From Thermoplasmatota archaeon (GTDB lineage Archaea; Thermoplasmatota; Penumbrarchaeia; Penumbrarchaeales; Penumbrarchaeaceae): 64,000 nucleotides of DNA. Location: the NCBI GenBank assembly GCA_049472195.1, contig JBLIRG010000002.1, positions 5,184 through 69,183 on the forward strand. Direction: 5' to 3'. The notes beneath the pieces were generated by a model. The model was not told where the DNA came from and ran no database searches. It saw only the letters and a list, made by a program, of their open reading frames with translations. The translations under genes were made by a program, and so were the position numbers. This document shows, one piece after another, positions 1 through 64,000 of the stretch; the stretch's first letter is position 1; each line of letters begins with the position of its first letter.

Positions 1-2521
1 ACCAAGGGTACCGGCCCTCGAACCGATGGAAAGTTACACGGTATCCTTCGACTGGAAAGCTCTTCAACCTATCGGTTTCCACAAGCTGTATGCCACTCTG
101 GACTATATGGATGAGGTGAAAGAGCAGGACGAGGAGAACGAGTGGAACTTCTCCGTGAAAGTCGATACCGAGCCGGACATCGCCCTGGTATCCGATATCG
201 GATTCAATCCGAATCCGGTTACCGACGGAAGGAATGCCACCATATGGATACATGTTAAGAACCTGGGAAACACGATGGCCCGGGATGTGGAGGTCCGTTT
301 CTCTCTGGACTCGGAGATAAACATACTCGGAACCGAGGTGATAAACCTGCTACCCGGTCAGATGAGGAATCTGACACTCAGATGGTCCGCAAAGGGACCG
401 GGGACGCACAGCATCCTTCTGTTCGCCGACCACGGCGATGATATCCTGGAAACGGACGAATCCAACAATTTCAAGTCAAAGGACATCCTGGTCCTGACCA
501 AACCCGACATCACCATGAACCAGGAGGATCTTCAGATCTCTCCCAAGGGGATGATCGAGATCGGTTCGCTTGTCTACCTGAATGCCACGATCTGGAACAA
601 AGGACAGACAGACGCCTCGACCGTGATAGTCAGGTTCTACGACGGCAATCCTGAACTGGGAGGAAGGATAATTCCATACACCGAGACCCAGCCGTCTGTG
701 AACATAGAGATGATACGGGCCGGAAGCTGGCACAAGGTATCATTGACCTGGAAGGCCAACATCGGCGGTTCGCACAAGATCTACGTGGTGATGGACCTCT
801 CGAACCTCGTCGTCGAGAAAAACGAGGACAACAACATCATGTCATGGGATCTATATGTCAAGACATTGCCGGAACTCAGTTTCTCGGACATATCCTTCTA
901 TCAGGGAGGTTTCCTGGTCAATTCCTCAGGGGTTGATACTGAGAGGGATCAGGAGGATATGCTGAAATTAACCATCAACGTAACCCTCGTGAACACCGGA
1001 GATTCTCCGGCCGGGGAATTCTCCGTGACGTTCTTCAACGGGAATCCGATCCAAGACTCCACATCCATAGAGATCGGAGAGATCAGATATCCGTCGGGAG
1101 TGCTTCCGGGCCACGCATCGAAATTCCTTGAGTACGACTGGAATGTCGATTATCCAAAGGGCATAAGGAACATATACGTGACCGTCAGCCTCCTCGAGGG
1201 ATCCGAACAGAATACGGACAACAACTTCATATTCGCACCGCTGGAGGTATTCGATATCAACGATGTGCCCGAGCTTCACGTGGAAACCGACAGCCTCCTG
1301 ATCTTCTCTAATTATCTGGGCATCGATCCTCTCGATATGAACATCGGCGAGGAGGAGAGGAGGACCTTCGTCGGGATGAACCACTCCATATCGTTCAACA
1401 TCACCAACATCGGCGGTAAAGCCGCCTCCAACCTGACCGTCCATTTCATATCATCAAACCTCACGGATACATGGATAGAGCACAGTTACAACATACCGAT
1501 ACTGGAGAATGAGGGAACCGCCCTGGTGACAGGTTTCTGGAACATCCGTGATATGGACGTGAACGAGCTGTCCATAATCGTGGATCCAGACAACAGCATC
1601 AGGGAGTTTGACGAGGGCAACAACCTGCTGACCTACAAGGTGAAGGTCGAGGAAGCCCCCGATCTGACCGTCCGGTTGATCAAGACCGGCGATTATTACA
1701 ACTACAACCTTGACAGGTTCGAGATGACCAAGGGAAAAAGCTATACGGTTTCCTTCGACATCATCAACAGCGGCAATCTCTCCTACAACGGCATTGACGT
1801 TTACTTCAGCGGTCCTGCCAGCAACAACGAGCAGACGATCTCGGTCGATGCGAACTCCACAAGAAGGGTCGTCTTCAACATCGAACCTGCAAGCATAACC
1901 ACCGTACCGTATCCTTGGACATGCACCGTCAACCGATATGCTAACTTCTTCGAGGCGGATCTTTCCAATAACGAGGATGAGGGTTATTTCCTTGTGACGG
2001 AGGAGAAGGATACCGAATTCCCCTGGATAATAATTGTGGTGGTCCTTGTTGTGATCGTTCTGGTCGTGATCGGCATAGTGTTCTTTGTCGTCACCAGAAT
2101 GCAGAAGGGCGACATGGCGAAGTGTTCCAACTGCGGTGGGCTTGTGGAGATGGAAGCTTCCATCTGCCCGCACTGCGGAATAGAATTTTCCGATGAGGTC
2201 GAATGCGACTGCGGCGAGATCATTCCGCCGGGGTCCACTGAATGTCCGAGCTGCGGAAAACCGGTCGAGGTTCCGGAAGCCGAGAAGGACGAGGAATCCG
2301 AGGTTGAGGGATCAAAGGAGGAAGGCCCCGCCGCTAAATCGGATGAATCCGAGGAGGAGGAATTCGAGGAGGAGGAGCTCGAGGAATTCACCGAGGAGGA
2401 TCTCGAGATGAAGCCCGGGTCTGTTCAGGAAGAAGAGGAGATGGCCGAGTGCTTCGAATGCGGGTCCATCATTCCCATATCAGCACCGATCTGCCCGCAC
2501 TGCGGCGCTGTGTTCGAGTGA
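1..2521 (+). CDS. 5'-truncated large surface protein: multiple CARDB/Ig-like domains, C-terminal TM helix, cytoplasmic tail with three Cys-rich Zn-ribbon units and an acidic linker
   Basis: The frame is open back to the window start. CARDB-like motifs recur (PDIAL..SDI, V.N.G...A..V.V.F, E.DE.NN). TM FPWIIIVVVLVVIVLVVIGIVFFVV is followed by CSNC..CPHC, CDC..CPSC and CFEC..CPHC units. Confidence 0.85.
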   Translation, partial: PRVPALEPMESYTVSFDWKALQPIGFHKLYATLDYMDEVKEQDEENEWNFSVKVDTEPDIALVSDIGFNPNPVTDGRNATIWIHVKNLGNTMARDVEVRFSLDSEINILGTEVINLLPGQMRNLTLRWSAKGPGTHSILLFADHGDDILETDESNNFKSKDILVLTKPDITMNQEDLQISPKGMIEIGSLVYLNATIWNKGQTDASTVIVRFYDGNPELGGRIIPYTETQPSVNIEMIRAGSWHKVSLTWKANIGGSHKIYVVMDLSNLVVEKNEDNNIMSWDLYVKTLPELSFSDISFYQGGFLVNSSGVDTERDQEDMLKLTINVTLVNTGDSPAGEFSVTFFNGNPIQDSTSIEIGEIRYPSGVLPGHASKFLEYDWNVDYPKGIRNIYVTVSLLEGSEQNTDNNFIFAPLEVFDINDVPELHVETDSLLIFSNYLGIDPLDMNIGEEERRTFVGMNHSISFNITNIGGKAASNLTVHFISSNLTDTWIEHSYNIPILENEGTALVTGFWNIRDMDVNELSIIVDPDNSIREFDEGNNLLTYKVKVEEAPDLTVRLIKTGDYYNYNLDRFEMTKGKSYTVSFDIINSGNLSYNGIDVYFSGPASNNEQTISVDANSTRRVVFNIEPASITTVPYPWTCTVNRYANFFEADLSNNEDEGYFLVTEEKDTEFPWIIIVVVLVVIVLVVIGIVFFVVTRMQKGDMAKCSNCGGLVEMEASICPHCGIEFSDEVECDCGEIIPPGSTECPSCGKPVEVPEAEKDEESEVEGSKEEGPAAKSDESEEEEFEEEELEEFTEEDLEMKPGSVQEEEEMAECFECGSIIPISAPICPHCGAVFE

Positions 2522-2528
2522 CGGGATC

Positions 2529-2569
2529 ATGATGTCCGGTGGCATGCTGACGCCGGACATTATTTTTTT
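2529..2569 (+). terminator. Hairpin plus U-tract terminator after the CARDB gene
   Basis: atgatgtccggtg (2529-2541) pairs with cgccggacattat (2551-2563) using two G-U pairs, followed by a T7 tract. Confidence 0.7.
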
Positions 2570-2754
2570 GTATTTTCACTGCACAGGCATGAACGTACCG
2601 ATTGATAGATAATCTTTGTATTATCAACACGTTTAAGCCCGGCTTAATAAAGGAACCCTATACATTTCATAAGTGATCTCATGCCGATCAACAGCGGAAG
2701 TGCAAGACCTTGACAAGGAAAAATGTAATAAGAGACATCTATCATTTCCCGTTA

Positions 2755-3828
2755 ATGGAACCAAAGGCGATCACAAAAATTCTGGACAGTTACGATAAAA
2801 ACGATCTGACCGTTACCACCGTATGTTCCCATTCCAGCCTTCAGATATTCCACGGCGCGAGGAAGGAAGGTATGAAAACTATGGGGATATCGATCGGCAG
2901 GGCTCCCAAGATTTTTGACGCGTTCCCCGCTGCAAAACCCGATTCCTTTCTGGTCCTGGATGATTACAAGGAGCTTCCGGATCATCTCGACGAGATCAGG
3001 AACAAAAACGGCATATTGATCCCGCATGGTTCATTCGTGGAATATCTCGGGGCGGACAATTTTCGGAACCTGATGGTTCCCACCTTTGGAAACCGAAACG
3101 TCCTGGAATGGGAATCGGACCGGAACAAGGAGAGGGTGTGGCTGGAGAGGGCGGGCATATCCATGCCCCGCGAGATCAAGGATCCGAAGAAGATCGACGT
3201 CCCGGTGATGGTGAAATACCAGGGGGCAAAGGGAGGAAGGGGTTTCTTCATAGCAAAGGATTACAACCAGTTCAAGATGGGTATCGATCACGAGCAGAAG
3301 TACAACATACAGGAGTACATCCTGGGTACCCGTTATTACCTTCATTTCTTCCATTCGCCCCTTAGGACGGATGGTTACAAGGTTGACGGGGCCAGGGGGA
3401 TCGTGGAACTGATGTCGATGGACCGCCGGGACGAGACGAACATAGACGAGATGTATAAACTGGGTTCCCAGGAGGAACTGAAGGAGCACGGTATATACCC
3501 CACATTCGTTGTGACAGGAAATCTTCCGCTCGTCATAAGAGAATCCCTCCTTCCCAAGGCATTCGAGATGGCAGAGAGCGTCGTCAGGGAATCGTACGAG
3601 CTGTTCGGGGGAATGGTGGGGCCGTTCTGCCTCGAGACCGTGGTTACCGATCAGCTGAAATTCAAGGTGTTCGAGATCTCCGCGAGGATCGTCGCCGGAA
3701 CCAATCCCTTCATATCGGGATCGCCGTATGCCGATCTCATAGAGGACGGCCTGTCAACGGGAAGGAGGATAGCCCAGGAGATCAAGCTGGGAGTCGGGCT
3801 AAACCGTCTTGATGAGATAATAACATAA
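2755..3828 (+). CDS. purP: FAICAR synthetase PurP (ATP-grasp)
   Basis: CSHSSLQIFHGARKEG, PHGSFVEY, GAKGGRG, VTGNLPLVIRESLL and FEISARIVAGTN motifs. ATG 2755 is preferred over TTG 2710. Confidence 0.93.
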   Translation: MEPKAITKILDSYDKNDLTVTTVCSHSSLQIFHGARKEGMKTMGISIGRAPKIFDAFPAAKPDSFLVLDDYKELPDHLDEIRNKNGILIPHGSFVEYLGADNFRNLMVPTFGNRNVLEWESDRNKERVWLERAGISMPREIKDPKKIDVPVMVKYQGAKGGRGFFIAKDYNQFKMGIDHEQKYNIQEYILGTRYYLHFFHSPLRTDGYKVDGARGIVELMSMDRRDETNIDEMYKLGSQEELKEHGIYPTFVVTGNLPLVIRESLLPKAFEMAESVVRESYELFGGMVGPFCLETVVTDQLKFKVFEISARIVAGTNPFISGSPYADLIEDGLSTGRRIAQEIKLGVGLNRLDEIIT

Positions 3829-3881
3829 TATACGACGATTTTTGGCGCGTAATCCTTAATAGTAGGGTTCGATTATACGGA

Positions 3882-4391
3882 TTGATGAGACGGACCTTCC
3901 TCTTCGATTTCGACGATACCCTGGCCGGTTTTGCCGTGTACAATACCTGGGTTTACATCTCTCCCGTCAAGGTCTTCCCGCCCGTAGGGGGGCTCCTGCC
4001 GGGGGCGGAGGATGTTCTGGAATTTCTTACATCCCGCGGAGACGATCTGAAGATGGTCACCCTGAACATCGTTCTCAACGAGGAGAGGAAATGGAAAAAG
4101 CTGGAAAGGCTGGGTCTGAGGAAATACTTCAACGAGGACAATGTCTGGATGGTGAGGGAGAAAACCCCCGATCTTTTCAGGGAAATCTGCAGGGGAAAAA
4201 ATCCCCAAAGATGCGTGATGGTGGGGAATTCCATCGTAAACGATATCCGGCCGGCCCTGAAAGCGGGGATCAAGGCGATATTCATACCCCGGCCCTTTTT
4301 CAAGAGGATATTGCCGATCAGGATCGACGATCCAAACTGCATCAGGCTTGGCAGCATAAGGGAGATCATCGACCGGTACGACGAGTTCTGA
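3882..4391 (+). CDS. HAD-superfamily hydrolase
   Basis: FDFDDTL motif I and VMVGNSIVNDIRPA motif IV. Confidence 0.85.
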   Translation: MMRRTFLFDFDDTLAGFAVYNTWVYISPVKVFPPVGGLLPGAEDVLEFLTSRGDDLKMVTLNIVLNEERKWKKLERLGLRKYFNEDNVWMVREKTPDLFREICRGKNPQRCVMVGNSIVNDIRPALKAGIKAIFIPRPFFKRILPIRIDDPNCIRLGSIREIIDRYDEF

Positions 4392-4446
4392 ATGGGACAA
4401 CTTTAATAGAATGATCGACAATCCCCGCCCTCGTTCGGGGTATGCC

Positions 4447-6495
4447 ATGCGATTAATTATCTGTGAGAAGAACAACGCCGCCAGGAGAATATCCTCGATC
4501 CTATCGGGCGACAATGTATCGACGGTCAAGAGAGGCAGGGTCCCCCTATACCAGTTTCAATGGGAGGGAGAGGAAACCTACTCTGTGGGTCTCAGAGGCC
4601 ACATTCTGAACATGGATTTCCCGAAAGAGTACAACAACTGGTCTGCGCACAGGCCGGCAGACCTCATAGAAGTCAAACCGGAGAAGATGGTATCCGAGAG
4701 ATCGATCGCCTCGGTGCTGAGGTCCCTGTCCAAGGAGGCGGATTCCGTATATGTCGCGACAGACTACGACAGGGAGGGGGAGCTTATCGGCCTGGAGGCG
4801 GTCGAGTACGCGTTCGGAGAGAACTCTGTGAAAACATCGAAGAGGGCGCGCTTCTCATCACTGACACCCAGGGAGATAACGGCATCATTTTCGGACCTGA
4901 CCGGGATCGATGTACCTCTGGCCAAGGCGGCGGAGACCAGACAGATCATCGATCTGTACTGGGGCGCCACCCTGACCCGTTTCGTTTCGCTGACATCCGA
5001 CAGGATGGGTCATGATTTCCTGTCAGTCGGCAGGGTTCAGAGCCCGACCCTTGCGATAATCGTGAAAAAGGAGAGGGAGATAAGGGATTTCCAGCCGGTT
5101 CCGTACTGGACGATCGAAGGCTCCTTCGAGAAGGACGGAAGCGGTTTCAACGGAGTGCATACCCACGGTGACTTCCTGGAGGAGAATGGAGCCCTGGAGA
5201 TCTTCAACAGGATCAAGGACGCAAAGCAGGCGGAGGTCACTTCCGTCACCGGAAAGGAGAGGGATGACAGGCCGCCCATTCCCTTCAATACCACTCACCT
5301 TATAAGGGCAGCCAATACCATGGGAATGTCCGCATCACGCATCATGTCGGTCGCGGAGGATCTGTACACCGAGGGATATATTTCCTACCCGAGGACGGAC
5401 AATACTGTATATCCGGTATCGCTGGATCTCAGGGCTTCGACCGAGATGCTTGCGCACGGACCATACAAGAAGGCGGCGGATCACATACTGGGAAAGGACC
5501 GGATCATTCCGACCCGCGGAAGCAAGGAGACCACCGACCATCCTCCGATCTATCCGACATCATATGCCGCGAAAAACGAGCTTTCGGATGAAAAATGGAA
5601 GCTGTACGATCTGATAGTCAGACGTTTCCTGGCAACGCTTCACGATCCTTCGAAGGTTAGGATCACAAGGGTCAATATGAACGTTGGAGGAGAGATATTC
5701 GCTGCCTCCGGGGTCAGGACATTGTATCCGGGCTGGAGGGAGATCTACACATTCTCGAAGATCAAGGAGACGACGATACCTCACATAGAGAAGGGGGACG
5801 TGATCTCGGTTGAGGGGATCGATCTGAATGCGAAACATACGAAACCCCCCAAGCGGTACTCCCAGGGAGGCCTCATTCAGGAAATGGAGAGGCTCGGGCT
5901 CGGAACGAAGTCCACGAGGCACGAGATAATCAAGAAACTCTATGACAGAAGGTATATCGAGGATTCCCCCCCCCGCCCCACCATGTCGGGTGATGCCCTC
6001 GTTACATCTCTTGAGAAATATGCACCCCATATAACCGATCACGACATGACCGCAAGACTTGAGCGGGATATGGAGAAGATCAGCCAGGGGGCGCTGACGG
6101 AGGAGGAGGTCCTCGACGAATCGAAGGGAATGCTCAAAGAGATCATGGATGAGATGGAGACGAACAAGGTCGATATCGCCAAGGATCTCAAGGAGGCATT
6201 CCAGATCCAGGATGTTGTTGGTTTGTGTCCCAGGTGCAATCATCCCATGCTCCTTGCAAGGTCCAAATGGGGGAAGAGGTACGTGAGATGCTCCATGTCG
6301 CCCGGCTGCTCGAAATCGTATCCTCTCCCGCAGAAGGGTAAGATATCATTCACCGAGAACAGGTGCGGGGATTGCAGATCACCGATGATAGTGATGTACC
6401 GCAAGGGAAGACCTCCCTTCGAGACATGCATCAATCCCGCCTGTCCCACCAAAGCGGGCGGGAAGGGAGGCGGTGGTGGATCGAATGACCGATAG
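4447..6495 (+). CDS. topA: DNA topoisomerase IA with C-terminal Cys4 Zn fingers
   Basis: LIICEK Toprim start, ATDYDREGE, SVGRVQSPTL, GYISYPRTD (catalytic Tyr), GLGTKSTR and C-terminal CxxC pairs. Confidence 0.95.
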   Translation: MRLIICEKNNAARRISSILSGDNVSTVKRGRVPLYQFQWEGEETYSVGLRGHILNMDFPKEYNNWSAHRPADLIEVKPEKMVSERSIASVLRSLSKEADSVYVATDYDREGELIGLEAVEYAFGENSVKTSKRARFSSLTPREITASFSDLTGIDVPLAKAAETRQIIDLYWGATLTRFVSLTSDRMGHDFLSVGRVQSPTLAIIVKKEREIRDFQPVPYWTIEGSFEKDGSGFNGVHTHGDFLEENGALEIFNRIKDAKQAEVTSVTGKERDDRPPIPFNTTHLIRAANTMGMSASRIMSVAEDLYTEGYISYPRTDNTVYPVSLDLRASTEMLAHGPYKKAADHILGKDRIIPTRGSKETTDHPPIYPTSYAAKNELSDEKWKLYDLIVRRFLATLHDPSKVRITRVNMNVGGEIFAASGVRTLYPGWREIYTFSKIKETTIPHIEKGDVISVEGIDLNAKHTKPPKRYSQGGLIQEMERLGLGTKSTRHEIIKKLYDRRYIEDSPPRPTMSGDALVTSLEKYAPHITDHDMTARLERDMEKISQGALTEEEVLDESKGMLKEIMDEMETNKVDIAKDLKEAFQIQDVVGLCPRCNHPMLLARSKWGKRYVRCSMSPGCSKSYPLPQKGKISFTENRCGDCRSPMIVMYRKGRPPFETCINPACPTKAGGKGGGGGSNDR

Positions 6496-7375
6496 TATTT
6501 CCTTTCCGACCGTGTCCCTGGGAAGGATCGGGATCTATCCTGATCCCGCTAGATTCTCGAACCTGAAACCCCCGCTGATAATGGGGATCCTGAACGTAAC
6601 CCCCGATTCCTTCTCGGACGGCGGCATGTATCTGGATTCGGATGCCGCCGTTGAGAGGGGCTTGAAGATGGTTAGCGAGGGGGCGGATATAATCGATGTG
6701 GGTGGAGAGTCGACCCGCCCGTTTTCAGAAATCGTTCCCCCGGAGGTCGAGATCGAGAGGGTCCTTCCGGTCATCAGGGAGCTGGTAAGGAAAATACCGG
6801 TTCCGGTATCAATCGATACCAGAAATCCGGAAACGGCATCGGAATGCATCGGAGCGGGCGCGTCCATGGTAAATGATGTGAACGGCCTGAGGGAGGAGGG
6901 AATGGATGAACTGGTTGCGAGGACGGGGGTGAGCGCCGTTATCATGCACATGATGGGCTCCCCAAAGGACATGCAGGTCTCACCTCGATACGAAGATGTT
7001 GTGGCGGTGGTGCGGGATTTCCTCGATGAGCGTGTCGAACGCATGACGGATCTGGGTGTTGACCGCGGCCGGCTCATAGTGGATCCCGGCATCGGATTCG
7101 GAAAGACCGTTGAACATAATCTCGATCTCATAGCGAACATCAAGGTCCTCAAGCAGATCGGTTGTCCCGTTCTGATCGGGGCGTCAAGGAAGTCTTTCAT
7201 CGGGAAGATCCTTGGCACGGAGACCGACGAGAGGCTGGCAGGATCCCTTGCTGCAGCGTTGGAAAGTGTACGCCGGGGCGCCGACATAGTAAGGGTTCAC
7301 GATGTTTTAGAGACAAAGAGGGCGCTGATGATAACATACGCATTGGAAAATCCCGGTTTATTCGAATCCTTGTAG
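6485..7375 (+). CDS. folP: Dihydropteroate synthase
   Basis: IMGILNVTPDSFSDGG, DVGGESTRP, SIDT, DPGIGFGK, GASRKSFIG and VRVHDV motifs. Overlaps the topA stop by 11 nt. Confidence 0.93.
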   Translation: MTDSISFPTVSLGRIGIYPDPARFSNLKPPLIMGILNVTPDSFSDGGMYLDSDAAVERGLKMVSEGADIIDVGGESTRPFSEIVPPEVEIERVLPVIRELVRKIPVPVSIDTRNPETASECIGAGASMVNDVNGLREEGMDELVARTGVSAVIMHMMGSPKDMQVSPRYEDVVAVVRDFLDERVERMTDLGVDRGRLIVDPGIGFGKTVEHNLDLIANIKVLKQIGCPVLIGASRKSFIGKILGTETDERLAGSLAAALESVRRGADIVRVHDVLETKRALMITYALENPGLFESL

Positions 7376-7377
7376 AA

Positions 7378-7418
7378 ATAAAAAAAATAAAAGCGCCGGA
7401 ATATTTCACCGACGCTTT
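7378..7418 (-). terminator. Hairpin plus U-tract terminator after FG-GAP paralog 1
   Basis: On the minus strand, aaagcgtcgg pairs with ccggcgcttt (one U-G), followed by a T-rich run (A-tract at 7376-7392 on the + strand). Confidence 0.65.
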
Positions 7419-7433
7419 CACACGGCCGTTTAC

Positions 7434-10400
7434 CTACAGCTGTTTCTTCGTTCCGCAGAGCGGGCACTCGACCTGGGCTGCTCCCGGAGGTACTTCGACG
7501 GACGAACCGCAGAGATCGCACAGGATTGTCGTACCAGCTGATTCGGCATTCCCCGGGAGGTTCGGGGTTGCGGCCAGGTCCTCCGGTTTCGGTATCTTAC
7601 CGGGAACGGATCCTGCCGGAGCCGGTGCTTTTGCGGGAGCCGGAGCGGGCGCGGGGGCCGGTTCGGGCTGGACCGGTTTCGCCGGTTCCTCAGTTTCTTC
7701 AGGCTCGGTCTTTTCCCTCTTCTTCTCTTTCTCGACCCTTCCCCGGGGGACAACCTGCTGGGCCGATACGGGAGGCAGCGAGAGACCCATTTCCTTGACC
7801 GAGGGCAGAAGCTCCGGTTCAATTCCGGTAAGCGCCTCGTACCTCTGCACCATGCTTGCTTCCCTGGTCACATTCCTTGTAACCCTGTTCTTCTCCAAGG
7901 TCGACCTCTTCTTGAGCACGATCATCACCGCAACGATGAGTATCAGTATGGCAAGGACAACTATCCAGACCATGAACCCGAAGTAGGTGGAATATCCCGT
8001 TTCGTCCTCATCATCGATGATGAGCGGATTCAGTGGGTCCGCATCGAGATAATCGTTCATGCCGTCCTGATCCGTGTCGGCGATCTTCGGATTCGTTCCA
8101 AGAGAGAGCTCCTCTTGATCCGTCAGTTCATCTCCGTCGTCGTCAAGGTCCTCTCCATCCGGCAGACCGTCCCCGTCGGTGTCTATCTCGCTCGGGTGTA
8201 TCTTCACGTAGAAGGATATCGAGTCCGTGATGGTGAACCAGCCGTCCGTGACATAGAGGGTGATCACGTGCACGCCCTGTCCTAGGCTACTTGCCTCCAC
8301 CTCGAAATCGGCCTCTTCGCTCAGTATCGTCTTGTTCGCGAGAACCCACTTGAACTGGAGATTATCCAGATCAGGATCGATGGAATCAGATCCCTCGAAC
8401 GAGATCTTCTGCTGTGTGTCGTACACCTCGTGCATCTCGGGTGCGGATATCGAGGCCAACGGGGGATTGTTGACTTCCTTGTATACTATGTTGATCGGGA
8501 AGTCGTCGGAGACGACGAAACCGTTTCCGGCAATGTCCTTTACCCTCCATCTGACATAGTTGGTGGATCCGGGTTCGAACAGAAGTTCAGTCGATGATGC
8601 CAGGATGGTATCTGAATCATCCGTGAGACCCGCAGATATCCAGCCGCCGTAGTTGGATATGCCGTCTCGGGATACGGAATACTGTATGGTCGATGCGTCG
8701 ACTCCCGAGAGGTCCAGTCCCTGATCCTCGATGATTATGGTGGCGGTGATCCTGCTGTCCTCCTGGGGCTCCGGATCGGGAGTCGGATCCGAGAATGTGG
8801 GTGCCTGAATATCCACCCATGCATTGGCAGGATTCCGGCTGATCGCTTCCTTCTCGAAATCCGGCCGGCTCTCCTCGGCTTTCTCCCTCGCCATGTTGTC
8901 GGTGAGGTTTACCGTGTCCCTGTAGTGTATATACAGATCCTCGACCTTCTGATCCACATCGATGACCTTCGTGGTCCCGCGGTTTCCCGCCTCGTCGGCT
9001 ACCGACCACCATATGAAGTTCTCGGTTCCCTCAGAAAGCTGGACGGGAACCGATAAGGTGTAAACGTAGTTTTCACCTCTGTCAAGTGACAGGATCGTAT
9101 ACAGCGCCCTGACGCCGTCGTTCTCCCACATCTCCTCGGTAGGTTCGCCGTTCATGTTGTCGGTTACCAGATATTTCAAGGTGGATAGGTCCAGCATCGG
9201 GCTGTTATCGCCGACGACCAGATCGCTTATGGAAACCCTGAGCTCCACCTCCTTGGAGTTGAACCATATGTTACCTGTATAGGAGGGATAGTGATTGAAC
9301 AGTGTCAGGTCCTCCCTGTCGATAACGATGGACTTGATACCCCTCCTTCCGGGATTTCCTGCCTCGTCAATGCCCCATATCTGGATGGTATAGACTCCGC
9401 TCTCCCCGAGGGTCAGTTCCGTGAACCTGTCCTCGGTGTCGCCGGTTACCATGAAGGAGCCGGGGCCCCTGACCTGGTATTTGTAACCGATGACGCCTAC
9501 CTGGGTGTCGAAGGCAGGATCCCAGGAGATCCATACCTGGTTGTCGTTGTCCCACCTGCCCTCGGGATCATCGATGGAATCGGCGTGGAACTTCAGGTTC
9601 TGTGGCGCAAACGGTCCATCGAAATCGAGGCTGACGTAGAATCCGGGAATATTGGATACGGACGTGGCGTGCAGCTCGTACTCGGGATAGAGTATCTGTT
9701 CCACCCACAGCCGGAATATGCCCGAATCGACATTTGTCGGTATTCTGATATCTATCTCCAATCCGGCGCTGGATCTGTTCTCGAACACCCTGAGGTAGTT
9801 GTCCTTGACCCTCACGAAGAACTTGTCGTTTCCGGGAGATACGTCCGTTTCCTCGTATACCGCTCTAAGGCCTGTTATCCTCAGAGGCTCACCGCCGGAT
9901 AGGACAGCTCCTCTCTCAAGCTGGCTGTCTCCAAGCATAACCTTCATGTCGATATTATCGAACGTCAGGTCCTTCTCGACCCGAAGCATGTCCTCCCTCG
10001 TCTCCGTCTTCAAGAAGCGCCCCATAACGATGTTGAAGATCACATCGAATGGGTCCTGTGTCAGGAAATTCCTGTTGATACGGAAAGACAGGTTCAGTTC
10101 GGCATAGTGATAACCCGATGTTGTGAAGTCCGAATGTTCCGGGACCACCTCAAGGCCGTTCTCGTAACTGTCGATAATGTAATAGGTATCGTTCTGGGGC
10201 GAATAGCCGAATATGTAGCTGAGACCGGACAACTGACCCTTGAGCTTGAATTCTATGATTATTTCGGATGTCTGGTACACGGTCCATGAATTCGTGAAGT
10301 TCGTGTAGAAGGTGTATATTCCGCTTCCGATCTTGTTCGTGTCATTTCTGCCCTTTCCTCCGGCCTCGGCGCAGAGGATATTCCCCCCCTCGCCGTCTCC

Positions 10401-12188
10401 GTTGGAGATATCGAACGAAAGGACCTCCGAACTGGATGGCTGGGTCAGGAACAGATATGCCGCTCCCCGGTAATATTGGCTGGATTCGTAAGGATATCCG
10501 TAGGCGCCGACAAGTATATCGGCCACCCCGTCGTTGTTTATGTCGCCTGATCCGAAATTATCGTAGGCGTAATAGCCCAGATAATTATAGGTATAATAAC
10601 CCTGAACCGTCCAGCTCATATCGCTCCACGAATAACTGCTTCCCCATTGAGAAGCACTCATTCCATAGAACAGTCCGACTGTTCCCGCATAGTTCTGGTT
10701 CCTTCCGTTTGGTACATTATACGCACCCAGCAGTATGTCGTCAATTCCGTCACCGTCGAAATCGTCGATGTGGGATTGGCACATGTACGAACTGCTTCTG
10801 GGTCCTTTGATCTTGGCAGTGGAAATGCTGTTCAGATTGCAGTAATATCCGCCGTAGGGATATGAATTGTGAAATGTGTCCTTGTACTCCGAAACATCTG
10901 ACTTCCCCCAGATGATATTTGCCGTCCCTGTATAGGAATCGGAAGATGCCCTGTCCATGATTACAAGATCATCGAAACCGTCGCCGTTGAGATCCCCCAT
11001 GGAAGGATTGTAACCGGTATAGGCGGATGATTCGCGCTTGGTGAACATCATGTAATCTCCCTGGCGGGCCAGCATGTCATAGTGCCCTCCCCACTGCATC
11101 CATTCCGATCTCGTTCTTCCCTCGATCAGGTAGGTGGCTCCTGCGTAGGTATACCGCGAGGATGTTGTGTAGTACAGGTAGGTATAGTAACCCGCACCTA
11201 TGACAAGGTCCGTTCTTCCGTCTCCGTTGAAATCCCCGGAATCGAAGGCGTCTCCGTTTCCGTATCCCATTCTGGTGTACATGTAACCGCTGTTGCCGCA
11301 CGGGGCCCATGCTTTGATCCTGAGGTAGCCGTCACCGACGGGATCCTTGTTATTGCAGTTGATGGATCCTCCGGTGGCCTTCCATTCATTCTGGGTCCTC
11401 CCCCAGAAAACAAATGATAGTCCGGTCCAGTTGTACCTTACCCGCCAGCTGAGACCGCCCCAGTTTATATTCACGTAATACGGATATGAGTATTGCTGAC
11501 ACCAATAAGGGGCGGTTACCAGCAGATCACCTTTTCCGTCATCATCGATGTCCTCGATTCCCACATTGTAACCAAAGTAAGCATATCCTCCTCCGTACGC
11601 TCCGCGTTCACCAAGCAATTTGACATCGGGTGTCGTGTAGGATGCGCTGGTCCATTCCTCCCTTCCGAAATACAGATATGCCTCCCCGATGTAGCTGTTT
11701 GCATAATAGCTTCCGATGAGAATATCATCGATCCCGTCGCCGTCCACATCTCCCACCGCGACTGTTCCACCGGCATACCTGGAGCCGGTAGGTTTCAACG
11801 TGACATCGGCGTCCTTCTCGTCAAGGTTGGATCCGGTATTGGTCATGCCGAAGTATATCCTGACCTCTCCGCTGTAGCTCGAAGCGCCCCTGGCGCCGAC
11901 GATTATATCATTGTAACCGTCGCCGTTGACGTCCCCGATCTCGCACGCGGATCCTGTATAATCGTAATTTGTTGTGGAGGTGAACATCTGATCAGGTTCA
12001 TCCCCGTTCCACAAATTGACCGTGCCGGTCAATCGACCGTTGTCGTTGTTCAAAGCAACTTGTTCATCATTCGAAATCTCGTCCTCCTCGGAACTAACGT
12101 TCAATGTTGCCAATCCCGATATCATCAGAATGACAACGACAAGTCCCGCAAGGATGCCGGATAACGTGTAACGTAACCCTGGTTTCAA
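7434..12188 (-). CDS. Integrin-alpha-like surface receptor, paralog 1: 7 FG-GAP repeats, Ig/Fn3 stalk, TSP3-like repeats, TM, Pro-rich tail and Zn ribbon
   Basis: Seven DxDxDG blades (GDVNGDG, GDVDGDG, EDIDDDG, GDFNGDG, GDLNGDG, DDFDGDG, GDINNDG). DTDGDGLPDGEDLDDDGD repeat and TM FMVWIVVLAILILIVAVMIV. Ends with CDLCG..ECPLCG. TTG start with GGAGGTGA SD at 12193-12200. Confidence 0.88.
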   Translation of the reverse strand: MKPGLRYTLSGILAGLVVVILMISGLATLNVSSEEDEISNDEQVALNNDNGRLTGTVNLWNGDEPDQMFTSTTNYDYTGSACEIGDVNGDGYNDIIVGARGASSYSGEVRIYFGMTNTGSNLDEKDADVTLKPTGSRYAGGTVAVGDVDGDGIDDILIGSYYANSYIGEAYLYFGREEWTSASYTTPDVKLLGERGAYGGGYAYFGYNVGIEDIDDDGKGDLLVTAPYWCQQYSYPYYVNINWGGLSWRVRYNWTGLSFVFWGRTQNEWKATGGSINCNNKDPVGDGYLRIKAWAPCGNSGYMYTRMGYGNGDAFDSGDFNGDGRTDLVIGAGYYTYLYYTTSSRYTYAGATYLIEGRTRSEWMQWGGHYDMLARQGDYMMFTKRESSAYTGYNPSMGDLNGDGFDDLVIMDRASSDSYTGTANIIWGKSDVSEYKDTFHNSYPYGGYYCNLNSISTAKIKGPRSSSYMCQSHIDDFDGDGIDDILLGAYNVPNGRNQNYAGTVGLFYGMSASQWGSSYSWSDMSWTVQGYYTYNYLGYYAYDNFGSGDINNDGVADILVGAYGYPYESSQYYRGAAYLFLTQPSSSEVLSFDISNGDGEGGNILCAEAGGKGRNDTNKIGSGIYTFYTNFTNSWTVYQTSEIIIEFKLKGQLSGLSYIFGYSPQNDTYYIIDSYENGLEVVPEHSDFTTSGYHYAELNLSFRINRNFLTQDPFDVIFNIVMGRFLKTETREDMLRVEKDLTFDNIDMKVMLGDSQLERGAVLSGGEPLRITGLRAVYEETDVSPGNDKFFVRVKDNYLRVFENRSSAGLEIDIRIPTNVDSGIFRLWVEQILYPEYELHATSVSNIPGFYVSLDFDGPFAPQNLKFHADSIDDPEGRWDNDNQVWISWDPAFDTQVGVIGYKYQVRGPGSFMVTGDTEDRFTELTLGESGVYTIQIWGIDEAGNPGRRGIKSIVIDREDLTLFNHYPSYTGNIWFNSKEVELRVSISDLVVGDNSPMLDLSTLKYLVTDNMNGEPTEEMWENDGVRALYTILSLDRGENYVYTLSVPVQLSEGTENFIWWSVADEAGNRGTTKVIDVDQKVEDLYIHYRDTVNLTDNMAREKAEESRPDFEKEAISRNPANAWVDIQAPTFSDPTPDPEPQEDSRITATIIIEDQGLDLSGVDASTIQYSVSRDGISNYGGWISAGLTDDSDTILASSTELLFEPGSTNYVRWRVKDIAGNGFVVSDDFPINIVYKEVNNPPLASISAPEMHEVYDTQQKISFEGSDSIDPDLDNLQFKWVLANKTILSEEADFEVEASSLGQGVHVITLYVTDGWFTITDSISFYVKIHPSEIDTDGDGLPDGEDLDDDGDELTDQEELSLGTNPKIADTDQDGMNDYLDADPLNPLIIDDEDETGYSTYFGFMVWIVVLAILILIVAVMIVLKKRSTLEKNRVTRNVTREASMVQRYEALTGIEPELLPSVKEMGLSLPPVSAQQVVPRGRVEKEKKREKTEPEETEEPAKPVQPEPAPAPAPAPAKAPAPAGSVPGKIPKPEDLAATPNLPGNAESAGTTILCDLCGSSVEVPPGAAQVECPLCGTKKQL

Positions 12189-12254
12189 CTATTCACCTCC
12201 ATTCGGATTCTGAATTCAAAAAGAAAGCGCCTTACTCTCTTTCAATAAAAATCT

Positions 12255-12310
12255 AAGTATAATGGTATATATAAGTTATGTCGCAAATTATTCTTATTAT
12301 ATATAATTTT
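12255..12310 (-). promoter_or_regulatory. AT-rich putative archaeal promoter (TATA-like TTATATATA) upstream of paralog 1
   Basis: TTATATATA-like boxes on the minus strand within the AT-rich intergenic region. Confidence 0.4.
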
Positions 12311-12326
12311 GTCAAATTTCAACTTT

Positions 12327-12785
12327 TTACATAAGAGAGAGGATGTCGGTTTTGAATTTTATGATCCTATGCTCGCATCGAATAATGTCCGCATGCCCCT
12401 CCACGCCGAGCAGGAGCCAGTAAGCATCATCCCCGAAATCGTATATGGTGCGTCTGAAATCCTGATATACGAAAAAATTCAGATCCCCCTCGTTGAACAC
12501 GCTCTCGTCTGTAACGTTCGCCCGGTGGAAGAACGGGTTCAATCTGTATCGGAGTTCCTCCTGGTCTTCCCTGGACATGTCCACTGTCCTGAAGAATTCC
12601 TCGTTCATGTTGTGCTGGTAAAGCCTGATAAGATTTGCATAGAATGCCCCGGTGACGTAGTTCACGGCATCAACTACCAGGGGGCCGTAGTGATGTGTCG
12701 ATGATCTAATCTTCCGTTCCGTCATATCGATCAATCTGCACAGGTTGTCGTAAAACTCGTTTGAGGATGATTCATCCACTGCCAT
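12327..12785 (-). CDS. Hypothetical protein, 152 aa, between the two tandem FG-GAP genes
   Basis: ATG preceded by GGGTGGAG, with genome-like codon usage. No family recognised. Confidence 0.7.
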   Translation of the reverse strand: MAVDESSSNEFYDNLCRLIDMTERKIRSSTHHYGPLVVDAVNYVTGAFYANLIRLYQHNMNEEFFRTVDMSREDQEELRYRLNPFFHRANVTDESVFNEGDLNFFVYQDFRRTIYDFGDDAYWLLLGVEGHADIIRCEHRIIKFKTDILSLM

Positions 12786-12890
12786 TTCTCCACCCTGATC
12801 GATCGAAAGGCCACCGTCGGGAAGTTGAATGGAAATAACGGTAGTTAAGCTCTTTTATCATCGCTGTAACCATTACATTATATGCAAAAT

Positions 12891-12924
12891 AAAAAAAAAG
12901 GCGCTGGAAGCGTCTTCCAGCGCC
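12891..12924 (-). terminator. Perfect 11-bp hairpin plus U9 terminator after FG-GAP paralog 2
   Basis: ggcgctggaag (12900-12910), loop cgt, cttccagcgcc (12914-12924). A9 at 12891-12899 gives the U-tract on the minus strand. Confidence 0.8.
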
Positions 12925-12940
12925 GGATGCAATTCTTTCC

Positions 12941-15900
12941 TCACAGGTTCTTCTTCTCACCGCAGAGCGGGCACTCTACCTGGGATACGCCCGGCAGAAC
13001 CTCAATGGAGGATCCGCAGAGGTCGCATGTGGTGGTGGAGGCTCCCGTGTCAGCTGCACCGGAAGAACCGGGAAGGTTCGGCGTCGCAGTGAGGTCCTCG
13101 GGTTTCGGTACCTGACCGGGGACTTTTCCCGCCGGGGCGGGCGCCCTCCCGGGAGCGGGTGCCGGTTTGGGTGCCGGAGCGGGTTTGGGCACTGTCGGGG
13201 ACGGCTCAGGCTCCGCGGTTTTTACAGGTTCCTCTTCCTTCTTGGGTTCCTTGATGTCATGAAGCTTCTTTGCTTTACCCCGTGGTAGGACCTGTTGAGC
13301 GGCGATCGGAGGCAGGGATACTCCCATGTCCTTTACGGAGGGAAGGAGCTCGGCTTCGATGCCGGTGAGCGCTTCATACCTCTGGACGACCTCCGATTCC
13401 CTGGCGACGGATCTCGTGATCCTATTCTTCTCGACCGTGGACCTCTTCTTGAGAACCACCATCACAGCGACCAGAAGTATCAGGATTGCCAGGACAACCA
13501 CCCAGATCATGAAGGAATAGTAGGTGGAATACCCTTCATCCTTCTCCTTCTCGAAGACCAGGGGATTGAGCGGTTCGGGATCGAGATAGTCATCAATACC
13601 GTCCTGATCCGTGTCCTTTAGTTTCGGATTGGTTCCCATGGCGAGCTCCTCGAGATCAGACAATCTGTCGTTGTCATCATCGAGATCCTCGCCATCCGGC
13701 AGGCCGTCCCCGTCGGTATCGACCTCGTCCGGATGGATCTTCACGTAAAGCGATACCGAGTCTGTGATCGTGAACCATCCGTCGGTAACATACAGGGTGA
13801 TGACATGGACGCCCTCTCCGAGCCTGGCGGCCGGTATCTCGAAATCGGCCTTCTCGCTGAGGATCGTCTTGTTCGCCAGGACCCACTTGAACTGCAGATT
13901 ATCCAGGTCCGGATCGGTGGAATCCGATCCTTCGAAGGATATGGTCTGCTTAGTGTCGAACACATCCTGCATTTCGGGTGAGGATATCACTGCTATCGGG
14001 GGATTGTTCAGCGGAATGAACTCGATTATTATCGGATAGTCGTCGGAGACAACGAATCCGTTTCCGGCAACATCCTTTGCCCTCCACCTGATATAATTGG
14101 TGGAACCGGGTTCGAACAGAAGAACCGTGGTCGAGGCAAGGACCTGATCGGCATCGTCGCTCAATCCGGCGGAGATCCAGCCTCCGTAATTGGAAATTCC
14201 GTCCCGCGATATTGAGTACTGTATCGTCGATACATCGACCCCGGAGAGATCCACTCCCTTATCCCGGATGATCACCGTTGCGGTGATCCTGTTGGTTTCC
14301 TGGGGTTCCGGGTCCGGTGTGGGATCGGAGAACATCGGGGCCTGAATATCGACCCAGGCGTTGGCAGGATTCTCACTCATCGCTTTCTTTTCCAGGGTGG
14401 CCCTGCTCTCCTCGGCCTTCTCCCTTGCCATGTTATCCGTGAGGTTCATGGTGTCCCTGTAATATACGTAGAGATCCTCGACCTCGGCATCAACGTCCAG
14501 TATCCGTGTGATCCCCTCGTTTCCGGCCTCGTCCTTCACTGACCACCAGATGTAGTTCTCCTTTCCTTCCTTCAGCTGAACCGGGGCCGATATGGTGTAT
14601 ATGTATCTCTCCCCGCGGTCGATCGACATGAGCGTATACTGAGCTTTGACCCCGTCCGCTTCCCACATCTCCTCGGTTGGTTCACCGGTCATCTGATCCG
14701 TCACGAGGTATCTCAGGGTCGAGAGGTCGAGCATCGGGCCGTTGTCACCGACCATAAGATCGCTTATCGAAGCCCTTAGGTCGACCTCCTTGGAGTTGAA
14801 CCACATATCACCCATGTATGTGGGATAGTGGTTGACGATGGAGAGATCCTCATGGTCGATCACGATGGATTTGATGGCCCTGATTCCAGGATTGTTCGCC
14901 TCGTCCATACCCCAGATCTGGATGGTGTAGACACCGCTGCCACCGAGGGTGAGTTCTGTGAATCGGTCAACGGTATCACCCGTCACGAGGAAGGAGCCGG
15001 GACCCCTGAGCTGGTATTTGTACCCGATCACATCCACCTGGGTATCGAAGGCAGGATCCCAGGAGATCCAGACCTGGTTGTCGTTATCCCATCTTCCCTC
15101 GGGATCGTCGATGGAATCGGCGTGGAACTTCAGGTTCTGGGGTGCTGACGGTCCTTCGAAATCCATGGTCACGTAGAAGCCTGGGACCGCTCCTTTTTCC
15201 TCTGCGTAAACCCCGTATTCGGGAGATATCATGATATTCACCCAGAACCGAAGGGTTCCCGAATCGACGTTGGTCGGAAGTATCATATTGATATCCATGC
15301 CCGCGGAGGAGTGGTTCTCGAAGACCCTCATGTAGTTATCGGTCACCCTGATGTAGTATTTGTCGTTGGACGGAGATACCTCCGTGTCCTCGTACACCAC
15401 CCTGAGTCCGGAGATCACCAGAGGATCTCCACCGGGTATGAAATCCCCTCTATTCACGGTTCTTCCTCCCTGTGTTACGGTCATGTCTATGTTGTTGAAA
15501 GTGATGTCCTTTTCCACCCTGAGCATTTCCTCTTCTACGTGGTAAACAACATCCCTGGACCGCACTATTCCGAACTTGACGTCGAAGGGATCCTGGGTCG
15601 GGAAGTTCCTGTTGATCCTGATCGAGATATTAATCTCCGCATCAAAATAGCCGTGTATCGTATAGTTGCATTTATCCTGTACCAGTTCTATGGCGTCGGC
15701 GAAATTATCTTTTATGTAGAAGGTATCGTTGATGGGATTGTATCCCATGCTGTAGGTTATTCCGGTCCATCCCCCTTTCAGAACGAACTCGAGAACGATC
15801 TCGTTTGCTTCCTTCACGGTCCACGAATCCGTATAATTCCCCCAGAACGTGTAGACGCCGTCGCCTATGGGATCCGCGCCTCCCACGCCGCCTGCTTCGG

Positions 15901-17671
15901 CGGTGAGGATGTTATTCTCCTCCCCGTCTCCGTCCTTCAGCTCGAATCCCTTGATCTCGAGGGCGGGAGGTTCTGTCAGGAACATGTAGACAGCACCGCA
16001 GTATGAAGTTGTCCCATAGGACCTGCCCTGTGCAGTAAGGACGATATCGGCTATGCTGTCATCGTTGAAATCCCCGCTGGACATGGACTGCAGGTAATAA
16101 TCACCAAGGTAACTGTATCGAGTCTCCCCCTGGACGGTCCAGTCGGCATCAGTCCATTTCAGATCCGATTGCCAATTGGCCTGTCCGTAGAACAGCCCAA
16201 CCCTTCCAGCATAGGTGTCGCTGTTATCATTGGGCATTCTGGACGGTGCAACGAGGAGATCTCCGTAACCGTCCCCGTCGAAGTCGTCGATCCAGTTGTG
16301 GGCCATGTAGCCACTGCTGGAGGTTCCGGAGATGGTCACATCCGTTACGTCTTTGATGTCGTTGTAATATCCGCCCGCGGGATAGCTGTCCCAGAATGTC
16401 GAGGTAAGGCTCGAGGTATCCGATCTTCCCCAAATGATGTAGCTCTGTCCCTCGTAATTTCCCGGCATCCGGTAAGAGCTGATGACGAGATCGTCATATC
16501 CGTCCCCGTTCAGATCTCCCAGTCTGGGATTGAATCCGGAGTAGGTGGAGCTCTCTCTCCTTGTGAAGAGCATGTAATCGCCGTTTCTGGCCATCATGTC
16601 GTAATGACCGCCCCACTGCATCCACTCCGATCTGGATCTTCCTGGAACTAGCCATGTCGCTCCGGTGTAGGAATACGATGAATAGGTAGAATAGTAAACA
16701 TAGCAGTAATAACCGGTCCCAAAGAGGATATCATTATAACCGTCACCGTCAAAATCACCGGAATGTGTGCTCTGGCCCCCGTAATATCCGAGTCTAGCGT
16801 ATCTGTAGGAACCGCCGGGCATCCAGCCCTTGATCCTTACGTACTGGTCCCCCGTGTAATCCTTGTTGTCGCAGTTTATGGTCCCGCCGATCGCGGTCCA
16901 TTCCGTTCTGGACCTACCCCAGAATATGAATGCTAGACCCGTGTAATTGTAATAGATATAGTTAGTGGTCCCTTTGAAATATTCGTTTCCGTTGACATAT
17001 TCATACCAGTAGGGCTCGGTTGCGATTATATCATCGTATCCGTCGTTATCCAGATCGTCCACCCAGACGTTGTCGCCGAAATACGATGAGGAGGACTGAC
17101 CGGTCTCACCGATGAATTTCAGATCGGGCGCCGTGTATGATTTTCCTTTGACCCAGTCCGTTCTTCCGTAGAACACGAAGGCTTCACCCTTGTAGCTGGA
17201 TCCGCCGTAGTTGCCCAGAGCGATATCGTCGATACCGTCGCCGTCCACGTCCCCGATGCCTATGGTGTCTCCAAGTCCGACGCCGCCGCTTGGTTTCAAG
17301 GTGACGTCGGCATCCTTGTATGACAGTGATCCTCCTGCCGTTATCATGCCGAAGTACACGTAGACCTCGTTGATCCCGTCGGCTCCCGTGACCATATCGT
17401 CGTATCCGTCCCCGTTCACGTCACCAACCGCAATTCCGGCGCCCATCCAGGCGCTTGATGTCGTGTGGTACATCATCTGGTCGGCGCTGCTCTCCCAGAG
17501 CTTCACATCTCCGGAAAGCCTGTTGGTTACGGGAAGCGGCTGTTCGTCGCCCGATCCGCCCTCGGTGACCGGTACGAACTCGATCACCGTCAGGCTGCTC
17601 AGAAGGAATAATGCCGCTATGAGAAACGGAATCATTCCCCGCTTTAAGGTTGTCTTGGATAAGCTTGTCAT
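12941..17671 (-). CDS. Integrin-alpha-like surface receptor, paralog 2 (same architecture as 7434-12188)
   Basis: Seven FG-GAP blades, a stalk colinear with paralog 1, TM FMIWVVVLAILILLVAVMVV, RYEALTGI and CDLCG..ECPLCG. ATG 17671 has a GGGGTGA SD. Confidence 0.88.
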   Translation of the reverse strand: MTSLSKTTLKRGMIPFLIAALFLLSSLTVIEFVPVTEGGSGDEQPLPVTNRLSGDVKLWESSADQMMYHTTSSAWMGAGIAVGDVNGDGYDDMVTGADGINEVYVYFGMITAGGSLSYKDADVTLKPSGGVGLGDTIGIGDVDGDGIDDIALGNYGGSSYKGEAFVFYGRTDWVKGKSYTAPDLKFIGETGQSSSSYFGDNVWVDDLDNDGYDDIIATEPYWYEYVNGNEYFKGTTNYIYYNYTGLAFIFWGRSRTEWTAIGGTINCDNKDYTGDQYVRIKGWMPGGSYRYARLGYYGGQSTHSGDFDGDGYNDILFGTGYYCYVYYSTYSSYSYTGATWLVPGRSRSEWMQWGGHYDMMARNGDYMLFTRRESSTYSGFNPRLGDLNGDGYDDLVISSYRMPGNYEGQSYIIWGRSDTSSLTSTFWDSYPAGGYYNDIKDVTDVTISGTSSSGYMAHNWIDDFDGDGYGDLLVAPSRMPNDNSDTYAGRVGLFYGQANWQSDLKWTDADWTVQGETRYSYLGDYYLQSMSSGDFNDDSIADIVLTAQGRSYGTTSYCGAVYMFLTEPPALEIKGFELKDGDGEENNILTAEAGGVGGADPIGDGVYTFWGNYTDSWTVKEANEIVLEFVLKGGWTGITYSMGYNPINDTFYIKDNFADAIELVQDKCNYTIHGYFDAEINISIRINRNFPTQDPFDVKFGIVRSRDVVYHVEEEMLRVEKDITFNNIDMTVTQGGRTVNRGDFIPGGDPLVISGLRVVYEDTEVSPSNDKYYIRVTDNYMRVFENHSSAGMDINMILPTNVDSGTLRFWVNIMISPEYGVYAEEKGAVPGFYVTMDFEGPSAPQNLKFHADSIDDPEGRWDNDNQVWISWDPAFDTQVDVIGYKYQLRGPGSFLVTGDTVDRFTELTLGGSGVYTIQIWGMDEANNPGIRAIKSIVIDHEDLSIVNHYPTYMGDMWFNSKEVDLRASISDLMVGDNGPMLDLSTLRYLVTDQMTGEPTEEMWEADGVKAQYTLMSIDRGERYIYTISAPVQLKEGKENYIWWSVKDEAGNEGITRILDVDAEVEDLYVYYRDTMNLTDNMAREKAEESRATLEKKAMSENPANAWVDIQAPMFSDPTPDPEPQETNRITATVIIRDKGVDLSGVDVSTIQYSISRDGISNYGGWISAGLSDDADQVLASTTVLLFEPGSTNYIRWRAKDVAGNGFVVSDDYPIIIEFIPLNNPPIAVISSPEMQDVFDTKQTISFEGSDSTDPDLDNLQFKWVLANKTILSEKADFEIPAARLGEGVHVITLYVTDGWFTITDSVSLYVKIHPDEVDTDGDGLPDGEDLDDDNDRLSDLEELAMGTNPKLKDTDQDGIDDYLDPEPLNPLVFEKEKDEGYSTYYSFMIWVVVLAILILLVAVMVVLKKRSTVEKNRITRSVARESEVVQRYEALTGIEAELLPSVKDMGVSLPPIAAQQVLPRGKAKKLHDIKEPKKEEEPVKTAEPEPSPTVPKPAPAPKPAPAPGRAPAPAGKVPGQVPKPEDLTATPNLPGSSGAADTGASTTTCDLCGSSIEVLPGVSQVECPLCGEKKNL

Positions 17672-17858
17672 TATGTTCACCCCTATATACTCTATGCTGC
17701 TCCATTTGAGCATCAAAATTTTACAAATACAGGCCCCATTTTATAATATATAAAAGGCACAGTTGGATTTTTTCATTTTATATAAAGTTTACATGTTTAT
17801 ATGGCTGTTGTGACCGATTTCATCCAATTTGAATGGATGAATTCATCCTCAATTTTTA

Positions 17859-19397
17859 CTAGAAACCTCCCACCTCCCACGGGGGATAGGCGGAGGTCTG
17901 AAGGAAACCGAAGAGGAATACGGATATCCATGTAAGCGGGGGATCGGAGGCGAGTGCAAAGGGAAATATCCAGAGAAGATACCACGGATGAAACTGGGGC
18001 GAGCAGATGAGAAGGAGGATCAGCACGGAAGCGGAGACCGTGGGGATCAAAATGACGGGAATATGACGCTTCAACATTTTTGTGCCTTCTTGAATCCCGT
18101 TCTCCCCTCCCTCGGAATCGAAGCTGACGAAGAGATATACGGATAGACCTATGAACAGGATCGAGCGCCCCAGTGAGAACATTCCCGATGTCCATTCGTA
18201 GATGGAATGGGATCCGGCCTTGATTATGGATATGCCGTAGATCAGCATGATTATGATGAGAAGCGAGGTCAGAACGGCGATCAGCGAAAGGTCTTTCCTT
18301 TTTATCTTTCCCGTTGCCCCACGGTAGTAGAGATACAGCGCTCCCGCCGCCAGCGCAAGGTTTAGAATTACCGCAGCAGCCGAGGTTGGGAATCCGGCAA
18401 TATCAAGGATCAGCTCCATTAGGAACCTCACCGAGAGCCCGCTGTACCATCCTGCCGTCTGATATACGAAATAATCCAGAAGAAGTACGGGATCCCTGAT
18501 AAGGATCGGGAGGGATGAAATAAGGAAAACGGATACGAACCCGGCGAGAAGGATTCCCCTGTCCTTCCATTTCCTGAAACCGAGGAGAAAGACGGGTAGA
18601 AGGAAGATCGGATACAGCTTGAGGGAGAATCCCGCCCCCAGAAAGAGGCCCGATATGATCGGCTTTCCCCTGATAAGGAAGAGGTAGGAAAGGAGAACCG
18701 AGATCACCACCACGGGATCGAAATGCCCCGCAAGCCCCGACTCCAGTATCCCGACCGGCCACAGGGAATATGCCAAGGCACCGATCCCCCAACCGATCGG
18801 GGGCAATCCGCCATCAGACGATCCGTCAGTTACACGGTTGAGGTATCCACTATCCATGCCGGCTCTGTATATGCCAAGCATTACCACCGGTATCGCTGAA
18901 TTTACCAGGACGAAGATTATTCTGAAGGACGCCTCGGTCGGTCCGAATACGACCGAGATGAGTCCGACCATCCAGATGTAGAGCGGCGGCTTGTTTACGG
19001 GGAAATCCTGATAGGGGAATTTCCCGTCGATCATGTTCTCCCCCCGCATATGCAGCCACATTATGTCCTGGGAGAGTGCCGGTTCCCTGAGAAGAAAGGT
19101 CAGCTGAAGAAACAGCGCGATACCGAAAAGCAGGAGCGAGGAACGAAGCGGTCCGAGGGACATAAGCTTCCCGGGATATGACGACCTGGCGAAGAAAAAG
19201 ACCGCCGCGGCGAATGATATGTACCATACCGCGTTTGCTGACTGAAAACGGAGCCATGAATCTCCCCCCGCCGCCATAAAAACATAGGACAGCATGTATA
19301 TGGTGAGCGATACGAAGAAAAGCGCCTCGCTTGACAACCGGTTCCTTCCCGTCCCGGCTGTCTTGATCAACCGCCGTTCGGCGATATCCATGGCCAT
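17859..19397 (-). CDS. GT-C fold polytopic glycosyltransferase (GT87/DUF2029-like)
   Basis: Many TM helices; FPYQDFPVNKPP, HFDPV, SLKLYP and PQFHPWYLLW motifs. Confidence 0.7.
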   Translation of the reverse strand: MAMDIAERRLIKTAGTGRNRLSSEALFFVSLTIYMLSYVFMAAGGDSWLRFQSANAVWYISFAAAVFFFARSSYPGKLMSLGPLRSSLLLFGIALFLQLTFLLREPALSQDIMWLHMRGENMIDGKFPYQDFPVNKPPLYIWMVGLISVVFGPTEASFRIIFVLVNSAIPVVMLGIYRAGMDSGYLNRVTDGSSDGGLPPIGWGIGALAYSLWPVGILESGLAGHFDPVVVISVLLSYLFLIRGKPIISGLFLGAGFSLKLYPIFLLPVFLLGFRKWKDRGILLAGFVSVFLISSLPILIRDPVLLLDYFVYQTAGWYSGLSVRFLMELILDIAGFPTSAAAVILNLALAAGALYLYYRGATGKIKRKDLSLIAVLTSLLIIIMLIYGISIIKAGSHSIYEWTSGMFSLGRSILFIGLSVYLFVSFDSEGGENGIQEGTKMLKRHIPVILIPTVSASVLILLLICSPQFHPWYLLWIFPFALASDPPLTWISVFLFGFLQTSAYPPWEVGGF

Positions 19398-19456
19398 ATG
19401 AAGGAATTACCTCATTTAAACATAACCGCGGTAATCATGACGGGATCATTAAAGGA

Positions 19457-20416
19457 TCATTTGCCCTTTCCACTTATTATCCTGTAGTGGGATCTCGTTA
19501 TCCTTTCGGTTCCCACAGCAGAGAGCAGAAGCTCGGCTGTCAAACCGACGAACAGGGTTGTTATGCCGAAGAGATACAAAACGGCTCCGAGAACGGTTCC
19601 AGGATTGAGAAAGTTGGATCCGTCGGCTATCAGATAATAGAGCGAGAATCCCATTGGAATTGATCCCAAGATCATGGAGAATACGAACCCTCTTGCGAAG
19701 AAATGAAGGGGCGATCGGCTGTATTTCGTGAGGAATGTTATGGTTACAAGGTCGATGAAACCCTTGAAGAGCCTCTCGATCCCGTATTTGGATTTCCCCG
19801 TTGTTCTCTTGTGGTGTTTGACCTTTATCTCGCCGACCCGAAACCCCCTCCAGTGGGCTTTCACGGGAAGATATCTGTGGAACTCCCCGTAGACGTCGAG
19901 GGATCTGACAACCTCCCTGCGGTATGCCTTGAACCCGCAGTTGTTGTCGTGGATCTTCACACCCGTCATCTTCCGGATCAACCAGTTGAAGAATTTCGAA
20001 GGTATCTTCTTCCCCATGGGGTCCAGTCTCTGGTATTTCCAGCCGGAGACGAGGTCATATCCCTCATCCAGCTTCTTGAGGAACCTTCCGATCTCCCTAG
20101 GATCGTCCTGCAGGTCCCCGTCCATGGTTATGACGATATCCCCTTTGACATTCTCGAATCCGGCCCTGAGAGCGTTTGCCTTTCCGAAATTCCGGTAGAA
20201 AGTTATTACGGATACCCTGCCGTCCTTTCGTATCAGGCCCTGGATCTTCTTCAGGGTCGAATCCGTTGATCCGTCGTCCACGAAGATGATCTCGTAGGAT
20301 CTGCCGAGCCTGTCGAGCTCCTCCTTGAGCTTGGAATAGAGCGCCTTGACGCTTCCCTCCTCGTTGTAGACCGGAATCACTATGCTGAGGTCCTTCCCTG
20401 ACAAATGATCAACCAC
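19457..20416 (-). CDS. GT2 polyprenol-phosphate glycosyltransferase (DPM synthase/ArnC-like)
   Basis: SIVIPVYNEE, FVDDGSTD, RNFGKANAL, MDGDLQDDP and DNNCGFKAYRR motifs, plus two C-terminal TMs. Confidence 0.9.
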   Translation of the reverse strand: MVDHLSGKDLSIVIPVYNEEGSVKALYSKLKEELDRLGRSYEIIFVDDGSTDSTLKKIQGLIRKDGRVSVITFYRNFGKANALRAGFENVKGDIVITMDGDLQDDPREIGRFLKKLDEGYDLVSGWKYQRLDPMGKKIPSKFFNWLIRKMTGVKIHDNNCGFKAYRREVVRSLDVYGEFHRYLPVKAHWRGFRVGEIKVKHHKRTTGKSKYGIERLFKGFIDLVTITFLTKYSRSPLHFFARGFVFSMILGSIPMGFSLYYLIADGSNFLNPGTVLGAVLYLFGITTLFVGLTAELLLSAVGTERITRSHYRIISGKGK

Positions 20417-20525
20417 CGGATCGATTATGAACTGACATTTGGACCAAAGAATGAAGGTTTTTAAACTTTACCTGACGGATCCCCCGATTGCGGACGTTAT
20501 CCCGGCAGTATGGACCAGACAGCGG

Positions 20526-21590
20526 TCAATTTCTGCTCCTCCTCCGAAGGTAGAACAGGGAGATCAAACCCAGGGGTATCGAGAGCCAGAGCGAGGTTGC
20601 CACCATTGCGATCGATGCCGATGTGGATATGCCTTCATCATCCGTCAGGAGGTATAGTACTGATGATGATCCCAGCAGGTTGCCTGCCCCGATCGGGAGG
20701 ATGAACCCGAGTATGTTGGCTATCGCGATTCCGGCGACCGCTCCGGGGAAAGCGACGTTCGCGTCAACCGGAAGAGCCAGTATGACAAGATACAGCCGGA
20801 CCGCCTCGTTGAACCAGATCGCTATGGTCATGATAATGATGCCCGCAAAGGACATCCTGTCCCTGGTCATCCTCGATATCGAGTCATGGAACTTCTTTGC
20901 CGACTCATCGAGTTTGCCGACCAGCTTTGACGAGAATTTCAGCGCTCTTCCTCTCAGGAAGCGATCCGTGAACCCCCCCAAGATCCTGATGGAAGCGGAC
21001 ATGAGCCTTCGGTTCGATATCAGGACAATCGCCAGAATGACAAGTATCCCCACGATGATGATCCCGGCGATCATGCCGATCGTATCATCGAACCCGATCT
21101 TCCATATCAGATAGACGGCCCCAAGTATTGCGAATGTCAGTATTGTCAGGATATCCAGGGATTTCTCCGAGAAGATCGATGCGGCGCCCACGGAGATCCG
21201 TGTATCCGTATGTTCCCTCAGAAGGTAGGCCCTGACCGGCTCGCCTCCGATCTTGCCCGGCGTGGAATTGTTAAGGGCGAGGGAAGCAAGGAATATGGGA
21301 AGTGTGATCCAGCCGGTCCTTTTCCGGGTCATGCCCCTTATGATGGCATTCCATCTGAGAGCCTTCATGGCGGTATTCAGAAAATACAATCCGAGGATGA
21401 GCAGAAGCAGGCCGATATCGATCCCACTGATCGTATCGAGGGTCCTTCTAACGTTGGCGTTGATAACGAGCATGATGATGAGGACGAGGGCAAGACCTAG
21501 ATAGAGAAGGTCCTTCCATCCCATACTTATCTTCAATCCGCCCTTTTTTCCCTCGGCCAACGGCATGAATTTTTCTCCGGAATGATCCAT
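20526..21590 (-). CDS. Flippase-like membrane protein (UPF0104 / LPG-synthase TM family)
   Basis: LRW, NNSTPGKIGGEPVRAYLL and SEKSLD motifs; about 8 TMs. Confidence 0.85.
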   Translation of the reverse strand: MDHSGEKFMPLAEGKKGGLKISMGWKDLLYLGLALVLIIMLVINANVRRTLDTISGIDIGLLLLILGLYFLNTAMKALRWNAIIRGMTRKRTGWITLPIFLASLALNNSTPGKIGGEPVRAYLLREHTDTRISVGAASIFSEKSLDILTILTFAILGAVYLIWKIGFDDTIGMIAGIIIVGILVILAIVLISNRRLMSASIRILGGFTDRFLRGRALKFSSKLVGKLDESAKKFHDSISRMTRDRMSFAGIIIMTIAIWFNEAVRLYLVILALPVDANVAFPGAVAGIAIANILGFILPIGAGNLLGSSSVLYLLTDDEGISTSASIAMVATSLWLSIPLGLISLFYLRRRSRN

Positions 21591-21629
21591 CTGACCATAT
21601 GATATACTCTTATTTGAAGGAAAGGGGGA

Positions 21630-22475
21630 TCATGCTTCGAATACGGCTATCGAGGCATATCCCACGGCGCTGTCCGCAGGCGAAACATCGTAACTGGTCC
21701 TGTAATCGAGGTTGACAGCTTTTCCCCCTCCGGATCTCGAAACTGCGGTCATCATTGCGGCTACAGGGCCCAACCCGCAAGCGGTCACGCCCAGGGAATC
21801 CCTTTTCCTGAACGCTCCGGGCAGATCCCAATCAAGAAGTCTTTCTATTACCGGAATGTCGATGGACCGAGCGAACTCCCCGGCGTTGTAGCCGGGCGGC
21901 ACCGGATATCCGTAGTTCCAGCCGCAGTGGGTGAAATCGGATGAGGCTATGATAGCAGCCGATCCTGTGTACTTTCCCAGGGCTTTGGAGATCTTTTTCC
22001 CCAGATCGACCGATGAGTCGAGGGACTGGTCCGACATCGAGATGCATACCTGTTTTACGCCGGGATCCGCCGCCTGAACGAAAGGAAGCTGGACCTCCAT
22101 GGAATGCTCCTGGGAATGAGCCCTGCAGTCATCCCTCAATCCGAGCAGGCTTCCCAGGTCATGGTCGAAACGCATGACTCCCAGGGGTGTGGAGAAATCA
22201 TCCATGCAGGCAACTGCCCCGGATCCCATGCCCCGGTGGTTCGGGCCGATAACAATAACCGTATCGGGCATTCCTCCGGCGCGAAGCGCGCCGAATCCGA
22301 AAGCCGCCACCGGGCCGGAATATGTGTAACCCGCGTGGGGAGAGACAAGTCCCAGGACCTTTCCATCCTTGAATTCCTTACTGCCGGGTCCATCCCTGTA
22401 GCACCTTTCGATCTCTTTCTGAAGGGGCTTTCGGCTGCCGGGATAGAACATTCCGGCCACAGCAGGTGATCTCAT
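21630..22475 (-). CDS. amrB: AmmeMemoRadiSam system protein B (MEMO1 family)
   Basis: RSPAVAGMFYP, SPHAGYTYSG, GPNH, EHSMEVQLPF, ASSDFTH, CGLGP and VGYAS motifs. Confidence 0.92.
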   Translation of the reverse strand: MRSPAVAGMFYPGSRKPLQKEIERCYRDGPGSKEFKDGKVLGLVSPHAGYTYSGPVAAFGFGALRAGGMPDTVIVIGPNHRGMGSGAVACMDDFSTPLGVMRFDHDLGSLLGLRDDCRAHSQEHSMEVQLPFVQAADPGVKQVCISMSDQSLDSSVDLGKKISKALGKYTGSAAIIASSDFTHCGWNYGYPVPPGYNAGEFARSIDIPVIERLLDWDLPGAFRKRDSLGVTACGLGPVAAMMTAVSRSGGGKAVNLDYRTSYDVSPADSAVGYASIAVFEA

Positions 22476-22511
22476 GGCCGTTAAAGGGATTTGGGGGTTT
22501 ATAAACTGTAT

Positions 22512-23144
22512 CTATAGGGTCGCCTCGAACTCCTTGATCTCCATCTTGAAGTTCTCCAGCTTCTCGGAGTCTTCCCTGGCCTTGAAATATTCCTTGGTCA
22601 AAAGCCAGTAAACGACGGCCAGGGATCTGCGGCCCTTGTTGTTTGCCGGGATCACGAGGTCGACGAATTTCGTCTCGTTGTTCGCGTCGCAGAGTCCGAT
22701 GATGGGGATCTTGGAGTTGACCGCCTCTTTCAATGCCTGCTGATCGGCGGCGGGATCGGTCACGACCAGGATCTTGGGCTCAACGTAGTCCTCCAGGTCG
22801 GGATTTGTGAGGGTGCCGGGAACGAACCTTCCCGGGAAGGCATTGCATCCGATGGAATCGGAGAATTTCCGGACCGGTCTCTGGCCGTACTGCCTGGCGG
22901 ATACCACCAGTATGTCCTCGGGATCGTACTTGGAGAGCATCTTCGCGGCAACCCTTATCCTCTCATCGGTCTTCTTGATATCCAATACGTAAAGACCGTC
23001 GGATCGAACCTTGAATATGAAGTCCTTCATGTCGGCGCTCTTCTGCTGTGTGCCAATGTGCACTCCGGAGGTCAGGTACACGTCCTCCTCGATGAGGAGT
23101 TCACTTGCCGGCTGTTCGTCTCCCATTTCAATCATCTCCGTCAT
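22512..23144 (-). CDS. rps2: 30S ribosomal protein S2 (uS2), archaeal type
   Basis: [23 protein letters not shown] and [10 protein letters not shown] motifs. True start is 23144, overlapping the rpoK stop (ATGA). The ORF-track extension to 23318 is spurious. Confidence 0.95.
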
Positions 23145-23302
23145 TCCCGCTTCACGGTCATGGGGATCATACCGTCCCTGAGTTCCGCCTCCGCTGTTTT
23201 CAGAGGATCGATGTCGATGGAGGAACCCACCGGGGGTGCTCCCAGCGACAGTTGAAGCGTTCTCGCGCCGAGGACCCGTGCCTTTTCGTATTTGGTCATC
23301 AT
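23141..23302 (-). CDS. rpoK: DNA-directed RNA polymerase subunit K (Rpo6), 53 aa; absent from the ORF track
   Basis: Hand translation gives [53 protein letters not shown]. This matches the T(R/K)YE.AR..GARALQ..MGAP / P.T(V/I)RR signature of RpoK. Confidence 0.93.
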
Positions 23303-23441
23303 TTTTGATCCCTCTCATGGCCGTGTACCATATATAGGGGCTGTAGGGAAGGGTGTAAACTGGTATCCAATATAAACCTTGTGGGAGGCCATATGGGATG
23401 AAATGAGAACTGAGTTACATTAACAGAAAATATAGGATATG

Positions 23442-24239
23442 TCAATCCTTTATCAAACCCTCATGGAGGGAGCCCGTTCTGTATCCCAGCGGATCAAGTG
23501 CGATCTTCAGATCCCCGGCTGATCCGACTATCTCCCCCCATCTCGATACTGCCCTGTCGATATCGTCAACCTCGATTATTCCAAAATATTTGGCTTCGGA
23601 TATCTCGTAAAGCCTCAATCTGACCTGTCGGAATCCCAATTCGGATACCGCCGTCTCGATCTTGTCGACGATCTCAAGCTTTTCAGAGGTGATCTTCTGG
23701 CCGAAGGGTATTCGGGATGCAAGGCAGGGCGAGGCGGGTTTGTTCCAGATGGGTATCCCCTCCGTTTTCAGGATCCTCTCGACATCGTCTTTTGTTATTC
23801 CAGTTTCGATGAGAGGATGCCAGATGCCCATCTTGTCGGCTTCGGCATGGCCGGGCCTGTAATCCTCCAGATCGTCGATAACTGCTCCGTCAGCAACGGT
23901 CTCGATACCGGATCTGGATGCCTCCTCGATGATGACCGACATTATCCTCCTCTTGCATAAACCGCAGCGTTTGACGGGATTGCTGACGAAGTCGGGATCC
24001 TTAAGGACATCAACGCCGACCTCTTTCAGTTCGAGTCCCAGCAGCCGGGCGGTTCGTCCCGCATCCTCTATGTCCCTGCGCGGGATGGTCTCGTTCACAG
24101 CCATGATCAACATGACATCCCTCCCAACCGCCTTGACCGATGCAAGAGCTACCAGGGTGCTGTCCCGCCCCCCCGAGTAGGCAACGGCAATCCTTCCCTT
24201 TTCCCTGATGATATCGATCAAAGTCGACAGATCGGCCAT
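23442..24239 (-). CDS. larE: LarE-family ATP-dependent sacrificial sulfur transferase (PP-loop)
   Basis: VAYSGGRDS, CGLCK, DG...DDLEDYRPG, WNKPASPCLASRIPFG and GFRQVRLR motifs. Confidence 0.88.
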   Translation of the reverse strand: MADLSTLIDIIREKGRIAVAYSGGRDSTLVALASVKAVGRDVMLIMAVNETIPRRDIEDAGRTARLLGLELKEVGVDVLKDPDFVSNPVKRCGLCKRRIMSVIIEEASRSGIETVADGAVIDDLEDYRPGHAEADKMGIWHPLIETGITKDDVERILKTEGIPIWNKPASPCLASRIPFGQKITSEKLEIVDKIETAVSELGFRQVRLRLYEISEAKYFGIIEVDDIDRAVSRWGEIVGSAGDLKIALDPLGYRTGSLHEGLIKD

Positions 24240-24342
24240 GTCAAGCCATCGACGGCCGGATTATTATCATTTTCCCGTGAATATCCGGGGAGGTTCGGAT
24301 TCGATGAAAGCGTTTAAATAAGCCATCCTTTGTGCACAACGC

Positions 24343-24951
24343 ATGAGCGAGGGCTCGGAGATATTCTTCCACTGCGAGACATGCGGTTCCGAAACACCGC
24401 ACCGGGTACTTCGCGGAAGGATCGGGGTCACATCGGACGAGGGATTCGACGGAACCGCCCAGTGCACGGAATGCGACACGGTACACCATGTTCTGATTCC
24501 CGTAGTGAAATCGGTCCGGGTGAAGATGGTGGTGTCGGACCGCGACCTATCCAAAAAGGATGAGATCGAGCTGTCGACGAGGGAAGAGATCTCTGTGGGG
24601 GACGAGTTCTACCACGGCGATCACAACCTGAAGGTCACTGCAATAGAATCGGCAGGAAAGAACGTATCCCGGGGCTTGGCCGGCGATGTCAGTATGCTCT
24701 ATGCCAAGGTCTTCGACGTCGTGCATGTCAAGGTTGCCATCGTGAAAGGGGCGAACACCTCATCAGAGCAGATCGAGGCCGCACCTGATGAGGAATTCGC
24801 CGTGGGCGACATACTGGATTTCGGCAGGACCAAGGTAATAATTGAAAAGATCAAACTCGAAGGCCGAACGCTTTACCGGCAGGGTATGTCCGCACAGGCC
24901 AGAGAGATAAAGAGGGTCTATACGAAGCAGATCAAGGAGAGATATTACTGA
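24343..24951 (+). CDS. HVO_0476-family archaeal zinc-finger protein
   Basis: CETC..ETPHRVL...CTECDTVH, followed by two EEISVGDEF / EEFAVGD repeats and IKRVY. Confidence 0.8.
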   Translation: MSEGSEIFFHCETCGSETPHRVLRGRIGVTSDEGFDGTAQCTECDTVHHVLIPVVKSVRVKMVVSDRDLSKKDEIELSTREEISVGDEFYHGDHNLKVTAIESAGKNVSRGLAGDVSMLYAKVFDVVHVKVAIVKGANTSSEQIEAAPDEEFAVGDILDFGRTKVIIEKIKLEGRTLYRQGMSAQAREIKRVYTKQIKERYY

Positions 24952-24985
24952 ATCGATGCTGATCCGGCACCTATCTCATCCCCTG

Positions 24986-27900
24986 TCAGTTATACCGGTT
25001 CCCGCCTGCAGGTGGCAGAGCGGGGGTCTGATATCCGGGACCGATCGCCGAGGTCTGGTTTGGATAGAGACCAGCGGGCGGAGGGGGCATGGCCGGAGCA
25101 GTCGGAGCCTTTCTCATCTCCAGTATCACCAGCAGGGATAAGGTGATGAACAGGACAGCTCCCACGAGGAGGATGATCAACGGGATCAGGGGAAAGACGT
25201 CTTCCTTCACGGAAGATCCCGGATATGAGTTCTTATCGGTGGGATCGGAGCCTCCGAGGTACTCGTCCAGATTGGAATAGCCGTCGTAATCCGGGTCCTC
25301 CGACGCGTCGTCAACCTCGGGATTCAGGCCGTATCGGATCTCGAATGAATCGTTCATGCCGTCCCCGTCAGTGTCCTTGAACTTCGGATTTTGAAGGATC
25401 GAATCCAGGACAATTACGGAAAATGTCCTTCGGACCTTGTGCACTCCATCCCTCACGGTGAGAGTTATTAGGTGATCTCCGGCGGACAGGTAGAAAAAGG
25501 ATATTGCCGCCGTCCCGAGGGAGCCGTCAATGTTGGAGATCCACTGTACCTCGACATCCTCGTTTCCATCGGGATCATCGATCCTGACCTCGAAAGGTAT
25601 GGATTGATTGTCCAGATAACTGACGCCAAGCACGGGTTTCAGTATCTCGATGTCGGGGGGAGAGTCCACCCGTATCCGGTAGGTCATCGACGAGTTCCTC
25701 CCCACGTTGTCGTAGGCATCAATTCTGAGAAGGTTCTGATCCCCGGGGATCCATGAGGATTTGGTGATCTGTATCGACACCTCCTGATATCCAAGCGAGT
25801 TGTTGTAGGGTTCTGCCTCCAGCGGAATATCCGCGGAGAATGAGGTCCCGTTGTCGACGGAGTACCGGTATGTGATCCGGGTTGTATCCAGTCCGGATCC
25901 AAGCCAGTCATGAATCTTCACATCGATCGGCACGTCTGATGTCTCGAGCCAATCGATCACCGTGCCCTCCTCGTCGACCTCAAGGTCGTCAAGGCTTATA
26001 TCTGGAGCCCTTGAGTCCACCCATACTCTGAACTCATCTGACAGGGTCTCGCCGGATCTGGCCATGTCCTGTCCCTTGATGACCACAAGGTTCCTCCTTC
26101 CCTCAACCAGACTGGGCCTTATCTGGAATTCAAGTTCGCCGCCGGTGTTGTATTCCTGACATGAGTTCCAATCGCTCCATGTCATCCCGTCGTCCCTGGA
26201 AGCTCTGAACAGCAGGGACCTGCCCTCTATCCCCGAAAGTTCGTCCGATGCGCGGAAAGTGATGAACGGGGTCTTACTCTCCGCCCACTCTCCCTGTGCC
26301 GGGTCTATCATCTCATATGACGGTCCGTGAAGGTCAACGAGGAACCTGGTCCAGGTCGGCGGTCCGATATTCCCGACAGCGTCTACGGCCCGGATGGTTA
26401 TATTGATCTCCCCCTCCGGGAGTTCGTCCGACAGCCTTCTTCCTATGTGGTAGTTGAGCCTGTCCGCGGGAACTGTGTTCTTGGATCGGAATTCACCCGA
26501 AACCGCCTCGATTATGTAACTTCCGAGGCCCGAACCTCCGTCATCCGATGCCTCCCATTCGACGAACATATTCCTGTCGTTGTCCATTATGCTGGCGTTC
26601 TCATCAAGGGAATCGGCATATGTTTTGATGAATCCGACGGCGGCCGGTTTATCCGTGTCAATTCTCAGGCTGAACGTCTTGTTCGACGATTTCCCGGATA
26701 CGAGGTTGAGGAACGTCAATCCGGTTATGTAGAAGGTAAACTGCATCTGTGCGGTGAAATCCACCGCTGTCCACGGTGCCGAAAGCCAGTTTCCCTGGGG
26801 AATGAAGTAATCCCTGTCCGTGTTGTAATTGTCCTTGATGCTGATCTGGGCAACGTAAGGCCGCGGTTGAACGTTGGAATCCTCGTAAACGATCATTATA
26901 CCTGTGAACTGTATGTTTTCCCTTCCCTTGACCCAGTCGTTATCCGTCAGCAGGGTTCCGGAGCTGGTCTTGCATACCAGGTCAGTGTCGCTCCATTCGA
27001 AATCGTTCTCGACGCGGTAGATATCGGCCGCTTCGCTGAAACCCGGTATCGCGGAAAGCCCGGTTGCCGTAACGCTCACGTTCCTGGCGGTCTCGGACGG
27101 ATAGTCGATCTTGAAATCGATGTAGAAATCTACCTTGATGGTATCGGGCCCGATCACCGACACCTGGGACAGGATCTCGTTGAGGGTGGCGAATTTCATA
27201 TCTCCTGTACCTCCTGGCTGATAGAAGGTGCTGTTGGAGTGGAAGTAGATGAACCGCAGCCTTTCGAAATGCGGCGAGAGTGTCAGAAACACCCTGTTTA
27301 TGTGATCCTCTCCCTTCGTATGGGAGATCATCGACGAGAAGACGTAATCCTTCGATTCCGCATATACCATATCTCCCCGGCTTCCGTCGCCGTTGGTCAG
27401 TTCCGGTTCGGTTACTTCGATATCTCCGGTTGTGAAGGCGTAGGCATAGGGAGGCTGGAAAATATCCGTGCCGGTGGGTTCGTACTTGTATTCGTGGATC
27501 GAGATACCCCGGGTCCCGGCCGGATTCTCGATCCCGATCACCGCATAGGATCCGACTCCTCCCCATGTATAAACCGATTGATACTGATACTTGATCATTC
27601 CTCCCTTGAAAAGCAGCGCCTCGTATTTGCCGCCGTTTCGGGTGATCCATTCGATGATGAAAACCTCTTCGCCGTCCACCTCGGTGTGCAGGGTGAATAT
27701 GGTCTTCGGATTGTAGTAATCGTAAGCATAATCCTGGCCCCAATATACGGCAAGAATCCCTTTCGGGTCGTTGGTGGACGGCATCGGGTGGTTCGAATAG
27801 TAGGTAAAACTGTTTACATTTGTCTCAACGAAGGAGAATGCGATTCGATTGGAAACGTATACCTTATTGTAGCTCGTCTCATAATATGTAAACGAGAACG

Positions 27901-28141
27901 GAAGATCGATGGTGAGGAGAGTATTATACGAGTCGACATCATGCCCGACGGCCTCGTTCTGGAATTTGAGATCGATGTAGTCGCATTCCACCTTGGGCTC
28001 CGGATCCTCGCCGTCGATGTAGGAATATCCCCCGCTGTTCGCGGGAGTGTACTTCTCCCCGGCGACATTGGCGGCTGTGATGGGAATGGCTGATATCAAC
28101 AATCCCATCACGATGAACATGTGAATACTTCGGATCTTCAT
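24986..28141 (-). CDS. Large surface protein: NIDO/nidogen-like head, the same Ig/Fn3 stalk as the FG-GAP paralogs, TSP3-like repeat, TM and Pro-rich tail
   Basis: Head motif IDLPFSFTYYETSYNKVYVS. Stalk motifs LTNGDG..VYAE, YRVENDFEW, VYEDSNVQP and YADSLD...DNDRNMFVEW. Also DTDGDGMND, a TM helix, and a GGAGGAG SD before ATG 28141. Confidence 0.82.
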   Translation of the reverse strand: MKIRSIHMFIVMGLLISAIPITAANVAGEKYTPANSGGYSYIDGEDPEPKVECDYIDLKFQNEAVGHDVDSYNTLLTIDLPFSFTYYETSYNKVYVSNRIAFSFVETNVNSFTYYSNHPMPSTNDPKGILAVYWGQDYAYDYYNPKTIFTLHTEVDGEEVFIIEWITRNGGKYEALLFKGGMIKYQYQSVYTWGGVGSYAVIGIENPAGTRGISIHEYKYEPTGTDIFQPPYAYAFTTGDIEVTEPELTNGDGSRGDMVYAESKDYVFSSMISHTKGEDHINRVFLTLSPHFERLRFIYFHSNSTFYQPGGTGDMKFATLNEILSQVSVIGPDTIKVDFYIDFKIDYPSETARNVSVTATGLSAIPGFSEAADIYRVENDFEWSDTDLVCKTSSGTLLTDNDWVKGRENIQFTGIMIVYEDSNVQPRPYVAQISIKDNYNTDRDYFIPQGNWLSAPWTAVDFTAQMQFTFYITGLTFLNLVSGKSSNKTFSLRIDTDKPAAVGFIKTYADSLDENASIMDNDRNMFVEWEASDDGGSGLGSYIIEAVSGEFRSKNTVPADRLNYHIGRRLSDELPEGEINITIRAVDAVGNIGPPTWTRFLVDLHGPSYEMIDPAQGEWAESKTPFITFRASDELSGIEGRSLLFRASRDDGMTWSDWNSCQEYNTGGELEFQIRPSLVEGRRNLVVIKGQDMARSGETLSDEFRVWVDSRAPDISLDDLEVDEEGTVIDWLETSDVPIDVKIHDWLGSGLDTTRITYRYSVDNGTSFSADIPLEAEPYNNSLGYQEVSIQITKSSWIPGDQNLLRIDAYDNVGRNSSMTYRIRVDSPPDIEILKPVLGVSYLDNQSIPFEVRIDDPDGNEDVEVQWISNIDGSLGTAAISFFYLSAGDHLITLTVRDGVHKVRRTFSVIVLDSILQNPKFKDTDGDGMNDSFEIRYGLNPEVDDASEDPDYDGYSNLDEYLGGSDPTDKNSYPGSSVKEDVFPLIPLIILLVGAVLFITLSLLVILEMRKAPTAPAMPPPPAGLYPNQTSAIGPGYQTPALPPAGGNRYN

Positions 28142-28252
28142 CTGATCTCCTCCGATACGATCGATCGATTTTTGCACCGAGACCGGTACCTGTAACCGTT
28201 TTTATCATTTAATATTAGGTGATATATACTATTTGTTGTAGAGACGCCCCCG

Positions 28253-31200
28253 TTACTCCTCACCCGTGTCCTTGAAGAATTCCTTCATATCCTTCTCACG
28301 GCCGATCCTGCTCCTGTGGAACACTGCTACCCCCACCAGCACCACGGCCAAAAGAAGCGCGGAGACCACCACTATTATCCACGCATACTGTAAGGGATCG
28401 CCGTCATCCGATCCGTCCGGTGCTGTACCCGAGAGGTACTCTTCAAGGTTCGTCTTCCCATCGTTGTCAAGGTCTCCGAGAGCGTCCGAGGGATCCTTCG
28501 GATTCAAATTGTACTTCTCCTCCCAGCTGTCCGGCATGCCGTCGCCGTCATCGTCATCATCCTGGTTGTCACCTATCCCGTCCGAGTCGGTGTCGTCGGT
28601 CTCATCCGGATCGAGCGGAAAATAGTCGAGGTCATCCGGAGTCCCGTCGCTGTCGCCGTCCACGGTCAGGTCCGGATCGCCGGTATTGAACGACCAGTTG
28701 TAGGCGGACTGTATCTGAACCCCCTTGTACGATTCGATGAGCGGGGAGATCGATACCCTGTACAACGCATTGGGTGAAAGGGGCTGCAGGACCGAACTGG
28801 AGATCGTACGCTGATCTTCTTGGCTCAGGGAAGGGGTTTCGATGGGTATCTCCCTTCCCCTCACATCGGTCAATTTTATCGATCCTTCCGATACGCTGTT
28901 CCCATCGATGGGGATGTCGAACGTTGCGGATATCTGAATCCAGATCCTGTTTCCAAGACCCTGGGGAGAGTATTCCCTTATCTTAGGGGGACCGTCGTCT
29001 GTCATGGTCCTGAACACCATCCGATAGGGACTCGGTTCGCTTATCAGCTCCCCGTCCAGCGGATTACCCTCGATGTCCGTGATCATGGCGCTGATGACAA
29101 GCGTGTACAGGCGCCCGTAATCCAATATGGAATCCGGTAGCCAGGTCAACTTGTAATCATTTTGAGGGAGACCACTTCCGGTGATCTTCAGCTGCTGATC
29201 GTCCAGCAGGTATATCGTGGAGTTTGATACGGTTTCGAGATCCAGTGCTTCGGAGAACGTTATCTCTATCTCGCAGTCGATCTCCGCACTTTCCCTTCCC
29301 CCTTTCACGCTCGCCGTGTCTATCCGAATGAAATTCCTCTGGGGATCCGGGTGATCGACGATTATCGCAGAAGAATATATCGTGAAAGGTTCATTCACCC
29401 CGTCATCTATCGTTCCATTGATGGTGTAGCCGTCCTCCGGAAGACCGCTTGTATTCCAGACGAACTCTCCGAAACCGCCGTTGTCGTCCGAGAATCCGCT
29501 GGTCAGCAGTACCTGATCCGAAGGATCATCCTGATCGGTATCGTAGTAGAGATGGAACTGAGCGTTCTCCTCCTTGTCCGAACAGCTCCATCTTATCGTG
29601 TAGGACTCATCCGCGATATCCGACAGCCCGTCAGGCTCCATGAAGTAGAATGCCGGGGGTGAGTTGGCATCCGTCGTCACATTCAGAGGGATCGAGTATT
29701 CCCTGCTGTTCTGGGAATCCTTGATCATCATTCTGAACTGATATTTCGTGCTGGGTTTAAGATCCGTGAACTTGTATGTCGTCTGATATCTGTCGGATAT
29801 CCTCGCGTCGTTGATGTTGTCGTCCGGGATCGGAGCGATATTCTCCCCGTGGGTCAGGAAATATGCCTGAAAATTGATATCCGGGTTCGCTTCCCATTTG
29901 ACCTCAATCGAATCCCACGTGACAGAACCCGCTTTCAGGACCGGCTTGTCAAGAGGATCCGGGAATGAAACGGTCTTGTTCGATCTGGCCGTGTACGGAT
30001 CACCATCCTCGGCGAAACCGTCCGAGGGATTCGGATCGGTCCTGTAATCAATCCAGAATACCTGGGCCCTGTCCCCCGCTGACAGGACAATGGATGTCTG
30101 TTTGAACATGTTCGCATAGAATATGTCTATCTCCTTGGACATGTTGCCCCAGTCTATGGTATTGTCCACGATATGGTCCTGTCTGAAATATTCCCCGTTT
30201 TTCGTGAGGTAGGCTGTTCTCATCAGGAAGTAATTTCGGCTGTCGATCTCCGTCCATGCAAGCGCAAAGGCATTGTCGTTGAAACCGATCCTGGGGGATA
30301 ATTGGTCCTGTCTCGTGAGATCTCCCTGAATCGCCCTGTATGAATCCGTTATCGATCCGTCCCAAGAGTCGGATCCGGTCCATGCCATTGTATAGACGAT
30401 CCTCCATCCGTCGATGAGCTCTTCCTCCCAGGCAATCAGAAGATCGCCTCCCTTCGAGAATGCCAGGTCAGGATTGATCTGTTTGTTCTCGCCGGGATCC
30501 GGGCTCATCTTGATATTCTCCGAGAAGCTCATGCCCCCGTCCCTGCTGTAGGACATGTAAATATCGCTGTTTCTGCCGGAGATGAACTCCCCGTTCCTGT
30601 AATCCACCCAGACGACAGCGAAAAGTCCGCTCCCGGATACGGCAAGTCTCGGGGACATCTGTGTCTCGTCCGTATCGTCGTCATTGATCCGAACCGGTGC
30701 GGAGAACGACATTCCTCCGTCTGTCGACCTGGCAAACATGATGTCCCTCTGAAACTGGCCTCCGTCAACTCTCTGCCTCTCCTCCACCCAGACGAGACCG
30801 ATGGTCCCGGTCTGCGATACCCGCAGGTAAGGTTCGGAGACCTCTCCCGTCGTCACAGGAACCTTCCAGCTGGCCTGCCAGCTGGTTCCACCGCTTGTTG
30901 AACGGCTCATTCTAATGTGAAAGCCGCCGTCACGACCGTCCAGCCACGCACAGTACAGGTTCTTATCTCCGTCAACCGCAACGCTCGGGTGATCGTTCTC
31001 GTGGCCTTTATCGTCCTCGTCATTCACGATCTTGTCGTTGTTGTTGGCCTCTCCGTCCCCCCAGACCCGGCCGTCCACGGATGATGAGAAGAAGATGTTG
31101 GTCGTCCCCGTTCGCTGATCCGCCCAGACAGCGTAGTATTTCCCGTTCGAATCCACCGCCGCATCCAGGCCCCACTGTTCATCCTGAGCGGGTTCGTCGT

Positions 31201-31324
31201 CCTGTATCAGGTAATTGTCGGGAAAAGCTCCGCTCTTGTGATAAGATGACGGAAGGGATTGAACCAAAGCTGCCGGTATAAGCAACATGGAAGCGATCAG
31301 TATGACGGCCGATAACTTTCTCAT
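28253..31324 (-). CDS. Large surface protein: Asp-box/BNR beta-propeller, Fn3, two SbsA/Big_5-like Ig domains, TSP3-like repeats and TM
   Basis: Asp-boxes SSSVDGRVW, SRSTSGGTSW, ARSTDGGMSF and SYSRDGGMSF. Fn3 YKFTDLKPSTKYQF. ITFSEALD / ATFDIPID Ig units, DSDGDG repeats and a C-terminal TM. Confidence 0.82.
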   Translation of the reverse strand: MRKLSAVILIASMLLIPAALVQSLPSSYHKSGAFPDNYLIQDDEPAQDEQWGLDAAVDSNGKYYAVWADQRTGTTNIFFSSSVDGRVWGDGEANNNDKIVNDEDDKGHENDHPSVAVDGDKNLYCAWLDGRDGGFHIRMSRSTSGGTSWQASWKVPVTTGEVSEPYLRVSQTGTIGLVWVEERQRVDGGQFQRDIMFARSTDGGMSFSAPVRINDDDTDETQMSPRLAVSGSGLFAVVWVDYRNGEFISGRNSDIYMSYSRDGGMSFSENIKMSPDPGENKQINPDLAFSKGGDLLIAWEEELIDGWRIVYTMAWTGSDSWDGSITDSYRAIQGDLTRQDQLSPRIGFNDNAFALAWTEIDSRNYFLMRTAYLTKNGEYFRQDHIVDNTIDWGNMSKEIDIFYANMFKQTSIVLSAGDRAQVFWIDYRTDPNPSDGFAEDGDPYTARSNKTVSFPDPLDKPVLKAGSVTWDSIEVKWEANPDINFQAYFLTHGENIAPIPDDNINDARISDRYQTTYKFTDLKPSTKYQFRMMIKDSQNSREYSIPLNVTTDANSPPAFYFMEPDGLSDIADESYTIRWSCSDKEENAQFHLYYDTDQDDPSDQVLLTSGFSDDNGGFGEFVWNTSGLPEDGYTINGTIDDGVNEPFTIYSSAIIVDHPDPQRNFIRIDTASVKGGRESAEIDCEIEITFSEALDLETVSNSTIYLLDDQQLKITGSGLPQNDYKLTWLPDSILDYGRLYTLVISAMITDIEGNPLDGELISEPSPYRMVFRTMTDDGPPKIREYSPQGLGNRIWIQISATFDIPIDGNSVSEGSIKLTDVRGREIPIETPSLSQEDQRTISSSVLQPLSPNALYRVSISPLIESYKGVQIQSAYNWSFNTGDPDLTVDGDSDGTPDDLDYFPLDPDETDDTDSDGIGDNQDDDDDGDGMPDSWEEKYNLNPKDPSDALGDLDNDGKTNLEEYLSGTAPDGSDDGDPLQYAWIIVVVSALLLAVVLVGVAVFHRSRIGREKDMKEFFKDTGEE

Positions 31325-31421
31325 CTGGAGCACCACCGTTGTAGCGGTTTACAGAAACAATAGCCTCCATAAAACATTAACCGTTCCCTGTGCAGGATGA
31401 GGATATCTAGAGGCAAAGGGA

Positions 31422-33167
31422 TCATTCGGAGTAGTCGATGTGATGAAGAACGGGATGGCCGTCCTCGAGGATCGCCCGGAGGTCATCGTGTGATACGGGT
31501 CTCCCCCTGAAGATGGCCGCCGCCCTTTTCTTTCCTACTCCCGGCAGGGATGTCAGATCTCTGTAGGGAACCCTGTTGACGGGGAAAGGAACGGAAAACC
31601 CCCCGACAGAACGCGAGGATACCGACGTAACCGCCGCATCGATGAAGACTCCCATATCGACCGAGTTGCCTATGCCCACAAGGATCGGATATGATCCCAC
31701 CTGCCTTCCGAAATGGACGTTCCCGAGCGAGGCCTCCATGAAAACGCCCTTCAGAACGGAGTATTCGGGCAGCATCCTTCTCAGAAAAAGAACGTCGAGG
31801 TCGTTTCTGACCTCCTCTTTGAACTTCCGGAACGCTCTTCTGATCGATGCGTTTTCCCATTTTGGCCTTGGACGGCCCCCACTGTCGGGATACAGGGCGG
31901 CTCTGATATTGATCCTGCGGACCATCAGGCCCCTGTCGTAAATATCACACAGGAATGCGGTATCCCCGGCGAAACTCCTTTCGGTCTGCCCCGGAAGTGC
32001 CCCCAGGAAGTTAATGCCCGGGAGGATTTTCGGCATTCCGTTAATACCCCTGTCCCTCCCGATCCCGTTGATGATCTCGACCGCCGTCATCGCCTCGTCC
32101 GGTCCGGAATTCAGGTTGTTAATTTCCCGCACTTCAGGATCGGTGGATTCCAATCCCAGCGCCAGCACCGATCCGGGACTCCCATATCGTGCAATATGAC
32201 CGATGATCCGGGCGGATTCTTCGGGATGGGCTGCGATCACCGATGGATTGGCGTTATCGGTATGTATTATTCCGCAGTCAATATCCAGCCTCAGACCCCT
32301 TGAAATGGCCTTCTTCATTTCCGGGCCCCCATGCAGGGCGTCCCGCACCCCGCGGAACAGATCCCCGATCGCATCCGGGTCCGGGACGGGTGTCTCGGAC
32401 AGACCCGCTTCGGGCGACATGTAGGAGATAAGATCGGACTGCCCGCCGATCCTGATGTTGAGGACACCTGCCTCCGCAAGGTATGAGACCTCCTCGATTA
32501 TATCCGCGGGCTCCCGGAACTGTATCGGGCCTTTCCCGGGTTCAATGCAGAAGGAGCACCCCGCGGATATGTATCTCACACAGCCCCTGGCTATTTCTAT
32601 CTCGCAGATCAGCGGGGATGGATTATCCGGGTGAAGGCCGGCGATGAAGGCGCCCCGGATCAGATGTTGGTTCCACTCTGATCTGTTCCTGTCCCTTCCC
32701 TCAATCCTTCCGGTACGGGAAAACGATTCGGCGATCACACCGGGATCGCCTTTCGGTGCATCCACATGGTCTGATTCCACGGCCGATCCCCCGCCTCCGA
32801 CTAAAATCAGGATTGCGTCCCCGATTTCCGACTCAAGCTCGATGACCTCCCTCCTGGATATCGGCGTCCCCCGGAGGTATTTTCCCGGAACGAGACATCC
32901 CATCACGCAGAAAACGGCCTCCATCTTCGGATCGGACAGAGATTTCCCCTCCCCTCTCAGGTACCTCCATTGATCGACCGTGATATATCCGATATCGTCA
33001 TGATCGGCCCCGCCGCTCACAAGGCCTCCCGCCACTGATCTGACCATGGGGGACAGGTATGGTGGAACTCCCAGTGATGCCGGCTCGTCCACGTAGCCGT
33101 CGAGTATCAGATATCTCCGATCCGTATGATGCCTGCTAGATATCTGCCGGGCCCTCGGTCTGTTCAT
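31422..33167 (-). CDS. Archaeal radical SAM enzyme with C-terminal helix-hairpin-helix (COG1031-like)
   Basis: ILDGYVDEPASLGVPPY N-terminus, RGC-x7-CSFC cluster motif, RRINIR and LPGVGKKRA HhH. Confidence 0.85.
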   Translation of the reverse strand: MNRPRARQISSRHHTDRRYLILDGYVDEPASLGVPPYLSPMVRSVAGGLVSGGADHDDIGYITVDQWRYLRGEGKSLSDPKMEAVFCVMGCLVPGKYLRGTPISRREVIELESEIGDAILILVGGGGSAVESDHVDAPKGDPGVIAESFSRTGRIEGRDRNRSEWNQHLIRGAFIAGLHPDNPSPLICEIEIARGCVRYISAGCSFCIEPGKGPIQFREPADIIEEVSYLAEAGVLNIRIGGQSDLISYMSPEAGLSETPVPDPDAIGDLFRGVRDALHGGPEMKKAISRGLRLDIDCGIIHTDNANPSVIAAHPEESARIIGHIARYGSPGSVLALGLESTDPEVREINNLNSGPDEAMTAVEIINGIGRDRGINGMPKILPGINFLGALPGQTERSFAGDTAFLCDIYDRGLMVRRINIRAALYPDSGGRPRPKWENASIRRAFRKFKEEVRNDLDVLFLRRMLPEYSVLKGVFMEASLGNVHFGRQVGSYPILVGIGNSVDMGVFIDAAVTSVSSRSVGGFSVPFPVNRVPYRDLTSLPGVGKKRAAAIFRGRPVSHDDLRAILEDGHPVLHHIDYSE

Positions 33168-33242
33168 CGGACCCCGAGTGGTGCACGACCCTATTTACCT
33201 GTTGCCGGCAACAGTTAATAACGCACATCAGAATTCCGGACC

Positions 33243-33938
33243 ATGAGAGTCCTCGACGGCAGCGGGATCCTTTACATTCATACCCTTCTCTACCGTCATT
33301 TCGGTGATCCCGGCTGGTGGCCGGGGGATACTCCTTTCGAGGTCGCTGTGGGGGCCGTCCTGACCCAGAACACGTCATGGGTGAACGTCGAGCGGGCGAT
33401 CGGACGGATGAAAGACATGGGAATTCTCGATCCGTTATCTGTTCTTGAACACCGGGAGGATATTCCATATCTGATCAGATCGGCGGGTTATTACAACCAG
33501 AAATCGGGGTATCTCATCGGCTTGTGCGAATACCTCGTCGAGGGATACGGAGGGGATATCAGCCGCATGTCGGAGAAGGGAACGGAACGCCTCAGGTGGG
33601 ACCTTCTTGATCTGAAGGGAATAGGGAGGGAGACGGCCGATTCGATTCTCTGCTATTCCCTGAATCGTCCGGTGTTCGTTGTCGATTCATACACGAAACG
33701 GGTATTCGAAAGGCTGGACCGGGATGAATACGCTGAAATATCGGAGGGACCCGGGGCCGAATACGATAGGATAAAGGACCACGTCGAGATTTCCCTAAAG
33801 GGAGACAATCTTCTGTATAACAGGCTCCATGCGCTGATCGTTTACCTCGGCAAGGGCATATGCAGGCCGAAACCGCTGTGCGGATCATGCCCATTGAACA
33901 CATCATGCGGAAGTTATCTCCATGCAGATGATCGCTGA
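33243..33938 (+). CDS. Endonuclease III-related HhH-GPD protein with 4Fe-4S motif (COG2231-like)
   Basis: WWPGDTPFEVAVGAVLTQNTSW, LKGIGRETADSIL, FVVDSYT and CRPKPLCGSCPLNTSC motifs. Confidence 0.88.
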   Translation: MRVLDGSGILYIHTLLYRHFGDPGWWPGDTPFEVAVGAVLTQNTSWVNVERAIGRMKDMGILDPLSVLEHREDIPYLIRSAGYYNQKSGYLIGLCEYLVEGYGGDISRMSEKGTERLRWDLLDLKGIGRETADSILCYSLNRPVFVVDSYTKRVFERLDRDEYAEISEGPGAEYDRIKDHVEISLKGDNLLYNRLHALIVYLGKGICRPKPLCGSCPLNTSCGSYLHADDR

Positions 33939-34023
33939 CATCTGAGGAAGGAGTCCGGGGAAATTGGAATATAGGGGAAGATTATTATCAAACCCCATAT
34001 ATGACCCGGGAGGGAGATCACCC

Positions 34024-34449
34024 ATGCCAGTTATCAAGACGGAACTTCTGAATGTGGAGGCCAAAAGGGCCGGATCGATGGCCAAGCGGATCAATATGAG
34101 GATCGACAACAACTCGTCCGTCACCCTGATCTCCCTGGTGGAGGAGGACGAGGCCAGGGTGGATTTCAGGTACACAGCGACATACAGCGGCGTGGGAACG
34201 ATAGGCATCGAGGGCCGTCTCTACTTCAAGGGCGATGCCCGGGAGCTTCACGATAAATGGTCCGAGACCGGCAACATGCCGGATAATATCGCATCGGAGA
34301 TCCATACCTCCATCATGCAGACATGCATGCCGGTCGCAGTTCTTCTGAGCCGGGAGGTCAAACTTCCCCCCCCAATACCCATGCCGCAGGTCCAGGTAAA
34401 GGGGAAGCAGAAGAAGAAGCGGGAATCCTCCGGGATCGAGGTCGCCTGA
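34024..34449 (+). CDS. Conserved archaeal hypothetical protein, possibly SecB-like fold
   Basis: Beta-rich N-half, then a helix and the SREVKLPPPIPMP C-terminal motif typical of a widespread euryarchaeal/DPANN family. SD GGGAGG. Confidence 0.65.
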   Translation: MPVIKTELLNVEAKRAGSMAKRINMRIDNNSSVTLISLVEEDEARVDFRYTATYSGVGTIGIEGRLYFKGDARELHDKWSETGNMPDNIASEIHTSIMQTCMPVAVLLSREVKLPPPIPMPQVQVKGKQKKKRESSGIEVA

Positions 34450-34552
34450 TATCGATCCCACCCGATCCATCTCGCCTCATCGAATCATCACGCTTGCACC
34501 TGTGTATATTTTAGCCAAATCCTTAATATTCAACTAGTTCAATATAAACAAT

Positions 34553-37500
34553 GTGATCCGTGAAAGGATAATGCTGGCATCGGTATCTGTCATGCTGCTG
34601 TCCCTATCGCTCGCCGTCATGCCCGTGGAGATCGAAGCGGAAGCAGATATCACTTCCGTCCCCGGTCTGGACAGGGCAGTTGAAACGATGCTCGCCCGGG
34701 CATCGTTCATAACCGGGAGCAGTCCGTATCCCATCGACGGGACCAGGATTCTATCGGATGCGCTGTCGGGCAGGATATCGTATATGGGATTCAACGATGC
34801 CAATCCTCCCCCCTCAAACTGGAACCTGCAGTATTCCGGTACCTATTGTGACATTTACGTCGCCCAGGGAGAGACCGTTCCCTCATCGAAACTGGAATCC
34901 CTGGCGGATGTTTTCGATGTCAGGATCTATCCGAACGTAACGGAATGGTTCCATCCAGACAGCCCTCCATCGAAGATAGATTTCAAGCTGTACGATTTCG
35001 GGGACGGGGTCGGGGGGGTGGCAGGCTTCTTCATAAGATCCATCGCAACAAGGGATGAGCTCTACGTGGATACGGAGGACATCGATTATTCCCATGAGAT
35101 AGTTGCCCACGAGTTCCAGCATCTCCTCCATTACGATCTCGATTTCAACGAGGACACGTGGCTTGACGAGGGCATGGCAGACCTGGCTATCAGGGTATCA
35201 TTGGGTCCGGGAACACCCGCACTCCAGAGCCATATCGACGCTTTGGAGATGTACCCCGAGAACGATCTGATAAGATGGGACGAGGGAGCGCCTCCGGATT
35301 ACATTGAAACCATTGCGGACTACGGAAGGGCATATTCCATGATCGCATATCTGGCCGATCATTACGGCGGATCGGATTTCATATCGGACCTGGCAGCGGA
35401 TCCCAGAAACGGCATAAGTTCCATTGATTCCGTTCTGTCGGACTGGGCGTTTTCCGACACGCTTTTCGACATCCACCTCAAGGAGAGGATGGCCGATGTT
35501 GTTGACGATCCCATCTTCGGAGGCGGAATATTCGATCAGGGATTGATGGACATCGAAATAACCACCAGGAACGGGAGCACCGGATCCTATCCATTCGAGC
35601 ATGCGGAATACTCAACAAAAAGATACGGGCTTTATACCTATCGATTCACGGACGGATCATCCGGCCTCGCCTTCAAATTGAACTCAACCGCCTCGGTATC
35701 CGCGACCCTTGTCGGTACATCCGGGGGAGAGTCCGTCTGGTCCGCCAACATGACATCGAGCAACGGCATCAGCGAGATGGAGCAGCTTTCCGGTTTCGGA
35801 ACGGAATACGATGTCCTTTATGCCGCAGTATCCACCCCGGTAAAGGACGAGTGGTTCGAGGTCAGCGTGGAAAATGTGGTCGTCGAACCTCCCGTAACAG
35901 ATATCACGATACTTCCGGCCGACCCGGACGGCAACAACGGCTATTACGTGACCCCCCCCTCGATAGTCCTGACCACCCGGGCCGAGTCCCGCGTTTACTA
36001 CCGTTTCGATGAGGGAGATTTCGAGGAGGTGGCCGGAACGATAACACCGCCGGAAGGGATTCATGACCTCGAGTTCTACGCGCTGGATCCCCTGGGGCCG
36101 AAGGAGGCAACCAGATCTGTCAGGATAATGCTTGACACGATCGCTCCCTTCACGGAGATCAACGTGGTTCCCGACGAACCGGACGGTAATGGCGGATATT
36201 ATGTCACCCAGCCGAAGGTGTCGCTCCAGTCCCTGGACGGGGAGAAAATCTATTATGATATCGGCGCGGGGCCGGTCGAATACGATGAAACACTGAGCCT
36301 TCCGGAAGGAATATACGACCTGAACTACTGGTCCGAGGATCTGGCAGGGAACGTAGAGGATGTTAAGTCCAGGGAGTTCAAGGTAGTTCTGACAACTCCT
36401 GAAGCAGGGATAGAGGTCACGCCGGAGGAACCGAACGGCGATAACGGCTACTACACCGAGGAGGTCTCGGTAAGCCTCTTCTGCGATCACGGGGAAGCCT
36501 CCTTCTACAGCCTGAACAAGGGCCCCTTCATGGAATATGATGAAACGATCATCCTTGGCGACGGGATATGGGACATCGAATATTACGGGCTGGGGCCTTC
36601 AGGTTACAGGTCGAGTTCAAAATATTACACCGTTAGGGTGGACACGACCATCCCGTCAATCGGCTACCGCACGGAGCCGCCCCTTTCCGAGGGGTGGCAG
36701 TCCGAGGCGACCTACCTGTATCTGGAAACCGATGATCCCGATGCGATGATCTCGTATACCTTGGATGGATCGGATCCGTACGAATATACACAACCCGCGC
36801 TTCTCAACGACGGTGAATATATCGTGACCTACCAGGTGAAGGACAGGGCGGGGAACGTGAGATCGGGAGATCCGATCCGGGTCAGGATAGACGGGACCGC
36901 TCCCAGGACGGTTCTCACCTTCGATCGTGAACCCGATTACGACCTGTGGTTCTACGGCGGCATCCCGTCGCTGACCTTCGAGTCCAGGTCCAACGTCATC
37001 TCTAAGGAGACGATCTATTATTCACTCGAAGAGGGTGATTTCCAGGTGTTCTCAGGTCAGGATATCGATCTCGTGCCGGGGGTGAACACCATCAGATATT
37101 ACGGCGTCGACCAGGCGGGGAACACGGAGATCGCGAGAACCACCGTAATAGGGATCGATTTCTCCACCCCAGTAGCGGCAGTCAGCGCAAACAGGACATT
37201 TACGGACGGTCCGGGTCCGATATTGTTCTATCTGGATGAATCCAGAGACGATAACGCCATCCAGGCCTACAGGGTGTTCTTCGGGGACGGGACTGACTCG
37301 GGATGGATCCTCAGCCCGCAGGTGTCCCATAACTATACCGCATACGGATCTTACACGGTCCGGGTCCAGGTGAGGGATGTCTCGGGGAGGGTGAGCGAGG
37401 AGGAGGCGCAGATTGAGGTGGAGATCCTCACGCATGATGAATACCTCGAGCGGATACGGGAAGACAATACACCATGGGTAATACTGACCGTTGTCGTATT

Positions 37501-37612
37501 GGTCCTTCTCCTTTCTGCGGTCGCTGTTCTGGTGGTGATGATCATCCGGAGGAACCGGACCGTTGAGGTAATCATCCAGGACGATGAGGATGCCGAGGAC
37601 TGGGATGCATAG
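34553..37612 (+). CDS. Membrane-anchored secreted zinc metallopeptidase (M30/InhA-like) with five ~85-aa Ig-like repeats and a PKD domain
   Basis: Signal peptide; AHEFQHLLH...WLDEGMAD zincin motif. Repeats P.T.I...P..PDG.NGYY, PKD VFFGDG, C-terminal TM. Confidence 0.82.
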   Translation: MIRERIMLASVSVMLLSLSLAVMPVEIEAEADITSVPGLDRAVETMLARASFITGSSPYPIDGTRILSDALSGRISYMGFNDANPPPSNWNLQYSGTYCDIYVAQGETVPSSKLESLADVFDVRIYPNVTEWFHPDSPPSKIDFKLYDFGDGVGGVAGFFIRSIATRDELYVDTEDIDYSHEIVAHEFQHLLHYDLDFNEDTWLDEGMADLAIRVSLGPGTPALQSHIDALEMYPENDLIRWDEGAPPDYIETIADYGRAYSMIAYLADHYGGSDFISDLAADPRNGISSIDSVLSDWAFSDTLFDIHLKERMADVVDDPIFGGGIFDQGLMDIEITTRNGSTGSYPFEHAEYSTKRYGLYTYRFTDGSSGLAFKLNSTASVSATLVGTSGGESVWSANMTSSNGISEMEQLSGFGTEYDVLYAAVSTPVKDEWFEVSVENVVVEPPVTDITILPADPDGNNGYYVTPPSIVLTTRAESRVYYRFDEGDFEEVAGTITPPEGIHDLEFYALDPLGPKEATRSVRIMLDTIAPFTEINVVPDEPDGNGGYYVTQPKVSLQSLDGEKIYYDIGAGPVEYDETLSLPEGIYDLNYWSEDLAGNVEDVKSREFKVVLTTPEAGIEVTPEEPNGDNGYYTEEVSVSLFCDHGEASFYSLNKGPFMEYDETIILGDGIWDIEYYGLGPSGYRSSSKYYTVRVDTTIPSIGYRTEPPLSEGWQSEATYLYLETDDPDAMISYTLDGSDPYEYTQPALLNDGEYIVTYQVKDRAGNVRSGDPIRVRIDGTAPRTVLTFDREPDYDLWFYGGIPSLTFESRSNVISKETIYYSLEEGDFQVFSGQDIDLVPGVNTIRYYGVDQAGNTEIARTTVIGIDFSTPVAAVSANRTFTDGPGPILFYLDESRDDNAIQAYRVFFGDGTDSGWILSPQVSHNYTAYGSYTVRVQVRDVSGRVSEEEAQIEVEILTHDEYLERIREDNTPWVILTVVVLVLLLSAVAVLVVMIIRRNRTVEVIIQDDEDAEDWDA

Positions 37613-37652
37613 GAAATCGAATTATACCAGCGGTCAATGTGGGCCGCGGTGA

Positions 37653-38123
37653 TCACTCTTCATTCTCATCCGGCATCAGGGATCTCTCCAGGTCCCAAAG
37701 ATCCCTCTTGATCGACGATGCAATCCTGGCCTTCAGGATCGCAAACAGTATCATATTGATGAAGGATCCGAAGGTCCCGATCAGGACAGATCCCAGGAGC
37801 CCGTTTATTCCGTATCCCTGGAGAACCAGGAGGGAGAGCAGGAAGAACTCCACGAAGGAAACGGTGGCAGATGAGAAGTATCCGTACCAGTCCAGTGTGA
37901 TCTTGACCTTCTCCTTCTCCTTGTTCATGTCGATATCTATCTTCACCTTGCGGTACAGGCCGGATAGGATCATCTGGAGGTTGTTGCGCCTCGCCTCGAT
38001 CTTCCCGTTTATCCTCTCGTAAGTTTCGATATTGAAGCGGTGCTCTATCAGCCTCTCCTTGATCGCCTCCATGACTGTGGAGGTATTGAGATGGCGTGTC
38101 TTCCTGACGATCTCGTCCTGCAT
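37653..38123 (-). CDS. Hypothetical membrane protein (2 C-terminal TMs)
   Basis: Starts 1 nt after the stop of 38125-38457 and has two hydrophobic segments. Confidence 0.7.
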   Translation of the reverse strand: MQDEIVRKTRHLNTSTVMEAIKERLIEHRFNIETYERINGKIEARRNNLQMILSGLYRKVKIDIDMNKEKEKVKITLDWYGYFSSATVSFVEFFLLSLLVLQGYGINGLLGSVLIGTFGSFINMILFAILKARIASSIKRDLWDLERSLMPDENEE

Positions 38124-38124
38124 T

Positions 38125-38457
38125 CTATTCCTCTTTTTTTCCGAAGAACGGGATTCTCTTCTTGATGGATTCCATCCCTTTCATTGCAGACAGCTCCACC
38201 ACATCTCCTTCTCTGACCCTCAATTTCTCCATGTCCTTCTGCCGAAGAGATATCAGACCGGAATGGATGATATCGTCCGCAACCAGTCGAAGAACCCGGT
38301 TTTTCTTCTTGAACGTGACAAGTACGGTCTTTCCCTCGACCAAATCAGGAAGATCATTCAGGACTCCATTGTTAACGCGCGCGATCCCGGAGCCGGATAT
38401 CGGGCTTCTCTTAACCTCAAGTGAGACGGTCGTCGCTTCATCTTTTTCATCTGCCAT
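38125..38457 (-). CDS. Stand-alone double-psi beta-barrel (CDC48/VAT N-domain-like) protein
   Basis: GSGIARVN...EGKTVLV and GLISL...MEKLRVREGDVVEL match the duplicated GD-box pattern of CDC48_N. No AAA domain. Confidence 0.7.
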   Translation of the reverse strand: MADEKDEATTVSLEVKRSPISGSGIARVNNGVLNDLPDLVEGKTVLVTFKKKNRVLRLVADDIIHSGLISLRQKDMEKLRVREGDVVELSAMKGMESIKKRIPFFGKKEE

Positions 38458-38459
38458 AT

Positions 38460-39341
38460 CTACCACCTGCCGAGTTTCTCCATCTCGGATCTGATCATCT
38501 GATAATATCCCGACGCTGCCTGTCTTGCCGACTCTCCCAAACTGCCGCCGTCATTCTGGAAAGCGAACATTATCCCCCGTGATACGTTTATCAGGACACC
38601 GCTGCCGGAGATATCGGTTCCGTACTCCAGGACCGGACGGAGATCACCCCCCTGCGCTCCCACACCCGGAACGAGTATGGGCATGTCGAATCCCACGGCT
38701 TCCCTGATCCTCTTCAGCTCCTCCGGGAACGTGGCTCCGACCACAAGTCCCAGATTGTCATTATCGTTCCAGCCCTTGATGATCCTTGCCATTCGAAGAT
38801 ACAGAGGTTCCCCGTCCATTTCGAGATCCTGTATCTCCGATGCAGCCTGGTTGGAGGTCCTGCAGAGGACGAAAACGAGTTTTTCAGGATCCGCTGAGAA
38901 CGGAATCACGGCATCCTTTCCCATGTAGGCGTTAACCGTGATGGAGTCGGCTTTCATCGAGTCGAAGGCGGCGGATGCGTAAGCCTTCGAGGTGTTTCCG
39001 ATATCTCCTCTCTTTGCATCCAGGATCACTATTGAACCGGGTGCTTCCTCCCGGATCATTCTCACCGTATCATGGAGAGCCCTTATTCCTTCCGGCCCCT
39101 CTTTTTCGTAGAAGGCCAGGTTCGGTTTGTACGCCGCCGCAAGGTCGCTGGTTGCACTGACGATCTCCCTGTTGATCCCGACCTGTCCTCCCAGGTCCCG
39201 GATCAGGTCGGAAGGAAATCTCCCGAGGTCTGTATCCAACCCGACGCAGAGCAGCGTTTTTCTAACGTCAATGCTTCGGCGCAGTTTCTGCTTCCAGGGC
39301 ATGTTCATGTCAACAACCGGGGTGAATATAGTTTTTCCCAT
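38460..39341 (-). CDS. pyrF: Orotidine-5'-phosphate decarboxylase (type 2)
   Basis: LCVGLD, YKPNLAFYE, LDAKRGDIGNT, LCRTSN, LVVGAT, LVPGVGAQGG and NVSRGI motifs. The start may be 39308. Confidence 0.93.
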   Translation of the reverse strand: MGKTIFTPVVDMNMPWKQKLRRSIDVRKTLLCVGLDTDLGRFPSDLIRDLGGQVGINREIVSATSDLAAAYKPNLAFYEKEGPEGIRALHDTVRMIREEAPGSIVILDAKRGDIGNTSKAYASAAFDSMKADSITVNAYMGKDAVIPFSADPEKLVFVLCRTSNQAASEIQDLEMDGEPLYLRMARIIKGWNDNDNLGLVVGATFPEELKRIREAVGFDMPILVPGVGAQGGDLRPVLEYGTDISGSGVLINVSRGIMFAFQNDGGSLGESARQAASGYYQMIRSEMEKLGRW

Positions 39342-39407
39342 TTGATTATTCCCGGTCCGAAAATCGGATAGTCCGTAGAATATGGTAACTACCGAGAAAA
39401 TCGTTAT

Positions 39408-40880
39408 ATGGATATCCGGAATTTACAGTATATGGACGCAGGGGATATCAGAAAGACCAAGATCATCGGTTCCGTCGGACCATCCTGCGGGGATCCCGAA
39501 ACGATCGGATCGATGGTGGATTCGGGCATGGATGTAGTGAGATTGAACTTCTCCCATTCGGATGGGGATTGGCACAAGAGAACGTTCAACATGCTTAGGG
39601 ACGTTTCTCGGGATATCGCGATCCTCTGCGATATCCAGGGACCTAAGATCAGATGCGGCAGGATGTCATCTCCGTTCAGGATCAATCCGGGAGACACGGT
39701 CGGGATCACATCCAGGGATGTCCCGGGAACCAAGGAGATGTTCACGGTCAGCTACCCGCATCTCGAGGAGGACCTGGTCGCCGGGGATGAGATATTCATA
39801 AACGACGGGCTCGTGAAGTTAAGGGTGATTGAAAATCTCGGCGACCATCTGGCATGCATCGCGGAGAGGGGGGGAATGGTATCCGATAGAAAGGGATGCA
39901 ATATCCCGAGCGGCAACCTCACAATCTCGACTCCCACAGAGAAGGATATCAGGGACCTTGAGGTCATATCGGGTCTGGATCCGGAGTTCGTTGCGGTGTC
40001 GTTTGTGAACACTCCGGAGGATACCAAAGAGGTCAGGGACGCATTGAATGGATTTGGTAATGACCGAATCAAGCTCATCTCCAAGATAGAGAGGCCGAGG
40101 GCCCTTCAGAATCTCGACGGCATCATAAAAGCGTCGGAAGGCGTGATGGTCGCCCGCGGTGACCTGGGAGTGGAGATTCCCCCGTATGAAGTGCCGGCCG
40201 TCCAGAAAGATGTGATAAAGAGATGCAACCGGGAGGGAAAGATGGCGGTGGTGGCGACTCAAATGCTCGATTCCATGGTCAACAACACCATACCCACCAG
40301 GGCGGAGGCCAACGATGTTTTCAATGCGGTTCTTGACGGTGCGGATGCGCTGATGCTGTCCAACGAGACATCCGTTGGGAAGTATCCGGTGGAGTCTGTA
40401 AAGACCATGAGCGAGATCCTCCGGAGGGCCGAGAAGATGATGCCCGGGAGGGATCCCGAGTATTACGACTCGGAGAGTCCGACGATGATCGAGGCAATGG
40501 GACATGGATGTTACACTCTGGCATCGCAGTTCGAACAGATGGGATATTCGGGAAGGATACTGGCGATAACCGACACCGGCTATTCGGCGAGGATGATCTC
40601 CAAATACCGGCCGGACCTCACCATAATCGGGCTGACATCCAACGAGAGGACCGCACGGGAGCTGAGGATGATCTGGGGGGTCCTTCCGCTTCATTCCGAA
40701 GGGATCTCGGGGTCGGATATCGAGGAGAAGGTCCACAGCGGTCTGATCCGATCGATATCGGAAGGGCTCCTTTCCGACGGTGATCATGCGATCGTGGTGC
40801 TCAGCTCGCTGAGGACAGGGGATAACGGTTTCTACTCCGCGATCTACGACCTATCCGAGTTCATGAGACTGCACCTATAG
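39408..40880 (+). CDS. pyk: Pyruvate kinase
   Basis: KTKIIGSVGP, RLNFSH, DIQGPKIR, SKIERP, MVARGDLGVE, ATQMLDSM and MLSNET motifs. Confidence 0.96.
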   Translation: MDIRNLQYMDAGDIRKTKIIGSVGPSCGDPETIGSMVDSGMDVVRLNFSHSDGDWHKRTFNMLRDVSRDIAILCDIQGPKIRCGRMSSPFRINPGDTVGITSRDVPGTKEMFTVSYPHLEEDLVAGDEIFINDGLVKLRVIENLGDHLACIAERGGMVSDRKGCNIPSGNLTISTPTEKDIRDLEVISGLDPEFVAVSFVNTPEDTKEVRDALNGFGNDRIKLISKIERPRALQNLDGIIKASEGVMVARGDLGVEIPPYEVPAVQKDVIKRCNREGKMAVVATQMLDSMVNNTIPTRAEANDVFNAVLDGADALMLSNETSVGKYPVESVKTMSEILRRAEKMMPGRDPEYYDSESPTMIEAMGHGCYTLASQFEQMGYSGRILAITDTGYSARMISKYRPDLTIIGLTSNERTARELRMIWGVLPLHSEGISGSDIEEKVHSGLIRSISEGLLSDGDHAIVVLSSLRTGDNGFYSAIYDLSEFMRLHL

Positions 40881-41001
40881 TACACGACCCGAGGAAATCG
40901 GACGCAGTTTCTATTTCAAATAAATTTGAAACCACAAACGTTATAACCCGTGCCCGCATATACTGTTTCAAAAAAGTTTGAAACGGTTGGAGGTAACGGG
41001 C

Positions 41002-42069
41002 ATGATGGATGTGATCCTTGGATCTCTCGGAAGCGGTCTTGACGCTCTGGTGGATTACGTGACAGAGCATACGCTGACCTGCCTCATCCCTGCTCTTTTC
41101 ATCGCCGGCGCCATAGCGGCGTTCGTCAAGAAGGATGCCATTTTGAAGTACTTCGGTCCCGATGTGAAGAAGTACATCTCATACCCGCTGGCATCCGTGT
41201 CGGGAGTGGTTCTGGCCGTTTGCAGCTGTACGATACTGCCCCTCTTCGCCGGATTGTACAAAAAGGGATCCGGAATAGGTCCAGCCGTGTCATTCCTGTA
41301 CGCGGGTCCGGCCATCAACGTCCTGGCAATAGTATATACCGCCAGCGTCCTCGGATATGATCTGGGGGCTGCCCGGGCCGTTATCGCTGTCTTCATGTCG
41401 GTCGTGATCGGTCTGTCAATGTCTTTTCTCTTCCGCGGAGAGACGGAAAAAAGGTCGATGGAAGCTCCGGTGTTGAGGCTTCCAGTGGTTCAGAGAAATC
41501 GGCCTGGATGGGTGATTCCGGCCTTCTTCACATCATTGCTGCTGATCCTCGTGATCGGCGCCTCGAGGCTGGATTGGATGATCAAATTCCCGGTTGTATA
41601 TCTGCTTACGATAGTGATCGGCCTCCTTCTTATCTATCATTTCAGCCGCGATGAGGTGACGGACTGGGGTATGGAGACCTGGGACCTCACGAAGAAGATC
41701 GGGCCGATCCTGGTGATCGGCGCATTCGTCGTTGGAGTCATTGCATACTTCCTCCCTCCCGAGACGTTCCAGCCTTATCTGGGAAATGAGGGCATAGCTG
41801 CGAACGTCCTTGCGTCGATGATCGGGGCATTGCTTTACATGCCCACCCTTCTGGAGGTGCCCATTATCGGGACGACATTCGGCTACGAGGAAGGCCTAAT
41901 GGGATCGGGACCCGCGCTCGCGCTTCTTCTTGCCGGTCCCGCGGTGAGCCTACCCAATATGGTGGTCCTGTGGAGGATTATAGGTGCCAGGAAAACCGTT
42001 GCATACATAATGCTTGTAGTCGTTATATCTTCGGCAGCGGGTCTGGTTTACGGGAATCTCATCGTATAA
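41002..42069 (+). CDS. Permease (DUF318/ArsP family)
   Basis: LAVCSCTILPLFAGL, FLYAGPAIN and ALLLAGPAVSLP motifs. GGAGGT SD before ATG 41002. Confidence 0.88.
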   Translation: MMDVILGSLGSGLDALVDYVTEHTLTCLIPALFIAGAIAAFVKKDAILKYFGPDVKKYISYPLASVSGVVLAVCSCTILPLFAGLYKKGSGIGPAVSFLYAGPAINVLAIVYTASVLGYDLGAARAVIAVFMSVVIGLSMSFLFRGETEKRSMEAPVLRLPVVQRNRPGWVIPAFFTSLLLILVIGASRLDWMIKFPVVYLLTIVIGLLLIYHFSRDEVTDWGMETWDLTKKIGPILVIGAFVVGVIAYFLPPETFQPYLGNEGIAANVLASMIGALLYMPTLLEVPIIGTTFGYEEGLMGSGPALALLLAGPAVSLPNMVVLWRIIGARKTVAYIMLVVVISSAAGLVYGNLIV

Positions 42070-42083
42070 CGGAGGTCGGAAAC

Positions 42084-42317
42084 ATGAAGAGGATAGAGAT
42101 ATTGGGCACTGGCTGTGCAAAATGCAATCGTCTGGAGAGGAACGTCAGAAAAGCCGTTGAAAAGGCCGGTATAAAGGCGAAGATATTGAAGATATCGAAG
42201 ATAGAGGATATAATGGAGAGAGGTGTGATGATCACTCCGGGTCTGGTGGTCGACGGAGTGGTGGTCGCATCGGGGAGCGTACCTGCCGTCGACGATATCG
42301 TCGATATCCTGAAATGA
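42084..42317 (+). CDS. Small redox-active thioredoxin-family protein
   Basis: IEILGTGCAKC and MITPGLVVDG motifs. Usual partner of DUF318 permeases. GGAGGT SD. Confidence 0.88.
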   Translation: MKRIEILGTGCAKCNRLERNVRKAVEKAGIKAKILKISKIEDIMERGVMITPGLVVDGVVVASGSVPAVDDIVDILK

Positions 42318-42359
42318 AACCCTCATGAGCATATTATGTGTTGCCTATAACAAATGGTG

Positions 42360-42386
42360 AAGATTCAGCGAATCCAGCTGAATCTT
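42360..42386. terminator. Perfect 10-bp hairpin between convergent genes
   Basis: aagattcagc, loop gaatcca, gctgaatctt. Confidence 0.5.
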
Positions 42387-42553
42387 TAAAATAAGAATAA
42401 GGGGTGGGATCCGGGTGTGTATGGTGTGTGTTTGCGTGGGGGGAGAAGCGATCCTATTCCAATAGGGTTTTGGATGAACCGGATCCCATGGATCGTTTAT
42501 CGATCGGATGTATCAATATTTCCGGGAATACGGCCTCTCCGCCATCATTTATC

Positions 42554-42814
42554 TCAGGACGCCTGGCCCTCTTTGGGTTCGTGAGAGCATGTGATATACT
42601 GGATCACGGGAACCCCGTTGAACGAGATGTACTTCTTCTTCCTGCCCGTTTTCGATATATCCAGCTCAACCACCTCGATCTCCGATCTCTCGGCCCCTGT
42701 CAGGATCATCCTCAGGGTCCTCGGGGAGAGTTTTATCCTCTTGGGATTGGTGATTATCAGTATCTTCCTCATCTTGTCGACGATGCGGGATTCCCTCTCC
42801 ATCCTAATATTCAT
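42554..42814 (-). CDS. Small basic hypothetical protein (86 aa)
   Basis: GGAGG lies 6 nt upstream of ATG 42814, and the ORF overlaps the stop of the upstream acidic ORF. Confidence 0.5.
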   Translation of the reverse strand: MNIRMERESRIVDKMRKILIITNPKRIKLSPRTLRMILTGAERSEIEVVELDISKTGRKKKYISFNGVPVIQYITCSHEPKEGQAS

Positions 42815-42962
42815 CGTCATCCTCCTCCTCGATTTCAAGCACTTTCTGGATCGCCCAGAGGTTCTCGTAGGCTTCCTCCACGAACTCGTCGAGTTCGGGA
42901 TGTTCCCTGAGCAGATCAAAGAGATCCGCCCGCATCGCCGCGACCTTCTCAATCTCTTCCAT
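42804..42962 (-). CDS. Small acidic hypothetical protein (52 aa)
   Basis: AGGAGAAGTGA SD; sequence MEEIEKVAAMRADLFDLLREHPELDEFVEEAYENLWAIQKVLEIEEEDDDEY. Confidence 0.55.
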   Translation of the reverse strand: MEEIEKVAAMRADLFDLLREHPELDEFVEEAYENLWAIQKVLEIEEEDDDEY

Positions 42963-43346
42963 TGTTTCACTTCTCCTTTCCTTTTCGATCCGAATGGATC
43001 GGCTGAACAACGATCTTTCCGGATCGGGATTTTTCTTAGGTGTTCATCGCTCCGCTGTCGTTTCGGCAACGTTTGACGAAATAATACTTATTTGATATTA
43101 TATATAAAAAATGCGGTTAAAAGATAAAAATATTAAATAATACAGCTGGCGGGCGGTATAATCGACTTGCCCCATTTTTCCGGTTCATTCCCATGGAGGT
43201 CGAGAGTTTTCCGAAATTGTGTATATCATTCAAAAAACAGATTATTTATTTGTTGCGGTTTATCGATCGAATCGATCATCACATGAACATGTCACTGTCC
43301 CCTGTTTTCGACAATTCTTATTTATCCAACCCGGACTGGATATACC

Positions 43347-44054
43347 ATGAAAATACGGGCGAAAACCTTGATAACTGCTGTCCTGTGCATCGTCCTGATC
43401 CTGATGATGGCAGCGGGATCACTGATATACCTGCTTACGGGTGATTCTGATGATCGTGGGAATATGAGCGGTCTCGATCCAGGTCCGATCGAGCTTGGCA
43501 GCGTGGAAGTGGAGGAATACAACGGCACCAAACTCGGATCGACGGAGGACTTTCAGGAGAACTCGATAAAGGGGCCGCAGGAGGTAGATATCGGGTCCTA
43601 CACTTTGAACATAACCGGCCTTGTCGAGGAGGAATTGTCGGTTTCATACGGTGATCTTCTCACCGATTTCAAGCACTACCGAAAGGTGGTTACGATTAAA
43701 TGCGTGATGGGCTGGAGCGTGACGATCCTTTGGGACGGACTGCTCGTGAGGGATTTGATCGATAGGGCAGATCCGATGGATTCCGGGAAGACACTGATAT
43801 TCAAGGCCGTTGACGGATACACCACTTCGCTTCCGATCGAATTTTTCTACGATAATGATATTCTAATGGCCTACGGGATGAACAACGTGACCCTGTCCCC
43901 GGAGAGGGGATTCCCGTTTCAGCTTGTGGCTGAGATGAAGTGGGGCTACAAGTGGATCAAGTGGATAGATGAGATCGAGGTAAGCGACGATATCGATTAC
44001 AAGGGATACTGGGAGGAGCGGGGATTCGACAACGATGCGGATCTCGATCAGTGA
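43347..44054 (+). CDS. Molybdopterin-dependent oxidoreductase (sulfite oxidase/MsrP-like) with N-terminal membrane anchor
   Basis: IKCVMGWS, ERGFPFQLV, WGYKWIKWI and GYWEERG motifs. Confidence 0.88.
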   Translation: MKIRAKTLITAVLCIVLILMMAAGSLIYLLTGDSDDRGNMSGLDPGPIELGSVEVEEYNGTKLGSTEDFQENSIKGPQEVDIGSYTLNITGLVEEELSVSYGDLLTDFKHYRKVVTIKCVMGWSVTILWDGLLVRDLIDRADPMDSGKTLIFKAVDGYTTSLPIEFFYDNDILMAYGMNNVTLSPERGFPFQLVAEMKWGYKWIKWIDEIEVSDDIDYKGYWEERGFDNDADLDQ

Positions 44055-44157
44055 TTCGATCCCGGGTAAAATGACATTTATTTGGCTTGAACATTTTTAG
44101 GTTTGCATCGCAAACTATTTTATACTGCAAACGGAATCATCCCGTGAAAGTGATCAT

Positions 44158-44736
44158 ATGTCTTCGAAACACGAAATGGATAAGATAGAGGCACGCCTCT
44201 TTGCTACCTATTTTCAGGACGGGATGTGGGATGTCATGATCGGGTGGATGCTGATAGTAACCGGAGTGAGATCCTTCATAGACCACTGGTCGATATCATT
44301 TCTGATATTCGCAGGTGTCATTCTGGCAGTATTCATCAGAAAATACGTGACCGTTCGGAGGCTGGGCTATGCCAAGTTCGGAAACGAAAGGAGAAGGAAG
44401 AGGAAGAAGATCCTTATCCTTGTCATCGGAGCGAATCTCCTGACGCTCCTGATCCTTCTTGTCACAATTCTGGGGATCGGATCTGCACCGGGGATATTCG
44501 GATTAGTCATCGCCTTAACGGTTCTGATCATCTTCTCGGCCGTGGCATATATGATGAATTATCCGAGATTCGCTCTATGGGGCATATTGTTTTCGGGCTG
44601 CATACTGGTAACCGAGATAGCAGGGTCGGATCCCGGAAAGTACTTTTTCCTAGTTATCGGAACAGCAGTATTGATCACGGGAATTATCTATTTCATGAGC
44701 TTCCTTCGGAAATATCCGGCTGTTACCGGGGGGTGA
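44158..44736 (+). CDS. Hypothetical polytopic membrane protein
   Basis: About 6 TMs, with YFQDGMWD near the N-terminus. Coupled to the downstream regulator. Confidence 0.75.
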   Translation: MSSKHEMDKIEARLFATYFQDGMWDVMIGWMLIVTGVRSFIDHWSISFLIFAGVILAVFIRKYVTVRRLGYAKFGNERRRKRKKILILVIGANLLTLLILLVTILGIGSAPGIFGLVIALTVLIIFSAVAYMMNYPRFALWGILFSGCILVTEIAGSDPGKYFFLVIGTAVLITGIIYFMSFLRKYPAVTGG

Positions 44737-44740
44737 AAGA

Positions 44741-45058
44741 GTGCCTCTCAAAAATAAAACGGCGATCGGATGGTCGGTGGATGATATTGACAGGATGGTG
44801 CACGAACCGGCGAGATATCAGATCCTTTCGATCCTCTATGTCCTCGAAAAAGCGGATTTTCGGTTCATAATGACCCACACGGGCTTGACAAAAGGCAACC
44901 TCTCATCACATATGTCCAAATTGGAAGATGCGGATTATATACTGATCATGAAGGATTTCGTGGGAAGGAAACCACATACGATGATGAGGATGACCAAGAA
45001 AGGCAAAACCGCATTTGAGAACTACCGGAAGATCATGAAAAGGATCCTTTCAGGTTAG
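44741..45058 (+). CDS. Winged-helix transcriptional regulator (HTH_34/MarR-ArsR-like)
   Basis: VHEPARYQIL, LTKGNLSSHMSKLE..YI and GRKPHT..RMTKKG motifs. Confidence 0.88.
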   Translation: MPLKNKTAIGWSVDDIDRMVHEPARYQILSILYVLEKADFRFIMTHTGLTKGNLSSHMSKLEDADYILIMKDFVGRKPHTMMRMTKKGKTAFENYRKIMKRILSG

Positions 45059-45090
45059 AAGTTATCGTGGACTATTTCATTATATCGAAA

Positions 45091-45627
45091 TCAGGCGGAT
45101 ACAGCCAGATCCCGTAAATGATCGATATCGGGATTTCTTTTTCCTTCGGCAACCAGAATGAAATTTACATCAACGAGCACGGGTTTGTCTATCAGATAAT
45201 CCTGGTAAACAGTCCTCAGAACATCATAATAGGCTCTGGCCGTTGTATGATTGGGTGCGGAGAACCTCAGGATCCAGTCGAATTCTCCGTTAACCTGGAA
45301 AGCATCGATGAGCCTGATGTTCCTTTTTCCCGGTTCGTTGTTCTTAATTCTTCGTATGACGATATCTGCCATGCTGTCCGTCATGGGTTTCGTTTTCATG
45401 AGGACGAGGAAGATCCTCTTATTCAGTTTGTTCTCGTCTATTACAGCAGTATAGCCCCAGATGATCTTTTCATCTTCCAGATATTTCTTCTTCCTCCAAA
45501 TGGTCTGCCTGTAACAATTCAACCTTCTTGCCATTTCCCTCATGCTGGTCATGGGATCATCCAGAAGAAGATCTAGAATATCATCCAACTCGACCTTTTT
45601 TTTACCAATGGTATTATTGTATGCCAA
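45091..45627 (-). CDS. Lrp/AsnC-family transcriptional regulator
   Basis: HTH SMREMARRL and IWGYTAVIDE, followed by a C-terminal RAM-like domain (GEFDWIL). Confidence 0.85.
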   Translation of the reverse strand: MAYNNTIGKKKVELDDILDLLLDDPMTSMREMARRLNCYRQTIWRKKKYLEDEKIIWGYTAVIDENKLNKRIFLVLMKTKPMTDSMADIVIRRIKNNEPGKRNIRLIDAFQVNGEFDWILRFSAPNHTTARAYYDVLRTVYQDYLIDKPVLVDVNFILVAEGKRNPDIDHLRDLAVSA

Positions 45628-45726
45628 AAATAAGCCACCTGTTGCAAGTTTAATTCACATAAACATATATTGGTAATAAGATATTAATGTTTCAGATAGA
45701 TCTGGGCTGAAACCTGCTGGAGGGAT

Positions 45727-46425
45727 GTGAAAATGGACAGGATCGATGAGAACGGAAGCGTGAGGTCTGAGAAGATCTCCGGACCGGATATGGCCGGGGA
45801 ACAGATACTGAGTATCATCGAACGGGGAGTAGACGCTTGGAACGCATGGAGAATGGAGAATCTCGATATGGAGATTCAGATGAGCGGCATTGATCTGTCG
45901 GGCAGAGAGCTTTCCGGTATCAACCTGTTGAATGCAAACCTGACACATGCGGATCTTTCCGGATGCGATCTATCATTCGCTGATCTGCGCAATACGGATC
46001 TATCAAAAACCGATATTCGAAATTCCAACCTTTCAAATGCTGATCTGAGCTTATCGGATCTCACCGGGGCCGTATTGGCGGGATCCAATATGAAAAAAGC
46101 TCTGTTGCTGGATGTCAGGGCCCATGGGTGCGATTTCAGGAATGTTGATTTGAGCGGTGCCTGGCTTATCAGAGCGGACATCCGCAGCAGCGATCTGAAC
46201 GGATCCAAATTGATCAAGGCCCGCCTTGATCATGCCGATCTCAGAGACTCCAATTTGGGATCATCGGATCTCAGGTTCTCAAGTATGTGTAATACCGATA
46301 TCCGCGGAACGGACCTCGGCAATGCCAACATGTATGGAGTGGATACTTCACAGCTGATACGTCTTGGATGGGAGCTCGACGGTGTCAGATCCTTACCCCT
46401 GGTCATTGCCGCAGGCAGAAAATAG
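45727..46425 (+). CDS. Pentapeptide-repeat protein
   Basis: GVDAWNAWR followed by about 25 A(D/N)Lxx-type pentapeptides. Confidence 0.9.
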   Translation: MKMDRIDENGSVRSEKISGPDMAGEQILSIIERGVDAWNAWRMENLDMEIQMSGIDLSGRELSGINLLNANLTHADLSGCDLSFADLRNTDLSKTDIRNSNLSNADLSLSDLTGAVLAGSNMKKALLLDVRAHGCDFRNVDLSGAWLIRADIRSSDLNGSKLIKARLDHADLRDSNLGSSDLRFSSMCNTDIRGTDLGNANMYGVDTSQLIRLGWELDGVRSLPLVIAAGRK

Positions 46426-46500
46426 ATGGATAGGGTTTCGCAGGTGAAATTATCGCTGATCTGCGTTCGATCGATTACTTAGAAGAATGTAGATAAGAAG

Positions 46501-46539
46501 GCGGAGGGATCGGTACTCCCGACCAAGGGATCCCTCCGC
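46501..46539. repeat. Perfect 11-bp inverted repeat (hairpin) in a long intergenic region
   Basis: gcggagggatc (46501-46511) and gatccctccgc (46529-46539). Confidence 0.7.
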
Positions 46540-46723
46540 GGAGCCGGGTGGGTGGAAAAAAAATGGGGAAGTTTTGAGCTTAGTGATATCGTGGTGGGGA
46601 CCACCCGTCTCATTTGAAAAATAAGAAATAGAATATAAATAAAGATTTTTCATGAATTTTCCTAGGTTATAATGATTTTGCTCGATATATATGGAAGATA
46701 ATAATTGAATGGACACTCCAATA

Positions 46724-46737
46724 GGTCACCGGTGACC
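46724..46737. promoter_or_regulatory. Perfect 14-bp palindrome, candidate operator
   Basis: GGTCACCGGTGACC sits in an AT-rich region about 300 bp upstream of paralog 3. Function is inferred. Confidence 0.35.
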
Positions 46738-47042
46738 ATCATCGGAGATTTTATTGAAATAAGAAGTCTCATAATTAGAAGGTGGATGGAGTTTTCATCC
46801 GGTTCATCGAAGATAAAACAAGTTTTCCTCAGAGATGATGTTATCCTTGTCCAGTTCAATAATTTGATGGACCCCCGGACCGAATTTTTCTTTCAAAGGA
46901 CTTTTTTAAAAAGGCGAGGTATAAATACATGGAAAAAACCATGCCAATACCCATTAATAAAGCTCGAGGACTGGAATCAAATATTGGTAATATTGTGGAT
47001 TAACCGATCAATGGACCGGTTAGCATGTCTGGGGTGTTCAAA

Positions 47043-50000
47043 ATGGCGAAATCAATGAGTTTTCAAAAGAAGGTAAAATTTGTAATGGTGCCGGTTCTGA
47101 TGGCGATCATTCTTGCCGTTCCCGCATTTCAGGCGGGATCGGGGATTGATGAGGATCCCGTTCCGACCCGGGATGATGATGAGGATAACGAGATGTTCAC
47201 CGGATCCGTTGACCTGGGCGCGATGTCCATGGAGCAGTACATCAGCGGTGAGGAGAAATACGACAACTTCGGGTATTCCATGGCCAAGGGAGATATCAAC
47301 GGCGATGATCTCGAGGATATCATTATCGGTGCTCCCGGTTTTAACGGGTCCAGGGGCGGCGTTTTCGTGTTTTACGGCGGATCCAAGGGCAGGGAGATGT
47401 CCTACGAGGATGCCGATGTCGTCATCGACCATCATGAAGATTACACCTATTTCGGCCTGAATGTCGAGGTGGGCGACGTGGACGGCGACGGGAACCTGGA
47501 CATTCTTGCCTCGGGTTACACGGACGATCAGCTCGGCCCGGGACCTCTTGTCGAGTATCCCAAGGTATTTCTGTTCCTTGGAAAGAACGGGTGGGCCCAC
47601 AACATCTCCACGGCGGAAGCCGATACGGTGTATATAGGCAGCGATCCGACAACCTTTTTCGGCTACAAGATCGGGCTCGGCGACGTCACCAGCGACGGCT
47701 ACGACGATGTGGTGGTCACCGAGATAGAGGCGGGAGCCGTTGCCGGATCGATGGGCAGCGGTATTGATTACGATACGAATATCGCCCTTGATGCCACGGC
47801 ATCACACAGCGGAGGGGGATCAGGAGTCTGGGGCCCCGATCGTCTGAACAACGGTGATTACACGGGTGTTTACAACGACTGCTGGACTTCAGGAGGCGGA
47901 TGGGTTGAATTGGTATGGGAGGACGAGGTCCAGGTCGCTGCGATGACCGTACTTTACACCAGGTACCGCACTCTCTCAGCATCCTATTGCCTGGATAGAT
48001 GTGATGTCAAATGGTGGGACGGATCCGCCTGGCAGCTGGATCACCAATACCGCACCAGTGCGGAAACCGGAGGTGTAGCCGGTACCGTCCATGACAACTA
48101 TATCAATATGACCGAACCCAGGAAGACCACCAGGGTGAGGCTGGAAAATATGAATTCCGGGTCAAACATCATGATCCAGGAGTGGCTCGTGTTCGGGGGC
48201 GGCGGATCGAAAGCATATGTTGGATCACCCAACGGCACGATGTATATATTCGAAGGCGGTCCGATCCTTCAGAGCTCATACAATGTATCTCTGGGCGCCA
48301 ATCCCGGCGGATACGATCACTTCATCAACAATACCGCCAACAACTCCGGTTTCGCAACCACGGATCTGGATCTCGGCGACATCAACGGCGACGGCTACGA
48401 GGATATCCTGATCGGCTCCGGCGGCATTCAGTACGAGGGTATCGAGTCCGGTTCGGTCCAGGTGATCCTCGGAGGAGCGAACCTTCCCAAGATGATAGAT
48501 CTGTACACCTATTCCCATCTTAACATAACGTCCTTCCCCGGATACAGGTTGTCGTATGTGACCCATGCCGACATCACCGGAGACGGGATCCAGGACCTGA
48601 TCGTTGTAGCCCCCGGCGCTTTCTTCGACAAGACTGGCGGCATATTCGCGTATAAAGGTAAGAAGGTCATGCCCACGGGCCAGATGACCATTCTCAATTA
48701 CGATTTCATGATCCGGGGCCCCCGTGAGGATTGGGAGTTCAATGTGGAGGGAGCTGGTGATCTCGACGGTGACGGTAAGGAGGATCTCTGGATCCGATCC
48801 GGCAACGGCGAGAAGACCGGCGGCGGCGGAATCTATTACCTTCTGTATATGAAGGAGGTTGCGAAGCTTCCGGATCCGACCGTGTACAATATGAAGTTCG
48901 AGACGCCTACGTTCAAGGTTGTTGCTCCCAAGGGCAAGAGCAGTTTCGGATCGTTTTTGCGCAATGGTCTCATGACCCTTGATTTCAACAACGACGATCT
49001 TGAGGAGATCGTGCTGTGTGATTACGACGGCAGTTTCCAGGGTAAACCCACCGAGTCCGGTCTTGTGTCGGTTTATTATCCCCAGGTGAGCGAGATATTG
49101 GTAGAGAAGTTCGAGCTGACCGATCCGGACGGCATCGATGAATACATTGTTGGAGCGGAGAAGGTCTATCATTTCCAGGGTTCCGTTTTGAATACCTGGT
49201 CTTACGGTGATATAAAATCGATGGACCTCAAGTTCCACATGCACGGGACCGGTTACGACGGCCAGTCTTTGGACATATCCTGGAATATGGAGATGATGAA
49301 TCTTGTGGAGCGCAATGATCTTGAGGATTTCATCAACATCGAATCCAGCAGTGTTGTTCAGACGAGCAATTACGGTTTGGATTTCTATCTTAATTTGAGT
49401 TTCAATTCCCATTATCCTCTTGAGGATGCGCTTGATGTCGGTTTGTATGTTGACAGCCACAAGGGAGATCTTTTGATGTCGAAGGTTCTTCCTGGTCTTT
49501 TCCGTGTGGAGGTTGACGTTGATTTCTTCGGTGAGCTTACGGTGAGTGCCGAGAAGAACGGCGTTCTTGCCCGCGGTTCCTATGTTCAGCCCAATGAGAA
49601 GATCGTTGTGACGGGTATTCGTGCTGTTTATGAGGGTACACTGGTGTCTCCTCCGAATACATATTTCTCGATAAAGATGGAGGACAATCTGGGCAACATC
49701 TTCCTGAATCAGAGTTCATCCGGTCTGGATATCTACTTCACGTATCGAACCCAGCCTATGGCGGGCCGGGAGGAGGTGAAGATCTCTATTGTTGATCTCA
49801 AGCAGGGTGTTGATGACATGTCTGGTCAGCCTGATTTCTATTATATTGTCGACACCGATCTTCCCCCTGCTCCGGAGGGTTTGACCGTTCATGCTGATTC
49901 TGATGTTGATCCTTTGATGGGTTACGATAACGATCCCGATGTTTGGGTGTTGTGGAATCCGACCCAGGATGCGACTTCCGAGATAATCGGTTACATGTAT

Positions 50001-51860
50001 AGTATGGAGGATGCGGGTGGTACGGATATGGGTACATTCACCCAGAATACTTTTGTTGAGGTTCATGATCTTCAGGAGGGCTGGAACACGATCTATGTCT
50101 GGAGCGTTGATTCTGCCCAGAACTACGGTCTTTCGTCCGATGTTTCCGTTTATTATGACACGGAGATGCCCATGTTCGCTTTGTCGAATCCCAAGCCTGG
50201 TTCCTGGATAAACACCAATCTGATCAATTACGAGATGTTCATCTTCGACAACGGTCAGTCTGGTGTACGCGGCAGTTCGATCGAGTATACGGTTTCCAAT
50301 GACGGCGGCAAGACGTATGGTGCCTGGGAGCCGACCAATATTCGCAGGAACGGTGATCAGATCACCGTCAAGCTGTTCATCAATTTCCGTGAGGGCGAGG
50401 ACAATTTCATCAAATGGCGTGCGATGGACGTTGCCGGGAACGGTTATGCCGTGTCTGATCCTTACCAGATCAAGGTTGATACGGTTCCGATAACTTTCCG
50501 TTCCGCCACTCCTTCCGATGCCCAGGATGTGAATTACGTGAAGCTTGGCATCACTCTTGGTGACAGCGGTTCGGGTGTTGATGCCGGTACGATTCAGTAT
50601 CAGTTGTCTCATGACGGTGTATCCAATTACGGTCCCTGGGAGTCCATGGGTCTGTCTGGTTCCTACGAGAGCATCACTGTTGAGACCCCTCCGATCTATT
50701 TTGAGAAGGACACTCAGAATTACGTGAAGTGGCGGGCCAAGGATATTGCCGGCAACGGTTTCACCTATTCGACTGATATTCTGATTGATATCAATCCCGA
50801 GGTAGTGAATGGTGATCCTGTTCCGATCATCTCGAATCCCGTGAGCGGTGATACGATATTGGAGAGTTCCAGGATCGTGTTTGATGGTTCGGAGAGCCTT
50901 GATCCCGATGGTGATGAGGTGAAGTATTTGTGGTATTCCGACAAGGATGGTTATCTTGGCACTGATCCTGTTATTGAGAGGTATCTTTCTGCCAACAGCC
51001 ATCGTATCACTCTTCATCTTGATGACGGTCTTTCGAATCGTTCCATCACGGTTGACATCAATGTTCTTCGTGATTACAATGCGATTGACACCGACAAGGA
51101 CGGCATTCCCGATTTCATTGATGATGATGACGACAATGATGGTTTGTTGGATTCTCAGGAGGATCTGAATAACAACGGTGTGTTTGATTATCTTCTCAAT
51201 GAGACGGATATGCGTAAGTGGGATACCGATGGTGATGGTGCGAGTGATTTCCATGATGCTCTTCCTCTTGATCCCGATAATTATGTGAAGGAGAATGAGG
51301 ATGAGATTCCGTGGTGGGTTCTTTTGATCATCGTTCTTGCGATCATCGTGTCCATAGTGATCATCATTCTGTTTGCGGTGTTGAAGATGCGCAGTGATCG
51401 TGAGCGTATTGAGGCTGCTCGTTCTCTTAGGCGTAAGAGGAAGTCCTTGAAGCGTTATGAGGTTCTGACGGGTATTCCGACGAATGATCTTCCTGCCATT
51501 GAGGCGATTCAGTGGGCTTTGCCAGGTGTGATCAGTGAGGCTTCGGAGTTTGTGTTGGAGCCTGCCCCCACTGATGATCTTCTTCCTCCCAAGCCTGAGG
51601 AGGAGTTTGTTCCTCCTGCTGATATGGGTGGCAAGCCTGATCTTGAGGATCTTGAGGTTCCCGCTCCTGATGTGGATGTTCCTTTTGCTGCTGATTCTGT
51701 TCATCAGGAGCCTCCATCGGAGCCTGTGTCTGGTGAGTCTGTTCCGTCTCCGTCTGGTGCCCGTGTGATCAACTGTTCTCTTTGCGGTTCTGAGGTTCCT
51801 GTTGATGACGGTGCGTCCACTGCTGAGTGTCCTCTTTGCGGTGAGATAATCAATCTTTGA
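47043..51860 (+). CDS. Integrin-alpha-like surface receptor, paralog 3: 7 FG-GAP repeats with an inserted discoidin-like domain, Ig/Fn3 stalk, PKD-like unit, TSP3-like repeats, TM, acidic Pro-rich tail and Zn ribbon
   Basis: Blades GDINGDD, GDVDGDG, GDVTSDG, GDINGDG, ADITGDG, GDLDGDG and LDFNNDD. Stalk motif HADSDVD...DND. RYEVLTGI and CSLCG..ECPLCG. GGGGTG SD before ATG 47043. Confidence 0.88.
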   Translation: MAKSMSFQKKVKFVMVPVLMAIILAVPAFQAGSGIDEDPVPTRDDDEDNEMFTGSVDLGAMSMEQYISGEEKYDNFGYSMAKGDINGDDLEDIIIGAPGFNGSRGGVFVFYGGSKGREMSYEDADVVIDHHEDYTYFGLNVEVGDVDGDGNLDILASGYTDDQLGPGPLVEYPKVFLFLGKNGWAHNISTAEADTVYIGSDPTTFFGYKIGLGDVTSDGYDDVVVTEIEAGAVAGSMGSGIDYDTNIALDATASHSGGGSGVWGPDRLNNGDYTGVYNDCWTSGGGWVELVWEDEVQVAAMTVLYTRYRTLSASYCLDRCDVKWWDGSAWQLDHQYRTSAETGGVAGTVHDNYINMTEPRKTTRVRLENMNSGSNIMIQEWLVFGGGGSKAYVGSPNGTMYIFEGGPILQSSYNVSLGANPGGYDHFINNTANNSGFATTDLDLGDINGDGYEDILIGSGGIQYEGIESGSVQVILGGANLPKMIDLYTYSHLNITSFPGYRLSYVTHADITGDGIQDLIVVAPGAFFDKTGGIFAYKGKKVMPTGQMTILNYDFMIRGPREDWEFNVEGAGDLDGDGKEDLWIRSGNGEKTGGGGIYYLLYMKEVAKLPDPTVYNMKFETPTFKVVAPKGKSSFGSFLRNGLMTLDFNNDDLEEIVLCDYDGSFQGKPTESGLVSVYYPQVSEILVEKFELTDPDGIDEYIVGAEKVYHFQGSVLNTWSYGDIKSMDLKFHMHGTGYDGQSLDISWNMEMMNLVERNDLEDFINIESSSVVQTSNYGLDFYLNLSFNSHYPLEDALDVGLYVDSHKGDLLMSKVLPGLFRVEVDVDFFGELTVSAEKNGVLARGSYVQPNEKIVVTGIRAVYEGTLVSPPNTYFSIKMEDNLGNIFLNQSSSGLDIYFTYRTQPMAGREEVKISIVDLKQGVDDMSGQPDFYYIVDTDLPPAPEGLTVHADSDVDPLMGYDNDPDVWVLWNPTQDATSEIIGYMYSMEDAGGTDMGTFTQNTFVEVHDLQEGWNTIYVWSVDSAQNYGLSSDVSVYYDTEMPMFALSNPKPGSWINTNLINYEMFIFDNGQSGVRGSSIEYTVSNDGGKTYGAWEPTNIRRNGDQITVKLFINFREGEDNFIKWRAMDVAGNGYAVSDPYQIKVDTVPITFRSATPSDAQDVNYVKLGITLGDSGSGVDAGTIQYQLSHDGVSNYGPWESMGLSGSYESITVETPPIYFEKDTQNYVKWRAKDIAGNGFTYSTDILIDINPEVVNGDPVPIISNPVSGDTILESSRIVFDGSESLDPDGDEVKYLWYSDKDGYLGTDPVIERYLSANSHRITLHLDDGLSNRSITVDINVLRDYNAIDTDKDGIPDFIDDDDDNDGLLDSQEDLNNNGVFDYLLNETDMRKWDTDGDGASDFHDALPLDPDNYVKENEDEIPWWVLLIIVLAIIVSIVIIILFAVLKMRSDRERIEAARSLRRKRKSLKRYEVLTGIPTNDLPAIEAIQWALPGVISEASEFVLEPAPTDDLLPPKPEEEFVPPADMGGKPDLEDLEVPAPDVDVPFAADSVHQEPPSEPVSGESVPSPSGARVINCSLCGSEVPVDDGASTAECPLCGEIINL

Positions 51861-51880
51861 GCGTATGCATGATGTGTTTG

Positions 51881-51918
51881 GGCGGTTCCCGTTTATCGGG
51901 AGCTGCCTTTTTTTTTTT
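51881..51918 (+). terminator. 11-bp hairpin plus U11 terminator after paralog 3
   Basis: ggcggttcccg (51881-51891) pairs with cgggagctgcc (51897-51907) using two G-U pairs; T11 at 51908-51918. Confidence 0.8.
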
Positions 51919-52024
51919 CTGTTTTTATTCAAATTGATAGGTTGATCTATTCATTTTCGTTCAGGTAATTTCGACCAGTGGTTTCATATTGGCGGAGTTG
52001 ACTTACCCCTCGGTGAAGATCAAG

Positions 52025-53818
52025 ATGCCCGGGAATGTGAAACTGCCCGATAGGAGCGATGTACCGTTGGAGCATCGATGGGATCTCTCAAACTTGTACA
52101 GTAACGATGATCTGTGGGAGAAGGATCTGAAGAAGGTTGAGGGATCCATTCCCCGGATTTTAAAATTCAGGGGAAGATTGGCCGGATCGATCGATGATCT
52201 GTCTGACTGTTTGAGATACATCGATGACCTCTCCCGGCTGATGGAGAAGGTTTACAACTATTCCCATCTCCGTCATGACGAGAATACCGCTGATACGAAT
52301 TACCAGGGTATGGACGATCGTGCAAAGAGGATGTTGGTGAATGTCGATACGGCCATGTCGTTCATGGTCCCTGAGATCCTGTCCATGAAAAAGGAGGATC
52401 TGGTCAAGCTTCTGGAGGAACCGAAACTCCGCTTTGCCTACGTTCCCCTCCGTGAGATCATCCGGAAGAAGGATCACTTTCTTTCCGAAAAGGAGGAAAG
52501 GATCATGTCAATGGCGGAGGAACCCCTGGAATCTCCGTCGAAGATCTTTCGAATGCTCAACGATGCGGATCTGAAATTTCCGAATATCACGGACAGGTCG
52601 GGAAACGAGGTGGAGATTACCCACGGCAGGTTCATCGGTTTCATGATGGACCAGGACAGAAATATCAGAGAAGATGCATTTCGCGGTTTCTATTCCAGCT
52701 ACACCGCACATAAAAACACATACTGCGCCGCTCTAGAAGGGGATTTCAAGAAGAGAGTGTTCAGATCAAGGATCAGGAATTACTCATCGTCACTCGAGGC
52801 ATCCCTTGACAGCGATGAGGTAACACCGGAGGTTTACACCGGTCTGATCGATGCGGTAAGAGAGAAACTTCCGGCCATGTACAAATATGTTCAGCTCCGG
52901 AAGAGATCGCTGGGACTGGACAGGCTTCATATGTGGGATGTATACGCTCCCCTGGTAAAGGATTTTGAAAAAGAGGTCACGTTCGACGAAGCGTCGGAAA
53001 TAGTTATCTCTGCTCTGGAACCGCTCGGGGAGGAGGTCCAGGATATCATCAAGGAAGGTCTGTCCGGGAGGTGGATAGACAGGTTCGAGAACAGGGGAAA
53101 GAGAAGCGGGGCTTACTCGTCCGGATGTTACGATTCCCCCCCTTATATCCTTATGAATTACGATAACAAGGTCAAGGACCTGTTCACCCTGGCCCATGAA
53201 ATGGGACATTCCGTCCACACATTCCTTTCGAACAGGAACCAGCCCCATATGACGGCGGACTACAGGATATTCGTAGCCGAGGTGGCATCCACCGTGAACG
53301 AGATCCTCCTCATGAATTATCTCAGAGGCAAATGGACCAGTATGGAGGAGAGGACCTTCCTCGTCAATCATCATCTGGAAGGGTTCAAGGGAACCGTGTT
53401 CAGGCAGACGATGTTTGCCGAATTCGAGAGGGATGTGAGCGTTATGGTGGAGAATGGGATACCCCTCACGCCCGATTCGCTCTGTGAACTTTACGGAAAG
53501 CTAAACGGAGATTATTTCGGACCCGATGTGGAGCTCGATGAGGAGATCAGAATGGAATGGGCCAGGATACCCCACTTTTACTATAATTTCTACGTTTACA
53601 AATATGCCACCGGTTATTCCAGCGCAACCGCCATTGCCAGGAGAATTCTCGAGGGGGGGGACCTCGAAAATTATCTGGCCATGCTCAAGGCAGGTGGTTC
53701 CAAACCTCCGCTGGAGCTGCTCAAGGGAGCCGGTGTTGATCTTGCCACACCGGAACCCGTTAGATCGGCATTGGAGGTATTCTCCGATCTCGTGGACGAG
53801 ATGGACGGCCTGATTTGA
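52025..53818 (+). CDS. pepF: Oligoendopeptidase F (M3B)
   Basis: WDLSNLY, GKRSGAYS, PYILMNY, TLAHEMGHSVH, FVAEVAS and WARIPHFYYNFYVYKYATG motifs. Confidence 0.94.
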   Translation: MPGNVKLPDRSDVPLEHRWDLSNLYSNDDLWEKDLKKVEGSIPRILKFRGRLAGSIDDLSDCLRYIDDLSRLMEKVYNYSHLRHDENTADTNYQGMDDRAKRMLVNVDTAMSFMVPEILSMKKEDLVKLLEEPKLRFAYVPLREIIRKKDHFLSEKEERIMSMAEEPLESPSKIFRMLNDADLKFPNITDRSGNEVEITHGRFIGFMMDQDRNIREDAFRGFYSSYTAHKNTYCAALEGDFKKRVFRSRIRNYSSSLEASLDSDEVTPEVYTGLIDAVREKLPAMYKYVQLRKRSLGLDRLHMWDVYAPLVKDFEKEVTFDEASEIVISALEPLGEEVQDIIKEGLSGRWIDRFENRGKRSGAYSSGCYDSPPYILMNYDNKVKDLFTLAHEMGHSVHTFLSNRNQPHMTADYRIFVAEVASTVNEILLMNYLRGKWTSMEERTFLVNHHLEGFKGTVFRQTMFAEFERDVSVMVENGIPLTPDSLCELYGKLNGDYFGPDVELDEEIRMEWARIPHFYYNFYVYKYATGYSSATAIARRILEGGDLENYLAMLKAGGSKPPLELLKGAGVDLATPEPVRSALEVFSDLVDEMDGLI

Positions 53819-54141
53819 TCATTCGGGTTCATGTCTTTCCCATCTCTCAAGCGCCCGGGCAAGTTCACCTGAGGACATGTCTCTCTCCTCCAGCAGGATC
53901 CCGTCCATCACTCCATCGATGGCATACATGACCGCTTTTATCCCTACTCTGGTTCCGTCAGGATGACCTTATATTCCCCAGCTAACCGGCGGACCCGGAT
54001 CGGATCCAGATATATCGACAACCCTGGGATCAGACCTTGATGGAGCTATCCGGATGATACTGGGAAAGCGTTCATGATACGGTCCCAGACCTGTTCCGGG
54101 TATAGATACCACGATTATAGGTTCCGATCAGGTCAGAAGGT

Positions 54142-54357
54142 ATGAAATATGCGCAAAGGGGAAATACGAGAACGTGATATGAGCGCCTGTCGGAACGGTT
54201 GGAAATAAGATGAAAACTGCGCAAAGGGTGCGCACGAGAGAGACTGAAACGACGGAGAAATATGTAAAACCGCACGGCCAGGACGGGATGTTGAGGATCC
54301 GGGATGGATCCCCCGGCGCGATGAAGAGATGATAAGGATGCCGCGCCGATGCCGTGC
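54142..54357 (+). promoter_or_regulatory. Structured 5' leader of pnp: imperfect 30-nt direct repeat plus a three-stem junction
   Basis: Repeats at 54142-54171 and 54210-54239 (23/30 identical). Stems are 54272-54278/54351-54357, 54295-54300/54306-54311 and 54314-54320/54342-54348. Confidence 0.45.
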
Positions 54358-54406
54358 ATGTGAATGAGGGGTCGGGGAAAACGGCCAAATAAACAGAGGG
54401 AATCGC

Positions 54407-56656
54407 ATGACGATCAAGACATTTGAGACAGATTTTGCAGGTAAGAAGCTGATAATAGAATACGGCAGGATGGCGCATCAGGCCGGAGCTGCGGTGACAG
54501 CCAGGATGGGTGATACCGTGGTACTCGCCTCGGCAACCATGTCCAGATCCGGCCGGGAGGGAATGGATTTCTTCCCCCTCATGGTGGATTACGAGGAGAG
54601 GTACTACGCCAAGGGGCTCATAAAGGGTCCGAGGTACATGAAGAGGGAAGGAAGGCCCTCCAGCGAGGCAGTTCTGATAGGTAGGATGATAGACCGAGGT
54701 CTTAGGCCGCTCTTTCCCGACGGACTCAGGAACGAGGTTCAGGTTATCTGCCTGCCTCTAAGCCTTGACGAGGAGAACAGGCCCGACGTTGTGGCAATGC
54801 TCGGAGCCTGTGCAGCCCTTCATATATCGAACATACCTTTTAACGGACCGATCGCGGGATGCAGGATCGGGATGGTAACAGGGGACATGATAATCAATCC
54901 CACTGTCGAGGAACTCGAATACTCAGAACTTCAGCTGACCCTTATGGGAGACGGAGAGCGCGTGACAATGGTTGAATGCGAGGCGAGGGAACTCGATGAT
55001 GAAACCACCATTGAAGCGTTCAGGGTGGGAATGGAGGCCTTGGGCCCCATCGCGAAATTCTTCGACGATATAAGAAAGGAGATCGGGATCGAGAAAACAC
55101 CTGCTGATCAACTCCAGTTCAGGGGAGGATTGACCGAGGAGGACGAGGATGTCATCAAGAAGATGAAAGCCGCCCTGAAGCCTTCGCTGAAAAAATATCT
55201 GTTCGACAAACCCATCGGGACCAAGGGAGAGAGGTTCCGGACGCTAGAGGAACTTGAGGATAAGGTCGTGGATAAGCTGAAGAAGAAGCTCACCACCAAG
55301 GATCGCGATGAAGAGGCAACCGAGAATTACCTCAGAGGGCTTCTGGATCATTTCTTCCATGAGTATATCGAAGAGGAGGTTACCCTTTCGATTCTCGACA
55401 GCGATCTGAGGGTTGACGGGAGGAAGCTCGACGAGATCAGGCCCCTATCGGCGGAGGTAGGTGTCATTCCGAGAACACACGGTTCCGGACTTTTCGCCAG
55501 GGGAGAGACCCAGATACTCACGATCGTAACTCTGGGTTCTCCCAGGGATGATCTGTCGATCGAGACCATGGAGAACGAGGGATCGAAGAAATATTTCCAT
55601 CACTACAATTTCCTGCCATACTGCGTTGGAGAGGTCAAACCGCTCAGGGGTGCGGGAAGGAGGGAGATTGGTCACGGAGCCCTTGCGGAGAAAGCCCTGA
55701 AACCGGTTCTCCCTAGCACGGCGGACTTCCCATATACCACGAGAGTGGTCAGCGAGGTAATGGGGTCCAATGGATCTTCATCCATGGCATCCACGTGCGG
55801 ATCGACCCTTGCGCTCATGGATGCAGGCATACCGATCAGCTCTCCCGTTGCAGGAATAGCCATGGGTCTTGCATCCGACGGGAAGAGATGGAAGGTACTA
55901 ACCGATCTTCAGGATCTTGAGGACGGTCCCGGAGGCATGGATTTCAAGTTCACTTCAACACGCAACGGGATAACGGCCGTCCAGATGGATACTAAGACAA
56001 GAGGCCTCTCCAAGGAAATGATAGAGGCGACCTTCCCGCAGATGAGGAAGGCCATCAACGAGATCCTGGATGTGATGGAGAAGGCGATACCCGAACCGAG
56101 ATCCGAGCTATCCCCGTATGCCCCCCGGATGATCCACATGATGATCGATCCGGAAAAGATCGGTGAGGTCATAGGACCAGGAGGAAAGGTGATCAGGGGA
56201 ATGTGTGACGAGCTTGGTGTGGATATCGACGTAAGCGATGATGGGACGGTGCTGATCACTTCCGTGGACGCCGAAGCGGCACATCAGGCGGAGGAGCGCA
56301 TACGCGGAATTGTGAAGGTGGTCGAGGTCGGGGAGGTATACGAGGATGTCGAGGTCGTCAAGATCATGCCTTACGGCGCATTTGTGAGGTTGACCCCAAG
56401 CACCGATGCCATGCTTCACGTTTCCGAGCTGAAATGGGAAAGGGTCGAGAAGGTAACCGATGTGGTTAACCTCGGTGACAGGCTAACCGTGAAGGTGATA
56501 GAGATCGAAAGAGGCAAGGTCGACGTATCCCTTAAGGCGCTGACACCGATGCCGGAGGGCTATCGCAGGGACAGACAGTCCAGAGGCCCCCCCCGCAGAC
56601 CTCAGGGGAAGGGCGGTTCAAGGAACCAGTCCAGGAGAAAACCCCAGAGGCGGTAA
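54407..56656 (+). CDS. pnp: Bacterial-type polyribonucleotide nucleotidyltransferase (PNPase): two RNase PH domains, KH and S1
   Basis: FFPLMVDYEERYYA, KREGRPS, RMIDRGLRPLFP, RTHGSGLFARGETQ, RREIGHGALA, SNGSSSMAS and EDGPGGMDFK motifs. KH IGEVIGPGGKVIR and S1 MLHVSEL. Confidence 0.97.
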   Translation: MTIKTFETDFAGKKLIIEYGRMAHQAGAAVTARMGDTVVLASATMSRSGREGMDFFPLMVDYEERYYAKGLIKGPRYMKREGRPSSEAVLIGRMIDRGLRPLFPDGLRNEVQVICLPLSLDEENRPDVVAMLGACAALHISNIPFNGPIAGCRIGMVTGDMIINPTVEELEYSELQLTLMGDGERVTMVECEARELDDETTIEAFRVGMEALGPIAKFFDDIRKEIGIEKTPADQLQFRGGLTEEDEDVIKKMKAALKPSLKKYLFDKPIGTKGERFRTLEELEDKVVDKLKKKLTTKDRDEEATENYLRGLLDHFFHEYIEEEVTLSILDSDLRVDGRKLDEIRPLSAEVGVIPRTHGSGLFARGETQILTIVTLGSPRDDLSIETMENEGSKKYFHHYNFLPYCVGEVKPLRGAGRREIGHGALAEKALKPVLPSTADFPYTTRVVSEVMGSNGSSSMASTCGSTLALMDAGIPISSPVAGIAMGLASDGKRWKVLTDLQDLEDGPGGMDFKFTSTRNGITAVQMDTKTRGLSKEMIEATFPQMRKAINEILDVMEKAIPEPRSELSPYAPRMIHMMIDPEKIGEVIGPGGKVIRGMCDELGVDIDVSDDGTVLITSVDAEAAHQAEERIRGIVKVVEVGEVYEDVEVVKIMPYGAFVRLTPSTDAMLHVSELKWERVEKVTDVVNLGDRLTVKVIEIERGKVDVSLKALTPMPEGYRRDRQSRGPPRRPQGKGGSRNQSRRKPQRR

Positions 56657-56665
56657 TCCGCCAGA

Positions 56666-57037
56666 TCACCCGAAAAGCAGGACACCTATCACAATATGAA
56701 CCGCAAGGCTCAGCGCAAGGGCTATCTTGAAGGGGATCTTCGATGTCTTGTGCCTGAACAACACCATCCCTAGGGTTCCCCCAATGAATCCACCTAACAC
56801 GAAAACCAGGAAAAACAGTTTTTCGGGCGTTCTGAGCTTTTCCGCTTTGGACGCGATCTTATCCCATCCCATAAGCATGAAAGCAGTCAATCCAGCAGAA
56901 ATGAGCCATGCTAGATACGGATGGATCCCTGTGAATATGATCAGGGGGATGAAGAGTGACCCGTGGAGAAGGAATGAAGCCAAGGAATGGACAAGCCATG
57001 CGTTTCTATCATTTATTCCGTGCCTTTTCCTAGCCAT
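56666..57037 (-). CDS. DUF1294-family membrane protein
   Basis: LMGWDK..S...LRTPEK.FF...LGG..G..LGMVLFRHKTSK motif. Confidence 0.85.
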   Translation of the reverse strand: MARKRHGINDRNAWLVHSLASFLLHGSLFIPLIIFTGIHPYLAWLISAGLTAFMLMGWDKIASKAEKLRTPEKLFFLVFVLGGFIGGTLGMVLFRHKTSKIPFKIALALSLAVHIVIGVLLFG

Positions 57038-57143
57038 GTGAGATCTTCCCCTGCTATCGGTAATAATGATACGAATTTTTGTGTTATTTCCATAACAAAT
57101 ATATACCGAGATCTGATCAGTTCGGTCAAGGGGAGGCATATAT

Positions 57144-57950
57144 ATGGTAAACGGAGGAGGAAACCGAATCGTTCAATCGGTCGGTCTGGAGAAGGTTTAC
57201 GATACAGGTTCCGTCAAGGTGCATGCATTGAAGGGCATAGATCTGAATGTGTCCAAAGGTGAGATGGTCGCGATCATGGGGCCGTCCGGCTGTGGAAAGA
57301 CCACTCTGCTGAACTGCCTTTCAGGTTTGGATGAACCAACGGTGGGGAATGTTTTCATTGAGGGAACCGATCTCGCCAAGATGAAGGACGATCAGAGGAC
57401 CGAGTACAGGGCCCGCCACATGGGTTTCGTGTTCCAGTTCTACAACCTGCTACCGGTACTTACGGCAATAGAGAATGTGGAGATGGTTCTCCTTCTGGCC
57501 GGTGAGAAACCGAAGAATGCCAGGACCAAAGCCCAGAAAGCACTCGATACCGTGGGCCTAAACGGATACGAGAAGCACAGACCGTCGCAGCTGTCCGGTG
57601 GTCAGAGGCAGCGGGTAACCCTGGCCCGCGCTCTCGTCAACGATCCCAAGATAGTATGGGCAGACGAACCCACGGGAGACCTCGACAAGAGGAACTCCAA
57701 TGAGGTGATGGGTCTAATGAGGAATCTCAACCGGGATCTGAACATGACGATCGTCCTTGTCACCCACGATCCGGATGTCGCATCAAAATGCAGACGCATC
57801 ATCCACATGGAAGACGGGAAGATAGTAAAGGATGTCCCGATCACCGCAAAGGATGCCCTTAAGCATCCCAAAACCGGAGAATACTCCATGACCGGAGAGA
57901 AGGACGCCGGAGCCGCGAGGATATCGCTGCAGCAGAAAGCGTCACTTTGA
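57144..57950 (+). CDS. ABC transporter ATP-binding protein (LolD/MacB-type)
   Basis: [36 protein letters not shown] and VTHD motifs. Confidence 0.95.
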
Positions 57951-57963
57951 CCGGGGTGATGGA

Positions 57964-60900
57964 ATGTCCCTGAAAAAAGCTCTCAGCGTATTTTCCGAGA
58001 TCATGTTGATGATCTTTCTTCTGGCATTGATATTGGTGGTGATATTCGGTCTGTATTTCATCCCCGGGGAATTGAAGCCTTTCGTAACGGTTATCGCTCT
58101 GGTTCTGCTGCTCGTTACTATATTCTGGATAGTATTGCTGGCCTTCCTGCACAGGCTTCAGTTCAAGATGGGATTCCGTAATCTCATCAGGCACAAGGGG
58201 GATACGGTAATTGCCATATTCGGATTCATGGTGGGAACCTCCATCATATGTTCGTCAATGGCCATCGGAGATACCATGGGTTCGATGATCGAGGATCTGG
58301 TCTACGACGCCTATTATCTCACGGACGAGTACATGGTGATCAATGACGGGAACGGAGATCCGATCGATATCAACGGAACACTGGCTTCCGAGATATCAGA
58401 TATTGCTTGGAAGATGGAGAGCGAAGATCTGATTGACGGGGTTTCCTGGGAGTATCAGAAGGATTTCTCGGTTGTGGACAATCAGACCATGCTCTTCGAA
58501 CCCGTCGTAACATGCCGGGCCTTGAATCCTTCGACCTACGATGGATTCGGATCGATAACATCTTCCGGATCAACACTTTCATACGACCTGGGTCCCGACG
58601 AGGCATACATGGGAAAGGACCTGTCGGAAAAGCTGGAGTCCGGCGTGGGAAGCGTTGTGACCGTAATGGCCGGAATGCAGATGAAGGAGTTCAGGATCGT
58701 GTCTCTCGTTGATGAGAACGGAAGGGGTGCGAGTCTCGCCGGCGCGGACCTGTATTTAAGCTTCTCATCCATATGGGGGCTGTCCAACGTTACTCCGGAA
58801 GAGGAGGGCCCCGTCGGTGACGGCAGAAACTGGGAGGGAGGAATATACAATATCCTTTTGATATCAAATGAGGGCGGAGTGGTGGAGGGAGGCGATCTCT
58901 GCTCCGAGGTGGTAGACAGGCTGGAGGAGGATCTAAGGGAGATCGAGCACCCCCTGGGCGGGGATTCGGCTTTCGAGTTCAGCGAGACGAAGAAGTCGAG
59001 CGTTGAGATGAGCAAGGACGGAATGGAGATGTTCACCACCATGTTCCTCGTCCTTGGCACATTCAGCATAATTGCCGGTATTACCCTGATAATAAACATC
59101 TTCGTGATGCTGTCGGAGGAGAGAAGGGAGGAGATGGGAATATCCAGGGCCGTGGGTATGAAGGGTAAGCACCTTAGGTTGATGTACCTTTTCGAGGGAA
59201 CGATATATTCGCTCATATCATCCTTCGTGGGGGTAATACTGGGAATCGTTTCCGGACTTGGAATCATATGGGGGCTCAATTCGATCTTCAGGTCGATGGG
59301 TGTAGAGGGGCTCAACCTGCTTGAAAATTATACGGTGACACCGTTATCCATGGTTCTGAGCTTTGTTGCAGGATTCACCATCACCATCACAACAACACTT
59401 TTCATCACGAGAAGGGTGGCCAAACTGAATATTGTATCCGCGATAAGAAGCACCCCCGTTCCTCTGAAAAGGCCGTTCTTGGTAACGTTCACCCAGAAGC
59501 TTTGCGGGGTCTATAACGTCAGAACCTGTTCTGGTGACGGATCGCCTCTCTCAAAAATAATTCAATATATGTTTGATAAGACGACAATGGTTGGATTTTA
59601 TTTCATAATACTTGGTATACCAATTGCTCTGATCGGGATACTGCTGAAAATGATGGCTCCCACCAGCCTCGGGATATCAATGTTGCTTATCGGACTTGCC
59701 CTGGTGATTAAATACTTCACAAATGCCAGGATAACATACACGATTGCCGGAATACTCGTCCTAATATTCTGGATAGTACCATTGCCCGTTTTTGAGGATT
59801 TTTCCGGAGACCTGGAAATGTTCATCCTGTCCGGAATATTCATGGTCACTTCCGGCGTTCTTCTACTGGTCTGGAATACAGATATCATTTTGTGGGTCGT
59901 GGAGAGGATTGTCTCACTGATCGGTCTGGCACCATCCACGATAAAAATGGCCGTATCCTATCCCATCAAGAAGAGGTTCCGAACCGGTGTGACCATATTC
60001 ATGTTCGCATTGATCATATTCACGATAACTGGAATGTCCATGATAGTCCACATCCTGAACGTTAATATCGAGGGATTCGAGAAGACGCTGGGCGGCGGTT
60101 ATTCCATAATCGGCGTTTCCAATATGGGTATTGACGATCTGGAAACGGCCGTTCTGGAGGGAGAGAGTTTTCTAACGGAGGATGTCGACGTTTACGCCAG
60201 GATCGACTGGGATAACACGGTTTCCATGACATCGGGAGTACTGGTGATCAACAGATCTTATACCTTTCAGGGAATGGAGTTCGAGGACGTTTTTCCATAT
60301 CCGTGCAACGGCGTTAACAATGAGTTCATCGAGAAGAACACTTACGGGTTCTCAACCGTTGACTGGTCCCTCGTTCATCCCGAAGGAAACGGTGAAAGGA
60401 CCGATCGTGAGGTCTGGAAAGCCCTCGAAAGGAATCCGGACCTGGTCGTTCTCGACGGAATGATGGGCGGCGACAGCCCGTTCGGTCCCGCGGGTCAGCC
60501 CGGGATCATGGAAGTAGGGGATGTAATCGAACTCGAAGCGGTTGGCGGCCTGCTTGTAAACAAGACAATTGTCGGCTTTACCGAGCAGATAGGCATCAAT
60601 GGTGTCTTCATGTACAATTCATCGGCAGAGTCCGATTTCGGGGTCACCGAGAAGAAGATCCACCTGTTTACCCTGAAGTCAGAGGGAGATGAACAGGAGA
60701 TCGCCAACGATATCAAACGGTCCCTTCTCAGATACGGACTATTCACATTCATAATCAAGGATATCATTGAGGAGATCCTTGAGGCGCAGAACGCGTTCTT
60801 CAACCTGTTCAACGCATTCCTGTCCCTCGGCCTTGTGATAGGAATAGTCGGTCTGGGCATAATAACCCTGAGATCCGTTTACGAGAGGAGGCACGAGATA

Positions 60901-61191
60901 GGAATGATGAGGGCCATAGGATTCAAGAGAAAAGCGGTTATCGCCTCATTCCTCGGGGAATCGGCATTCATCTCGGGATCGGGTCTCATAATCGGGTCCG
61001 TCCTGGGTATAATACTGGGATGGATGCTCTGGCGGGATTCTTTCGGGGAGACAATGACTGAATTCGGTGTTCCGTGGGTGAAGATCCTTGTGATCGCCGG
61101 GATCGCCCTGTTGTTCGCCCTTCTAGCATGTATACCGCCCTCGTTCAGGGCCTCCAGGGTCACACCGGCCGAAGCTCTGAGATACGAATGA
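57964..61191 (+). CDS. FtsX/MacB-like ABC permease with two extracellular domains
   Basis: ERREEMGISRAVG and ERRHEIGMMRAIG motifs, multiple TMs, and a C-terminal RASRVTPAEALRYE. Confidence 0.9.
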   Translation: MSLKKALSVFSEIMLMIFLLALILVVIFGLYFIPGELKPFVTVIALVLLLVTIFWIVLLAFLHRLQFKMGFRNLIRHKGDTVIAIFGFMVGTSIICSSMAIGDTMGSMIEDLVYDAYYLTDEYMVINDGNGDPIDINGTLASEISDIAWKMESEDLIDGVSWEYQKDFSVVDNQTMLFEPVVTCRALNPSTYDGFGSITSSGSTLSYDLGPDEAYMGKDLSEKLESGVGSVVTVMAGMQMKEFRIVSLVDENGRGASLAGADLYLSFSSIWGLSNVTPEEEGPVGDGRNWEGGIYNILLISNEGGVVEGGDLCSEVVDRLEEDLREIEHPLGGDSAFEFSETKKSSVEMSKDGMEMFTTMFLVLGTFSIIAGITLIINIFVMLSEERREEMGISRAVGMKGKHLRLMYLFEGTIYSLISSFVGVILGIVSGLGIIWGLNSIFRSMGVEGLNLLENYTVTPLSMVLSFVAGFTITITTTLFITRRVAKLNIVSAIRSTPVPLKRPFLVTFTQKLCGVYNVRTCSGDGSPLSKIIQYMFDKTTMVGFYFIILGIPIALIGILLKMMAPTSLGISMLLIGLALVIKYFTNARITYTIAGILVLIFWIVPLPVFEDFSGDLEMFILSGIFMVTSGVLLLVWNTDIILWVVERIVSLIGLAPSTIKMAVSYPIKKRFRTGVTIFMFALIIFTITGMSMIVHILNVNIEGFEKTLGGGYSIIGVSNMGIDDLETAVLEGESFLTEDVDVYARIDWDNTVSMTSGVLVINRSYTFQGMEFEDVFPYPCNGVNNEFIEKNTYGFSTVDWSLVHPEGNGERTDREVWKALERNPDLVVLDGMMGGDSPFGPAGQPGIMEVGDVIELEAVGGLLVNKTIVGFTEQIGINGVFMYNSSAESDFGVTEKKIHLFTLKSEGDEQEIANDIKRSLLRYGLFTFIIKDIIEEILEAQNAFFNLFNAFLSLGLVIGIVGLGIITLRSVYERRHEIGMMRAIGFKRKAVIASFLGESAFISGSGLIIGSVLGIILGWMLWRDSFGETMTEFGVPWVKILVIAGIALLFALLACIPPSFRASRVTPAEALRYE

Positions 61192-61299
61192 TCCCTGATT
61201 CGGGGGATACCCGAGACAATCGGAATGAGCAGAGGAAAAGTTGAACTGACTCTTTCGATCAGTACAAATCATTATGAATCCATTCGATGATCAGCCTTC

Positions 61300-61683
61300 A
61301 TGACATTCGCCCACGTATCGGTTAGAACATCGGATATGGATCGTTCGATCGACTTTTACAGGGAATACCTGGGAATGAAGCTGATCCGAAGGAGGGAGAT
61401 CCCTCAGAACAACGCGGAGATCGCATTCCTGGGCGACGAGGGCAGCGATTTCTCCCTTGAACTGACCCATTACCGTGATCAGGAGAGGTTCGAACAGGCG
61501 GAGTACGGCAGCAGGCTCTTCGATCATCTCGCTTTCCTTGTGGACGATCTCCCGAAGGTCGTGGAGAGGATAATCGATGCCGGTTTCACGGTAACGGACC
61601 AGCCGTTCGAACTTTCACCGGGAAGGTGGCTCGCCTTCATCGAGGATCCGGACGGTACATTGATCGAGCTGATTCAGAAATGA
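61300..61683 (+). CDS. VOC/glyoxalase I (lactoylglutathione lyase-like) protein
   Basis: FAHVSVRTSDMDRSIDFY, LELT, DHLAF and FIEDPDGTLIEL motifs. Confidence 0.88.
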   Translation: MTFAHVSVRTSDMDRSIDFYREYLGMKLIRRREIPQNNAEIAFLGDEGSDFSLELTHYRDQERFEQAEYGSRLFDHLAFLVDDLPKVVERIIDAGFTVTDQPFELSPGRWLAFIEDPDGTLIELIQK

Positions 61684-62057
61684 TGTTCGAAAAATCCGTT
61701 GATATCTTATTATGAATTGTTCTTAGTCAATACGACAATAATATAACGGGATTCACTCTTATGTACATATTGTGTCCATATAGGGGATGTTTTATTCGTC
61801 ATTGTCAGATTTTTTATGGGATGTCGACAGGATGGCCCTAGAAAGTTTTATCTTTCTTCGGACCCATATAGGTTAGCCCTGGAGAAATGGTCGGAAATCG
61901 TTAACTCCCTAAACAGGTAAGTGGTAAAGACCACTGAATCGACTCTGGGGATGTGAATTCCGAAACCGGAAAAAAATGGGTGCCTAGCCTTTATTCTCCG
62001 GGTAAAAATTCCAGAGGGAGGTGTAATGAGAATTCGATGCTCATTGAGGTGATCAAG

Positions 62058-62333
62058 ATGAGGGATACCAAGATAATGAAGATAGGAAGTTACAATGATT
62101 TGATCAAGTTGTCAGCCAGAATTGATTCCGAGGTCGATAGATATTCAGAGGTCAAGGGGCAGATCCATGTGTTCCCCCACAGGGATTACATCGTGAACAA
62201 CCGGGAGGATCTCGACCGGGTAGTGAAGAGAATCGCCGTTTTCTCATCTCCGTACGCAACCGTAGAGGGTATGATAAGCTTCTACGAGGAAAATAATATT
62301 GAACAATTGGATTTCGACAAGGAAAAAACATAG
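62058..62333 (+). CDS. Hypothetical protein (91 aa)
   Basis: Strong GAGGTGA SD before ATG 62058. No family recognised. Confidence 0.6.
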   Translation: MRDTKIMKIGSYNDLIKLSARIDSEVDRYSEVKGQIHVFPHRDYIVNNREDLDRVVKRIAVFSSPYATVEGMISFYEENNIEQLDFDKEKT

Positions 62334-62355
62334 ATCAATACGTAACGATAAAATG

Positions 62356-62394
62356 ATCGATCGGGTTCGACGGAACGGTCGGACCCGAATCGAT
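62356..62394 (+). terminator. Long hairpin downstream of 62058-62333
   Basis: atcgat-cgggttcgac pairs with gtcggacccg-a-atcgat (one G-U, one bulge). No U-tract. Confidence 0.4.
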
Positions 62395-62544
62395 AGTGTT
62401 CTTGAATATCCGGTATTCGCATATGGGATGTTCCGTGGAAATTTGAATTTGGCAGGCAGGGAAGTTCCTGAAGCAGGAATGCCGAACACTGCCTTTGGGA
62501 ATATATTGGAACATCGTTCGGATTTTACCCTCGAAACCTGTATA

Positions 62545-62886
62545 TCACAGATCCATGGAGTTTTCCCAGATCCCGTGGATGTTGCAGTAGGAGGTTGCCA
62601 TCAGGGTCTTGAACTCATTCGTACTTACGTGATAACAGACAGAGGGCTCTGTCAGACCAGGTCCGAAGTTGGATTTGCCCAGATCGATGACCATCCCATT
62701 CTCCTTGACGCCGAAGAGGTTGATCCATCCGATATGGTGTTCGACCGTATTGGGATGGTGGACCTCCTTGCCCACGACAACCTTCACGATGTCCTTTTCC
62801 TGCATACCCTCGCCCTTGAATATCTCGATTATCGGCACATGCTTCTCCGTTCCCTCGGCCGTTTTGTAAAGCTCACCCATCTTCAT
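62545..62886 (-). CDS. Superoxide reductase (neelaredoxin / class II SORL)
   Basis: EKHVP, HPNTVEHHIGWI and SYCNIHGIWE iron-ligand motifs. Confidence 0.92.
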   Translation of the reverse strand: MKMGELYKTAEGTEKHVPIIEIFKGEGMQEKDIVKVVVGKEVHHPNTVEHHIGWINLFGVKENGMVIDLGKSNFGPGLTEPSVCYHVSTNEFKTLMATSYCNIHGIWENSMDL

Positions 62887-63094
62887 TTTATCACCACATG
62901 ATCCGGTCCGCCGGATCGTTGATCGGGGACCTGTACGGGATTATTTAATCATAACTCCTGAATCTTTCAATGGATCCCGATGATCCCGGCTCCGTACATG
63001 GGTGTCCCCCGATAATAAATATTGTCAATCTGAAGTATTGTTGTATCAACCGGGGGTAACTGTTTTATCTACTAAGATTTCGATATGGAGGACC

Positions 63095-64000
63095 ATGAAC
63101 AGGAAAGCCCTCATCGGTATCGGGGCAAGCGTTACCGTGGTAATTCTGATCGCCGCGGCGTTGATATTCAACGTCGAATCGATGATATCCGGTGATGAGG
63201 GCATATTCCTGATAGATTTCGATCATGAGGCCGCCGGAGTCCACGTAAGGGAGCTGGTCAGCAATGGACCCCGGATGTCCGGATCCGATGCCGAACTGGC
63301 CGGTGCCGAATACATTCAGAGCCAGTTCGTGGAGGCCGGACTGGAGGATGTCCATATCGAATCGTACCCCGTCCCGATGTTCGAGGTTGTAAACGCCGAT
63401 TTCTCTCTCGTCGAATACAGGCCGATACTCAACATCCCTGCGCCTCTCGGCGAGATGGTTGCATACGAACACATGACCGACTTCGTTCTCCAGGGCTATT
63501 CGGGATCAAGGAGCTGGAACAGCTTCCGGGATGACCTGACCGTGGTGAACATCGGGAACGGAACGGATCCGGGATCCTATGATCAGAGCGCGGGTAGAGT
63601 GTGTTTCATCGAGCAGACAGCCGAGACGCCTTCGAACTCCGATGTATATTTCAGCGCCTACAACTCGGGTGCCAGGGCCATTATTCTCCAGAACTGCATG
63701 AGGGGGGAGACGATCGGATACCCCCCAATGTTCAAATCCAATCAGAATCCCCTGGATTACGATAATTATCCGGACATACCGTTCTTCATGGTGTCCAGGG
63801 GCGTCGGGGACGAGATCCTTGATAAAGCCGGAACCCACAAGCTGAGAATCGATTTCAACGTCAGGGTCGAGACCATGGAGATACGGGTGGTGGTCGGGGA
63901 TATGAAGGGGGAGAGGGATCCGGAGAAGCTGATAGTGATCGGGGGACACCACGATACCTGCTACAATACCATCGGAGTGGTCGACAATACGGTCGGTCCG
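63095..64000 (+). CDS. 3'-truncated M28-family aminopeptidase with PA domain and N-terminal signal/anchor; absent from the ORF track
   Basis: Hand translation from ATG 63095 (GGAGG SD) reads MNRKALIGIG...GPRMSGSDAELAGAEYI...GARAIIL...IVIGGHHDTCYNTIGVVDNTVG. The frame is open to the window end. Confidence 0.85.
   Translation, partial: MNRKALIGIGASVTVVILIAAALIFNVESMISGDEGIFLIDFDHEAAGVHVRELVSNGPRMSGSDAELAGAEYIQSQFVEAGLEDVHIESYPVPMFEVVNADFSLVEYRPILNIPAPLGEMVAYEHMTDFVLQGYSGSRSWNSFRDDLTVVNIGNGTDPGSYDQSAGRVCFIEQTAETPSNSDVYFSAYNSGARAIILQNCMRGETIGYPPMFKSNQNPLDYDNYPDIPFFMVSRGVGDEILDKAGTHKLRIDFNVRVETMEIRVVVGDMKGERDPEKLIVIGGHHDTCYNTIGVVDNTVGP

Follow-up and report, generated by a model that had tools for sequence, protein, structure and literature searches.

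A bacterial-type polynucleotide phosphorylase in a class of Thermoplasmatota archaea with degrading exosomes

Introduction

Published reviews state that Archaea lack polynucleotide phosphorylase (PNPase), and Halobacteria, Methanomicrobiales and Methanococci are the only groups for which they record a loss of the exosome (PMC7144898, PMC8481954). In Halobacteria and Methanomicrobiales, a hydrolytic enzyme, RNase R, has taken the place of the exosome, and RNA is not polyadenylated (PMC1635327, PMC7144898). Here, we report the analysis of a pnp gene in a 64,000-nucleotide stretch of DNA from a Thermoplasmatota archaeon (the whole stretch is called the window below), together with a survey of 37 genomes of its class and 364 genomes sampled from the rest of the phylum. 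For a whole class, the presence of PNPase overturns the view that Archaea lack this enzyme, and a new kind of exosome loss is added to those already listed.

Results

The pnp gene and its product

The source genome is a MAG of 111 contigs (86% complete, 1.1% contamination). The contig that carries pnp is 70 kb long and has archaeal (Thermoplasmatota) genes on both sides of it. The features of the window are the following:

2710-3828: PurP, an archaeal marker in the window
4411-6495: archaeal TopA, also an archaeal marker in the window
22512..23318, minus strand: uS2, a ribosomal protein in its eukaryotic/archaeal form (TIGR01012, 281.8 bits, cut-off 211.5), which marks the contig as archaeal
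51989..53818, plus strand: oligoendopeptidase F (M3 peptidase), the upstream neighbour (Pfam Peptidase_M3, Peptidase_M3_N)
53819..54406, plus strand: 588-nt purine-rich spacer 5' of pnp with the promoter and candidate 5' leader, without a convincing ORF
54407..56656, plus strand: pnp, polynucleotide phosphorylase, 749 aa, full length (uninterrupted ATG-started ORF, profile and fold matches)
54407..54997, plus strand: first RNase PH-like core, aa 1-197 (Pfam RNase_PH, RNase_PH_C at 147-211; AlphaFold2 beta/alpha elements)
54998..55402, plus strand: all-alpha linker, aa 198-332 (AlphaFold2 helices 198-226, 244-267, 273-292 and 302-332, pLDDT about 79-97)
55433..56101, plus strand: second (catalytic) RNase PH core, aa 343-565 (Pfam RNase_PH at 343-476; GRREIGHG and GSNGSSSMA phosphate/RNA-binding motifs)
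55901..55948, plus strand: active-site motif TDLQDLEDGPGGMDFK, aa 499-514, aligned to the solved PNPase 5YJJ, with metal ligands D506, D512 and K514
56135..56305, plus strand: KH domain, aa 577-633 (Pfam KH_1, E 1.8e-10)
56324..56530, plus strand: S1 domain, aa 640-708 (Pfam S1, E 3.7e-13)
56543..56653, plus strand: C-terminal tail, aa 713-749, basic and rich in Arg, Gly and Pro; it follows a conserved PxPEGY junction and is predicted to be disordered (pLDDT <50)
57144..61191, plus strand: ABC transporter pair 3' of pnp, with the ATPase at 57144-57950 and a MacB/FtsX-type permease at 57964-61191 (Pfam ABC_tran, FtsX, MacB_PCD)

A first-pass annotation of this DNA had read the gene as a full-length bacterial PNPase in an archaeal chromosome, and the equivalog models, the fold matches and the archaeal flanks all bear this out. 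Two NCBIfam PNPase equivalogs, NF008805 (836.1 bits, cut-off 471) and TIGR03591 (835.4 bits, cut-off 525), align their positions 2-688/689 with residues 6-711 of the 749-aa protein. The product falls outside both actinobacterial GPSI (TIGR02696, 582.6 bits where 1106.75 are required) and archaeal Rrp41, a protein of about 230-250 aa with a single PH domain (TIGR02065, 100.3 bits where 318.7 are required, with one of the two PH domains matched). The best 50 PDB matches (Foldseek) of its AlphaFold2 monomer (pLDDT 81.9, pTM 0.75) are all PNPases with TM scores of 0.70-0.87, and its identity to solved PNPases is 40-47%.

The domains follow the order of PNPases, that is, PH core 1, all-alpha, PH core 2, KH and S1. 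All five had been claimed previously, and all were recovered, although by different means: four are found by Pfam (RNase_PH twice, RNase_PH_C, KH_1 and S1), whereas the Pfam all-alpha PNPase domain is a weak, sub-threshold match (20.1 bits vs a cut-off of 24.6; E 9e-4) and is recognised from four helices at residues 198-332 of the AlphaFold2 model. The first RNase PH-like core of PNPases is non-catalytic. At the other end of the protein, Lys and Arg account for 14 of the last 40 residues. Almost every archaeal copy listed has such an RG-rich tail, as do some of the CPR sisters, whereas typical bacterial PNPases lack it.

The D-x5-D-x-K metal/catalytic arrangement noticed in the first-pass annotation is retained. 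Neither of our alignments (A1 and A2) shows any variation at D506, D512 or K514, which correspond to D486, D492 and K494, the Mn2+ ligands of the E. coli enzyme (PMC2723993). R418, R419, H423, S457 and S459 are likewise invariant in A1 and A2, and S458 is invariant in A2. Within TDLQDLEDGPGGMDFK, the clade has a signature of its own at G507 and G510, EDGxGGMDFK, in which Gly replaces the near-universal Asp/Glu before MDFK (D490 in E. coli, GDMDFK). GGMDFK occurs in every archaeal-clade row with a readable motif (45/46) and in all seven CPR sister rows, and the signature EDGxGGMDFK was found in none of about 200 other PNPases among the matches listed. The unusual LTDLQDLEDGPGG variant, which had been proposed as a clue to the donor, is confined to the archaeal clade and its CPR sisters among the matches listed. 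Outside the archaea, a small CPR subgroup was the sole place, again among the matches listed, where EDGxGGMDFK and the RG-rich tail were each encountered. The pnp product would be a working, homotrimeric, phosphate-dependent 3'-to-5' exoribonuclease, and the reverse reaction, synthesis of heteropolymeric tails from NDPs, is predicted for it as well.

Genomic context of pnp

Codon usage of the gene had been described as similar to that of its neighbours, and our measurements agree: GC3 is 0.657 compared with a genome mean of 0.659, and the codon-usage distance lies at the 30th percentile among genome ORFs of similar length. The ABC transporter pair lies 3' of pnp in 8/8 loci of the family (genera g4, g5 and g7). 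On the 5' side, neither an rpsO-pnp operon nor an RNase III-autoregulated leader was found, since the M3 peptidase and the 588-nt spacer are located upstream, with no S15 and no Rfam match. In relatives from g4, g5 and g7, pnp is preceded at a distance of about 300 nt by a TATA-like box, and the leader contains conserved covarying helices. A structured leader in the window itself was considered and rejected, because its fold is no better than that of shuffled sequences (z = -0.67) and it belongs to no Rfam family. Scans for sigma-70 promoters and terminators around pnp gave nothing above chance, and no tRNA or integration-site signals were detected within the 64-kb window.

Distribution of PNPase in the phylum

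PNPase was identified in 32 of the 37 genomes of the class (31 above the cut-off and one truncated copy just below it), compared with only one of the 364 genomes sampled elsewhere in the phylum. That single outside genome, G050, has a PNPase of the same clade. Within the class, which includes SG8-5/'Proteinoplasmatales'-like MAGs, the genes are located on contigs of up to 3.58-5.2 Mb, and a closed 3.58 Mb contig of one relative carries pnp and the exosome operon together. In three class genomes neither PNPase nor Rrp41 was detected, all of them incomplete (68-83%). One of these candidates for the absence of both enzymes, G020, was set aside as uninformative because the entire pnp neighbourhood is absent from its assembly.

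It had been asked whether pnp might be widespread and already described in this lineage. The first part holds, and public records already annotate the class genes as PNPase; as for the second, no description of PNPase in this archaeal class was found in the openly accessible literature searched.

Phylogeny of PNPase and its donor

A phylogenetic tree of PNPases was reconstructed with IQ-TREE (LG+C20; 76 rows, 706 columns). The labelled bacterial backbone was a broad sample among the matches listed, and the closest sequences were named via cluster look-ups. All archaeal PNPases formed one clade (support 100/100) with a stem of 0.40 substitutions per site, and branching within it followed host family. 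A PNPase labelled '[Eubacterium] cellulosolvens' in this clade was considered as a back-transfer and rejected, as its contig neighbours are archaeal in style. The archaeal clade itself lies inside a 24-row clade (100/99) with Uhrbacteria, a 'Patescibacteria group' sequence and three MAGs of 1.0-1.3 Mb; among the matches listed, all reliably named non-archaeal members of this larger clade are Patescibacteria. The remaining named CPR rows lie in a polytomy that also holds other phyla. The earlier guess of a patescibacterial donor is supported by the nearest named relatives, by their 100/99 grouping with the archaeal clade and by the shared LTDLQDLEDGPGG variant. The idea of an old, ameliorated transfer also fits the data well, given the host-like codons, the presence in 32/37 genomes, a tree that follows families and the conserved order of the ABC transporter genes.

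Degradation of the exosome

The genome of the window has an intact exosome. Pop5-PsmA-SBDS-Rrp4-Rrp41-Rrp42 is located on contig C23 and Csl4 on C52, so that rrp41, rrp42, rrp4 and csl4 are all present; Rrp41 (C23:24073-24897) scores 339.6 bits with TIGR02065 and its catalytic motifs are intact. An RNB-type RNase gene is also present (C29:25287-26786). The alternatives raised previously, that PNPase replaces or supplements the exosome, therefore apply to different organisms: PNPase supplements an intact exosome in this genome and has probably replaced it in many relatives.

With absences of exosome and PNPase scored in MAGs, Rrp41 was found in 13/37 class genomes versus 356/364 elsewhere in the phylum, and among high-quality genomes in 3/12 of the class versus 248/250 elsewhere. 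SBDS was present in 35/37 class genomes, and therefore the region of the exosome operon had been assembled. In 14 genomes rrp4-rrp41-rrp42 is precisely excised, leaving an operon of Pop5-PsmA-SBDS-dn102-dn123-dn355, and the unlinked Csl4 gene was lost in the same lineages. One genome, G034, keeps a Csl4 pseudogene in the form of a remnant with an in-frame TGA. In three others (G028, G032 and G036), both catalytic aspartates of Rrp41 are gone and its phosphate-binding arginines are missing as well. On a host-marker tree of four linked proteins, at least three independent changes of the exosome are needed. The association between PNPase and exosome loss was counted without phylogenetic correction and rests on about three to four independent events. 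One family kept the exosome and is without PNPase.

Discussion

Probable origin of pnp and proposed displacement of the exosome

We consider it probable that there was one ancient transfer of pnp from CPR to an archaeon, followed by an ongoing displacement of the exosome, and that the PNPase is a working enzyme. The gene would have entered the ancestor of the class a single time, the donor being a relative of Uhrbacteria among the Patescibacteria (CPR); pnp would then have lost its bacterial rpsO context, gained host codon usage and been inherited vertically since. In the protein, RNA may be fed into PNPase through the KH/S1 cap, which the basic RG-rich tail would lengthen. Because PNPase would duplicate the chemistry of the Rrp41/Rrp42 exosome, the latter may have become dispensable. 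The genome of the window would represent a state with both systems, having an intact exosome, PNPase and an RNB-type RNase, and sister lineages may represent later stages, with a dead Rrp41 ring, a Csl4 pseudogene, or rrp4-rrp41-rrp42 cleanly deleted and csl4 lost as well. We infer that PNPase compensates for the lost exosome. With somewhat less assurance, we favor the broader reading that the whole Thermoplasmatota class is midway in a swap of the exosome for a CPR-derived PNPase in both decay and tailing, with at least three independent exosome degradations, and that its members would be the first archaea with PNPase-run RNA 3'-end metabolism.

Another nuclease might instead have compensated for exosome loss, such as an RNase R/II-like RNB-type enzyme of about 920 aa or aRNase J/aCPSF, while PNPase served elsewhere, for instance in tailing, in nucleotide salvage, or in adaptation to stress or cold. 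In haloarchaea and Methanomicrobiales, which have lost the exosome, RNase R is accepted as the 3'-5' exonuclease (PMC7144898), and an RNB-type gene is present not only in the genome of the window but also in 18/19 genomes of the exosome-less genera g3-g7, the exception being 68% complete. In these genera, the RNB-type enzyme may take part in the compensation or even provide it. However, this gene does not track the state of the exosome, as it also occurs in G024, which has a strong exosome and no PNPase. Moreover, the exosome-less genomes of family f8 (G031 and G035) and G030 have an intact PNPase and no RNB-type match, so that PNPase is the sole recognisable 3'-5' exonuclease there and RNase R was rejected as a general compensator. 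PNPase is the only factor found in every lineage with a degraded exosome, and in the PNPase-free remainder of the phylum the exosome is missing from just 8/364 genomes. Compensation by another nuclease is thus unlikely in our opinion.

The source of the gene needs a similar consideration, since another bacterial lineage might have given pnp to both the archaea and some CPR, or archaea might have passed it to CPR. Only two of the seven nearest bacterial rows carry CPR names (P0122, Uhrbacteria; P0128, Patescibacteria group), three others (L025, L026 and L037) have Planctomycetota or Gammaproteobacteria as their label, branching within the 24-row clade is poorly resolved, and CPR and archaea cohabit sediment and groundwater, where exchange is plausible either way. 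On the other hand, the oddly labelled MAGs are genomes of 1.0-1.3 Mb, and we discount their phylum labels because of this size and their context: the locus of L037 has a bacterial rpsO-NYN-pnp operon and Mbov_0395-type pilin genes. Such a bacterial operon context in a sister locus disfavors transfer from archaea to CPR, and no sister row nests inside the 100/100 archaeal clade. The next-outer groups, Peribacteria and a 1.05 Mb contig, are also CPR, with moderate support (87/81 and 90/85). We therefore regard a donor outside Patescibacteria, or transfer in the reverse direction, as improbable. As for an artefact, in which pnp would sit on a misbinned or chimeric contig of a co-assembled bacterium, the fragmented state of the source MAG might raise this concern; however, the archaeal flanks of the 70-kb contig, host-like GC and codon usage, recurrence in 32 independent class MAGs, conserved downstream synteny and a tree that mirrors host families all speak against it. 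Given the synteny across genomes and the closed relative that has pnp as well as the exosome operon, a chimera is very unlikely, and contamination was rejected as an explanation. Transfer from a patescibacterial donor followed by displacement of the exosome remains the reading that we prefer.

If this reading is right, the class would provide a rare and well-resolved case in which a core RNA-processing complex is displaced by a horizontally acquired CPR homologue while intermediates are extant, and it would document the transfer of a housekeeping gene from Patescibacteria to an archaeon and its later fixation. Several questions become testable now, including whether PNPase and the exosome are interchangeable in vivo, what roles Rrp4, Csl4 and DnaG have after catalysis is lost, by which route an inert PH ring arises, as at the origin of the eukaryotic exosome, and whether RNA tailing continues in exosome-less archaea.

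Comparison with known systems

The archaeal PNPase shares the five-part architecture, the metal ligands and the phosphate/RNA motifs of bacterial and organellar PNPases (5YJJ of S. epidermidis; 3GCM and 7OGK of E. coli). It differs from them in having no rpsO partner and in carrying EDGxGGMDFK and the RG-rich basic tail. Its nearest relatives listed are CPR PNPases (Uhrbacteria MBI4250177.1 and 'Patescibacteria group' MBL7058610.1), with 44-53% identity; GGMDFK is common to both groups, and the PxPEGY junction and an RGG-like tail occur in some CPR. However, the one sister locus examined (L037) has an rpsO-(NYN)-pnp operon, whereas archaeal copies have archaeal flanks, form a separate long-stemmed clade and, in relatives of the genome studied here, have a TATA-box promoter.

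The archaeal exosome, with its Rrp41/Rrp42 hexamer and Rrp4/Csl4/DnaG cap, resembles PNPase in phosphorolytic 3'-5' decay and in A-rich or heteropolymeric tailing. Both have a PH-domain ring under an S1/KH cap and they are distant homologues, as reflected by the 100 bits of PNPase on the Rrp41 model. The exosome is a multi-subunit complex encoded by separate superoperon genes, whereas PNPase is one polypeptide acting as a homotrimer, which is presumed for the protein studied here. In this class, the two occur together or PNPase occurs alone.

Among archaea without an exosome, Halobacteria and Methanomicrobiales are the closest parallel in that the whole exosome was lost and a bacterial-type 3'-5' exoribonuclease, RNase R, is present, while Methanococci lost the exosome and have no known 3'-5' exonuclease. 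In contrast to the RNase R-containing archaea, the candidate replacement in this class is a phosphorolytic homologue of the exosome and all intermediate stages are still alive; tailing capacity may thus be preserved in its exosome-less members. The Rrp41 of G028, G032 and G036, which are relatives of the source genome rather than that genome itself, resembles the inert PH ring of eukaryotic Exo9 in lacking the catalytic aspartates. The archaeal loss is an independent event, and, unlike Exo9, no hydrolytic partner of the Rrp44/Rrp6 type is known for these genomes.

PNPase Encoded in the Window

The features of the window referred to here are as follows:

53819-53929 (-), 36-codon ORF abutting the pepF stop codon
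54143-54245, imperfect direct repeat with TGCGCAAAGGG, two copies ~70 nt apart in the purine-rich spacer 5' of pnp
54407-56656 (+), pnp, a single open frame of 749 codons
56666-57139 (-), gene for a DUF1294 membrane protein, between pnp and an ABC ATPase gene and on the opposite strand

The pnp product was matched end to end by two equivalog models of polynucleotide phosphorylase (PNPase), NF008805 (836.1 bits, cut-off 471) and TIGR03591 (835.4 bits, cut-off 525). Pfam recognized two RNase PH domains, RNase_PH_C, KH and S1, and gave a weak, sub-threshold match to the all-alpha PNPase domain. An AlphaFold2 model with 42 homologues as input was confident (pLDDT 81.9, pTM 0.75); in it, the linker missed by Pfam forms four long helices (residues 198-332), the basic tail is disordered, and the best 50 PDB fold matches were all PNPases (TM 0.70-0.87). 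The catalytic motif quoted in the first-pass annotation is present as TDLQDLEDGPGGMDFK at residues 499-514, where D506, D512 and K514 align to the Mn2+ ligands D486, D492 and K494 of the E. coli enzyme (PMC2723993). These three residues, together with most of those in the GRREIGHG and GSSSMA motifs, do not vary in either alignment. The window protein is a PNPase with every family-defining sequence and fold feature, and we infer that it is active as a trimer, in phosphorolysis as well as in tailing.

Genomic Context of pnp

The host MAG (2.79 Mb in 111 contigs, 86% complete, 1.1% contamination; window at C24:5184-69183) belongs to Thermoplasmatota according to public homologues ('Thermoplasmata archaeon', 'Ca. 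Proteinoplasmatales archaeon SG8-5'), and the pnp contig carries archaeal markers, including euk/arch-type uS2, archaeal topoisomerase I and PurP. The GC3 of pnp is 0.657 vs a genome mean of 0.659, and its codon-usage distance falls at the 30th percentile among ORFs of similar length. A closed 3.58 Mb contig of a related genome (G033) contains both pnp and the exosome operon, and an ABC-transporter pair is located 3' of pnp in all eight window-family loci with enough flank; this closed contig and conserved gene order argue that pnp was inherited and is not a chimeric join. Among the relatives, genera g4, g5 and g7 have the ATPase gene directly after pnp, whereas the DUF1294 gene intervenes in the window's genome.

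The ~320 nt upstream of pnp in these three genera (L011, L013-L015, L017, L019-L021) contain a TATA-like box, AAAACACTTATAA, ~300 nt from the ATG, and a conserved RCRCAYAGG just 3' of it. The latter can pair with CCTGTGYG adjoining the GGTGAT ribosome-binding site (8 bp, compensatory changes at three positions), and an additional covarying hairpin lies in between. By analogy with the bacterial pnp leader, this region could be an autoregulatory leader. It had no match among Rfam families, and the spacer in the window (53819-54406) has diverged, its predicted fold being no better than that of shuffled sequences (z = -0.67).

Origin of the Archaeal PNPase

In an exhaustive homologue search of 1.84 billion representatives, the nearest non-archaeal relatives of the window PNPase were 46-53% identical, those with names being Uhrbacteria, Abawacabacteria, 'Patescibacteria group' (two) and Gracilibacteria. 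A maximum-likelihood tree (LG+C20 PMSF, 76 rows, 706 columns), whose backbone was a sampled, non-exhaustive set of 79 named bacterial genomes from many phyla, placed the archaeal PNPases in one clade (100/100, stem 0.40), with family f1 monophyletic inside it (98/93). This clade was part of a 24-row clade (100/99) together with Uhrbacteria, 'Patescibacteria group', two further sequences and three MAGs (L025, L026 and L037, from G402-G404). These MAGs are only 1.0-1.3 Mb, and their PNPases have the signature of the Patescibacteria (CPR)/archaeal type; their labels, Planctomycetota or Gammaproteobacteria, are probably wrong. L037 has a bacterial rpsO-NYN domain gene-pnp operon as well as Mbov_0395-type pilin-like genes.

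The variant motif EDGxGGMDFK was present in all seven bacterial sister rows and in 45 of 46 archaeal-clade rows, i.e., all in which it was readable. It was absent from ~200 other PNPases, whose sequence at this site is ED[HFA]xG[DE]MDFK. The shared EDGxGGMDFK variant provides independent support for the archaeal and CPR-type grouping in the tree; the two groups also share a PxPEGY junction with an RG-rich tail after it. The archaeal PNPase had a single origin within the CPR-type clade and has descended vertically. The first-pass annotation had guessed Patescibacteria as donor and proposed that the motif variant would help to identify it; the 100/99 clade and the restriction of the motif bear out both ideas, the donor assignment resting on few named sequences and on sampled, non-exhaustive named bacteria.

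Distribution of PNPase and Loss of the Exosome

Of the 37 genomes in the class to which the window belongs, 32 carry PNPase, against one of 364 sampled genomes from the rest of the phylum (G050, with the same clade-specific signature). Class genomes without it comprise three incomplete ones (68-83% complete) and both of family f2; in G020 the entire pnp neighbourhood is absent from the assembly. A PNPase labelled '[Eubacterium] cellulosolvens' (L132; GCA_975970955.1, CDLUMC010000227.1) nests within the archaeal clade, and its contig neighbours are archaeal-style (DUF35/thiolase pair, DUF973, ADP-forming acetyl-CoA synthetase); the contig is probably archaeal and either mislabelled or a contaminant.

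Rrp41 (E <= 1e-40) was found in 13/37 class genomes vs 356/364 elsewhere in the phylum, and in 3/12 vs 248/250 when only high-quality genomes were considered. PNPase presence was associated with Rrp41 absence (Fisher test, p = 6e-19, kinship of genomes ignored), and no class genome of adequate completeness lacked both PNPase and exosome. SBDS, directly upstream of the exosome genes, is present in 35/37 class genomes. In 14 genomes (window-family genera g3-g7 and family f8) the operon reads Pop5-PsmA-SBDS-dn102-dn123-dn355, with the three exosome genes cleanly gone and ~50-130 nt left between SBDS and the next gene. Csl4, unlinked to the operon, is missing from exactly the lineages that lost the operon genes. 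Presence of SBDS, clean deletion and Csl4 co-loss argue that exosome absence is not an assembly artefact. The host tree of four operon proteins requires four exosome-state changes, starred branches forcing at least three. Family f2, sister to the window's family, shows the reverse outcome, having kept the exosome without PNPase, and its Rrp41 and Csl4 scores are among the strongest of the class. Stepwise exosome decay is confined to PNPase-bearing lineages. In G034, where Rrp41 is already lost, a truncated Csl4 (C7:57629-57904; 63 bits, profile positions 2-93 only) has an in-frame TGA and looks like a decaying pseudogene.

The window's genome carries Csl4 on contig C52 and, on C23, the classical superoperon Pop5-PsmA-SBDS-Rrp4-Rrp41-Rrp42. 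Its Rrp41 (339.6 bits, cut-off 318.7) is ~60% identical to solved archaeal Rrp41s and keeps the RPGxDRRS, GGTR and EDxxGEAD motifs. Between the two options raised in the first-pass annotation, replacement or supplement, the second holds in this genome, because the exosome there is intact. The family-model scores of Rrp4 (186 bits, cut-off 200), Rrp42 (230, cut-off 280) and Csl4 (105.6 vs 188-192) are lower than in f2 or f9, which may reflect relaxed constraint in spite of intact catalytic motifs.

We infer that redundancy between PNPase and exosome allowed the losses. Another possible compensator is an RNB-type (RNase R/II-like) RNase, encoded in the window's genome by an ORF outside the window (C29:25287-26786, ~940 codons; 253 + 115 bits, below the RNase R model cut-off). 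It may contribute in genera g3-g7. However, this gene is patchy (25/37 class genomes) without relation to exosome state, being absent from exosome-less G031, G035 and G030 and present in G024, which has the exosome and lacks PNPase; therefore, it cannot be the general compensator, and the PNPase-based redundancy is preferred.

Comparison with Known Systems

Class proteins are already annotated as PNPase in public records, and our literature search found no report tying PNPase to this lineage or describing exosome loss in Thermoplasmatota. Reviews consider PNPase absent from Archaea. The lineages that they name as having lost the exosome are limited to Halobacteria, Methanomicrobiales and Methanococci (PMC7144898, PMC8481954). 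Although the enzyme itself belongs to a known family, the evolutionary case is unusual and informative.

Sub-threshold Rrp41 matches were found in three genomes, each adjoining an Rrp42-like gene:

L125:4422-5162, Rrp41-like gene of G028 (family f5)
L127:3681-4550, Rrp41-like gene of G032 (family f7)
L128:3773-4744, Rrp41-like gene of G036 (family f7)

The G032 and G036 pairs have been relocated away from the SBDS-Rrp4 operon. All three proteins have other residues in place of both catalytic aspartates, and degraded versions of the phosphate-binding motifs DRRS and GTR; for G036, a HMMER alignment with the T. acidophilum structure confirmed the changes D->K, D->V and R->V. Judging from these substitutions, the rings would be catalytically dead, and as such they recall the eukaryotic Exo9 core.
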